Translations under genes and position numbers: made by a program
Notes under the pieces: model-generated
Told to the model about the DNA's origin: nothing
Seen by the model: only the letters and a program-made list of their open reading frames with translations
The model's database searches: none
NCBI GenBank assembly: GCA_022704145.1
Contig: JAKJGY010000084.1
Location: forward strand, 1-16,420
Direction: 5' to 3'
Source of the DNA: Verrucomicrobiota bacterium
GTDB taxonomy: Bacteria; Verrucomicrobiota; Kiritimatiellia; RFP12; UBA1067
DNA length: 16,420 nucleotides
In this document: one piece after another, positions 1 through 16,420 of the stretch
Layout: every line of letters begins with the position of its first letter
Position numbering within the stretch: position 1 is the first letter of the stretch

Positions 1-1537
1 GGCGGTGGAGACGAGCAGGCCCTTGTTCTCCTCGTCGCGGCTGTCGATCAAGGCCTGGCCGGGCGCGAGCGTGTCGAGCGCGAGCCAGAGGTCGACGCTG
101 AAGCCGGCGCGCAGGTCCATGCCGCGCTGGTCCTCGGACTTGGTGTCGCGGCGGTTGAGGGCAGGCAGACGAGGCATAGGCGCCTGCGCCGGGAGCTTGC
201 CCGTGAGATTGAGGATCCGGCCGTTGGTGGCGACGGAGCGGCTGTCCCACTGGGAGAAGAGGCCGGCCACGAGCGGGCGCGGGATCAGGTGGGTGCGGCC
301 CACGGTCTTCTGGGTCTCGGTGATGTAGACGTCGCCGCCGTCCTCGACGAGGTCGGGGTAGCTCATGCGGATGTAGGGGTCGTCGTCGTAGAGCAGGATC
401 TCGGGCTGGGACCACTCGAGGCGCTTGCCCTCGGGCGTGTCGATCTCGCGGCCGGCCATGAGCCAGGCGGGGTTGCGGTCGTCGTAGGGGCTGCGGCCGT
501 CCTTGCCGTTCGCGCCGAGGTCGCCGACGAAGCGTCCGCCGTGGTTGTGGAACCAGTAGAGGAACTGGCCGTTCGCGCACTTCCAGACGAAGTTGGCGGC
601 GCGCGGGTGTTTGACGCGGCGGCCGCCGGGCGCGTAGGTCTTGTAGGCCGGGGTGGTCCAGGAGCGCGCGCCGTCGCGGCTGTAGGCGACAGTCGGCCAG
701 CCGTCGATGGTACGGTAGACGCAGTAGAGCGAGCCGTCGCTGAGGCTGACGATGCTCTGCTCCTCGGCGACGCGGCCGCCGCCGGGCGGGGTGCGCAGGC
801 CGACGGTGCCCTCGGGCAGGGTCTCGAAGGTGATCTTGGCGGGGTCGCGCTCGGAGAGGAGGTTGGGGCTCTTGAGGAAGGCGCCCTCGGACTGCGCGAA
901 GAAGCCCGCGCCCATGGCACCGACCTTGTGGATCACGAGGATGGCGTCAGTGCCGTGGATGAGGGGCTTGCCCACGTTCCAGAAGAACTTCAGCTCGCCC
1001 TTATAGACGTTCTGAAGGTCGCAGTCAAAGGCGCGCATGGGTATCTCGTGGCGCTGCGAAGACCAAGTGCGGCCGTGGTCGTCCGTGTATTTGAAGACGT
1101 AGTGGCCGAGCGAGTCGACGCGCTTGTAGGCGCCGGTGTCCTCGCGCTTGACCTCCGGCACGCGGTCGGTGTTGTGGTTGTAGAAGGCGTAGACGCGGCC
1201 GTAGGGGGTTTTGAGCAGCACGACGTAGGAGGCCTCGGGGCCGTCGGCGGGCTCGATATCGACGGGCTTCTCCCAGGTGCGGCCCCTGTCGGTGCTGCGC
1301 ATGGAGACGATATGCTGGCCGCCCGCGCCCTCGTTGCCCTGGCCGGTGGTGATGGCGCAGAGCCAGGCGCCGTCGTCGGTCTTGACGATGTAGGGCTGGT
1401 CGGCGTAGTGCTCGTCGGGGATCACCCAGCCGTTGGAGAGGTGGCGCGGGTCGGGCACGGGGGCGGGGGGCGCGTCGGCGGCGGGGGTCAGGACGGGCAG
1501 CGCGAGGGCGAGGAGGGAGGCGAGGTTTTTTTTCATG
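1..1537 (-). CDS. Secreted BNR/Asp-box repeat glycoside hydrolase, sialidase-like. Partial; the C-terminus lies beyond the window start.
   Basis: Reverse-strand ATG at 1537-1535 with no stop before position 1 (my own translation; absent from the track because no stop falls in the window). N-terminus MKKNLASLLALALPVLTPAADA is a signal peptide. Three Asp-box motifs are present: STDRGRTW, TDDHGRTW, SRDGARSW. An AGGAGA RBS sits 6 nt upstream, and the start is 13 nt after the upstream gene's stop. Confidence 0.6.
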
Positions 1538-1549
1538 GGATTCTCCTAT

Positions 1550-4500
1550 TCAGAGCTGTGAGAAGCGGTCAAGGTGGTGCAACACGCGTTGGCGGGCCGT
1601 GTGGTAAGGCTGTGGGGTGTTGGCGTAGTCCGAGCGCACGTCTTGGTTATGGTAGTCTAGCACCATCACGCGGATGATGTCGCTGGCGATATCGCGGGCG
1701 GCTTCGGCGTCACGCTGGCGCAGCAGCGCGAGGAGGTCGAAATCCTCGATGCCCTGCTGGAAGGCGGCCATGCGCAGCGAGCCTGCGAGGCCCTGCGCGG
1801 TGGGGTAGAAGAGCCAGTTGTCGCCGGGCGGGTGGCCGGGGTCAATGGAACCGTTGGGGAGCGGGCCGATGCTGCCGGCGTAGGGGTTTGCGCCGCGGTA
1901 GGCGTTGGCGCCCCAGTTCAGGAGCCCGCTGGCGCGGCAGTGGTTCGCGACCCACGGCAGGGCGCGGCAGCGCCAGAGCGGCGTGTCCAGATGGCTGTTG
2001 GGGTGGGGCGGCCGCGGGGTGCAGGCGTAGTAGATCCAGTTCGGCCGGCCGGCTGCGGCGCGCCGGCCGAGGAGGTCGGGCCAGTCGCGCGAGTAGGCGT
2101 ATCCGTACCACCAGGCGGGGACGTCCACGGTCTCGGAGTAACCGTCAAAGGCGTGGTTCAGCGCCTCCAGGACTCGCGCTTCCGGCAGGTGGTGGCGGAA
2201 GGTTGCGGCCATGGCGCGGTATTCCGGAAGAGACTCCGCCTTGGGCTCGTCCCAGAGCGACTGGCAGTAGCGGTCGGCCCAGCCGCACGCGCGGAGGCGC
2301 TCGCGCAGAGCGGTGTAGAAGGCGGGTAGGAAGCGGTTCTGGTAGTCGTCGGCCGCAAGGCCCAGCGGCTGGGGCGCGCCGTTGCAGGGGGGCGCGAGGA
2401 AAACCGCGCGCGGGTTGCGCAGGTGTTGGCCCACGAGGTGGCGGAAACCGAGGCGCTCGGCCAGCGCGGCCCAACGGTCGAAGCGCGCGAAGTCGAAGGT
2501 CCAGCGGTCGGCGTCGGCCGGGTCGCGCGCGACCGGGATCAGCGGGTGTTCGCCCTGGACGAGCGGCGTGAGGAGGGCGGTGTCGCCGAAGTCGCGCAGG
2601 GTGCGGCACGAGGCTTCCAGCAGCGTCCAGTGGGCCTCGCTCCACCAGGGAGGCGGTGGGCCGTCGGTCAGGTTCTGCGGTTCGGGCCAGAGCCAATGCA
2701 GCACGTCGAAGGTCTGCTGTTCCGGCAGCGCGGTCCGGTAGACGCGCAGCGTGAAGGGCGTCTCGGCGGCGGGGCGGCCGTCCAGGGTGGCGCGGAGCAG
2801 GCCGCTGTAGAGGCCGGGCTGTGCGTCGCGCGCGATGTCGAGACGGACCGCAGCGGCGTAGACGGAGCGGCCGTCGAGCGTCAGGGAGGTCTCGTCCGTC
2901 AGCGCCTCATAGACGTCGAAGGGCGCGAGACGCACGAGCGCGCCGGCGACGTCCTTGGGCGGCGCGGCGCTGGCGCGCGTCTTGGCGCCGCCGCCGTAGT
3001 TGGCTTCGACGTGTACGGCGCGCAGCACCTGCGGGCGGGTGCTGCCCGCGAGGCGCGTGCCTGCCTCGGTAACGGGCGGTTCAACGGCGAAGGAGACCGC
3101 GCCGGCGGCCGGCGCGGCGCGCAGGGCAAAAGGGAGCAGGAGGCGGCCTCCGCGTGGGACGTGGGAGCAGGAGGGCGCGTCGCACGGGGCGCGGTCGGTG
3201 TAGATGCGGTCGAGCGGGTCGGCGGCGGTCAGGCGCAGGACGGTACCGTCGTCGAGCGCGGTCAGGAAGGCGTCGGGCGCGAGGGCTGCGGCGGTGAGGC
3301 GGATCTCGTCGAGCGTGCCGTTCCAGACGTTATCGGCGAGGAGCGGGGCGGCGGAAGTGCCCGCGAGGTTGGCGCCCAGGGCGAAGCGCTTGTCGTAGGT
3401 CGCGGCGTCGCCCAGGTCGCCCACTCCTGAGGCCTGGCCCGCGAGGCCGCCGTCGAGATAGAGGCGCATCGTACCCGAGGGGCCGGCGGCCGGATCCCAG
3501 ACAGCGGCCACGTGGTGGGTGAGTCCGTCGTCGTAGCGGGCGGGCGAGAGGACCTGGGCGGTCTGGCCGCTGTTGGCGGTGGCGAAGAAGCGGATCCGGC
3601 CGTTGATCATGATGACGCGCCAGCCGTGGTATTGCGAGAGGGCGGAGCGGGTGCCGCCGATCACCTCGTAGACGGTCTGCGTGCCGAGGGCGCTGTTGCG
3701 GAAGAAGGCCTCGAAGGTCCAGGCCTGGCCGCGCATGTCCAGCGCGGCGTCGTAGGCGCGGAGGGCGGCGCGGCTGCGCGCGAGACTGCCGGCGTTGAGC
3801 GGAGGGCGGCTGTCGTCGAGAAAGCGAGGGGCGCGGCGTTGTGCCACCTGCGGCGTGAGCGGTGGCGCGGCGGTGGCGGCGGCCGCCAGAGTGAGAGGGT
3901 ACGTGCCGGCGGCGTCGAGCAGGAAAGGCGCGCCGGTCGGCTCGTCGAGCTGCCAGAAGGCGAGGGTTTCGGGCGCGGGAGGCGCGAGGCCGAGGCTGCG
4001 GCGCAGCAGCGTGTCGGCGAGGCGCGCGCCGAGGGCGAGCTGTCCGGCGGCGTCGAAATGCACGGCGTCGGCGTTCACGCCCAGGCCTTCGGTGAAGACC
4101 GTGAAGACGTCGGGGAGCGCGCCGGCTGCGCCGGAATCCTGGTCCGCGTCGGCCTGAGCCTGGCGCACGGCGGCTGAGCCGGGGCGCGTCTGGTAGGGCA
4201 GGACGCGGGCCAGGGCAAACGGCAGGGCGGGCGCGTCGAACTGCTCGCGGACGCGGCGGACGAAGTGCGCGAGGTTGGTGCCGTACGCGGTGCCGGCTGT
4301 GGCGCTGGTGGCGTCGGCCTCGCCCTGCACCCAGAGCATGCCGGTCAGCACCGGGGTGTGGCCCTGTGCGCGCAGGGCGGCGAGGGCGTTGGTGACGGTC
4401 GCGGCGAAGGTCGCGAATTCGGTGCCGAAGGCGGCGCTGTCGGCGGGGCTGGCGCCGGGATGCCAGCTCGTGGTTTCGTAGGAGAGCGGCTCGGTTGTGA

Positions 4501-4870
4501 GCTTGGTGCCGCCGCGGGCGTGCTTGACGAGCGCGATGGTGTCGGTGGGAAAGGCTTCGGCGAGGCGGAAGGCGGCGGCCAGTTCCGGCCCGAAGTTCGT
4601 GGGGCTGACGCCGGCCGGGCCGAGCGGGTTCCAGCGGTTGGCGGGCAGGCCCGAGCGGACGGCGGGCGAGTGGTAGAGCCAGGCGCGGCTCTGGCCGAGC
4701 AGGTTGGTCGGGGCTTGGGCGGCCGCGCCCACGCCCTCCATGTTGGACTGGCCGGCGAGCAGGAAGACGCGGCAGGTCTCGGCAGCGGCGGGGCGCGCGA
4801 AGGCGAACGCGAGTGCGGCGCCGAGCAGCGGGAGCGGGGAGAAGCGGCGCGGCTGTTCGGGAGCGGTCAT
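1550..4870 (-). CDS. Secreted multidomain protein: N-terminal sialate O-acetylesterase-like SGNH domain (SASA/DUF303 family), central LamG/concanavalin-A-like domain, C-terminal DUF4091-like putative glycoside hydrolase domain.
   Basis: ORF 1550..4888 in the track (GTG start). I prefer the ATG at 4870 (MTAPEQPRRFSPLPLLGAALAFAFARPAAA, a signal peptide). LLAGQSNMEG is the hallmark GQSNM motif of the sialic-acid-specific acetylesterase family. The mid-region LDEIRLT is LamG-like. The C-terminal WDEP...NWIYYACTP...PGDNWLFYP...GIEDFDLL pattern is typical of DUF4091. Confidence 0.7.
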   Translation of the reverse strand: MTAPEQPRRFSPLPLLGAALAFAFARPAAAETCRVFLLAGQSNMEGVGAAAQAPTNLLGQSRAWLYHSPAVRSGLPANRWNPLGPAGVSPTNFGPELAAAFRLAEAFPTDTIALVKHARGGTKLTTEPLSYETTSWHPGASPADSAAFGTEFATFAATVTNALAALRAQGHTPVLTGMLWVQGEADATSATAGTAYGTNLAHFVRRVREQFDAPALPFALARVLPYQTRPGSAAVRQAQADADQDSGAAGALPDVFTVFTEGLGVNADAVHFDAAGQLALGARLADTLLRRSLGLAPPAPETLAFWQLDEPTGAPFLLDAAGTYPLTLAAAATAAPPLTPQVAQRRAPRFLDDSRPPLNAGSLARSRAALRAYDAALDMRGQAWTFEAFFRNSALGTQTVYEVIGGTRSALSQYHGWRVIMINGRIRFFATANSGQTAQVLSPARYDDGLTHHVAAVWDPAAGPSGTMRLYLDGGLAGQASGVGDLGDAATYDKRFALGANLAGTSAAPLLADNVWNGTLDEIRLTAAALAPDAFLTALDDGTVLRLTAADPLDRIYTDRAPCDAPSCSHVPRGGRLLLPFALRAAPAAGAVSFAVEPPVTEAGTRLAGSTRPQVLRAVHVEANYGGGAKTRASAAPPKDVAGALVRLAPFDVYEALTDETSLTLDGRSVYAAAVRLDIARDAQPGLYSGLLRATLDGRPAAETPFTLRVYRTALPEQQTFDVLHWLWPEPQNLTDGPPPPWWSEAHWTLLEASCRTLRDFGDTALLTPLVQGEHPLIPVARDPADADRWTFDFARFDRWAALAERLGFRHLVGQHLRNPRAVFLAPPCNGAPQPLGLAADDYQNRFLPAFYTALRERLRACGWADRYCQSLWDEPKAESLPEYRAMAATFRHHLPEARVLEALNHAFDGYSETVDVPAWWYGYAYSRDWPDLLGRRAAAGRPNWIYYACTPRPPHPNSHLDTPLWRCRALPWVANHCRASGLLNWGANAYRGANPYAGSIGPLPNGSIDPGHPPGDNWLFYPTAQGLAGSLRMAAFQQGIEDFDLLALLRQRDAEAARDIASDIIRVMVLDYHNQDVRSDYANTPQPYHTARQRVLHHLDRFSQL

Positions 4871-4917
4871 GTCGAATGGGTGCGGCACGGGTGGCGCCCG
4901 TGCCGCGCGGTTATCGG

Positions 4918-7233
4918 TTACTGCACAAGCATCAGCGTGCCGGTGGGCGTGGCCGTGACGGTCAGGCTGGCGGCGCTGCGGCGTTCGCCGTCGGAAGCGT
5001 CCAGCCGCAGCGTGTACACGCCGCTCCGCGTGAAGGTGACGGAGGTGGCGGGGTCGGAGGGGTCGGCGAAGTCGACGTGGGCGGGGTCGCCGGCGACGAC
5101 CGACCAGCCGGTGACGAGTGCTCCGCCTGCGGGCTGGCCGTCGTCTGCGGCCGTCGCGAGCGCGGAGACGGGCTGGCCGGTCTTGACGGTCATGGCGGTT
5201 TGGGCCTCGATCACGGGCGCGTGGTTGTTGTCCGGGTCGGCGGCGAGGCGGCGGATCTCCTCTTCGTTCAGGAAGCGTGAGTAGATGCGCAGCTCGTCGA
5301 GCACGCCGTCGAAGTTGCGGATGCCGCCAGTGGGCCCGTTGTTCGCGACTACGAAAGGCGTGGTGAAATCCACCGCGCCGGGGAAGGGGGTGGTGGTGGT
5401 GGGTTGGGTGGTGTAGGGGTTGGAGATCACCTTGGCGCCGTCGAGGTACATGACCTGTCGCGAGCCGCTGGCCGCGGGGCTGCCGTCGAAGAGGACGGCC
5501 GCGTGGAACCAGCGGTTGGAGGTTATGCCCGCATCTGGCCAGGTCCAGGTGTACTGGGTGGACCCCATCCCGGTCGCGCGCGAGGAGAGGTCGAACTTAC
5601 GGGTCGAGGGATTGTAGAGGATGTAGAAGTTGGGCCCGATGTTGTAGACCCGCTGGATGACGTTGCCGCTGGCGCGCTTGGTGTAGGCCTCGTCGTGGTA
5701 GAACCAGAAGGAGAAGGTCATGTTGGTCGAGTAGGTCGGGAAGGAGGAGCCGACGCCGACAGCGTCGATGCGCGGCGCGCGAAACGCGAGGCCGAGCTTG
5801 CCCGGCTGCAGGAGGGCCGCAAGGTTGAGCGAGAGGGTGATGGCGCCGGCGCTGTCGGTGGCCTTCTTGTCGGTGGGCTCGTCGTCCATCTTCCACCAGT
5901 GGATCAGGCCGTCGGCGAGGTCGCTGGCGGGGGCGGTGACGGCGACGGTGATCTCGTCGCTGTCGCTGGCCGCGCCGTCGTCGGCGGTCAGCCGCACCAC
6001 GTAGGTGCCGGAGGCCGAGAAGCTGGCGGCGGTGGCGTTGGTGAAGGGGTTGTCGAAGAAGACGGCGCCGGGACCGCTGACCTTGGACCAGCGCAGGCGC
6101 GCCGGGCCCGGGTTACCGTCGTCGGTGACCGTGGCGGCGAGCGGCGCGGAGGCGCCGAGCACGGTGCCGGTCGCGGCCCAGGAGGCGGTCACGTTCGGGG
6201 CGGCGTTACCGGCGGGCGCGCTGGCGAGGCGCTCGACCGAGACCTCGTCGGCCACGGCGCCCAGCTCGCTGAAGGCGGTCAGGCGGAAGATGTAGGAGCC
6301 GGGCTCGGGCAGGGTGACGGCGGTTTCGGGGACGTCCGGGAATTCGATGACGGGCGCGGCGCCGTCGGGTGCGGAGACCACGCTCCAGAGGGAGGTGGCC
6401 GAGAAAGCGCGGGTAAAGAGGTTGGTGGGGGCGAGACGGCCTTGGAGGCGCGTCGTGTCGCGGTAGACGGACTGGGCGCCGCCGGCGTCGACGGCGAGCG
6501 GCATATTCTGGTAGAGCGCGAAGACCTCATGGTCCGTCAGGGCGTCATTGTAGATGCGCACCTCGTCCAAGGCTCCGTTCATCGCACGCGTGCCGCCGTT
6601 GGCCGTATTGCCGAGAAAGCCGAAGCTAGCGCCGATGTTATCGGGGGAGTAGGACTTGGGCGTCTGCACGTCGACGCCGCAGCGGATGCCGTTCAGGTAG
6701 AAGACCGGCTGCGCGACCCAGTCGGTGGCGTTGGTGTAGGTCCGCCGCACCACGAGGGAGGCGTGCTGCCACCGGTTGGTCTCGAACTTGAAGGGGATCT
6801 GATCTGGCGTGTTCCACTCGGCTCGGGTAGGCGTAATTCCGAGGCCGATACCGAAGCGCCCTGGCGTATTGAACGCGAACTGATAATACAGGGTGTTGAA
6901 CTGGACGATCTTCGGATAGAGGTTGTTGGTGTACGAGTCGGGAACGTTGAACCAAACGGAGAGCGTGAAATTCGTCAGGTGGGTGCTGGCGTTGAAGCGT
7001 GCCCAGGCGTTGGTCGTGCCGTCGAAGTAGGCGGCCTTGCCGAAGCGGCCGTCCACCATTGTGACGCCGGAGCCGAGCGTACAATGTCGGCCGGAACCGG
7101 AGGCGTCGGAAAGGGTGGTGGCGCCCGGTGCCTCGTCCATGGGCCACCAGCCGATGAGGCGCGGTGCGGCGAAGGCGTGTAAGGAGGCGCAAGTAAGTGC
7201 CAGGCAGAGGACGCGAAGGACAGGTAGGTGCAT
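4918..7233 (-). CDS. Secreted protein with two LamG (concanavalin-A-like lectin/glucanase) domains and PKD/Ig-like domains.
   Basis: 771-aa ORF. Signal peptide MHLPVLRVLCLALTCASLHAFAAP. Two LamG signatures (LDEVRIYNDALTDHEV and LDELRIYSRFLNEEEI). Ig/PKD-like segments (YIFRLTAFSELG, TYVVRLTADDGAASDSDEITV, VYTLRLDASDGERR). GGAGG RBS 6 nt before the ATG at 7233. Confidence 0.7.
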   Translation of the reverse strand: MHLPVLRVLCLALTCASLHAFAAPRLIGWWPMDEAPGATTLSDASGSGRHCTLGSGVTMVDGRFGKAAYFDGTTNAWARFNASTHLTNFTLSVWFNVPDSYTNNLYPKIVQFNTLYYQFAFNTPGRFGIGLGITPTRAEWNTPDQIPFKFETNRWQHASLVVRRTYTNATDWVAQPVFYLNGIRCGVDVQTPKSYSPDNIGASFGFLGNTANGGTRAMNGALDEVRIYNDALTDHEVFALYQNMPLAVDAGGAQSVYRDTTRLQGRLAPTNLFTRAFSATSLWSVVSAPDGAAPVIEFPDVPETAVTLPEPGSYIFRLTAFSELGAVADEVSVERLASAPAGNAAPNVTASWAATGTVLGASAPLAATVTDDGNPGPARLRWSKVSGPGAVFFDNPFTNATAASFSASGTYVVRLTADDGAASDSDEITVAVTAPASDLADGLIHWWKMDDEPTDKKATDSAGAITLSLNLAALLQPGKLGLAFRAPRIDAVGVGSSFPTYSTNMTFSFWFYHDEAYTKRASGNVIQRVYNIGPNFYILYNPSTRKFDLSSRATGMGSTQYTWTWPDAGITSNRWFHAAVLFDGSPAASGSRQVMYLDGAKVISNPYTTQPTTTTPFPGAVDFTTPFVVANNGPTGGIRNFDGVLDELRIYSRFLNEEEIRRLAADPDNNHAPVIEAQTAMTVKTGQPVSALATAADDGQPAGGALVTGWSVVAGDPAHVDFADPSDPATSVTFTRSGVYTLRLDASDGERRSAASLTVTATPTGTLMLVQ

Positions 7234-7257
7234 GTCTAACCTCCAAAGTTACAGGAC

Positions 7258-7349
7258 GAGTATGGTATATCGATAAGGAGCCGTCAATCGGTCAGGCGTC
7301 CTGTTTGACAAAAAATCAGGTAGGTTGGTATATTAAAAACAGGAGCAGG
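7258..7349. promoter_or_regulatory. Divergent promoter region between the LamG operon and the GntR gene. Sigma70-like promoter for the GntR gene: TTGACA at 7305-7310, 18-nt spacer, TATATT at 7329-7334 with an upstream TGG (extended -10). Two TGGTATAT motifs (GGTATA at 7264-7269 and 7327-7332).
   Basis: Read directly from the sequence. The AGGAGCAGG RBS precedes the ATG at 7352. Confidence 0.45.
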
Positions 7350-7351
7350 TT

Positions 7352-8068
7352 ATGGCCAATTACAGTATGGCGCGGCAGGTCGATGCGGCGGCAGGGAACA
7401 CGATGTCGCGTCGGATTTACGATGTGTTAAAGGCGGATATCGAGACGGGGCGGCTGAAGCCAGGGGCGCGGCTGGTGCGAAAGGCGGTGGCGGGACGGCT
7501 AGGTGTGAGCACGATCCCTGTAATTGAGGCGTTTTACCGGCTGGAGATTGACGGTTACGTGGAGAACCTACCGCTGGTGGGCTGCCGCGTGCGGGCGCTG
7601 ACGGTGGAGGAGCTGGATGACGACCTGATGTTGCGCGAGGCCCTGGAGTGTCAGGCTGCGCGTCTGTGCGCGGGTCGATTGAGTGTGGAGGAGGGGGAGC
7701 GGCTGATGCGCAAGGCCCGGCAGGTGGACCGGTTCATCCGTGCCGACACGCCGGACGCGACGCTGGGGAACCAGGCACATTTCGAGTTCCATCTCGAGGT
7801 GGGGCGGCTGAGCGGGCGGCGGGTGTTCGGCGAGCTGCTCAAGAAGGTCTGGTTCCAGCGCTATATGAGCCTGAACAGCCTGAAGGCCATGCGTTTTCAG
7901 TCATTGCCGGACGGGTGGCACCAGATCTTAGTGCGGCGGCTCATGAAGGGTGATCCGGACGAGGCGGAGCGTGCCATGCGGGAGCATGTGCAGTTCGGGC
8001 GGCAGGACGACCGTAACGCGCTTGAGCTGTATCTTCGGGAGCGAGTCCGGCCGGGCCTGTCGCGCTGA
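7352..8068 (+). CDS. GntR-family transcriptional regulator, FadR subfamily (N-terminal HTH plus C-terminal FCD ligand-binding domain). NanR-like candidate regulator of the adjacent sialoglycan locus.
   Basis: 238-aa ORF. RIYDVLKADIETGRLKPGARLVRKAVAGRLGVSTIPVIEAFYRLEIDGYV matches a GntR HTH. The all-helical C-terminal domain is FCD-type. The gene is divergent from the glycan operon. Confidence 0.85.
   Translation: MANYSMARQVDAAAGNTMSRRIYDVLKADIETGRLKPGARLVRKAVAGRLGVSTIPVIEAFYRLEIDGYVENLPLVGCRVRALTVEELDDDLMLREALECQAARLCAGRLSVEEGERLMRKARQVDRFIRADTPDATLGNQAHFEFHLEVGRLSGRRVFGELLKKVWFQRYMSLNSLKAMRFQSLPDGWHQILVRRLMKGDPDEAERAMREHVQFGRQDDRNALELYLRERVRPGLSR
8049..8067. repeat. 19-bp exact direct repeat, copy 1 (GGCCGGGCCTGTCGCGCTG). 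It forms the last codons of the GntR gene.
   Basis: Identical 19-mer at 8889-8907, exactly 840 bp downstream. Confidence 0.8.
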
Positions 8069-8150
8069 GTGCGTCCGGGTGTGGCGCCGTCCGCGAGGAT
8101 TAAGGTTCGATTCGCAACGGTGGTGACGCCAATGGACAGGGGCGGGAGGG

Positions 8151-8179
8151 TTGTCAGCTAGGTCTTTTGCGGTTACAAT
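8151..8179 (+). promoter_or_regulatory. Sigma70-like promoter of the tandem-wHTH regulator: TTGTCA at 8151-8156, 17-nt spacer, TACAAT at 8174-8179. The -10 overlaps the 28-bp palindrome.
   Basis: Read directly from the sequence. The predicted transcription start falls inside the palindrome, the classic layout of an autorepressor operator. Confidence 0.5.
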
Positions 8180-8205
8180 TCCCACACCTCTGGAGGTGTG
8201 GGAAT
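8178..8205. repeat. Perfect 28-bp palindrome ATTCCCACACCTC-TG-GAGGTGTGGGAAT. It overlaps the RBS (GGAGG) and the start codon of the downstream regulator. Candidate operator.
   Basis: 13-bp arms are exact reverse complements. A second copy at 8775-8802 has the central dinucleotide flipped. Confidence 0.9.
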
Positions 8206-8770
8206 GAATAGTTATCATCCGACATTATGGCGGACGTGCCGGGCGCTGGCGAACGTGAAACGGCTCGGATGTCTGAAAGCGGTTCTGGCCGAGCCGGCTC
8301 TGACGGTCGGCGAAGTGGCCGGGCGCGTCGGCATCGCGGAGAACCATGTGAGCGAGTGTCTGCGGGCGCTGCAAGCGCGCGGGTTGATACAGGCGCGCCG
8401 TCACAGCCGCTGGGTGCAGTATGTCCCTGTTCCGGACCCGTTGGTGCCTTGCGCGAGACCTCTCCTGTCGGCGCTTCGGAGGGCGATGCTGAAGGAGAAC
8501 AGACCGGCAGCCGCGCTGGTAAGCGCACTGACCGCGTTTACGCATCCTCGGCGGATCGTGATCATGAGTTGTCTGCAGAAGCATCGCTCCATTTCTGCCG
8601 AAGCGCTGGCGCGGTTAACCGGAATTAGTGTGACGGCCTTGTATCGTCATCTGGGCAAGCTGAGCGCGCGCGGTCTCCTAGCTGCCGATCAAGAAACGTG
8701 GTGCGCGGTGACGGTCAGTGACCCGTTGCTGATGACGCTATTGGGTCTTCTTGATGTGAAGGAGGAATAG
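8204..8770 (+). CDS. Single-chain transcriptional regulator with two tandem ArsR/SmtB-like winged-helix domains.
   Basis: The track ORF is 8198..8770 (GTG start). I prefer the ATG at 8204, which has a GGAGG RBS at 8192-8196. N-terminal half: LANVKRLGCLKAVLAEPALTVGEVAGRVGIAENHVSECLRALQARGLIQARRHSRWVQY. C-terminal half: HPRRIVIMSCLQKHRSISAEALARLTGISVTALYRHLGKLSARGLL. Both fit the ArsR-type HTH pattern. Confidence 0.6.
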   Translation: MNSYHPTLWRTCRALANVKRLGCLKAVLAEPALTVGEVAGRVGIAENHVSECLRALQARGLIQARRHSRWVQYVPVPDPLVPCARPLLSALRRAMLKENRPAAALVSALTAFTHPRRIVIMSCLQKHRSISAEALARLTGISVTALYRHLGKLSARGLLAADQETWCAVTVSDPLLMTLLGLLDVKEE

Positions 8771-8774
8771 TCTG

Positions 8775-8802
8775 ATTCCCACACCTCCAGAGGTGTGGGA
8801 AT
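8775..8802. repeat. Second copy of the 28-bp palindrome (ATTCCCACACCTC-CA-GAGGTGTGGGAAT), 4 bp after the regulator's stop codon. It is the exact reverse complement of copy 1.
   Basis: Read directly from the sequence. Confidence 0.9.
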
Positions 8803-8888
8803 CAGGTGCGATGGACTACGAGAAGGGTGTGTTTCGGGTTGTAACGCCAGGTTCGGAGTATCAGGCGGTATGGCCACTGGGCCGGGCC

Positions 8889-8907
8889 TGTCGCGCTGGG
8901 CGGGGCC
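8889..8907. repeat. 19-bp exact direct repeat, copy 2 (GGCCGGGCCTGTCGCGCTG). It lies 8 bp beyond the rnhC stop.
   Basis: Identical to 8049-8067. Confidence 0.8.
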
Positions 8908-8914
8908 GGGCGGC

Positions 8915-9895
8915 TTACTGAGCCTCGCTGGAGCGCGAGACGGCCTGGCCTTCAGGCCCGAGCGCGGCGCGCGAGCTGCCGCAGGTCGCGAGCACCTGGT
9001 CGGCGGTTCGGAAATGGCACTTGCAGGCCTTGAGCAGGACGGCCGGCCCGGCCTTACGGACCAGTTCAACGGCCGAGGCCTTGACCTGTTCGGATGCGCC
9101 TTTATGCGCTTGGATACCGTAGGTCTCGCCGAGGCGGCCGAGGCTGCGCAGGAAAGACTCGCGGGCGAGCACTGAGGCGGCCGCCACGGCGATGTCCGAC
9201 TCCGCCTTGTGGCGCTGCTCCAGCTTGATCGAACGGCCTTTCTTCATCAGCGCGCGCTCGATCACCTGCTTGGCGCCGAACTGATCGGCCACGGCCCGGG
9301 GGCAGCCGGGCACAGTCTCAAGCAGGTTCTCAATACACCGGGCGTGCGCCCAGGCCAGGAGGCTGTTGACGTTGCGGATCTTGGCATAGAGGCGGTTATA
9401 GGCCTCGGGGCCGATCGAGACCATCGCGAAGCGCTGGGGCCCGAGGAGCTGGCGGGTCTTGCTGCCGATGAATAATACCGCCTTGTCGCTGAGCTGCTTG
9501 CAGTCTTTGACGCCCAGATCCTGCATGGCGTGCGCGAGGTCGGGGTCGACGTATACCGCGCAGGCCACAAGCGGCCCGAAGAAGTCGCCCTTGCCGCTCT
9601 CGTCGATACCCATGTGGGGCGCGACCAGGTCGGGGTTGAGCACCTCCTCGTAGCCGACGGTCGCGTTCTGCAGCACGTTGGGCTCAAGAAAGAAGAGCAC
9701 GAAATCCTCAGCGCCCTTGCCCTGCACCAGGCACTTGCCGCTCTTATACAGGTTGACCACGCAGTCCTGGGCTTCGACGGCGACTACGGTATGGGGAACC
9801 TGCTTGGGCCGGTAGTTTCCCATCTTGAGGAGGAGCTTGAGCGCCTCCTGCTGCTCTTGATTGAGGACGAACGTGTAGGAGTTCTTCTTTTCCAT
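8915..9895 (-). CDS. rnhC: Ribonuclease HIII.
   Basis: The catalytic motif MGIDESGKGDFFGPLV (DESGKGD) lies about 100 aa from the N-terminus, after a TBP-like N-terminal domain, which is HIII rather than HII architecture. The track starts the ORF at a TTG at 9934. I prefer the ATG at 9895 (MEKKNSYTFVL). Confidence 0.8.
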   Translation of the reverse strand: MEKKNSYTFVLNQEQQEALKLLLKMGNYRPKQVPHTVVAVEAQDCVVNLYKSGKCLVQGKGAEDFVLFFLEPNVLQNATVGYEEVLNPDLVAPHMGIDESGKGDFFGPLVACAVYVDPDLAHAMQDLGVKDCKQLSDKAVLFIGSKTRQLLGPQRFAMVSIGPEAYNRLYAKIRNVNSLLAWAHARCIENLLETVPGCPRAVADQFGAKQVIERALMKKGRSIKLEQRHKAESDIAVAAASVLARESFLRSLGRLGETYGIQAHKGASEQVKASAVELVRKAGPAVLLKACKCHFRTADQVLATCGSSRAALGPEGQAVSRSSEAQ

Positions 9896-9944
9896 CGCGC
9901 GCCCATTAGACCATAAAGCGGCCTCGGGTGGCAAGCGAACGGGC

Positions 9945-11174
9945 TCAGGATCCGGCGGCGAGGGCGGCCAGAGGGAAGGGCTCGAGGCAGCGCGGCAGGA
10001 TGCCTTGCAGTGCGGCGATCAGCACACCGTAGTTGACCACCGGAACCCCGGCGGCCTGGGCCTGCCGGATGCGGTAGTGCATCTCGCGCCGGTTGAGCAT
10101 ACAGCCGCCGCAGTGGATCACCAGCGCATAACGCGCCAGGTCGCGCGGATACTTCATGCCGCTGGCGTGCTCGAACTCGAGGGCGCGGCCGGTATGCTGC
10201 CGCAGCCAGCGCGGGATCTTGACGGTGCCGATGTCGTCGGACTGGCGGTGGTGCGTGCAACCTTCGGCCACGAGGACGCGGTCGCCGTCCTTGAGCGACT
10301 CAATGGCCTTGGCGCCGCGCACGAGGGCCTCGAGGTCGCCCTTGTAGCGCGCGAAGAGGATCGAAAACGAGGTCAGCGGCACGTCGCGCGGCGTGTCGGC
10401 CGAGACTTTGGCGAAAACCTGTGAGTCGGTGACCACCAGCCGGGGCTTCCGGGCGAGGAGCGCGAGGGTCTCGCGCAGCTCGAACTCCTTGGTGACCACC
10501 GCGATGGCGTCAGCCTCGAGCACGTCGCGGATGACCTGCTGCTGCGGCAGGATCAGGCGGCCCTTGGGCGCGGCCTTGTCAATCGGCGTGACCAGCACGA
10601 CAAGATCCGAGGGACGGAGCAGATCACCGAGGAGCTGGAACTTGTCGGCCTCCTCCGGCACGGCCTGGGCCAGGGCGAGCTTGAGATCCTCGACCCCGTC
10701 GCCGGTCGCAGACGAGACAGCGTGGGCCGGCCGGCCGGACGCGGCGGCGGCCTCGGCGAGCTGAACGGCGTCGGGCGCGGCGAGGTCAGCCTTGTTGTAC
10801 ACGGCGAAAAGCGGGAGGCCTTTGGTGCGCACAAGGCCGAGGATCTCACGCTCGCAGTCGCCTAGGCCGTGCTCGGCCTCCAGCACCAGGAGGGCCACGT
10901 CGGTCTTATTCAGCACATCGCGCGCGCGCTGCACGCGAAGGGCGCCGAGCGCACCCTCGTCGTCGAGCCCCGGGGTGTCGATGATCATGACCGGCCCGAG
11001 CGGCAGCAGCTCCATCGCCTTGTAGACGGGGTCGGTGGTGGTGCCCTTGACGGCCGAGACGATCGAGACCTCCTGGCCGGTGAGGGCGTTGATGAGGCTG
11101 GACTTACCGACGTTACGTCGGCCGAAGAGGGCGAGGTGCGTGCGTTCGCCTTGGGGTGTCTGATTGAGGCTCAT
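9945..11174 (-). CDS. hydF: [FeFe]-hydrogenase H-cluster maturation GTPase HydF.
   Basis: 409 aa. G1 motif GRRNVGKSSLINAL, TTTDPVYK, DTPGLDD and NKAD GTPase motifs. C-terminal EGCTHH...(x45)...HCGGC matches the HydF CxHx(44-53)HCxxC cluster-binding signature. The protein aligns along its whole length with what I recall of Thermotoga HydF. Confidence 0.88.
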   Translation of the reverse strand: MSLNQTPQGERTHLALFGRRNVGKSSLINALTGQEVSIVSAVKGTTTDPVYKAMELLPLGPVMIIDTPGLDDEGALGALRVQRARDVLNKTDVALLVLEAEHGLGDCEREILGLVRTKGLPLFAVYNKADLAAPDAVQLAEAAAASGRPAHAVSSATGDGVEDLKLALAQAVPEEADKFQLLGDLLRPSDLVVLVTPIDKAAPKGRLILPQQQVIRDVLEADAIAVVTKEFELRETLALLARKPRLVVTDSQVFAKVSADTPRDVPLTSFSILFARYKGDLEALVRGAKAIESLKDGDRVLVAEGCTHHRQSDDIGTVKIPRWLRQHTGRALEFEHASGMKYPRDLARYALVIHCGGCMLNRREMHYRIRQAQAAGVPVVNYGVLIAALQGILPRCLEPFPLAALAAGS

Positions 11175-11431
11175 AGGGGTCTCGGGGTGTGGAAAAGTGT
11201 GTCAGCGGGTATTCAACCAGACCCGCCGCGCCTCGTCCAGTGTCTTCGTCCGTCCGTGGCGCGGGACGCCTCGGGGGGGGGAGGGCTCCCGGGGAGGGGC
11301 CGTCCAGACTGGCGGCCATCCGTCCGGCGCGGCATATTCGGCCGTGGACGGCGCCCCGTATTATGCTATCCTGAACACCGAACCGGGGACAGGGCATGCG
11401 TGACCGGCGTTCGAGAAGACGGGGGTGAGCT

Positions 11432-12145
11432 ATGTTGCGTCTGGGCGTGAACATCGACCATGTGGCGACGCTGCGCCAGGCACGGCGCACGGCGTATCCG
11501 AGCCTGGTTGAGGCGGCGGCGGCCTGCGAGCGGGCTGGCGCGCACGGGATCACGATCCACCTGCGCGAAGACCGGCGCCATATTCAGGACGCGGACGTCT
11601 ACGCGCTGCGCAAGACGCTGGCCGTGCATCTCAACTTGGAGATGGCCAACCATCCCGATATCGTGGCTGTGGCGCTTGACGTGCGGCCGGAGGAGGTCTG
11701 CCTGGTGCCGGAGCGGCGCGAGGAGCTGACGACCGAAGGCGGGCTGGACGTGGCGGGGCAGCTTGACGAGCTTGCGCCGGTGGTGGCGGCGCTGCGCGAC
11801 GCGGGGGTGTGCGTCAGCCTGTTTATCGATCCCGACCTGCGCCAGGTGGAGGCGGCGGCCGCGCTCGGCGTGCCGTACGTCGAGCTGCATACCGGCGCTT
11901 ATGCCGAGCGTGCGGGCGAGGCGCGCGAGCGGGAGCTGGCGCGGCTGGTCGCTGCGGCCGCGCGGGCGCATGAGGTGGGCCTGACGGTTAACGCGGGGCA
12001 TGGGCTGAGCCTGGACAATGTCGGGCCGGTGCTGGGGCTGCCGCATCTCGACACGCTTAACATCGGGCACAGCATTGTCTGCCACGCGGTCTTCGTGGGC
12101 CTGGAACGCGCGGTGCGCGCGATGCTGGAGAAGATGGGGATGTAG
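11432..12145 (+). CDS. pdxJ: Pyridoxine 5'-phosphate synthase.
   Basis: 237 aa. The N-terminus [18 protein letters not shown] is the canonical PdxJ signature. Full-length TIM-barrel-like pattern. Confidence 0.92.
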
Positions 12146-12147
12146 CC

Positions 12148-13254
12148 ATGTCGCTGCAGCGCGGAAACTTCGGGATCGAGTTCGACGAGCGTCCGGGCTT
12201 TCCTTACCGGCGGTTGCTCTGGACAGCCGCGCTGATCCCGCTGGCGGCGGTGGCCCTGGTGCTGACGCGCGGGTGCGCGCCGGAGGGCGAGGGCACGGCG
12301 GAGAACAATGATCCTTTGACGGCCGCCCGGTTCGACGCTCCGGAGGTGCGGGTCCACCGCGAGCGGCCGTCGTTCCTACAGCACCTGTTCCGCCGTCGCG
12401 CCGAGACGGGGGCTCCCGCCGCGGCGGCGGGCGGCGGGCAAGGGGACGCCGGCGAGGCGCGGGGCGCGGGCTGGCATGCGGCGGGTGGGGCACGGCAGAC
12501 GCCAGGGGCCAAGGCGTTGCCGGCCGAGGTGCGGCGGCTGCTGGAGCTGGCGGCGGCGCGTGAGGCCGACGGCGATCTGGCGGCGGCGCGCGAGGCGCTC
12601 CGTAAGGCGCTGGTGCGCGGGGACGCCCAGGAGCTGCGGCCGTTTGTCGAGCGCAAGCTCGGGGCGGTCAACGTGGCGTTGCTCTTCACCGACCGGCCTG
12701 CGGCGGAGAAGGCGCGGCACCGCATCGCGCCGGGCGATCTGGTGGGCAAGCTGGCGCGGCGTTACGGCTGCACGCAGGAGTATCTGCTTAAAGCGAACGG
12801 GATCGACCGTCCTGAGGCGCTGCGCGTCGGGCGGGAGGTCTGGGTGCTCACGCGGCCGGTCTTCGAGCTGACCGTGCTCAAACGGGACTCGAGTGCGGTC
12901 CTGACGCTCAACGGGCGCTTCTTCAAGCGTTATCCGATCGGGGTGGGGCGACCGGGCGAATCGCCCAACGGCGAATATGTGGTGCGCGACCGTGTGTGGC
13001 GGCCCGCCTACCGCGCGCCGGGGGTGGGCGAGGTGCCGTCAGGGCACCCCAACAACATCCTGGGGGCTGCCTGGCTCGGCCTGGCTGCGGCGGAGGGCAC
13101 ACCCGTGGCCCCCGGGTTCGGCCTGCACGGGACCGCCAACGAGTCGTCGCTCGGCCGGCCGTCCGAGGAGGGCCGCCTCCGTTTCGGCAACGCCGACATC
13201 GAGGAGCTGTTCACGCTGCTGCCGTCGGGCTCACGCGTGAACGTCGCCGACTGA
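12148..13254 (+). CDS. Membrane-anchored LysM-domain protein with a C-terminal L,D-transpeptidase (YkuD)-like domain that lacks the catalytic cysteine.
   Basis: 368 aa. ATG is 2 nt after the pdxJ stop. N-terminal hydrophobic segment LLWTAALIPLAAVALVL. LysM-like IAPGDLVGKLARRYGCTQEYLLKANGI. YkuD pattern YPIGVGRPGESPNGEY...NILGAAWLGL...GFGLHGT is present, but SEEGRLRF stands where SxGC[IV]R is expected. There is no Cys anywhere in the domain. Confidence 0.75.
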   Translation: MSLQRGNFGIEFDERPGFPYRRLLWTAALIPLAAVALVLTRGCAPEGEGTAENNDPLTAARFDAPEVRVHRERPSFLQHLFRRRAETGAPAAAAGGGQGDAGEARGAGWHAAGGARQTPGAKALPAEVRRLLELAAAREADGDLAAAREALRKALVRGDAQELRPFVERKLGAVNVALLFTDRPAAEKARHRIAPGDLVGKLARRYGCTQEYLLKANGIDRPEALRVGREVWVLTRPVFELTVLKRDSSAVLTLNGRFFKRYPIGVGRPGESPNGEYVVRDRVWRPAYRAPGVGEVPSGHPNNILGAAWLGLAAAEGTPVAPGFGLHGTANESSLGRPSEEGRLRFGNADIEELFTLLPSGSRVNVAD

Positions 13255-13708
13255 GGCGCCGGACGGCGCGCCACACGCGCGGGGTCGTCGGGTGCGGGCC
13301 CTGGGGTTGGTGTCGCGCGCGCCCTCGCAGGCTGCGCGTGGAGGGCGGCTCTAACATGGGCATGGCCCGCAACCCAAATTGGAAGACTGGAATGATGGAA
13401 TGGTGGAAGGATGGGGGTTGAGACCGAAGCAACCGAAGTGATCTTCCAACATTCCAGTATTCCACCCTTCCCAAACAACTTGTATTTTATCAGTGTTGTT
13501 CGTTCGTAAGGCAAAACATACATGCGGACGGGTTGCGTACCAGGCCTGCCCACCCCCTTCGTCCCGATGCGCGGCGCCGGACGAAATGCGCTTGTGGCCA
13601 AGCAAATCAATAATATCAGACCGTCCCAGAAATATTTCAAAGATACCATTTGACAACAGACATAAACAAATCGTAACATAGGGGCGTTTTAAGGAGGAGG
13701 TGTGTCTC
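13255..13708. other. AT-rich intergenic island (about 45% GC, against about 70% background) containing imperfect GGAATG-type repeats and a hairpin.
   Basis: GC counted by hand on four 60-nt lines: 37%, 60%, 55%, 33%. Partial inverted repeats at 13386-13409 and 13446-13461. Confidence 0.6.
13650..13700 (+). promoter_or_regulatory. Sigma70-like promoter (TTGACA at 13650-13655, 18-nt spacer, TAACAT at 13674-13679) and a consensus AGGAGGAGG RBS at 13692-13700.
   Basis: Read directly from the sequence. This is the strongest SD in the window. Confidence 0.4.
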
Positions 13709-14056
13709 ATGCCGACGGACAAAGAGCATTTGAGCGTCGAGGAGGTGGCGGACGAGCTGGGCGTGACGTACCAGTTGATCTACCGTCTGGTGCGGTCGGG
13801 CGAGCTGCCCGCGGCGCGTCTGGGCAAGCTATACCGGGTGTCGCGGGCCGATCTGAACGCCTATCTGGAGCGCAGCAAGCGCGATGTCGTGGGCGGCGGC
13901 GGGACGTGCGCGGCGTGCGGTACGTTCTATCGCAGCAAGGGCGCGCTGCAGCAGGCCTGCGCCGCCTGTGGCGCGCCGGTCTGCTTTGACTGCTGGATGC
14001 GCCTGGGCGTACGGACGTGCAAGGAACATGGCGCGGCCGAAACCGCGGCCCGCTGA
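13709..14056 (+). CDS. Small DNA-binding protein: N-terminal HTH_17 (excisionase/MerR-type) domain fused to a C-terminal Cys-rich zinc ribbon.
   Basis: The track ORF is 13700..14056 (GTG start). I prefer the ATG at 13709. LSVEEVADELGVTYQLIYRLVRSGELPAARLGKLYRVSRADLNAYL is a typical excisionase-family HTH. The C-terminus carries CAAC-x14-CAAC-x4-CFDC-x9-CKEH. Confidence 0.65.
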   Translation: MPTDKEHLSVEEVADELGVTYQLIYRLVRSGELPAARLGKLYRVSRADLNAYLERSKRDVVGGGGTCAACGTFYRSKGALQQACAACGAPVCFDCWMRLGVRTCKEHGAAETAAR

Positions 14057-14151
14057 GCGTGCGCGTGCGGCGTGCGACGGAATGGATTTTTCGTGCATGA
14101 ACGTATGGATCTGTTATCCTGTGGCAACGTAAGAAACAAACGAGGTGGACG

Positions 14152-15810
14152 ATGGGCATATTCAGTGACCGGTGTGACGCGTTGATCGACCCCAACACGG
14201 GGCGGGCCTTGGGTGGCGAGGCGCTGGCGCAGGCGAAACTGGAGCCGAAGTGGCCGCGTTGCAACAACTCCGTGCGCAAGGCGGCGCGGTTCTGCAACAA
14301 GTGCGGCTCGGGCGCCCCGGGCGGCTGGTGGCGCTGCCCCTCGTGCAAGAAGTGGATCGGCAACGAGGCGCAGTTCTGCTCGCACTGCAACACCCCGCTC
14401 TTCCCGGAGGACCGCTCGGTCATGGCCGGCGGTGTCTGGCGCAAGGATGTCGGCCTGTTCGCGCAGCGCTTTGAGATCGGCGACGTCAAGCGGCTGCTCC
14501 AGAGCGACCTTCTGGTGCAGGAGGGCACGGTGGCGGTGGTCTTGGACGGCGGCCACGTGCACGGTATCCTGGGCAGCGGACGTCACAACCCGGACAGCCT
14601 GGCGCGTGCGATCAACTGGTTCGGCGACCCGCCGCCGCGCTCGGTGGTGATGGTGGATGTCGGCGATGTGGCGCTGCCGTTGCGCGTCGAGGGGCTGCGT
14701 ACGGCCGAGCATCATCCGATCGCGTTCTACGGCGAGGTGATCCTGCGTTTCGGAAACGACAAGGCCGCGGCCTTGGCCTTGCTGGAGAACGCGCTTAAGG
14801 ACGCCCGCCACCTGGCGTATAAGGAAATCTCAGAGAGCCTGCAGGGGGTGGTGCGGGCGGCGGTCGACGCGCTGTGCGTGACCTCCACGCTCGACGACCT
14901 GGTGCGCGACCCGGAGCGGCGGACGCGCCTGCAGGAGACGATGACGCGCATGATCGGCGCGGATATCGGCCGACGCGGGTTGGCGGTGGTGCGGGTCTCC
15001 TCGGCCGAGTTCACCGGCGACGAGTACGAGGCGTACGCCGAGCGCCTCGGCGACGTGGACATCAAGCGCCGCGAGCAGGAATACGCCGACACGGTCCGTA
15101 AGCTGAAAAAGAAGGAGGAGATGGAGGCGTACAAGGACGCGGACGAGCTGCGCGCCTTCAAGGCCCTCATCGACAGCGAGTACCGCGTCTCTCAGGCCAC
15201 GCGCGACCGCGAGTGGGAGCTGCTCAAGCGCGAGTGGCAGCATGACGACATCCGACATCAGCAGCTTCTGGAGGTCGAGCGCACGGCGCATGCGATCGGT
15301 GTGCAGGTCCAGAAGGACGACTACGGCCGCGACAAGGACATCAAGGACGCGGGCGCGGCGGCGGAGGCGCGCGACCAGACGTTCGGGCAGGAGCGCAAGG
15401 AGGCGGAGTGGGCGCTCGACATGCGGTCCCGTAAGGATCAGATCGAGCTGGACCGCAAGGCGGCCGAGGCCAAGCGGCGCGAAGGCATGACCACCGAGCA
15501 GATGCTGGCGGACGTGGACGACCCGTCGCTGCGCAAGGAGCTGGTCGAGCTGATGAAGGCGGAGCGCAACCGCACCATGACGCCGGAGCAGATGCTGGCC
15601 GAGGCGGCGCTGCACAACCCGGCGGCGGCCGAGGCGCTCGCGCGCATGGCCGACCGTACGCGGCAGAACGCCGAGCAGGTGCTGGCCGAGATGAAGAAGC
15701 TCTATGCCGACGCGGCCGAGCGCCAGGACCGGAACCTCAAGACCATGCTCGAGCCGGCCGTGGAGGCCGCCAAGCGACAGGCGGCCCAGCCGCAGACGAT
15801 CGTGCATTAA
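14152..15810 (+). CDS. Flotillin-like protein: N-terminal double zinc ribbon, central Band-7/SPFH domain, C-terminal long charged coiled-coil with MT[TP]EQMLA repeats. No transmembrane segment.
   Basis: 552 aa. Zinc ribbon: FCNKCG...RCPSC...FCSHC. SPFH-like block: LLVQEGTVAVVLDGGHVHGILGSGRH...VDVGDVALPLRVEGLRTAEHHPIAFYGEVILRF...LAVVRVSSAEFTGDEYEAYAERL. The C-terminus is E/R/K/A-rich and contains GMTTEQMLADV and TMTPEQMLAEAA. GAGGTGG RBS. Confidence 0.65.
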   Translation: MGIFSDRCDALIDPNTGRALGGEALAQAKLEPKWPRCNNSVRKAARFCNKCGSGAPGGWWRCPSCKKWIGNEAQFCSHCNTPLFPEDRSVMAGGVWRKDVGLFAQRFEIGDVKRLLQSDLLVQEGTVAVVLDGGHVHGILGSGRHNPDSLARAINWFGDPPPRSVVMVDVGDVALPLRVEGLRTAEHHPIAFYGEVILRFGNDKAAALALLENALKDARHLAYKEISESLQGVVRAAVDALCVTSTLDDLVRDPERRTRLQETMTRMIGADIGRRGLAVVRVSSAEFTGDEYEAYAERLGDVDIKRREQEYADTVRKLKKKEEMEAYKDADELRAFKALIDSEYRVSQATRDREWELLKREWQHDDIRHQQLLEVERTAHAIGVQVQKDDYGRDKDIKDAGAAAEARDQTFGQERKEAEWALDMRSRKDQIELDRKAAEAKRREGMTTEQMLADVDDPSLRKELVELMKAERNRTMTPEQMLAEAALHNPAAAEALARMADRTRQNAEQVLAEMKKLYADAAERQDRNLKTMLEPAVEAAKRQAAQPQTIVH

Positions 15811-15861
15811 AGGCGCCCGTTGATCCAGCGTGCGGGAGCTGCCCGCTTCAGGGGGGACGAC

Positions 15862-16420
15862 CATGGCTCGTGTGAAATGTCAGGCGTGCGGCAAGAGCAC
15901 GGAGGAGGGCTTGTTTTGCGAGAAGTGCGGGGCGGAGCTTGCGGGGGGCTACGCGCCCGCCGCCGCGTCCGCCCCTGCGTTCGCGCAGCCGGAGCCGGCG
16001 CGGGACCCCGTGTTCATCCGGACACCCCCCGAGGTGCGCGCGCCGCGCGTGGTCGTGCTGGAGCCGGCGGTCGAGGCGCCGCAAGCCTGTGAGCCCGCGA
16101 CGCCTGCAAGGGCCGGACGGTCGGCGGCGGAGCCGGTGTCGGCCGCCTGCGAGCTGGGGGATTGCCCGTGGCTGCTGGTCGAGAACGATAAGGCCGGCTT
16201 CTTTGTGGCGGGCACGCCCGGCCTGCTGCGGCTGCGGCTGACGGCGCAGGAGGAGGGCCTGCTCAACCTGCGGGTCGGGCTGAGTCTGGCGTACGCGACG
16301 TGCGAGCCCGTGCCGCCGTTCGAGCTGTATCGCCCGAAGGCGCTCCAGCAGACGGTGACCAGCCTGAGCGTGCCGCCGCTCAAGCCCGGGGCGTATGTGG
16401 CCGAGCTTACGGTCTCCTTT
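15862..16420 (+). CDS. Protein with an N-terminal zinc ribbon (CQACG-x10-CEKCG), a Pro/Ala-rich linker and a beta-rich domain. Partial; it continues beyond the window end.
   Basis: My own translation from the ATG at 15862 gives 186 codons with no stop (absent from the track because no stop falls in the window): MARVKCQACGKSTEEGLFCEKCGAELAGGYAPAAASAPAFAQPEPA...CELGDCPWLLVENDKAGFFVAGTPGLLRLRLTAQEEG. It follows the SPFH gene by 51 nt on the same strand. Confidence 0.5.

Follow-up and report, generated by a model that had tools for sequence, protein, structure and literature searches.

Genes of the locus

The window analysed here, a stretch of 16,420 nucleotides from an uncultured Kiritimatiellae bacterium (contig JAKJGY010000084.1), carries on its minus strand a gene (1550..4870) whose product possesses three Pfam domains in one ORF, these being SASA, Laminin_G_3 and GH123_cat, with scores far above chance. 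Read from its ATG, the gene codes for 1106 aa followed by a stop codon (ORF list and sequence), while an alternative GTG start at 4888 (1550..4888, minus strand) gives a product of 1112 aa. An earlier note on this DNA combined the coordinates of the shorter form with the length of the longer one. The public database entry (P0001) is the 1106-aa form and is 100 % identical to the window protein. Pfam ranges are given below in the 1112-aa numbering and residue numbers, such as S42, in that of the 1106-aa form.

The same three-domain ORF is present in 12 other independent assemblies at 54-79 % identity, which rules out an assembly artefact. Between orthologues, identity by module is 64-77 % for SASA, 57-79 % for LamG and 48-64 % for GH123. 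No model in NCBIfam matches the fusion protein. The gene is confirmed as real, encoding a predicted secreted, tri-modular carbohydrate-active enzyme, and the unusual single-ORF arrangement of SASA, LamG and DUF4091-type domains that the earlier note had described was correct in all three domain calls. Its N-terminus, read directly from the sequence, has the appearance of a Sec-type signal peptide (aa 1-30, 4781..4870, minus strand; MTAPEQPRRFSPLPLLGAALAFAFARPAAA followed by E). The N-termini of the orthologues are hydrophobic and end in A-x-A/K just ahead of the SASA domain, while the RR pair is not conserved.

Downstream of the fusion gene lies a gene (1..1536, minus strand) coding for a sialidase-fold (BNR/Asp-box) β-propeller and then the start of a LamG domain, where it is cut by the window end. 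In the spacer between the two genes (ATAGGAGAATCCC, 1537..1549, minus strand), AGGAG provides the downstream gene with a ribosome-binding site. With the TGA of the fusion gene at 1550-1552 and the downstream start at 1536, 13 nt later, the genes are closely packed and not overlapping; in the orthologues they abut or share a 4-nt overlap. On the other side is a gene for a secreted LamG-PKD-LamG-PKD protein of 771 aa (4918..7233, minus strand; Pfam), its position conserved in orthologous loci L001-L007, followed by a divergent gene for a regulator of the GntR/FCD family (7352..8068, plus strand; Pfam), its divergent position conserved in L003-L006, L081, L084, L086 and L095. The order GntR, LamG-PKD, fusion and BNR is kept in L001-L007, L082 and L090.

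The 118-bp intergenic region next to the regulator has divergent promoter-like sites (7259..7334; minus strand 7287-7259, plus strand 7305-7334), identified by consensus match only. The scan found three such sites in this region against 0.4 expected and they occur nowhere else, while between the operon genes no terminator-like site above chance was found. The gene spacing suggests co-transcription of the LamG-PKD, fusion and propeller-LamG genes as a three-gene operon.

The three modules of the fusion protein

The first module is an SGNH/SASA carbohydrate O-acetylesterase domain (aa 34-289, 4004..4771, minus strand), assigned by Pfam (PF03629, aa 40-295 in the 1112-aa numbering, E-value 8e-31, 107.8 bits against a cut-off of 24.8), motifs, an AF2 model and Foldseek. 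All of the SGNH blocks are present, namely the nucleophile S42 (4745-4747) in GQSN, G121, Q182-G-E-x-D186 and D268-x-x-H271 (D268 at 4067-4069, H271 at 4058-4060; all minus strand). The residues S42, G121, Q182, D268 and H271 are kept in 13 orthologues, so that the Ser/Asp/His set is both complete and conserved. CE6 and CE20 enzymes have been described with Gln replacing the block III Asn (QGExD), and the DxxH of the window protein aligns with that of structures 1ZMB and 2APJ. The model of the domain (pLDDT 94.1, pTM 0.92) has the α/β/α SGNH fold, and its top Foldseek matches were 2APJ (3e-14), 1ZMB (3e-13) and 7KMM (5e-10), with SIAE (7e-9) and NanS (2e-8) ranking below these CE6-type and CE20 structures. 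At the level of sequence, a search with the domain matched only the CE6-type 1ZMB and 2APJ, and neither NanS nor SIAE was matched even at E<=10.

The earlier note had taken the motif GQSNMEG (aa 40-46 in the 1106-aa form) as the sign of a sialic-acid-specific 9-O-acetylesterase. However, 48 diverse members of the SASA family all carry G, Q, S, N, Q, G, D and H at the corresponding positions, and PF03629 also takes in the CE6 and CE20 esterases acting on xylan and xyloglucan. As the G-Q-S-N portion is family-wide and the family is this broad, the motif does not assign sialate specificity. The sialate O-acetylesterase class (NanS, SIAE) was rejected as nearest kin, 2APJ and 1ZMB being closer by sequence and by fold.

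The second module is a LamG/concanavalin-like β-sandwich (aa ~296-540 with its Pfam core at aa 378-532, 3251..3985, minus strand), recognised by Pfam (Laminin_G_3, aa 384-538 in the 1112-aa numbering, E-value 5.3e-13, 49.8 bits against a cut-off of 27.6) and by alignments, with representatives P0171 and P0280 aligning to aa 301-537. The junction alignment shows that it abuts SASA and GH123 with hardly any linker, and it is probably a carbohydrate-binding module.

The third module consists of a GH123 N-terminal β-sandwich domain (aa ~543-735, 2666..3244, minus strand), identified from a colinear alignment with NgaDssm (PDB 8K2J) and the domain layout given in PMC11087588, and a GH123 (β/α)8 catalytic domain (aa ~740-1100, 1571..2653, minus strand), identified from Pfam, the 8K2J match and conservation. 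The Pfam match is to GH123_cat (PF13320, formerly DUF4091; aa 746-1056 in the 1112-aa numbering, E-value 1.4e-36, 126.9 bits against a cut-off of 23.1), and profile searches therefore support both the SASA and the DUF4091 assignment of the earlier note. What that note had called a DUF4091-like putative glycoside hydrolase was a correct domain call; the word putative no longer applies, as DUF4091 is the catalytic-domain model of the GH123 β-N-acetylgalactosaminidases, a family enlarged by Sumida et al. (2024; PMC11087588). NgaDssm is a β-N-acetylgalactosaminidase of GH123 'Group 3' OR/MR with exo- and disaccharide-releasing action, obtained from a metagenome of deep-sea sediment; the enzymes of this group act on β-GalNAc linkages to liberate GalNAc or Galβ1-3GalNAc (PMC11087588). 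The C-terminal 560 aa of the window protein match the crystallised NgaDssm end to end, with aa 549-1083 (1112-aa numbering) colinear with its residues 7-524 (E-value 3.5e-46) and the DE motif (D874-E875, 2246-2251, minus strand) aligned. Bit scores were 160 for NgaDssm, 67 for NgaLy, 36 for NgaAt, 34 for BvGH123 and 12 for NgaCa.

Besides the DE motif, the module has the equivalents of Y392, G427, W431, Y466 and R478 of NgaLy, which are conserved substrate-site or structural residues (PMC11087588). D874, E875, Y947, G982, W986, Y1022 and R1033 are kept in 38-39 of 39 sequences, and H1013 is among further conserved residues of the catalytic domain. Two of the nine residues reported as strictly conserved in GH123-like enzymes, D95 and W115 of NgaLy at the interface of the N-domain and the barrel (PMC11087588), are replaced by E and A in the window protein; about 38 relatives have Glu (YEAL) and Ala, Leu or Val at these positions. 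As the E/A substitutions are common to about 25 stand-alone relatives, they represent a subfamily trait rather than decay. By sequence, the GH123 module is complete and is closest to the characterised Group 3 enzyme NgaDssm.

The downstream propeller and the spread of the fusion

The product of the downstream gene resembles the sialidases in being an Asp-box β-propeller. It has a weak match to BNR_2 (E-value 5e-12), which runs through the repeated blades and is not colinear, and profile matches to NanB, NanC and NanA at about E 1e-6. Its E259 and R275, both invariant, align with E541 and R557 of NanB, the former being the Glu that partners the nucleophile and the latter the second Arg. D46-Q47-P48 aligns with the R-I-P of NanA, and this DQP is invariant in 41 sequences. 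A profile search with the last third of the propeller (aa 296-432) matched no sialidase in the PDB. The AF2 model of the propeller (pLDDT 33) is unusable, and the invariant Y393 and R312 are candidates for the nucleophile Tyr and the third Arg. Since an invariant DQP replaces RIP, the protein is not a canonical sialidase, and a canonical GH33 exo-α-sialidase was rejected for this gene on account of the invariant Asp in place of the RIP arginine. Of the earlier note's placing of the fusion gene immediately upstream of a BNR sialidase-like gene, there remains a sialidase-fold gene directly downstream in one operon, but one with DQP for RIP.

Of 1.84 billion representatives only one has the full SASA-LamG-GH123 fusion, and of 185,579 species genomes only three, all of them Kiritimatiellae; the confinement of the fusion to a few uncultured members of this group bears out its description as unusual. 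It is a rare, new combination of well-known CAZyme modules. Its relatives were sampled from metagenomes of activated sludge, lake hypolimnion and groundwater, not from hosts. Among close relatives the same operon position is either empty or taken up by SASA-LamG alone or by the full fusion, and in some of those that lack the GH123 module a relic of its first strand is left. In L083 and L085 SASA-LamG alone stands directly before the BNR gene, suggesting that the esterase is functionally tied to the operon. The conserved core of the locus consists of the GntR regulator and the DQP-type propeller-LamG protein, the latter occurring widely in metagenomes from sludge, soil and freshwater. Orthologous loci also carry genes for an HpcH/HpaI aldolase, a 2-hydroxyacid dehydrogenase, a TRAP transporter and further BNR_2 propellers, one of these with a weak match to BT_1020 (GH143 DHA-hydrolase-like), while no NanA-type lyase was found in those examined.

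Proposed function and comparison with known enzymes

The fusion protein is probably a tri-modular enzyme, comprising esterase, LamG and GH123, in an operon directed against an O-acetylated, β-GalNAc-containing glycan; its activity, order of action and substrate as given here are predictions drawn from sequence. Module 1 would be a compact CE6-like SASA O-acetylesterase with S42 as nucleophile, H271 as a base supported by D268, and an oxyanion hole formed by G121 and Q182, and it may remove O-acetyl groups which, if left in place, would block glycosidases. The LamG module could hold the enzyme on the glycan in the manner of a CBM. The GH123 module would be retaining and substrate-assisted, D874 polarising the 2-acetamido group and E875 serving as the acid/base. 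The divergent GntR/FCD regulator would control the operon, with the fusion as the middle gene of three, and the operon as a whole may dismantle an O-acetylated, β-GalNAc-containing and probably acidic glycan. A sialoglycan is no likelier to be that substrate than a microbial or algal polysaccharide from the environment.

A tentative proposal for that substrate is a non-sialic acidic microbial or algal glycan (exopolysaccharide, capsule or scale) with Kdo-, DHA-, Kdn- or another (non)ulosonic acid, O-acetyl groups and β-GalNAc, on which the DQP propeller would act as the acid-sugar hydrolase with the esterase as its partner and GH123 as a lineage-specific addition. It is consistent with a locus core of GntR and BNR in which one and the same position holds the esterase/GH123 gene, a shortened form of it or none, with the wide occurrence of the BNR family in environmental metagenomes and its stronger conservation (70-90 %, compared with 54-70 % for the fusion), and with the extra BNR_2 propellers, TRAP transporter, 2-hydroxyacid dehydrogenase and HpcH/HpaI aldolase, a 2-keto-3-deoxy-acid aldolase, of the orthologous loci. 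However, these lines of evidence are all indirect, the transporter and aldolase genes lie outside the window, the BT_1020 Pfam matches are weak, substrate chemistry is not derivable from sequence, and in another lineage the BNR homologue stands among heme-biosynthesis genes, a setting not suggestive of glycan use. A more speculative and rather unlikely extension has the GntR and DQP propeller-LamG core encoding a glycosidase family not described before, whose target would be a (non)ulosonic, non-sialic sugar or another acidic sugar of microbial exopolymers, with SASA as a dedicated de-O-acetylating partner and the lineage-specific GH123 fusion also removing neighbouring β-GalNAc.

It is unlikely that module 1 is a sialate 9-O-acetylesterase and that the operon degrades an O-acetylated sialoglycan, such as Sda/GM2-type GalNAcβ1-4(Neu5Acα2-3)Gal on host mucin, by esterase, sialidase and β-GalNAc-ase in turn. 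PGAP does call orthologues 'sialate O-acetylesterase' and 'exo-alpha-sialidase', the propeller retains the residues aligned with NanB E541 and R557, and bifidobacterial precedents exist in SiaBb3 and SiaBb1. A GntR/FCD regulator and a TRAP transporter, both found with the orthologous loci, are often present at sialic-acid loci. Against this stand the family-wide GQSN motif, a SASA domain nearest to 2APJ and 1ZMB with no sequence match to NanS or SIAE, the invariant D46 for the first triad arginine in a propeller whose last third matches no sialidase, an HpcH/HpaI aldolase instead of a NanA-type lyase, and relatives from non-host metagenomes. The host mucin-type sialoglycan of the earlier note is only a possible substrate. 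Finally, that one module is dead or re-purposed, for example GH123 as binding-only, a β-N-acetylhexosaminidase or lacto-N-biosidase-like, leaving in effect a single activity, is very improbable: GH123 is lost in some close relatives, the D95 and W115 equivalents are changed and Group 2 GH123 relatives are β-HexNAc-ases, but the DE motif and all conserved substrate-contacting residues are intact, the substitutions are shared with stand-alone relatives, and the top match is GalNAc-specific (160 bits against 36 for a Group 2 HexNAc-ase).

If active as predicted, the O-acetylesterase-LamG-GH123 protein would be the first bifunctional enzyme to pair an esterase with GH123; apart from this it is an ordinary multi-modular CAZyme from known families. 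Its fused esterase and operon partners would then hint at what else decorates the substrate and could offer a handle on the natural substrates of Group 3 β-GalNAc-ases. It is also worth mentioning that the public label 'sialate O-acetylesterase' conceals a complete glycoside hydrolase, while the neighbouring label 'exo-alpha-sialidase' is doubtful, and that the absence of the gene, SASA-LamG and SASA-LamG-GH123 at one operon position make a clean natural case of CAZyme module gain and loss.

Like the GH123 module, NgaDssm (PDB 8K2J/8K2K) has a β-sandwich and a (β/α)8 barrel, the DE motif and the Y/G/W/Y/R residues, its W204 corresponding to W726, and its retaining, substrate-assisted mechanism would be expected for the window enzyme also. 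However, NgaDssm is a stand-alone protein of about 540 aa, whereas the window GH123 is fused behind an esterase and LamG; the loop with H479 and L485 in NgaDssm differs in the window protein, where these positions do not align cleanly, and the interface residues are E and A as opposed to the D95 and W115 of NgaLy. The compact SASA/CE6-type proteins 2APJ (At4g34215) and 1ZMB (Clostridium acetobutylicum) share the SGNH fold and the GQSN, QGExD and DxxH blocks with module 1, more distant likenesses being CE20 enzymes (XAC1771, 7KMM; Fl8CE20_II, 9H4U), mammalian SIAE (8F9O-R) and E. coli NanS (3PT5). The best structural matches have just 19-21 % identity to the SASA domain, and specificity is not transferable. 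The β-sandwich domains that are inserted into or flank the CE20 enzymes are absent from the window module.

Other uncultured bacteria have these modules in different pairings, as LamG-GH123 and CBM9-LamG-GH123 (P0137, P0150, P0165, P0167), and with other partners of SASA as SASA-sulfatase (P0238), SASA-GH95 (P0242) and SASA-LamG-LamG (P0164), which shows that they are routinely shuffled among the glycan-degrading enzymes of these phyla; none of these proteins joins SASA to GH123, and identity to the window protein is at most 49 % per module. Secreted polypeptides that combine a β-GalNAc-ase or an acetylesterase with another de-capping activity have precedents in Bifidobacterium bifidum, namely the bifunctional GH123 and GH33 enzyme SiaBb3, which acts on the Sda antigen (PMC12856340), and SiaBb1, which is cited there as a sialidase that also has esterase activity (Ashida et al., 2018, reference 23 of PMC12856340). 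The partner of GH123 in SiaBb3 is GH33, whereas in the window protein it is an esterase, the sialidase-like protein being separate and without the RIP arginine. In the bifidobacterial enzyme the GH123 is of the classical subfamily, that of the window being nearest to Group 3, and the setting of the former is the gut, whereas the relatives of the window protein are environmental.

Architecture and distribution of the fusion protein

The minus-strand ORF at 1550..4888 has a GTG start and encodes 1112 aa, with an in-frame ATG at 4870 giving a shorter form of 1106 aa that is identical to the public protein P0001; residues are numbered here by this shorter form unless otherwise stated. The fusion of SASA, LamG and DUF4091-like domains in one protein, as described in the earlier note, is present with all three Pfam matches far over threshold, namely SASA (PF03629, E-value 8e-31), Laminin_G_3 (E-value 5e-13) and GH123_cat (PF13320, a model once named DUF4091, E-value 1.4e-36). 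The LamG domain occupies approximately aa 296-540 and is nearly linker-free at both borders. The public label of the protein is "sialate O-acetylesterase" only, and NCBIfam had no model for it, for the BNR protein encoded downstream or for the neighbouring unknowns. Its N-terminus reads as a predicted Sec signal peptide with an AAA|E end directly ahead of the esterase domain, and the leaders of the orthologues are equivalent, being hydrophobic and without an RR pair. A Tat signal, for which the window protein does have an RR, was rejected as this pair is not kept in the orthologues. An assembly or frameshift artefact was also rejected, the same ORF being found in at least 13 independent assemblies. 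The G+C content of the window is 63-75 %, and GC skew is positive on the plus strand over the whole contig (0.06-0.25), whatever the gene orientation.

The architecture is as unusual as had been proposed. Among the best 150 matches of a HMMER search against 1.84 billion representatives, just one (P0002, 78 % identical) covers all three modules, with the others being SASA(-LamG) alone or (LamG-)GH123 alone. A protein of this similarity possessing both enzyme modules would exceed the rank-150 score (~126 bits), and there is therefore no further one in that representative set. The full architecture was found in 3 of 185,579 species genomes, exclusively MAGs of Kiritimatiellae, and the fusion proteins form 13 clusters at 90 % clustering. 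Other pairings of these modules do occur, these being SASA-sulfatase, SASA-GH95, SASA-LamG-LamG, LamG-GH123 and CBM9-LamG-GH123, and the fusion is a rare combination re-assorted from commonly shuffled parts. Searching the literature for this fusion, or for Kiritimatiellota systems with GH123, sialidases or esterases, found nothing.

The esterase and GH123 modules

The motif GQSNMEG (aa 40-46) had been taken to assign the first module to the sialate 9-O-acetylesterases, a reading that is not supported. G-Q-S-N is invariant across 48 aligned SASA-family proteins, as are the block II Gly, W-x-Q-G-x-x-D and His, and CE20 enzymes acting on xylan are among those matched by PF03629; the motif is thus a family signature and cannot assign sialic-acid specificity. 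The equivalents in the window protein are S42, G121, Q182/G183/E184/D186 and H271, with D268 sitting three residues ahead of H271 in a DxxH block that has aligned counterparts in 1ZMB and 2APJ. All of these residues are kept in 13 orthologues, and the Ser/His/Asp triad of the SGNH domain (S42, H271, D268), checked for incompleteness, is complete. AlphaFold2 modelled aa 30-310 with confidence (pLDDT 94), and in a Foldseek search the compact CE6-type esterases 2APJ (At4g34215, E-value 3e-14) and 1ZMB (E-value 3e-13) rank first, followed by XAC1771 of CE20 (E-value 5e-10) and the sialic-acid esterases mammalian SIAE (E-value 7e-9) and NanS (E-value 2e-8). A sequence search with the domain gave 1ZMB and 2APJ as sole matches (E-value ~1e-6). 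The module is a predicted carbohydrate O-acetylesterase to which no specificity is assigned.

Residues 549-1083 (1112-aa numbering) are colinear with residues 7-524 of NgaDssm (PDB 8K2J, E-value 3.5e-46), the Group 3 enzyme described by Sumida et al. 2024 (PMC11087588), while the scores against enzymes of the other groups are all far below this (NgaLy 67 bits, NgaAt 36, BvGH123 34 and NgaCa 12). NgaDssm frees GalNAc and Galβ1-3GalNAc from β-linked aglycones with retention of configuration, prefers GalNAc4S and has no known natural substrate, and GH123 has been reconstituted by CAZy as a large family taking in these groups (PMC11087588). The DE motif (D874-E875), W726 (the W204 equivalent) and Y947, G982, W986, Y1022 and R1033 (NgaLy Y392, G427, W431, Y466 and R478) are all present and are kept in 38-39 of 39 relatives. 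NgaLy D95 and W115, at the interface of the N-domain and the barrel, are reported as strictly conserved (PMC11087588). In contrast, Glu and Ala/Leu/Val are found at these positions throughout the GH123 subclade of the fusion (aa ~655 and ~680 of the fusion, window 2666..3244, minus strand), including approximately 25 stand-alone relatives, and the changes are therefore a subfamily trait and not decay.

The predicted operon and its downstream propeller

The fusion gene lies directly upstream of the BNR/Asp-box gene (1..1536, minus strand, cut by the window end), as was claimed, with a 13-nt gap containing AGGAG; in orthologues the two genes either abut or share 4 nt. A co-oriented gene upstream (4918..7233, minus strand) encodes a secreted LamG-PKD-LamG-PKD protein, and a GntR/FCD regulator (7352..8068, plus strand) is divergent from the operon. 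Seven orthologous loci (L001-L007) keep the order GntR, LamG-PKD, fusion, (second LamG-PKD) and BNR. Promoter-like sites are restricted to the 118-bp divergent region, and terminator-like sites inside the genes showed no excess over chance. Two copies of the octamer TGGTATAT lie in the GntR/operon intergenic region (window 7259..7334), at 7263-7270 and 7325-7332, both overlapping promoter-like -10 elements, and the octamer may be an operator. The other window genes (8915..11174 minus, 12148..13254 plus and 14152..15810 plus) code for an RNase HIII-like protein with RNase_HII and DUF3378 domains, HydF, a LysM-YkuD L,D-transpeptidase and a zinc-ribbon/SPFH protein whose C-terminal region is long and charged. 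HydF is an [FeFe]-hydrogenase maturase and is consistent with an anaerobic lifestyle.

Metagenome loci found by searching with the BNR protein show, for close relatives, three states of the slot that separates the LamG-PKD and BNR genes. The slot is empty in L084, L086, L089, L092 and L095, is filled by a SASA-LamG protein of 562 aa that has a stop of its own in L083 (2214..3902) and L085, and holds the full fusion in L082, L087 and L090. The SASA-LamG form ends in GTSFHITRFD, which is similar to GTVLRLTAADPLDR, the strand that opens GH123 in the fusion, and this likeness suggests that GH123 may have been lost from a fused ancestor. P0014-P0018 and P0160 are short SASA proteins that could all have been fragments cut at contig ends. 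This was rejected, at least for the SASA-LamG form, since its own stop codon in L083 is directly followed by the BNR gene. Since that form adjoins the BNR gene in both loci, the link of the esterase with the BNR gene does not depend on GH123.

Of the operon members, the BNR protein, which also carries LamG, shows the strongest conservation (70-90 % identity against 54-70 % for the fusion), and its family has at least 173 metagenome loci, 80 of which, each at least 52 % identical, were kept. PGAP labels one orthologue exo-alpha-sialidase. The description of this neighbour as sialidase-like stands as regards its fold, and also E259 and R275, which align with NanB E541 and R557, catalytic positions in sialidases. 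However, D46-Q47-P48, invariant in 41 family members, falls on the R-I-P of NanA in a local alignment. A profile of the propeller's last third gave nothing relevant against the PDB, with the Tyr nucleophile and third Arg not being placed, and the AlphaFold2 model from an alignment of 7 close orthologues reached a pLDDT of 33. Judged from its sequence, the protein is a putative sialidase-fold propeller with a modified carboxylate site and not a demonstrable sialidase. In 14 of the 80 loci, where the homologues are more distant (~55 % identical), heme-biosynthesis genes (hemC, hemD/cobA, hemB) lie inside the 4-kb flanks (L102, L105, L108-L110, L120, L121, L126, L130, L131, L133, L138, L143 and L145); in L133 and L143 the homologue sits between hemC-hemD/cobA and hemB. 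This setting is odd for a secreted glycosidase. The widespread DQP-type propeller family adjoining the fusion is a more intriguing lead than the fusion itself.

Possible substrate and comparison with known systems

Following Sec export, the LamG domain would dock the enzyme on a glycan, where the SGNH module would hydrolyse O-acetyl esters using S42, H271 and D268, with G121 and Q182 as oxyanion hole. Removal of O-acetyl groups may unmask the chain for GH123, which would next cleave β-GalNAc linkages by substrate-assisted retention, D874 orienting the acetamido group and E875 serving as acid/base. The downstream propeller may then take off another, probably acidic, residue, with the LamG-PKD protein as a putative polymer binder.

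Orthologous loci also carry extra BNR_2 propellers, along with genes for a TRAP transporter, an HpcH/HpaI aldolase and a 2-hydroxyacid dehydrogenase. In L003 and L004 the latter three adjoin the GntR regulator (L003 2293..6042 and 20475..21458, L004 957..4596), the TRAP genes being those for DctQ and DctM, joined in L003 by DctP, and URO-D/MtaA-like genes are also found; one extra BNR_2 propeller weakly matches BT_1020 (GH143-like). None of these genes is within the window. Contig names of the relatives indicate activated sludge, lake hypolimnion and groundwater.

The earlier note had the operon acting on a sialoglycan, possibly of host mucin, for which there is no support here; its three-domain observation is confirmed and its interpretation partly supported. 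No NanA-type lyase is listed in the orthologous loci, and by phmmer two further BNR_2 paralogues from these loci show sialidase similarity at the Asp-box level only, with no canonical GH33 identified in the locus. Degradation of an Sda-type sialoglycan in particular lacks support, although it has real precedents in Bifidobacterium bifidum, namely SiaBb3, which combines GH123 and GH33 (PMC12856340), and SiaBb1, a sialidase with esterase activity found in the reference list of that paper. The fusion itself is a variant on known types of CAZyme, its novelty being the combination of domains.

Follow-up and report, generated by a model that had tools for sequence, protein, structure and literature searches.

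A palindrome-flanked tandem ArsR/SmtB-type gene lies between two exact 19-bp direct repeats in a Kiritimatiellia genome

We analysed a contig of 16,420 nucleotides from a Kiritimatiellia bacterium (the window hereafter). In the window, a NanR-like GntR/FCD regulator gene (7352–8068, plus strand; Pfam GntR and FCD) belongs to a sialoglycan-utilisation locus and is preceded by a promoter-like site at 7305–7334. Further along lies rnhC (8915–9895, minus strand; Pfam RNase_HII and DUF3378), the product of which has close homologues named ribonuclease HIII of Kiritimatiellia. Between the two is a single gene for a winged-helix (wHTH) protein (8204–8770, plus strand), convergent with rnhC and bracketed by the palindromes P1 (8178–8205) and P2 (8772–8805). 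Outside the palindromes stand two plus-strand copies of the 19-mer GGCCGGGCCTGTCGCGCTG, an exact direct repeat at 8049–8067 and 8880–8898. The original prediction had described a cassette made up of a promoter, a palindrome, a tandem-wHTH gene and a palindrome, and we found this content as claimed, at 8151–8805. Copy 1 of the repeat is where it had been placed and forms the 3′ end of the GntR gene, encoding its tail RPGLSR and the TG of the TGA stop codon. Copy 2, by contrast, had been put at 8889–8907, an error of 9 nt; it is non-coding and does lie just beyond rnhC, 17 nt past the stop codon at 8915–8917 on the minus strand. The claimed cassette length of 840 bp holds only approximately, as the copies are 831 nt apart from start to start (3 × 277), with 812 nt between them.

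The wHTH gene has a putative sigma-70-like promoter at 8151–8179 on the plus strand (TTGTCA and TACAAT separated by 17 nt, 10 of 12 matches). Its −10 element adjoins and overlaps P1, and a −10-like element occupies the same position in several homologous modules. P1 is a perfect 13-2-13 palindrome, ATTCCCACACCTC-TG-GAGGTGTGGGAAT, whose sequence includes GGAGG, the ribosome-binding site, along with the first two bases (AT) of the start codon; its register relative to the ATG is the same in homologues. P2 starts one base past the stop codon (8768–8770), and its core (8775–8802, with the centre CA) is the exact reverse complement of P1, with arms that extend to 16 nt. The predicted hairpin of P2 has a folding energy of −28 kcal/mol on either strand, and that of P1 −24 kcal/mol, the latter only if P1 is fully transcribed. 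P2 has no U-tract or T-run, and a terminator scan of 7100–9100 returned no intrinsic terminator. Spacers of 110 nt (copy 1 to P1) and 77 nt (P2 to copy 2) separate the palindromes from the 19-mers. We considered whether the TG and CA centres of P1 and P2 mark an invertible segment and rejected this idea, as the difference is not conserved in other modules. Rfam gave no family match in the contig or the cassette.

The product of the cassette gene is a 188-residue, single-chain tandem ArsR/SmtB-type protein. Both of its halves matched Pfam HTH_20, HTH_5 and HTH_24, and in a profile search of the PDB each half matched ArsR/SmtB proteins with E values of 2e-9 to 1e-4. Consistent with these matches, an AlphaFold2 model (pLDDT 93.7, pTM 0.87) has two alpha1–alpha5 wHTH units covalently joined in one chain, with the order alpha1-alpha2-alpha3-alphaR-beta1-beta2-alpha5 present twice. 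The best Foldseek matches of the domains were CzrA, SmtB, HlyU and NolR, with target-normalised TM-scores of 0.65–0.80. The two recognition helices differ in sequence. In a 55-sequence alignment, the canonical alpha3 CXC and alpha5 DXHX10HX2E metal sites are absent from either half; the conserved residues are placed elsewhere, Cys12 in alpha1, Cys23 in alpha2 and His114 in alpha2′. An exact look-up of the protein under either start codon returned no record, whereas homology searches found 397 homologues; plasmids and phages yielded no full-length one. The GC3 of the gene is 0.69, compared with 0.80–0.95 in neighbouring genes. We rejected recent transfer as the reading of this low value, as it is a family trait that recurs in eight other genomes, every genome tested.

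Homologues of the gene are found in the same setting. At 10 of 10 independent loci with full-length homologues, the palindrome stands on both sides of the gene in the same register. The cassette is thus a conserved module of a promoter, a palindrome, a tandem ArsR/SmtB gene and the same palindrome again. These modules occur in unrelated contexts and are placed differently in two close relatives, and a truncated module occurs at a position where a close relative has none. Cultivable relatives with the module include Pontiella or Lentisphaera strains. No direct repeat longer than 11 nt was found within 400 nt of the module at the nine other full-length homologue loci, and the same was true of two unrelated genes that are also bracketed by palindrome pairs.

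The palindrome also occurs away from the gene. Its core, CACACCTC-NN-GAGGTGTG, is dispersed at no fewer than 80 loci, mostly intergenic, in genomes of Lentisphaerae, Verrucomicrobiota and Kiritimatiellia; among the matches listed, one Verrucomicrobiota bin has at least 15 such loci and three others at least 8–9 each. About 80% of the listed copies are intergenic according to a crude gene caller, and the spacers that hold them (21 divergent, 18 convergent and 27 tandem among the matches listed) show no preference for 5′ or 3′ gene ends. The dispersed copies are near-perfect, their arms change together and almost none is degenerate. Their outer bases and centre are specific to each genome and match those of the gene-flanking copies in that genome. 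Three related genomes share an in-frame copy at the orthologous position of an amidohydrolase gene. The only two copies in the 16.4-kb contig are those flanking the wHTH gene. Two readings of the dispersed copies were rejected: operators of a coherent regulon, as the adjoining genes share no functional theme, and doublets forming a composite element, as the spacers within doublets are mostly unrelated, with the exception of one duplicated pair. Neither the motif nor a REP family associated with a winged-helix protein turned up in literature searches. The pair of palindromes flanking the gene, as part of this dispersed family, is more notable than the 19-mer.

We then asked how unusual the 19-mer is. 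No other exact direct repeat in the contig exceeds 15 nt, and no further copy of the 19-mer with up to three mismatches was found there. In Markov simulations, any exact direct repeat of at least 19 nt arose in a window with a probability of 0.25% (order 1) or 2% (order 3), in keeping with the earlier estimate of 1e-3 to 1e-2; an order-5 model, which is overfitted, gave 4.8%. For copies no more than 1.5 kb apart, the probability was 0–1.5%. The flanks of the two copies had been called otherwise unrelated, which holds on the left side and is slightly too strong on the right, where 8 of the 12 bases that follow are identical (27 of 31 overall). An alignment of the 110-nt and 77-nt spacers to one another and to every retrieved locus brought out only the 19-mer and this weak 8/12 continuation. 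The 19-mer is not palindromic, and the RNA structure predicted around the copies does not differ from that of shuffled controls.

Outside the window, 774 kb of related Kiritimatiellia, Lentisphaerae and Verrucomicrobiota loci held no near-copy of the 19-mer at up to three mismatches. In the GC-rich loci sampled here, exact repeats of at least 19 nt that have no explanation occur at about 5 per 770 kb; those at similar loci are 19–25 nt long. The 19-mer was matched in 48 metagenome contigs, all GC-rich, each with a single match and with nothing else in common with the window; we took these for chance matches and rejected them as candidates for an empty site. Several coincide with conserved C termini of unrelated proteins that again end in …PGLSR and a stop codon, one such protein family being roughly 420–525 residues long. 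The one match in viral contigs, also in GC-rich DNA, was rejected because the extended similarity is of low complexity.

The arrangement is the same in four independent assemblies of the species, each with the cassette and both 19-mers or the part of them that it covers. Three of these, L001, L148 and L149, are Logan assemblies of different samples and span the junctions at 94–99.95% identity overall and above 99.5% in the junction region itself. Both 19-mers are covered in L001 and L148, and L149 diverges solely within the PKD gene, to the left of about 7000. The species is present in the samples SRR15237810, SRR17648133 and ERR7015363. Strain SNPs lie 5 nt to the left and 27 nt to the right of copy 1, and the 19-mers are unchanged in all strains sampled. 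We saw no presence/absence polymorphism of the cassette in the four assemblies and no circular or alternative junction. In relatives, the GntR orthologues (70–78% identical) are followed by dctQMP, which encodes a TRAP transporter: in five contigs of related organisms (L144–L147 and L150), GH123, LamG-PKD and GntR genes lead directly into dctQMP. Homology to these GntR genes ends at …YLRE (about position 8041), roughly 8 nt before copy 1, which lies in the C-terminal tail, a part that varies among the 59 homologues listed. On the other side, organisms with a 93–94% identical RNase HIII have different genes after rnhC (L134–L143), with no 19-mer-like sequence downstream of it. As relatives have dctQMP after GntR and other genes beside rnhC, both sides of the cassette are lineage-specific breakpoints, and each breakpoint contains one copy of the 19-mer. 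A GntR–rnhC junction with a single 19-mer, which the original prediction had proposed to look for in relatives, was not found: synteny differs instead, no empty site was seen among close RNase HIII and GntR homologues, and more distant relatives lack GntR–rnhC adjacency altogether. No gene of the contig encodes a transposase, integrase or recombinase domain; an enzyme acting in trans is possible. The earlier suggestion that the cassette is a product of insertion or recombination is supported in part. The derived breakpoints on both sides, the end of GntR homology just before copy 1 and the varied contexts of homologous modules speak in favour; the lack of an empty site, a transposase and an integrase, the distance of the repeats from the palindromes and the absence of flanking repeats at other modules speak against.

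We give about an even chance to the explanation that the 19-mer pair is a junction scar of recombination or insertion at a lineage-specific rearrangement point. According to this explanation, a single-gene module of about 0.8 kb was placed between the 3′ ends of GntR and rnhC, probably as part of a rearrangement that is unique to this Kiritimatiellia species; the order of events is inferred. The scar could stem from a duplicated short target or stretch of homology, or from a nearby stretch copied as breakpoint filler, and the copy at the GntR end would now provide the last six codons and most of the stop codon. The 19-mers are not a classical target-site duplication, because they stand 110 and 77 nt away from the terminal palindromes of the module. 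Nor is a simple insertion into an intact GntR–rnhC junction likely: with one 19-mer and the insert precisely removed, the GntR reading frame would run on for about 90 codons in antisense rnhC. Given how implausible such read-through is, the explanation requires at least one additional event. As other modules have no flanking repeats, the scar tells nothing general about how modules move. The junctions predicted for an empty site and for an excised circle would read GGGAGCGAGTCC-GGCCGGGCCTGTCGCGCTG-GGCGGGGCCGGGCGGC and …GGTATGGCCACTG-GGCCGGGCCTGTCGCGCTG-AGTGCGTCCGGG, respectively.

Other explanations account for parts of these observations. It is unlikely that two GC-rich, codon-like 19-mers are identical and flank a gene by chance, without a common origin. 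The higher-order Markov nulls of 2–5% per window leave room for such a coincidence, as do the unrelated matches, 48 in GC-rich metagenome contigs and one in a viral contig; scanning many windows will yield such events, and the features expected of a specific mechanism (a recombinase, an empty site) were not found. However, the 19-mer is 4 nt longer than the next repeat in the window, weak identity runs on into 8 of the next 12 bases, and both copies fall inside breakpoint intervals (about 136 and 112 nt) that were set independently by synteny and by the palindromes, which we estimate lowers the probability by another factor of 1e-3 to 1e-4. We regard it as quite improbable that the 19-mer is a short dispersed repeat family of this genome and that its two copies are independent members. 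Short dispersed repeats, the palindrome family among them, abound in related genomes, similar loci carry other unexplained exact repeats of 19–25 nt and our view of this genome spans 16.4 kb; against this, there is no copy with up to three mismatches in 774 kb of related loci or elsewhere in the contig, and the 19-mer is neither palindromic nor predicted to fold beyond shuffled sequences.

Are the 19-mers working sites? We think not. That they act in recombination, as attL/attR-like sites or through RecA-independent deletion, so that the cassette can be excised or exchanged, seems very improbable, even though the repeats are exact and conserved in all sampled strains despite nearby SNPs, enclose a single self-contained gene and have a spacing divisible by three. 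Excision would damage GntR, the contig has no integrase or other recombinase, homologous modules elsewhere lack such repeats, none of the four assemblies shows presence/absence polymorphism, and there is no homologue on plasmids or phages. A chimeric join through a shared k-mer could be imagined for a metagenome-assembled contig with a repeat length near small assembler k-mers, but its probability is negligible: three independent Logan assemblies spanning the same junctions refute it, and with the same arrangement in four independent assemblies we do not regard the locus as an assembly artefact. Taken alone, the 19-mer would be an ordinary rearrangement scar, with a new GntR C-terminal tail as its only consequence.

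The module itself invites a functional reading. By analogy with ArsR/SmtB regulators, the cassette protein most likely binds the flanking palindromes and, at P1, represses transcription of its own gene. P2 may serve as a second binding site, as a 3′-terminal hairpin of two convergent transcripts, or both. The differing recognition helices make a poor fit to one chain reading a perfectly symmetric site. More tentatively, and with all parts taken jointly as a possibility well short of even, the cassette could serve a REP-like palindrome system of the PVC group (Planctomycetes–Verrucomicrobia–Chlamydiae) as its 'master' locus, with a gene that encodes a single-chain ArsR/SmtB pseudo-dimer. The sites recognised by such a protein would be the CACACCTC-NN-GAGGTGTG palindromes, possibly in duplex form or extruded into hairpins. 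The protein would regulate itself by way of the copies on either side of its gene, and would act on or help to maintain tens of near-perfect copies that are intergenic and occasionally in frame; in this species, the master locus itself would have moved, leaving the 19-bp duplication. If the protein binds these sites, a repetitive-palindrome family would have a DNA-binding protein, not a transposase, as its partner. This would offer a tractable route to the roles of the palindromes (insulation, termination, chromosome organisation or regulation) and to their uniformity, and binding can be tested with one purified 188-residue protein and a 28-bp oligonucleotide.

The ArsR/SmtB repressors are the closest known relatives of the protein; they bind their own promoters at 12-2-12 inverted repeats, a classical autoregulatory layout. 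Their functional unit is a homodimer formed through alpha1 and alpha5, their operator is an imperfect 12-2-12 inverted repeat, and their canonical inducer sites include alpha3 CXC, alpha3N and alpha5 DXHX10HX2E. Like SmtB, CzrA, NmtR, NolR and HlyU, each half of the cassette protein has this winged-helix fold, and a 12/13-2-12/13 inverted repeat stands before the gene and overlaps the gene's own putative promoter and ribosome-binding site. It differs from them in that two units are fused in a 188-residue chain instead of forming a homodimer, in the lack of canonical metal sites, in a second, identical palindrome after the stop codon, and in a palindrome that recurs many times per genome in related genomes with hardly any degenerate copies.

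Exact direct repeats around a discrete inserted unit at a synteny break resemble att sites or a target-site duplication. Unlike in those systems, there is no integrase or transposase in the cassette and the only gene between the repeats encodes a winged-helix protein; the 19-mers are not contiguous with the palindromic ends of the module (110 and 77 nt off), and there is neither an empty site nor a flanking repeat at other module copies. Moreover, 19 nt is long for a duplication made by a transposase. Rickettsia palindromic elements, of about 100–150 nt, lie in frame in genes. The in-frame palindrome in the amidohydrolase gene of related genomes is similar, a likeness that rests on one gene, whereas the cassette-type palindrome is about 26–30 nt long and belongs to a different phylum.

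REP/REPIN-RAYT systems combine repetitive extragenic palindromes with a REP-associated tyrosine transposase (PMC3337134, PMC3733652), and their palindromes carry a GTAG or CGTC tag at one end (PMC3733652). Similar to these systems, the cassette palindromes are short and, as seen in related genomes, dispersed mostly between genes; there is normally a single gene with the same palindrome on both sides, and genome-specific variants are common to the dispersed and gene-flanking copies. The cassette-type palindromes listed have no GTAG or CGTC tag, however, and the gene encodes a winged-helix DNA-binding protein without an HUH/Y1 (IS200/IS605-like) nuclease domain. The cassette-type copies differ further in being near-perfect, with arms that covary.

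The window of 16,420 nt contains exactly two copies of GGCCGGGCCTGTCGCGCTG, both on the + strand, and a search allowing up to three mismatches found no third copy there. Copy 1 (8049-8067) forms the 3' end of a GntR/FCD regulator gene (7352-8068, + strand), as the original prediction held, encoding the C-terminal RPGLSR and the TG of the TGA stop codon. Copy 2 had been placed at 8889-8907, nine bases too far to the right; it lies at 8880-8898, in non-coding sequence, and does stand beyond the stop codon of the RNase HIII gene rnhC (8915-8917, minus strand), 17 nt past it. The copies are 831 nt apart from start to start, with 812 nt in between. Their flanks had been described as otherwise unrelated, which is true of the left sides but not of the right, where 8 of the next 12 bases are identical. 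All four expected components of a small regulator cassette, a promoter, a palindrome, a tandem winged-helix gene and a second palindrome, were found between the copies.

The arrangement is not an assembly artefact. The window is an entire contig of a Kiritimatiellia genome bin, and the same region is present, at 94-99.95% identity, in three independent Logan assemblies of the species from other samples, which leaves virtually no likelihood that the pair was created during assembly. Two of these (L001 and L148) run from GntR through the cassette to rnhC and preserve both 19-mers, the third (L149) stops within the cassette, and none of the assemblies of the species that we examined lacks the cassette. 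When compared with window positions 6545-8581, L149 is approximately 85% identical in the LamG-PKD gene left of ~7000 and more than 99.5% identical rightward, a mosaic that suggests between-strain recombination within the species.

The 19-mer is the longest exact direct repeat of the window; the runner-up measures 15 nt. Among trials simulated with Markov models built from the window's own statistics, the share containing an exact direct repeat of at least 19 nt was 0.25% at order 1, 2% at order 3 and 4.8% at order 5 (an overfitted model), and 0-1.5% when the copies had to lie within 1.5 kb of each other. Such repeats are commoner in real genomes than in the models, as 770 kb of fetched GC-rich loci contained approximately five that were exact, 19-25 nt long, isolated and of no obvious family. 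Unrelated contigs also contain the 19-mer (48 metagenomic, one viral), a frequency in keeping with its GC-rich composition. Both observations speak for a coincidental pair, and when many windows are scanned a repeat like this, taken by itself, is unusual without being extraordinary.

Gene order in relatives bears on how the pair arose. In five related Kiritimatiellia contigs, the TRAP transporter genes dctQMP come directly after a GH123/SASA gene, a LamG-PKD gene and a GntR orthologue (71-76% identity); in the window they do not follow GntR. Conservation of GntR, in nucleotide and protein sequence, ends at ...YLRE (~8041), past which the tail varies among homologues, and copy 1 begins 8 nt later. 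On the other side, in organisms with 93-94% identical RNase HIII, rnhC is followed by either a DDE transposase or a small convergent gene, with no 19-mer-like sequence there. This downstream region is variable within the group: the transposase gene adjoins rnhC in the relative whose RNase HIII is closest (94% identity; L142/L143 1583-3145), and other relatives have a 143-aa gene. Judged by synteny, both sides of the cassette are lineage-specific, derived junctions; the junction intervals span ~136 and ~112 nt, and each holds one 19-mer copy. The GntR promoter region contains TGGTATA twice (7262-7268 and 7326-7332, the second overlapping the -10 element), resembling the GGTATA repeats bound by NanR. 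This pair fits a sialoglycan locus (BNR sialidase-like, SASA/GH123, LamG-PKD), which goes on with dctQMP in relatives but not in the window.

We give roughly an even chance to the 19-mer pair being a junction scar. A rearrangement in this lineage would have removed or moved dctQMP, placing the module between GntR and rnhC, and could have left the 19-mers as a duplicated short target or homology; alternatively, a short nearby stretch may have been copied into the new junction. We prefer a common origin mainly because each of the two junction intervals holds one copy, and a chance pair with no common origin is unlikely for the same reason, despite the frequency of such repeats in real GC-rich loci. 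Membership in a repeat family of this genome is quite improbable, as 774 kb of related loci contained no near-copy of the 19-mer, and we hold it very improbable that the 19-mers are working recombination sites. The original prediction of an insertion or recombination product is partly supported, in that synteny breaks on both sides, but neither an empty site nor a mechanism was found. An intact GntR-rnhC junction is an unlikely target for a simple insertion, because removing the insert and one copy would make GntR ~90 codons longer through antisense rnhC (the ORF entered lies at 8795-9175). We also do not class the cassette as a transposon, an integrative element or an integron cassette, given that the contig has no transposase or integrase, that the 19-mers stand 110 and 77 nt outside the palindromes, and that known plasmids and phages yielded no full-length homologue of the protein.

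The repeat is of little interest in itself; the module and its dispersed palindromes merit following up. A sigma-70-like promoter (TTGTCA-17-TACAAT, 8151-8179) runs into P1, a perfect 13-2-13 palindrome (ATTCCCACACCTC-TG-GAGGTGTGGGAAT, 8178-8205) that takes in the GGAGG ribosome-binding site together with the AT of the start codon of the 188-codon winged-helix gene (8204-8770). Its reverse complement, P2, follows at 8775-8802, with arms reaching 8772-8805, and these two are the only copies of the palindrome in the window. The protein is a single chain with two ArsR/SmtB-type winged-helix units. Both halves match Pfam HTH_20/HTH_5/HTH_24, and, in a profile of 55 homologues, either half matches YgaV, NolR, SmtB, HlyU, ArsR and CzrA. 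In a confident AlphaFold2 model (pLDDT 93.7, pTM 0.87) the alpha1-alpha5 order occurs twice; the best Foldseek matches were single ArsR/SmtB domains, with no solved full-length counterpart of the tandem protein. No canonical ArsR/SmtB metal sites were visible in the 55-homologue alignment, in which Cys12, Cys23 and His114 are conserved in their place. Elsewhere in the window, hydF contains a 38-nt inverted repeat (10658-10695/10835-10872, 84% complementary, 139 nt apart), GC content falls to 0.52 (contig value 0.69) in a trough at 13400-13800, immediately upstream of a small gene of the HTH_17 (excisionase/MerR-like) type (13700-14056), and three imperfect 87-90-nt tandem repeats (15486-15720) occupy the C-terminal part of a zinc-ribbon/Band 7 gene (14152-15810).

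Classical ArsR/SmtB autoregulation uses a 12/13-2-12/13 inverted repeat that extends from within the -10 element over the transcript start, and the module has the same layout. By analogy, we infer that the protein would bind P1 and repress its own promoter. Because the two recognition helices differ from each other in sequence, it is not self-evident that one chain reads a perfectly symmetric site. If transcription begins ~7 nt after the -10 element, the mRNA includes the left arm of P1 in part and folds into no strong hairpin (-13 kcal/mol, z = -1.1); were all of P1 transcribed, the ribosome-binding site would be sequestered in a hairpin of -24 kcal/mol. P2 forms a -28 kcal/mol hairpin on either strand, with no U-tract, and may serve as a second predicted binding site, as a 3'-end hairpin for the convergent pair of genes, or in both ways. 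The arms of the 3' palindrome in other modules are often 16-27 nt, lengthened by locus-specific bases, which speaks for a hairpin or cruciform role besides any protein contact.

The cassette is a conserved module: homologues of its gene at 45-65% identity are frequent in metagenomes, with 397 matches found. A related palindrome stood on both sides of the gene in all ten independent full-length homologue loci that could be read (the window, L002, L005, L010, L012, L016, L037, L041, L062 and L079). Relative to the ATG, the 5' palindrome always stands in the same register; the 3' palindrome lies just past or overlaps the gene end. Low GC3 in the winged-helix gene (0.69, compared with 0.80-0.95 in its neighbours in the window) was rejected as a sign of recent arrival, since GC3 was lower than in neighbouring genes in every genome tested, namely the window and the eight others in this set apart from L079. 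The modules occupy unrelated contexts, for example feoAB in L002 and mgtE in L005, and between two related genomes of Lentisphaeraceae the position of the module, or of a truncated remnant, differs. In L034 (~4971-5603), a 5'-truncated winged-helix gene and a 3' palindrome fill a convergent intergenic spacer that measures ~60 nt in the related L010 (5657-5717), where an intact module lies 1.6 kb away. None of the direct repeats flanking the other modules exceeded 11 nt, so the 19-mer pair is peculiar to this locus and does not belong to the module as such.

One genome per species was scanned for T..CACACCTC..GAGGTGTG..A, and no fewer than 80 loci matched, nearly all of those listed lying in Lentisphaerae, Verrucomicrobiota and Kiritimatiellia bins (L006-L085); among the matches listed, one bin had at least 15 loci and three others 8-9 each. 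The outer bases and central dinucleotide of CACACCTC-NN-GAGGTGTG are genome-specific, and in these bases the dispersed copies agree with the pair flanking the winged-helix gene. A crude gene caller placed approximately 80% of copies between genes; neither 5' nor 3' gene ends were favoured, and neighbouring genes shared no functional theme. Single-mismatch cores were nearly absent (1, compared with 98 perfect). Every locus had been fetched for a perfect copy, which biases the sample as a whole. A symmetric double variant with both arms changed, CACACTTC..GAAGTGTG, occurred seven times in the same loci as the main type (CACACTTC-NN-GAAGTGTG at L008 3157; L015 3595 and 4135; L018 6596; L058 4447; L065 3990; L069 203). 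In three different genomes the palindrome lies in frame, at an orthologous position, in an Amidohydro_3 gene (...QTYPSHTSGGVRISEQ...; L075 2621-2644, L063 5606-5629, L067 673-696). Palindrome pairs also bracket a Phd/YefM antitoxin-like gene (L029 5010-5626) and a TrmO tRNA methyltransferase gene (L011 846-1928). One Verrucomicrobiota bin contains duplicated 0.5-1 kb segments of ~98% identity, one with a palindrome doublet (L026 4839-5806 and L073 1644-2612; L039 3803-4292 and L082 246-735).

We found no description of the motif, or of its association with the gene, in Rfam or the searchable literature. REP elements and their associated RAYT gene are known systems (PMC3337134, PMC3733652), in which the palindrome carries a GTAG/CGTC tag (PMC3733652). 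The dispersed palindromes and flanked gene found here resemble the REP pattern, but the gene has no nuclease domain, unlike RAYT, and the palindromes have no GTAG/CGTC tag. The module with its dispersed palindromes is a variant on ArsR/SmtB autoregulation and REP-like repeats.

Follow-up and report, generated by a model that had tools for sequence, protein, structure and literature searches.

Looping repressors with auxiliary operators include lambda CI (OR–OL, around cI-rexAB), LacI (O1, O2 and O3), GalR and DeoR; in lambda, the two operator regions bracket the gene for the repressor. Another arrangement of one gene between repeats is the REPtron, in which a single RAYT gene is flanked by inverted hairpin-forming palindromes. 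Repressors of the ArsR/SmtB family recognise a single 12-2-12 inverted repeat or two of them, at the transcription start or close to it; the ziaR/ziaA operator sits between the −10 element and the start codon (PMC8790569). The SqrR dimer engages its 22-bp two-fold symmetric operator at 1:1 stoichiometry (bioRxiv 10.64898/2026.05.15.721447). CapS, a STAS-wHTH repressor of defence operons, is autoregulated and has palindromic sites both up- and downstream of capS (PMC13373217).

The 16,420-nt stretch of DNA analysed here (the window) carries a regulator gene (8204–8770, plus strand; 188 aa) set between two perfect 13-2-13 palindromes, neither assigned to a strand. PAL1 (O1; 8178–8205), with the sequence ATTCCCACACCTC-TG-GAGGTGTGGGAAT, is the proposed primary operator, and PAL2 (O2; 8775–8802), with the sequence ATTCCCACACCTC-CA-GAGGTGTGGGAAT, the proposed auxiliary one. 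Their centres are 597 bp apart. A repeat search finds PAL2 to be the exact reverse complement of PAL1 (100% complementary), in agreement with the initial annotation, which had read two perfect inverted 28-bp palindromes bracketing the gene; the PAL2 arms lengthen to 16 bp (CTG...CAG, 8772–8805). Allowing up to two mismatches, the window contains four occurrences of the 13-mer half-site, against a mean of 0.32 in shuffled sequence (0 of 200 shuffles reach four), and neither the half-site search nor a position weight matrix (PWM) scan detects further palindrome copies in these 16.4 kb. Against the family PWM, both palindromes reach 33.0 bits. A 99%-identical strain (L067) differs by eight substitutions over ~970 bp, none of them in either palindrome.

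Upstream of the gene is a strong sigma-70-like promoter (8151–8179, plus strand), formed by a −35 element TTGTCA (8151–8156), a 17-nt spacer and a −10 element TACAAT (8174–8179). It matches the consensus at 10 of 12 positions, where shuffles expect 0.1 sites in the same scan. PAL1 occupies the space between −10 and ATG, which is the classic ArsR operator position. The coordinates confirm the placements that had been described at either end of the gene: PAL1 shares the last two bases of the −10-like TACAAT, and its right arm includes the Shine–Dalgarno GGAGG (8192–8196) and runs two bases into the start codon (ATG, 8204), while PAL2 begins 4 nt beyond the TAG stop codon (8768–8770). Transcription probably starts at about 8185–8187, within the PAL1 left arm. 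A mechanical list of open reading frames places the start at GTG 8198; we rejected this for ATG 8204, giving 188 aa, because the N termini of homologues and a 99%-identical 188-aa protein (P0001) agree on the latter.

The protein consists of two units in one chain, unit 1 at approximately residues 8–97 and unit 2 at approximately 102–182. Pfam matches both halves (HTH_20, 39.3 with a cutoff of 27; HTH_5, 29.7 with a cutoff of 22), and NCBIfam NF033788 scores 72.9 bits in two stretches (cutoff 55). PDB profile searches place the N-terminal half with SmtB, CzrA and CadC and the C-terminal half with YgaV, NolR, HlyU and BigR. The AlphaFold2 model (pLDDT 93.9, pTM 0.88) passes through α1-α2-α3-α4-β1-β2-α5 twice, α4 being the recognition helix. 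Foldseek matches comprise SmtB, CzrA, YgaV, NolR, HlyU, BigR and SqrR (TM 0.6–0.74 per half, target-normalised); each covers one half, and none among them is a solved structure spanning the full tandem chain. As modelled, the protein is a fused pseudo-dimer of two ArsR/SmtB units. Pfam, PDB profiles, AlphaFold2 and NCBIfam all bear out the tandem winged-helix description with which we began.

Family membership can be stated feature by feature. The chain passes the ArsR/SmtB model cutoffs and has the winged-helix fold, and its own promoter carries a candidate operator of the 12-2-12 type, here a 13-2-13 repeat. The usual homodimer of ~100–120-aa subunits is replaced by a single chain of 188 aa. 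Identity between the halves is 26%, and their recognition helices are unlike (ENHVSECLRALQ versus SVTALYRHLGKL); with unlike helices on a perfectly symmetric operator, one chain per palindrome is not self-evident. Inspection against the AlphaFold2 helices locates no Cys in the α3 segments (residues 35–42, VGEVAGRV; 132–139, AEALARLT) and no His, Asp or Glu ligand set in the α5 segments (84–97 and 174–182), so that the protein has no recognised inducer site of the α3/α3N Cys, α5 metal or α2/α5 persulfide Cys pair kind. Lacking the canonical ArsR sensing sites, the protein can be placed under ligand control only by conjecture. C12 and C23, sited in α1/α2 of unit 1, are nearly invariant, and C23 aligns near HlyU C38, though at another position; that these cysteines form a sensor is speculative. 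PADLOC returned generic wHTH matches only, to the HTH part of Csa3, and a literature search on tandem, fused or double ArsR proteins found nothing relevant.

We compared 66 loci (460 kb in all): the window and 65 homologue loci from metagenome-assembled genomes of Kiritimatiellia, Lentisphaerae, Verrucomicrobiota and Planctomycetota. These share a motif with an 18-bp core, CACACYT-N4-ARGTGTG, that occurs near-exclusively beside the gene. The PWM scan yields 152 sites where ~1 is expected; 150 are within ~1.1 kb of the gene and none lies inside the regulator ORF. A site is centred at most 60 bp upstream of the start in 47 of the 66 loci (at most 250 bp upstream in 58), and one occurs within 120 bp past the stop in 28, with both present in 26. 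The PAL1 centre, 13 bp ahead of the start codon, is at the modal position (−12/−13). Homologue loci also carry TTGACA-17-TAnnnT abutting the palindrome, in the same order of −35, −10, palindrome and ATG as the window. The initial annotation had proposed checking whether gene and palindromes travel together, and across these loci the two are associated.

Palindrome sequence is matched locus by locus. Over 26 bp, the start-proximal copy and its 3′ counterpart in the locus show 2.1 mismatches, as against 9.6 between loci and 8.3 between paralogues of the same genome; there are two to six paralogues per genome, 45–60% identical, and the operator variant is particular to each. A point against the operator reading is the distance of ~13 bp between the centres of the conserved half-site cores: classic SmtB-type half-sites lie closer together, although NolR-type spacing is similar to that seen here. 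The proposal that the palindromes are operators of the flanking pseudo-dimeric repressor, serving autoregulation, is supported by this comparison: the palindrome lies between −10 and ATG in four phyla, the copies co-vary per locus and the halves of the protein belong to ArsR/SmtB. Because the layout recurs in dozens of related bacteria, the gene between two sites most likely represents a conserved module for self-control, as opposed to a mobile element. We found no gene partner conserved family-wide. Neighbours are heterogeneous and include genes for an FGGY kinase, an ABC permease, an ADP-ribosylglycohydrolase, glycogen synthase, a xylose-isomerase-like protein, bPH_5, a TOTE primase-helicase, polyphosphate kinase, GH141 and FeoAB.

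The same scans bear on whether the 28-mer is instead a dispersed REP-like genome repeat that lies beside the regulator incidentally. An exact copy does occur at a regulator-free locus (L084), between genes for a SpoU-type methyltransferase and a secreted protein, and in relatives no tandem-ArsR gene lies closer than 8 kb to the orthologous SpoU loci; some homologue loci, moreover, hold palindrome arrays inside 169-bp tandem repeats (for the L016 repeat, Rfam gives a chance-level match only). Within the loci and genomes scanned, dispersal on the scale of a genome repeat is nevertheless hard to find. Of the 152 sites in the 460 kb around homologues, all but 2 are within ~1.1 kb of the gene, and palindrome variants are particular to individual paralogues. 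A search of 185,579 representative species genomes, which do not include that of the window, retrieves no exact 28-mer, and a metagenome scan gives a single exact copy. Scanning metagenomes with the 22-bp core retrieves 20 loci, of which only L084 is relevant; the other 19 are unrelated ACCCCCACACCTCnnGAGGTGTGGGGGT palindromes on contigs with GC of 0.39–0.66, without the regulator. The flanked gene encodes winged-helix domains only, with no Y1 HUH transposase of the RAYT/REPtron kind. We judge an incidental repeat very unlikely, and the unlinked L084 copy fits a small regulon of the putative repressor.

The second site is variable in location. Among the 44 loci with O1, 21 have only a 3′ site, 11 only an upstream site 113–134 bp from O1, one has both auxiliary sites and 11 have neither, so a two-operator design is present in 33 of 44; the 11 that manage with O1 count against the proposal. 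The two auxiliary positions are near-exclusive (Fisher p = 0.0015, a value that ignores shared ancestry). On this distribution, the second site resembles an auxiliary operator. The relative orientation of the copies follows no rule: O1 and the 3′ site are inverted in seven loci, direct in two and tied in 15, and O1 and the upstream auxiliary site are inverted in four and direct in six. To these is added L104, the closest long homologue, in which both palindrome copies are direct. The inverted relation of the TG- and CA-centred copies, emphasised in the initial annotation, is therefore true of the window and fails as a conserved rule.

Could PAL2 belong to the next gene, as an operator through which the regulator controls a downstream target? 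CapS, a repressor whose gene is likewise flanked by sites, provides a precedent (PMC13373217), and in several homologue loci (among them L023, L027, L053 and L003) the 3′ site is just ahead of a co-directional gene. In the window, however, the next gene (RNase HIII-like, 8915–9934, minus strand) is convergent, and neither strand has a promoter-like site next to PAL2; together these contradict the proposal for this locus. Across the family, a 3′ site is present at 14 of 30 loci with a convergent neighbour and at the same share, 14 of 30, of those with a co-directional one, which assigns the 3′ site to the regulator and not to its neighbour. We consider a next-gene operator extremely unlikely, and retain PAL2 as a candidate auxiliary operator of the regulator itself.

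The palindromes might alternatively work as RNA hairpins, the identity of the two copies being a by-product. PAL2 would then be a terminator without a U tract or a 3′-end stabiliser, like REP elements, and the PAL1 left arm (CACCTC, similar to the 3′ end of 16S rRNA) would sequester the Shine–Dalgarno sequence. The predicted hairpins are stable (−24 kcal/mol for full PAL1, approximately −28 kcal/mol for PAL2 on either strand), the ribosome-binding site is the PAL1 right arm, and PAL2 follows the stop codon by 4 nt, with the L084 copy 11 nt past the stop of another gene in the same orientation. Arm asymmetries in O1 are G–U compatible in the sense strand more often than in the antisense (20 versus 6, from related and non-independent loci), yet 46 of 72 would disrupt RNA pairing. 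The CACAC...GTGTG sequence itself is conserved over four phyla, beyond mere pairing ability. The predicted transcription start falls inside the PAL1 left arm, and a hairpin formed from there is no longer favoured; the upstream auxiliary copies, at a distance of 113–134 bp from O1, are not part of the transcript as predicted. As an intrinsic terminator PAL2 has the hairpin but no U tract (the DNA has no T tract), a terminator scan of 7900–9100 returns 0 sites, and no Rfam family matches the window region; PAL2 may still terminate transcripts in a U-tract-independent way. Nor would an RNA role explain why the palindromes track one protein family so closely, or why the copies match locus by locus. 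On balance we find RNA hairpins an unlikely explanation of the pair, and favour protein-binding sites.

The initial annotation had offered a second possibility, in which the two palindromes are the termini of a small mobile or cassette unit. Palindrome, gene and palindrome would in that case form a present or recent mobile or invertible element with the palindromes as terminal inverted repeats, as for RAYT genes with REPs. The locus has one gene between identical inverted repeats, paralogues number two to six per genome, and asymmetric 3′ copies mostly match the inverted upstream copy (7 versus 2 direct, or 3 with L104). Furthermore, an exact 19-bp direct repeat (8049–8067 and 8880–8898) brackets the whole unit in the window, and synteny with relatives breaks precisely at its left copy. 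These direct repeats are confined to the window and L067, which represent the same locus; none above chance flanks 20 other two-palindrome loci, and we rejected them as a family feature. A search for empty sites found GntR orthologues followed by TRAP transporter genes, a rearrangement and not an insertion polymorphism.

The protein and its distribution also weigh against mobility. Its fold is a plain DNA-binding one with no nuclease, recombinase or HUH motif, no transposase or recombinase gene accompanies it, and the promoter lies outside the bracketed segment. Identical proteins recur in one genomic context (P0077 on 14 contigs and P0043 on 10, from different samples), with no copies in multiple contexts, and orthologue groups retain their neighbours, as in the FGGY-kinase and bPH_5 groups. 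Paralogues are merely 45–60% identical, so none is recent, and viral contigs contain no relatives. An invertible switch was dropped, given that a recombinase is absent and that L067 has the same orientation. With a single context, no flanking repeats at 20 loci and no viral matches, the cassette proposal is not upheld; we accord it very little credence, and return to autoregulation.

We think it fairly probable that the encoded protein represses its own gene from two operators, one main and one auxiliary, which may be joined in a DNA loop. Protein on PAL1 would block RNA polymerase, with the ribosome-binding site also within the operator, and PAL2 would be a second, auxiliary operator of the same protein. 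Molecules bound at PAL1 and PAL2, 597 bp apart, may associate and thereby place the whole gene in a repression loop. At the 3′ end, protein on PAL2 could form a roadblock and the hairpin of PAL2 could signal a stop, insulating the regulator gene from the convergent RNase HIII-like gene. The tight fit of PAL2 to the stop codon would be needless for looping alone, but is explicable by a role at the 3′ end, in RNA or termination. We infer from sequence, here and in the relatives, that the protein binds the palindromes, that it represses and does not activate, that looping or a roadblock may contribute and that an inducer may act on it.

A broader formulation is possible, although we hold it more doubtful than not. 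The family of single-chain ArsR proteins would be confined to Kiritimatiellia, Lentisphaerae, Verrucomicrobiota and Planctomycetota, each paralogue having a private palindrome pair that encloses its own gene. Bridging of the start and stop sites would supply both a loop and a 3′ roadblock, giving mutually insulated repressor–operator pairs in which two unlike helices read a symmetric site, a system absent from the literature searched. If the autorepressor reading is right, operator, promoter layout and two-site logic would be defined for a family in poorly studied, uncultured polysaccharide-degrading bacteria, where the near-absence of known transcription factor sites makes the 18-bp core usable for regulon prediction. 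A fused ArsR dimer presenting two unlike heads to a symmetric site would pose a structural question of specificity and stoichiometry. Siting a second operator immediately beyond the stop codon, irrespective of what follows, would be an unusual way of tightening or insulating autoregulation, and the many paralogue-specific palindrome–protein pairs could yield orthogonal parts for synthetic biology. The general understanding of ArsR-type repression would be unchanged.

Comparison with described systems sets these features in context. The REPtron resembles this locus in having one gene between inverted palindromes, and in the one dispersed copy at the 3′ end of another gene; it differs in that the present gene lacks a HUH/Y1 transposase domain, and the palindrome is of low copy number near homologues, with no evidence of its dispersal there. 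The looping repressors likewise combine a promoter operator with an auxiliary operator 100–700 bp off, but belong to another protein family; here the putative auxiliary site is one palindrome right after the stop, and looping is a possibility. The downstream site of CapS is the promoter of the next operon, whereas here the next gene is convergent, PAL2 is promoterless and the domain architecture is different. Closest are the ArsR/SmtB autorepressors (SmtB/smtA, ZiaR/ziaA, CzrA and AzuR, with NolR and SqrR as non-metal members), which have the same winged-helix fold and HMM, doubled in the present protein. Their operators are likewise inverted repeats between −10 and start codon, typically in one or two copies per locus (PMC8790569). 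Unlike them, the regulator described here has fused subunits with non-identical recognition helices and lacks α3N/α5 metal ligands; a second putative operator after the stop encloses its gene, and several paralogues share each genome, every one with its own operator variant.

PAL1 (8178–8205; ATTCCCACACCTC-TG-GAGGTGTGGGAAT), identified by sequence reading and repeat search, has an exact reverse complement with a central CA in PAL2 (8775–8802, repeat search), whose arms lengthen to 16 bp (8772–8805). The 13-mer half-site occurs four times in the window at ≤2 mismatches (0.32 expected), a count reached in 0/200 shuffles. PAL1 overlaps a −10-like hexamer, contains GGAGG (8192–8196) and takes in the first two bases of ATG 8204, which the N-termini of homologues mark as the start of the 188-residue regulator, rather than the GTG 8198 of the ORF list. 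The regulator stop codon (TAG) occupies 8768–8770, so PAL2 starts 4 nt past it. In sequence, coordinates and relation to the −10, ribosome-binding site, start and stop codons, the palindromes are as the initial annotation described them.

The hexamer belongs to a promoter-like site, TTGTCA-17-TACAAT (8151–8179, plus strand), matching at 10/12 positions in a scan where 0.1 sites were expected. PAL1 begins within the −10 and ends within the start codon, its right arm forming the ribosome-binding site; we infer a transcription start inside the left arm. The same arrangement, down to the base, recurs at homologue loci (TTGACA, 17 nt, TAnnnT, palindrome, ATG). As a paper on AzuR describes, the operators of ArsR/SmtB repressors are one or two 12-2-12 inverted repeats close to the transcription start, one example sitting between the −10 element and the start codon (PMC8790569). 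For SqrR, a recent preprint reports 1:1 binding of the dimer to a 22-bp symmetric operator (bioRxiv 10.64898/2026.05.15.721447). We predict with good confidence that PAL1 is the cognate operator of the regulator.

Judged by sequence and structural modelling, the gene (8204–8770, plus strand) specifies two ArsR units joined covalently in one chain. Pfam finds winged-helix matches in both halves, and the ArsR/SmtB model NF033788 (NCBIfam; 72.9 bits, cutoff 55) matches two stretches. A profile built from 113 homologues, searched against solved structures in the PDB, aligns residues ~10–92 with SmtB, CzrA, CadC and NmtR, and residues ~95–183 with YgaV, NolR, HlyU and BigR. The AlphaFold2 model (pLDDT 93.9, pTM 0.88) contains the ArsR helix/strand order twice, and Foldseek matches to the PDB are half-length only (TM 0.6–0.74, normalized to target). 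The halves share 26% identity. On inspection, the usual ArsR metal ligands are absent from the α3 and α5 segments; C12 and C23, in helices α1 and α2 of unit 1, are nearly invariant. Metagenomes hold ~400 relatives of 185–200 aa.

We fetched 66 homologue loci from MAGs of Kiritimatiellia, Lentisphaerae, Verrucomicrobiota and Planctomycetota, where homologues often number 2–6 per genome; the window and 65 of these loci made up the scanned set of 66. Most carry, adjoining the regulator gene, a palindrome with the core CACAC(C/T)T-N4-A(G/A)GTGTG, and those initially scored negative have an imperfect palindrome immediately 5′ of the ATG. A position weight matrix made from the family palindromes found 152 sites in the 460 kb of the set (~1 expected), with 0/152 inside the regulator ORF and all but two within ~1.1 kb of the regulator gene. 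A site is centred ≤60 bp upstream of the start in 47/66 loci (modal position −12/−13) and lies ≤250 bp upstream in 58/66; 28/66 have one ≤120 bp past the stop, and 26 have sites both upstream of the start and past the stop.

This rarity of the motif away from the regulator gene in related genomes argues against a REP-like repeat, a reading favoured by one exact copy of the window 28-mer on a regulator-free, 1.5-kb metagenome contig (L084, Ga0172375_10200163, 666–693). A SpoU-type RNA methyltransferase gene has its stop codon 11 nt before that copy, and the ATG of a secreted-protein gene follows 20 nt after it. No tandem-ArsR gene lies within 8 kb of the orthologous SpoU loci of relatives; one of these loci shows a weak site at the corresponding position. 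The copy is a candidate target (regulon) site, or else a general 3′-end element.

Other palindrome contexts were seen. In three Kiritimatiellia/Verrucomicrobia MAGs the homologue gene lies inside arrays of a 169-bp tandem repeat (L016, 3240–3775 and ~4690–4960; also L017, L021 and, with a 170-bp period, L064). Each unit carries one strong palindrome, GCCCACACCTTGAAAGGTGTGGGC; the arrays flank the gene on both sides in the same orientation, and the repeat matches no Rfam family. Shorter arrays occur at L003 (48-bp period), L044 (81-bp period) and L052. A different palindrome family, (T/A)ACCCCCACACCTC-NN-GAGGTGTGGGGGT(A/T), is found repeatedly in unrelated metagenome contigs (39–66% GC; L068–L083 and L085–L087), none with a tandem-ArsR gene. 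At one homologue locus (L029, 3385–7522), the regulator and its next gene are both bracketed, with sites preceding and following the regulator and again 57 bp past the next gene. That neighbour encodes a 953-aa TOTE conflict-system protein with primase, helicase and DUF559 nuclease domains, suggesting that defence genes are under the control of some paralogues.

Within a locus, the start-proximal copy and the 3′ copy mismatch at 2.1 of 26 positions, against 9.6 between loci and 8.3 between same-genome paralogues, so that every paralogue has retained its own variant in duplicate. The 3′ site is equally frequent with convergent (14/30 loci) and co-directional (14/30) next genes; it goes with the regulator gene rather than with a downstream promoter. 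The gene next to PAL2 in the window is the convergent RNase HIII-like gene, and the promoter scan found no promoter-like site beside PAL2. Loci lacking a 3′ site often carry a second site, 113–134 bp 5′ of the first. The 44 loci that have a primary site divide into 21 with the 3′ site only, 11 with the upstream site only, one with both and 11 with neither. The two are near-exclusive (Fisher p = 0.0015, an optimistic value because related loci are not independent), the pattern expected if a single auxiliary operator can be placed at either position. The inverted relation of the copies, stressed in the initial annotation, is not a rule: primary and 3′ sites are inverted in 7 loci, direct in 2 and tied in 15, the two copies of the closest long homologue (L104) are in direct orientation, and pairs with an upstream site include both kinds. 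PAL2 is probably bound by the same protein; that PAL1 and PAL2 loop is a tentative prediction.

Both palindromes also fold strongly and PAL2 hugs the stop codon, as RNA hairpins might, but the palindrome sequence itself is conserved across phyla and 46/72 primary-site asymmetries would disrupt pairing. Moreover, the predicted transcript lacks most of the PAL1 left arm, no U tract was found, and the upstream auxiliary copies fall outside the predicted transcript. A secondary role for PAL2 as a 3′-end hairpin is possible beside its predicted role as operator.

The whole promoter–gene–palindrome unit lies between the two copies of an exact 19-bp direct repeat, GGCCGGGCCTGTCGCGCTG. The left copy (8049–8067) encodes the non-conserved last six codons of a GntR/FCD gene and the right (8880–8898) lies 77 bp beyond PAL2; a second strain (99% identical here) has the repeat too. 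GntR orthologues (73–76% identical) keep the divergent PKD/Laminin_G neighbour and are followed by DctQMP TRAP transporter genes, synteny with the window breaking exactly at the left repeat, and their C-terminal tails are unlike that encoded by the repeat. Because synteny and tails differ, the regulator unit in this lineage occupies a rearrangement junction. No such repeat flanks the homologues at 20 other loci, and it is not a family feature. Its absence there speaks against palindrome–gene–palindrome being a mobile cassette, as do a regulator without a catalytic domain, the lack of viral relatives, the retention of neighbours within orthologue groups, and identical proteins found in a single context across different samples (P0077, 14 contigs; P0043, 10 contigs).

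Elsewhere, 1550–8068 resembles a sialic-acid or glycan utilization neighbourhood: two genes upstream of the NanR-like GntR/FCD gene, on the strand opposite to it, encode a 771-aa Laminin_G_3/PKD protein and a 1112-aa protein with SASA esterase, Laminin_G_3 and GH123 domains. In relatives, this locus includes a BNR sialidase and a TRAP transporter. The RNase HIII-like gene (8915–9934, minus strand; RNase_HII and DUF3378 domains) adjoins a gene for a HydF-type [FeFe]-hydrogenase maturation GTPase (9945–11174, minus strand), with no HydE or HydG gene among the window ORFs scanned. Within the HydF coding region lies the window's longest inverted repeat (38 nt, 10658–10695/10835–10872; 84% complementary, 139 nt apart). 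A 552-aa protein (14152–15810) combines an N-terminal double zinc ribbon with an SPFH/Band 7 domain, the 3′ part of its gene containing three imperfect direct repeats at 87–90 bp spacing (15486, 15576 and 15663).

Foldseek found no PDB structure spanning the full-length regulator, and the searchable literature yielded no publication on ArsR proteins in tandem or fused form; both are absence of evidence only. In sequence, fold and operator form the regulator passes as ArsR/SmtB, and the module would work like a classical autorepressor of that family with an inverted-repeat operator. Unlike that family, however, the regulator is a fused single chain without recognized sensor sites, its module places a proposed auxiliary operator past its own stop codon, and its relatives have diversified into paralogue-specific protein–operator pairs.

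Follow-up and report, generated by a model that had tools for sequence, protein, structure and literature searches.

A conserved gene trio in Kiritimatiellae and Lentisphaerae as the candidate core of an ESCRT-III/SPFH membrane-remodelling cluster

Described systems that pair ESCRT-III, SPFH and FHA proteins

Bacteria are held in current reviews to possess PspA and Vipp1 as relatives of ESCRT-III, apparently without a Vps4-like ATPase (PMC7619361). In Bacillus subtilis, the placement of PspA, an ESCRT-III homologue, at the membrane depends on YdjI, a soluble zinc-finger SPFH protein, together with YdjG/H (PMC8581546, PMC11237479). Operons in which a bacterial ESCRT-III-superfamily gene adjoins a classical AAA+ gene have also been described, and have been read as systems of ATP-dependent membrane remodelling (Ravi et al. 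2024, PMC11237479). PVC taxa and FHA domains are absent from the main text of that study, one of its supplementary files contains no mention of Lentisphaerae, Kiritimatiellae or FHA, and the sole zinc-ribbon SPFH example in those portions of the paper is the Firmicute ydj operon. In Archaea, ESCRT variants occur in which Vps4 and ESCRT-III are accompanied by FHA proteins and Ser/Thr kinases, or by proteins that join an SPFH domain to a coiled coil and a zinc ribbon (PMC10936438). A further archaeal protein, ArnA (composed of a zinc ribbon, a flexible loop and an FHA domain), acts as a phospho-dependent transcriptional co-repressor (PMC10470591).

The DNA considered here (termed ‘the window’: 16,420 nucleotides from a Verrucomicrobiota bacterium) ends in three consecutive genes on the + strand, A, B and C, which are separated by gaps of 95 bp and 52 bp, have no terminator-like site between them, and are predicted to be co-transcribed. 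The first-pass annotation of this sequence had described the three genes as co-directional neighbours, as indeed they are, and its suggestion that they form a unit is borne out by their gene neighbourhoods: in a sample of 54 species-level loci, all from PVC metagenome-assembled genomes (Kiritimatiellae/Lentisphaerae), B and C stand side by side on one strand in 46/47, and A lies upstream in 40/48. Its description of a ‘three-gene module’, on the other hand, was too narrow, as the window stops at a contig end that truncates a longer cluster. The reading favored here, with moderate confidence, is that A-B-C are the promoter-proximal core of a phospho-regulated ESCRT-III/SPFH cluster for membrane remodelling or repair in these PVC lineages; the cluster looks like an undescribed bacterial counterpart of the archaeal ESCRT membrane-remodelling systems. 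The genes that flank it vary by locus, and some are defence-like (RecBCD in locus L004, a reverse transcriptase in L007).

Three genes, two classes of zinc module

Gene A is preceded by a sigma-70-like promoter (TTGACA-18-TAACAT, positions 13650..13679, + strand, consensus score 10/12) and by a Shine-Dalgarno sequence, AAGGAGGAG, read directly at 13691..13699 on the same strand, which takes the form GAGGAGG in relatives. At the DNA level, loci L001, L003, L009, L011, L012, L031 and L034 retain the -35 element, the spacer, the -10 element and the 5'UTR, such that the AT-rich promoter and 5'UTR are kept across eight related loci, while conservation in those relatives is lost in the DNA 5' of the promoter. 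The site had been proposed to be the strongest promoter in the window; a rival promoter-like site at 7305 scores 11/12, and so outranks it. It had also been proposed that the genes were a horizontally acquired cassette, but because the promoter and 5'UTR are conserved in eight loci and the GC content across the module is 0.61-0.71, no recent acquisition is apparent. Given 54 distinct loci, B identities that range from 29% to 86%, and a promoter shared by close relatives, the cluster is instead read, from these sequence comparisons, as vertically inherited rather than as a product of defence-island turnover.

The product of gene A (115 aa, 13709..14056, + strand) begins with an HTH_17 domain (residues 8-56; Pfam E 5e-16, 59 bits against a threshold of 27) that also matches the NCBIfam excisionase model TIGR01764 (60.4 bits, threshold 28.8), in agreement with the earlier description of an excisionase-type HTH; as no integrase is found near the gene, an excisionase role is not implied. 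Its C-terminus (residues 67-107, nt 13907-14029, + strand) is a di-zinc domain with eight ligands, arranged as C67-x2-C ... C-x2-C-x3-C-x2-C ... C-x2-H107 in 46/46 family members. No Pfam zinc-ribbon model matches this region (IBR, FYVE_2 and DZR appear only below threshold), and its assignment as a C4 zinc ribbon is rejected on both grounds. The domain does resemble the N-terminal domain of protein Y, which is encoded further along the cluster in relatives (21.6 and 26.9 bits by HMM, where the best of 920 shuffled sequences reaches 9.9; hhalign E 5e-5), and the two are probably homologous. The zinc module of A is of a fold class other than that of the zinc ribbons of B and C, and, since it is common to A and Y rather than to A, B and C, the original idea of one small zinc-ribbon module shared by all three proteins is wrong in detail. 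The related claim that every protein carries a zinc ribbon holds for B, fails for A, and for C is supported by a conserved motif and a sub-threshold profile match.

Gene B (552 aa, 14152..15810, + strand) encodes a predicted double zinc ribbon (residues 8-79, nt 14173-14388), a divergent SPFH/Band_7 domain (residues 122-312, nt 14515-15087) and a charged helical C-terminal half (residues 313-552), of which the last 257 residues are 41% D/E/K/R. The zinc ribbon matches Pfam DZR at residues 35-80 with 28.6 bits, above the gathering score of 27.3, and its cysteines (C8, C37, C48, C51, C62, C65, C76 and C79) are invariant among 34 homologues; the first zinc knuckle is split by a 27-residue insert that is missing from the short forms P0114 and P0118. 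The SPFH assignment derives from one modest Pfam match (PF01145, 31.9 bits against a gathering score of 23.6), which recurs as a precomputed match on 118/120 of the matches listed among 207 homologues found, and a sequence search with the family profile recovers no solved SPFH protein; the domain is accordingly described as a very divergent SPFH domain. With no transmembrane-like segment (the maximum Kyte-Doolittle value is 1.22), the protein has the features anticipated by the first-pass annotation, namely predicted solubility, a double zinc ribbon and the absence of a membrane anchor.

Like the SPFH proteins of the HflK/C-FtsH and FloT/FloA-NfeD systems, B follows its SPFH domain with a long helical region, and like HflK/C (with FtsH) it may have an associate of the AAA family. 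It differs in having no transmembrane segment or hairpin and no NfeD neighbour, and in that the AAA protein of the cluster, V, has no protease domain. No NCBIfam family (HflK/HflC included) matches B, Pfam gives no match to a flotillin model for it, and neither NfeD nor an FtsH protease is found among the called neighbours of B loci; its identification as a flotillin or HflK/C orthologue was therefore rejected, as had been expected.

The window holds the first 186 of the 516 codons of gene C (15863..16420, + strand), which extends past the window end. The visible part comprises a zinc ribbon at residues 6-22, a Pro/Ala linker at about residues 27-100, and the start of an Ig-like beta-sandwich from about residue 103 onward (nt 16169-16420, + strand). 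The ribbon motif, CxxC-x9-CxxC, is present in 36/39 family members, with a Pfam zinc-ribbon match of 17 bits that falls below threshold. The Pro/Ala-rich stretch is disordered in the homologue model and is followed by a beta-sandwich, which agrees with the linker and beta-rich domain described previously. Extending the contig by means of L063 (99.93% identical to window positions 13454-16420) yields the full-length protein, P0156, and a downstream kinase. In the model of a C homologue, P0121, a beta-sandwich occupies 115-215, alongside helices, an FHA-like domain and, at the C-terminus, a beta domain; Foldseek matches the model to complement MG/Ig-like domains and to Rv1747 FHA-1 (E 1.2e-3). 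The predicted FHA part of the gene lies past the window end. Against FHA PF00498 (gathering score 20.7), the C proteins of L001 and L005 score 22.7 and 26.4 bits, while P0156, the window's own C, scores 15.9 bits.

In its predicted layout, C also resembles archaeal ArnA, in which a long flexible linker joins a zinc ribbon at the N-terminus to an FHA domain and which works with Ser/Thr kinases (PMC10470591); the C family profile matches ArnA over the zinc ribbon and linker with E 1e-5. C differs from ArnA in being 2.4 times longer, in having an Ig-like beta-sandwich, a stretch of helices, a cluster of Cys residues in its interior and a beta domain at its C-terminus, and in lacking a vWA (ArnB-like) partner.

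An ESCRT-III-like protein and an AAA ATPase in related loci

In most relatives, the cluster continues beyond A-B-C on the same strand with S (about 200 aa, Snf7/ESCRT-III-like), V (about 370 aa, a classical AAA ATPase) and Y, and includes further genes for periplasmic lipoprotein and LpoB-like proteins, and for receptor Ser/Thr kinases whose extracytoplasmic domain is FGE-sulfatase-like. The proteins of the cluster are currently annotated as ‘hypothetical’. Across 32 ‘long’ loci (those with at least 9 kb downstream), at least one of S, V and Y lies downstream on the same strand in 25, with individual counts of 23, 19 and 23, and none of the three is nearby in 7. Where 9 kb is available on both sides (15 loci), the upstream and downstream counts are 0 and 9 for S, 1 and 9 for V, and 0 and 8 for Y. 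Kinases are found upstream in 6 loci and downstream in 12, and, because they are abundant in these genomes, their linkage is the weaker one. In L063, the gene directly after C encodes a protein with Pkinase and FGE-sulfatase domains (a receptor Ser/Thr kinase); a DUF4143 ATPase and another kinase come next, with no S, V or Y within 5 kb. For the window's own lineage, the connection to ESCRT-III thus comes from relatives.

All 20 members of S that were compared match Pfam Snf7 at E <= 0.01 (the best at 7e-8), and that of L004 does so above the gathering score (32.4 bits against 27.3), while none of the 20 matches PspA_IM30 at the same limit. In the AlphaFold model of S, a long alpha1-alpha2 hairpin leads into four shorter helices, and the top Foldseek matches of the model are nearly all members of the ESCRT-III superfamily (Asgard ESCRT-IIIB, CdvB2, Snf7, CdvB, IST1 and PspA), with TM scores against CdvB2 of 0.46-0.50. 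Its N-terminus bears an FLFF-plus-basic motif, and its C-terminal helix resembles a MIT-interacting motif (MIM). Identification of S as a PspA/IM30 protein was rejected, given the lack of a PspA_IM30 match and the appearance of PspA and Vipp1 as weaker fold matches only.

Three fusions of S to V occur, in L052 (60 bits), in L043 (47 bits) and as the full-length protein P0261 (511 aa). V carries the pore loop SKW(H/Y)GESE and, alone among the queries, gives an end-to-end alignment to the NCBIfam CdvC model NF041006, with scores of 190-206 bits against a cutoff of 650. No MIT domain is found in V (by N-terminal profile against the PDB, or by Pfam at E <= 0.1), and Pfam at the same limit shows no Vps4_C either. 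In the second region of homology (SRH), V has the sequence RTGRFD, which we take to be of the Cdc48/FtsH/PAN type rather than the RRRF of Vps4. By these several measures V is not assigned to the Vps4/CdvC family; its adjacency and fusion to S nevertheless lead us to propose that it may be Vps4-like in its working.

The closest bacterial analogy is probably to the B. subtilis pspA-ydjGHI operon, in which an anchorless SPFH protein with a zinc finger is encoded with an ESCRT-III-superfamily protein, much as B is with the ESCRT-III-like S in relatives, and in which a further partner protein carries two zinc ribbons. The cluster departs from that operon in that S matches Snf7 rather than PspA_IM30, B has a double zinc ribbon at its N-terminus, and in place of YdjG/H the partners comprise a predicted FHA protein, an AAA ATPase and Hanks-type kinases, with no sigma-W context. 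The operons of Ravi et al. differ through Snf7 homologues with transmembrane segments, ABC transporters, OmpA/PBPB, or Vps4 with a displaced snf7. The archaeal ‘Halo_FHA’ and ‘Meth_adaptin’ systems (Makarova et al. 2024, PMC10936438) are built from the parts that are predicted for this cluster: ESCRT-III, AAA, FHA with an extra C-terminal domain, Ser/Thr kinases, SPFH with a coiled coil and zinc ribbon, and Ig-like domains. Relative to those systems, the cluster is bacterial, its AAA protein is no demonstrable Vps4/CdvC (scoring below the cutoff, without MIT or Vps4_C), and it displays no demonstrable homology to ESCRT-II-like winged-helix proteins, CdvA or adaptin appendages.

Alternative readings, proposed working and meaning

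The 7/32 long loci, and the window's own lineage, in which A-B-C have no nearby S, V or Y, are also what would be expected if the three genes were a self-contained phospho-signalling and scaffold trio that works independently of ESCRT-III, with the ESCRT-III and AAA genes as frequent but separable neighbours. In such a trio, a receptor kinase would phosphorylate targets, C would be an ArnA-like phospho-dependent regulator acting with the HTH protein A, and B would scaffold or chaperone some other client; the ArnA match of C, the DNA-binding HTH of A and the kinase that directly adjoins C in L063 all fit. Against it stand the same-strand placement of S, V and Y downstream in 72-78% of long loci and almost never upstream, the sharing of the di-zinc domain by A and Y (a link between the cluster's two halves), and the existence of precedents for links between SPFH and ESCRT-III-family proteins (PMC8581546, PMC10936438). 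This explanation is considered unlikely, if still worth weighing.

Less probable again is an anti-phage or conflict system, in which kinases would sense infection and trigger membrane damage or sealing of the abortive-infection type. FGE-sulfatase-type sensor domains and Ser/Thr kinases are known from conflict systems, the flanking genes are variable and partly defence-like, and PADLOC v2 matches A to mad1, a kinase to PD-T4-6/mad6 and the AAA protein to IetA at the domain level. These, however, are generic kinase, AAA and HTH matches, and PADLOC v2 finds nothing for B, C, S, Y, the lipoprotein family or the LpoB-like protein; the first-pass annotation, too, had recognized no named system, and none matches B or C. 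A methylation-associated defence system (MADS) was considered on the basis of domain-level mad1, mad6 and mad8 matches and set aside: gene A reaches 32.3 bits against the MAD1 equivalog (cutoff 80), and there is no methyltransferase in any cluster locus. Nor does the cluster encode a nuclease or toxin-like effector, 2.9 million viral contigs contain no relative of B, and the spread of distinct, divergent loci with a shared promoter argues against a defence origin. That A, B and C are unrelated genes brought together by chance can be dismissed, for while CxxC pairs are frequent in bacterial proteins and open reading frames are numerous in high-GC genomes, synteny in 40-46 of about 48 species-level loci already refutes it, as do invariant cysteines, a conserved promoter and operon-like spacing.

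Among the speculative roles first suggested for these genes (defence, stress or membrane remodelling), membrane remodelling fits best. Under the favored ESCRT-III/SPFH reading, the kinases would respond to a cue from the envelope by phosphorylating threonines of cytoplasmic targets, and the predicted FHA domain of C would read the resulting pThr marks while its zinc ribbon and Ig-like domains bridge to partners. The anchorless B may form a peripheral scaffold of SPFH oligomers against the cytoplasmic membrane, at its inner face, dock through its double zinc ribbon, and nucleate or position polymers of S, as the soluble SPFH protein YdjI does for PspA; V, with ATP, would then remodel or recycle those polymers. 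A may bind the conserved promoter and, through the di-zinc domain that it has in common with Y, couple transcription of the cluster to its state of assembly. The output would be repair, stabilization or vesiculation of the membrane during envelope stress.

A bolder form of this reading, which is tentative, is that Kiritimatiellae/Lentisphaerae own a genuine ESCRT-like machine for reverse-topology scission, made up of a Snf7-clade ESCRT-III polymer, a dedicated AAA disassemblase that is in some cases fused to it, a zinc-ribbon SPFH nucleator, an FHA protein as cargo adaptor or phospho-adaptor, and receptor Ser/Thr kinases. Vesicle budding, membrane repair or a step in cell division would be its candidate jobs. 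Its origin could lie in an ancient exchange between these bacteria and Archaea, or the same building blocks could have been put together independently.

What is in hand is a bacterial cluster with a conserved promoter that pairs a Snf7-like protein with its own AAA ATPase, natural fusions included, and that also has predicted accessory domains known from the ESCRT variants of Archaea, namely FHA and Ser/Thr kinase domains and an SPFH domain that goes with a coiled coil and a zinc ribbon. A genuine ESCRT-like machine, if true, would contradict the view that bacteria have no Vps4-type partner for ESCRT-III. If the favored ESCRT-III/SPFH reading is right, the cluster would provide a defined and testable bacterial system for the nucleation of ESCRT-III polymers by SPFH proteins and for their control by phosphorylation, would bear on whether such pairings are of ancient or convergent origin, and would add another eukaryote-like membrane feature to those of the PVC superphylum.

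Setting and promoter of the three-gene module

The contig stops at base 16420. The window, with a GC content of 60-75%, elsewhere carries genes for a GH123/SASA glycosidase, a LamG/PKD protein, GntR (GntR-FCD) and tandem-wHTH regulators, RNase HII/HIII and HydF, and a LysM-YkuD transpeptidase gene that ends at 13254. A 454-bp spacer separates the end of that gene from three genes on the + strand: A (13709-14056), encoding an HTH_17 regulator; B (14152-15810), a zinc-ribbon SPFH protein; and C (15863 to the window end), a zinc-ribbon, FHA-like protein. The intergenic gaps are 95 bp (A-B) and 52 bp (B-C), a Shine-Dalgarno-like motif precedes each gene, and a terminator scan returned no site within 13650-16420. 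The long ORFs antisense to B are the usual artefacts of high GC content. Two other long ORFs, at 289-1677 (+, 462 aa) and 11366-12493 (-, 375 aa), gave no Pfam match and may be either genes or, given the high GC content, shadow ORFs.

The promoter-like site of the module (13650-13679; TTGACA-18-TAACAT, TTGACAACAGA..TAAACAAAACGTAA) had been described in the first-pass annotation as the strongest in the window; it is a good site, but a sigma-70-like match at 7305-7334 (11/12, with a TG extension) scores higher. That match and another at 8151-8179 (10/12) precede the GntR-FCD and tandem-wHTH regulator genes. Across eight related loci the promoter and 5'UTR of A are nearly base-for-base identical, and the sequence farther upstream has diverged. 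Recent horizontal acquisition of the cassette is opposed by this conserved AT-rich leader, together with a module GC of 0.61-0.71 and the class-wide spread of the gene cluster described below. The spacer also holds a 29-nt imperfect inverted repeat (13381-13409/13443-13471; 83% complementary, 33-nt loop) composed of GGAAT/GGAAG-like units, which is not kept upstream of A in relatives; an Rfam search of the spacer upstream of A yielded only chance miRNA-like matches on a hairpin.

Domain composition of the three proteins

Residues 8-56 of A form an excisionase-type (HTH_17) DNA-binding domain (Pfam E 5e-16; TIGR01764 60 bits). Its Cys-rich C-terminal part, which had been read as a Cys4 zinc ribbon, matched no zinc-ribbon model above threshold; instead, eight ligands (C67 to H107 in the window protein, CAACG...ACAACGAPVCFDCW...TCKEH) are identical in 46/46 distinct family members, and the C-terminus is thus a di-zinc module.

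The double zinc ribbon assigned to B was upheld by profile search: Pfam DZR scores 28.6 bits, above its gathering score of 27.3. The Band_7 match, at 31.9 bits, likewise exceeds its gathering score of 23.6. Eight cysteines are invariant across 34 homologues (47-81% identity), and 27 extra residues, absent from two short forms, interrupt the first knuckle (C8...C37). A search for hydrophobic segments in B found none, and charged residues make up 41% of its last 257 positions. Within this C-terminal helical region, at about residues 440-500 of B, lies a tandem pair of M(T/S)xEQ(I/M)LA motifs conserved across the family. NCBIfam returned zero family matches, so that B is neither HflK nor HflC nor any other named orthologue. 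Neither the B sequence nor its family profile retrieved an SPFH chain from the PDB sequences, the matches being to zinc ribbons (eL43, LapB) only, and its SPFH domain is, as judged from sequence, divergent. Among the matches listed, the nearest named relatives are from Kiritimatiellae MAGs.

Gene C is cut by the window end to 186 codons, which encode a CxxC-x9-CxxC ribbon, a Pro/Ala-rich linker and the beginning of a beta domain. A search with this fragment found no homologue, and the C family was reached only via the full-length protein of a related contig (L001). Logan contig L063, which matches window positions 13454-16420 at 99.93% identity and extends 6 kb further, gives a full-length C of 516 aa. 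In the AlphaFold model of a C homologue (P0121; pLDDT 72.9), a disordered linker (28-109) is followed by a beta-sandwich (115-215), three helices, an FHA-like beta domain (~300-430), and finally a Cys loop and a C-terminal beta domain. Foldseek matched this model to Ig-like MG, TRAP and RhoGDI-type sandwiches, and also to the FHA domain of Rv1747. C homologues exceed the Pfam FHA threshold, and the window's own C falls below it. The C family profile matched archaeal ArnA across ribbon and linker (E 1e-5), a protein that consists of a zinc ribbon, a flexible loop and an FHA domain (PMC10470591).

Putative partner genes beyond the window

On contigs carrying B homologues the co-directional order is HTH_17 gene, zinc-ribbon SPFH gene and a gene for a ~520-aa FHA protein, after which the order varies among S (a Snf7/ESCRT-III-like protein of ~200 aa), V (an AAA ATPase), Y (a second di-zinc protein), envelope proteins (lipoprotein and LpoB-like) and Ser/Thr kinases fused to FGE-sulfatase domains. 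The variable envelope set, present in many loci (for example L007 13657-16853 and L006 9571-11470), comprises lipoprotein-like proteins (262 and 274 aa), a bPH_2 protein, a multi-TM protein and an LpoB-like protein that has a TM segment at its C-terminus; it suggests that the system has a periplasmic arm.

Each of the 20 S proteins examined matched Pfam Snf7 (best E 7e-8), and none matched PspA_IM30. The S model consists of a helical hairpin (9-57/61-97) followed by four helices, and its best Foldseek matches (Asgard ESCRT-IIIB, CdvB2, Snf7, CdvB, IST1, CHMP1B, PspA and Vipp1) have probabilities of 0.9-0.99 but E-values of only 0.09-1. Against the PDB a single S sequence found nothing, and the S profile found Snf7 only at E 0.23. 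The protein starts with FLFF and a basic run, and most members end with an acidic linker and an amphipathic LDxRIxxGQxRVKxLL helix, elements that we take to resemble the membrane anchor and MIM of ESCRT-III. The family is small and closed, with 191 representatives among 1.84 billion.

V has Walker motifs, its pore loop reads SKW(H/Y)GESE, and it ends in YxxFxxxRFG. The alignment with the CdvC model covers the full length but reaches only one third of the cutoff score; Pfam listed neither MIT nor Vps4_C, and a profile of the N-terminal domain of V drew no MIT match from the PDB; and its SRH sequence, RTGRFD, is of the Cdc48/FtsH type. These features place V outside the Vps4 family; searches of the PDB with full-length V are dominated by two-domain Cdc48/p97 and are uninformative as to clade. 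S and V are fused in three natural proteins, two of which contain the N-terminal half of S (L052 7720-9111 and L043 20976-21968, both loci having no separate S gene) and one the full-length S (P0261, 511 aa). These fusions are strong evidence that S and V act together.

Y is a ~300-aa protein (for example L004 17088-17984 and L006 2360-3253 (-)) whose N-terminus has the ligand spacing of A. Reciprocal HMM matches between the two di-zinc domains score 21.6 and 26.9 bits (hhalign E 5e-5), against 9.9 bits for the best of 920 composition-matched shuffles. In the clade with a 193-aa form of S, the domain of Y is cut to 4-5 ligands. The rest of Y, a conserved helical region with an acidic tail at the end, belongs to no detectable family; its consideration as a second ESCRT-III paralogue found no support (hhalign against S, probability 1.4%; a CHMP4B fragment only from the PDB, at E 1.2; no Pfam Snf7 match).

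Conservation and possible role of the cluster

The locus scan, with one genome per species and counts made via family HMMs, yielded 54 loci, all of them from PVC MAGs that bear the label Kiritimatiellae, Lentisphaerae, Victivallales or Verrucomicrobiota. Where at least 9 kb was available downstream (32 loci), S was found in 23, V in 19, Y in 23 and all three in 17; where both flanks reached 9 kb (15 loci), upstream/downstream occurrences were 0/9 for S, 1/9 for V, 0/8 for Y and 6/12 for kinases. In the window's own lineage (L063), the gene directly after C encodes a 1082-aa kinase, and a DUF4143 ATPase and another kinase come next; the 5 kb available after C contain none of S, V and Y. Seven of the 32 long loci likewise have none of the three nearby. 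The trio may therefore be able to function by itself as well, or its partners could sit elsewhere in the genome. The AAA_14/DUF4143 gene of L063 (7364-8584), between its two Ser/Thr kinase genes, holds the position that V occupies between two kinases in L001, and may represent a replacement or an insertion.

That the cluster is a defence system appears improbable: PADLOC gave domain-level matches only (the kinase to PD-T4-6, the AAA protein to IetA and the HTH to mad1), none of its models matched B, and a scan of viral contigs found no relative of B. Chance association of A, B and C is excluded by their synteny: C adjoins B in the same orientation in 46 of the 47 loci with room for it, and A lies upstream in 40 of 48.

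Membrane remodelling or repair accommodates the parts of the cluster through two precedents. In B. subtilis, the soluble zinc-finger SPFH protein YdjI, whose partners are YdjG (with two zinc ribbons) and YdjH, is required to put PspA on the membrane (PMC8581546; PMC11237479), and the likeness lies in a soluble, zinc-bearing SPFH protein alongside an ESCRT-III homologue there and the ESCRT-III-like S here. Archaeal ESCRT-III/Vps4 loci occur in one variant with an FHA protein and Ser/Thr kinases, and in another with an SPFH protein that has a zinc ribbon as well as a coiled coil (PMC10936438), and similar combinations of predicted domains occur in the PVC cluster. From these matches we infer a system for membrane remodelling or repair in which A would be the regulator, B the scaffold and C the phospho-adaptor, with docking probably effected by their zinc modules.

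The three-gene zinc module recognized in the first-pass annotation is thus real, with its di-zinc regulator and promoter redescribed; that interpretation was right in part and too narrow, since the trio opens a larger cluster in most related genomes. Databases label the cluster proteins hypothetical, and a literature search on the cluster found no paper; A-B-C is the visible end of an apparently undescribed bacterial ESCRT-III/SPFH/FHA/kinase cluster.
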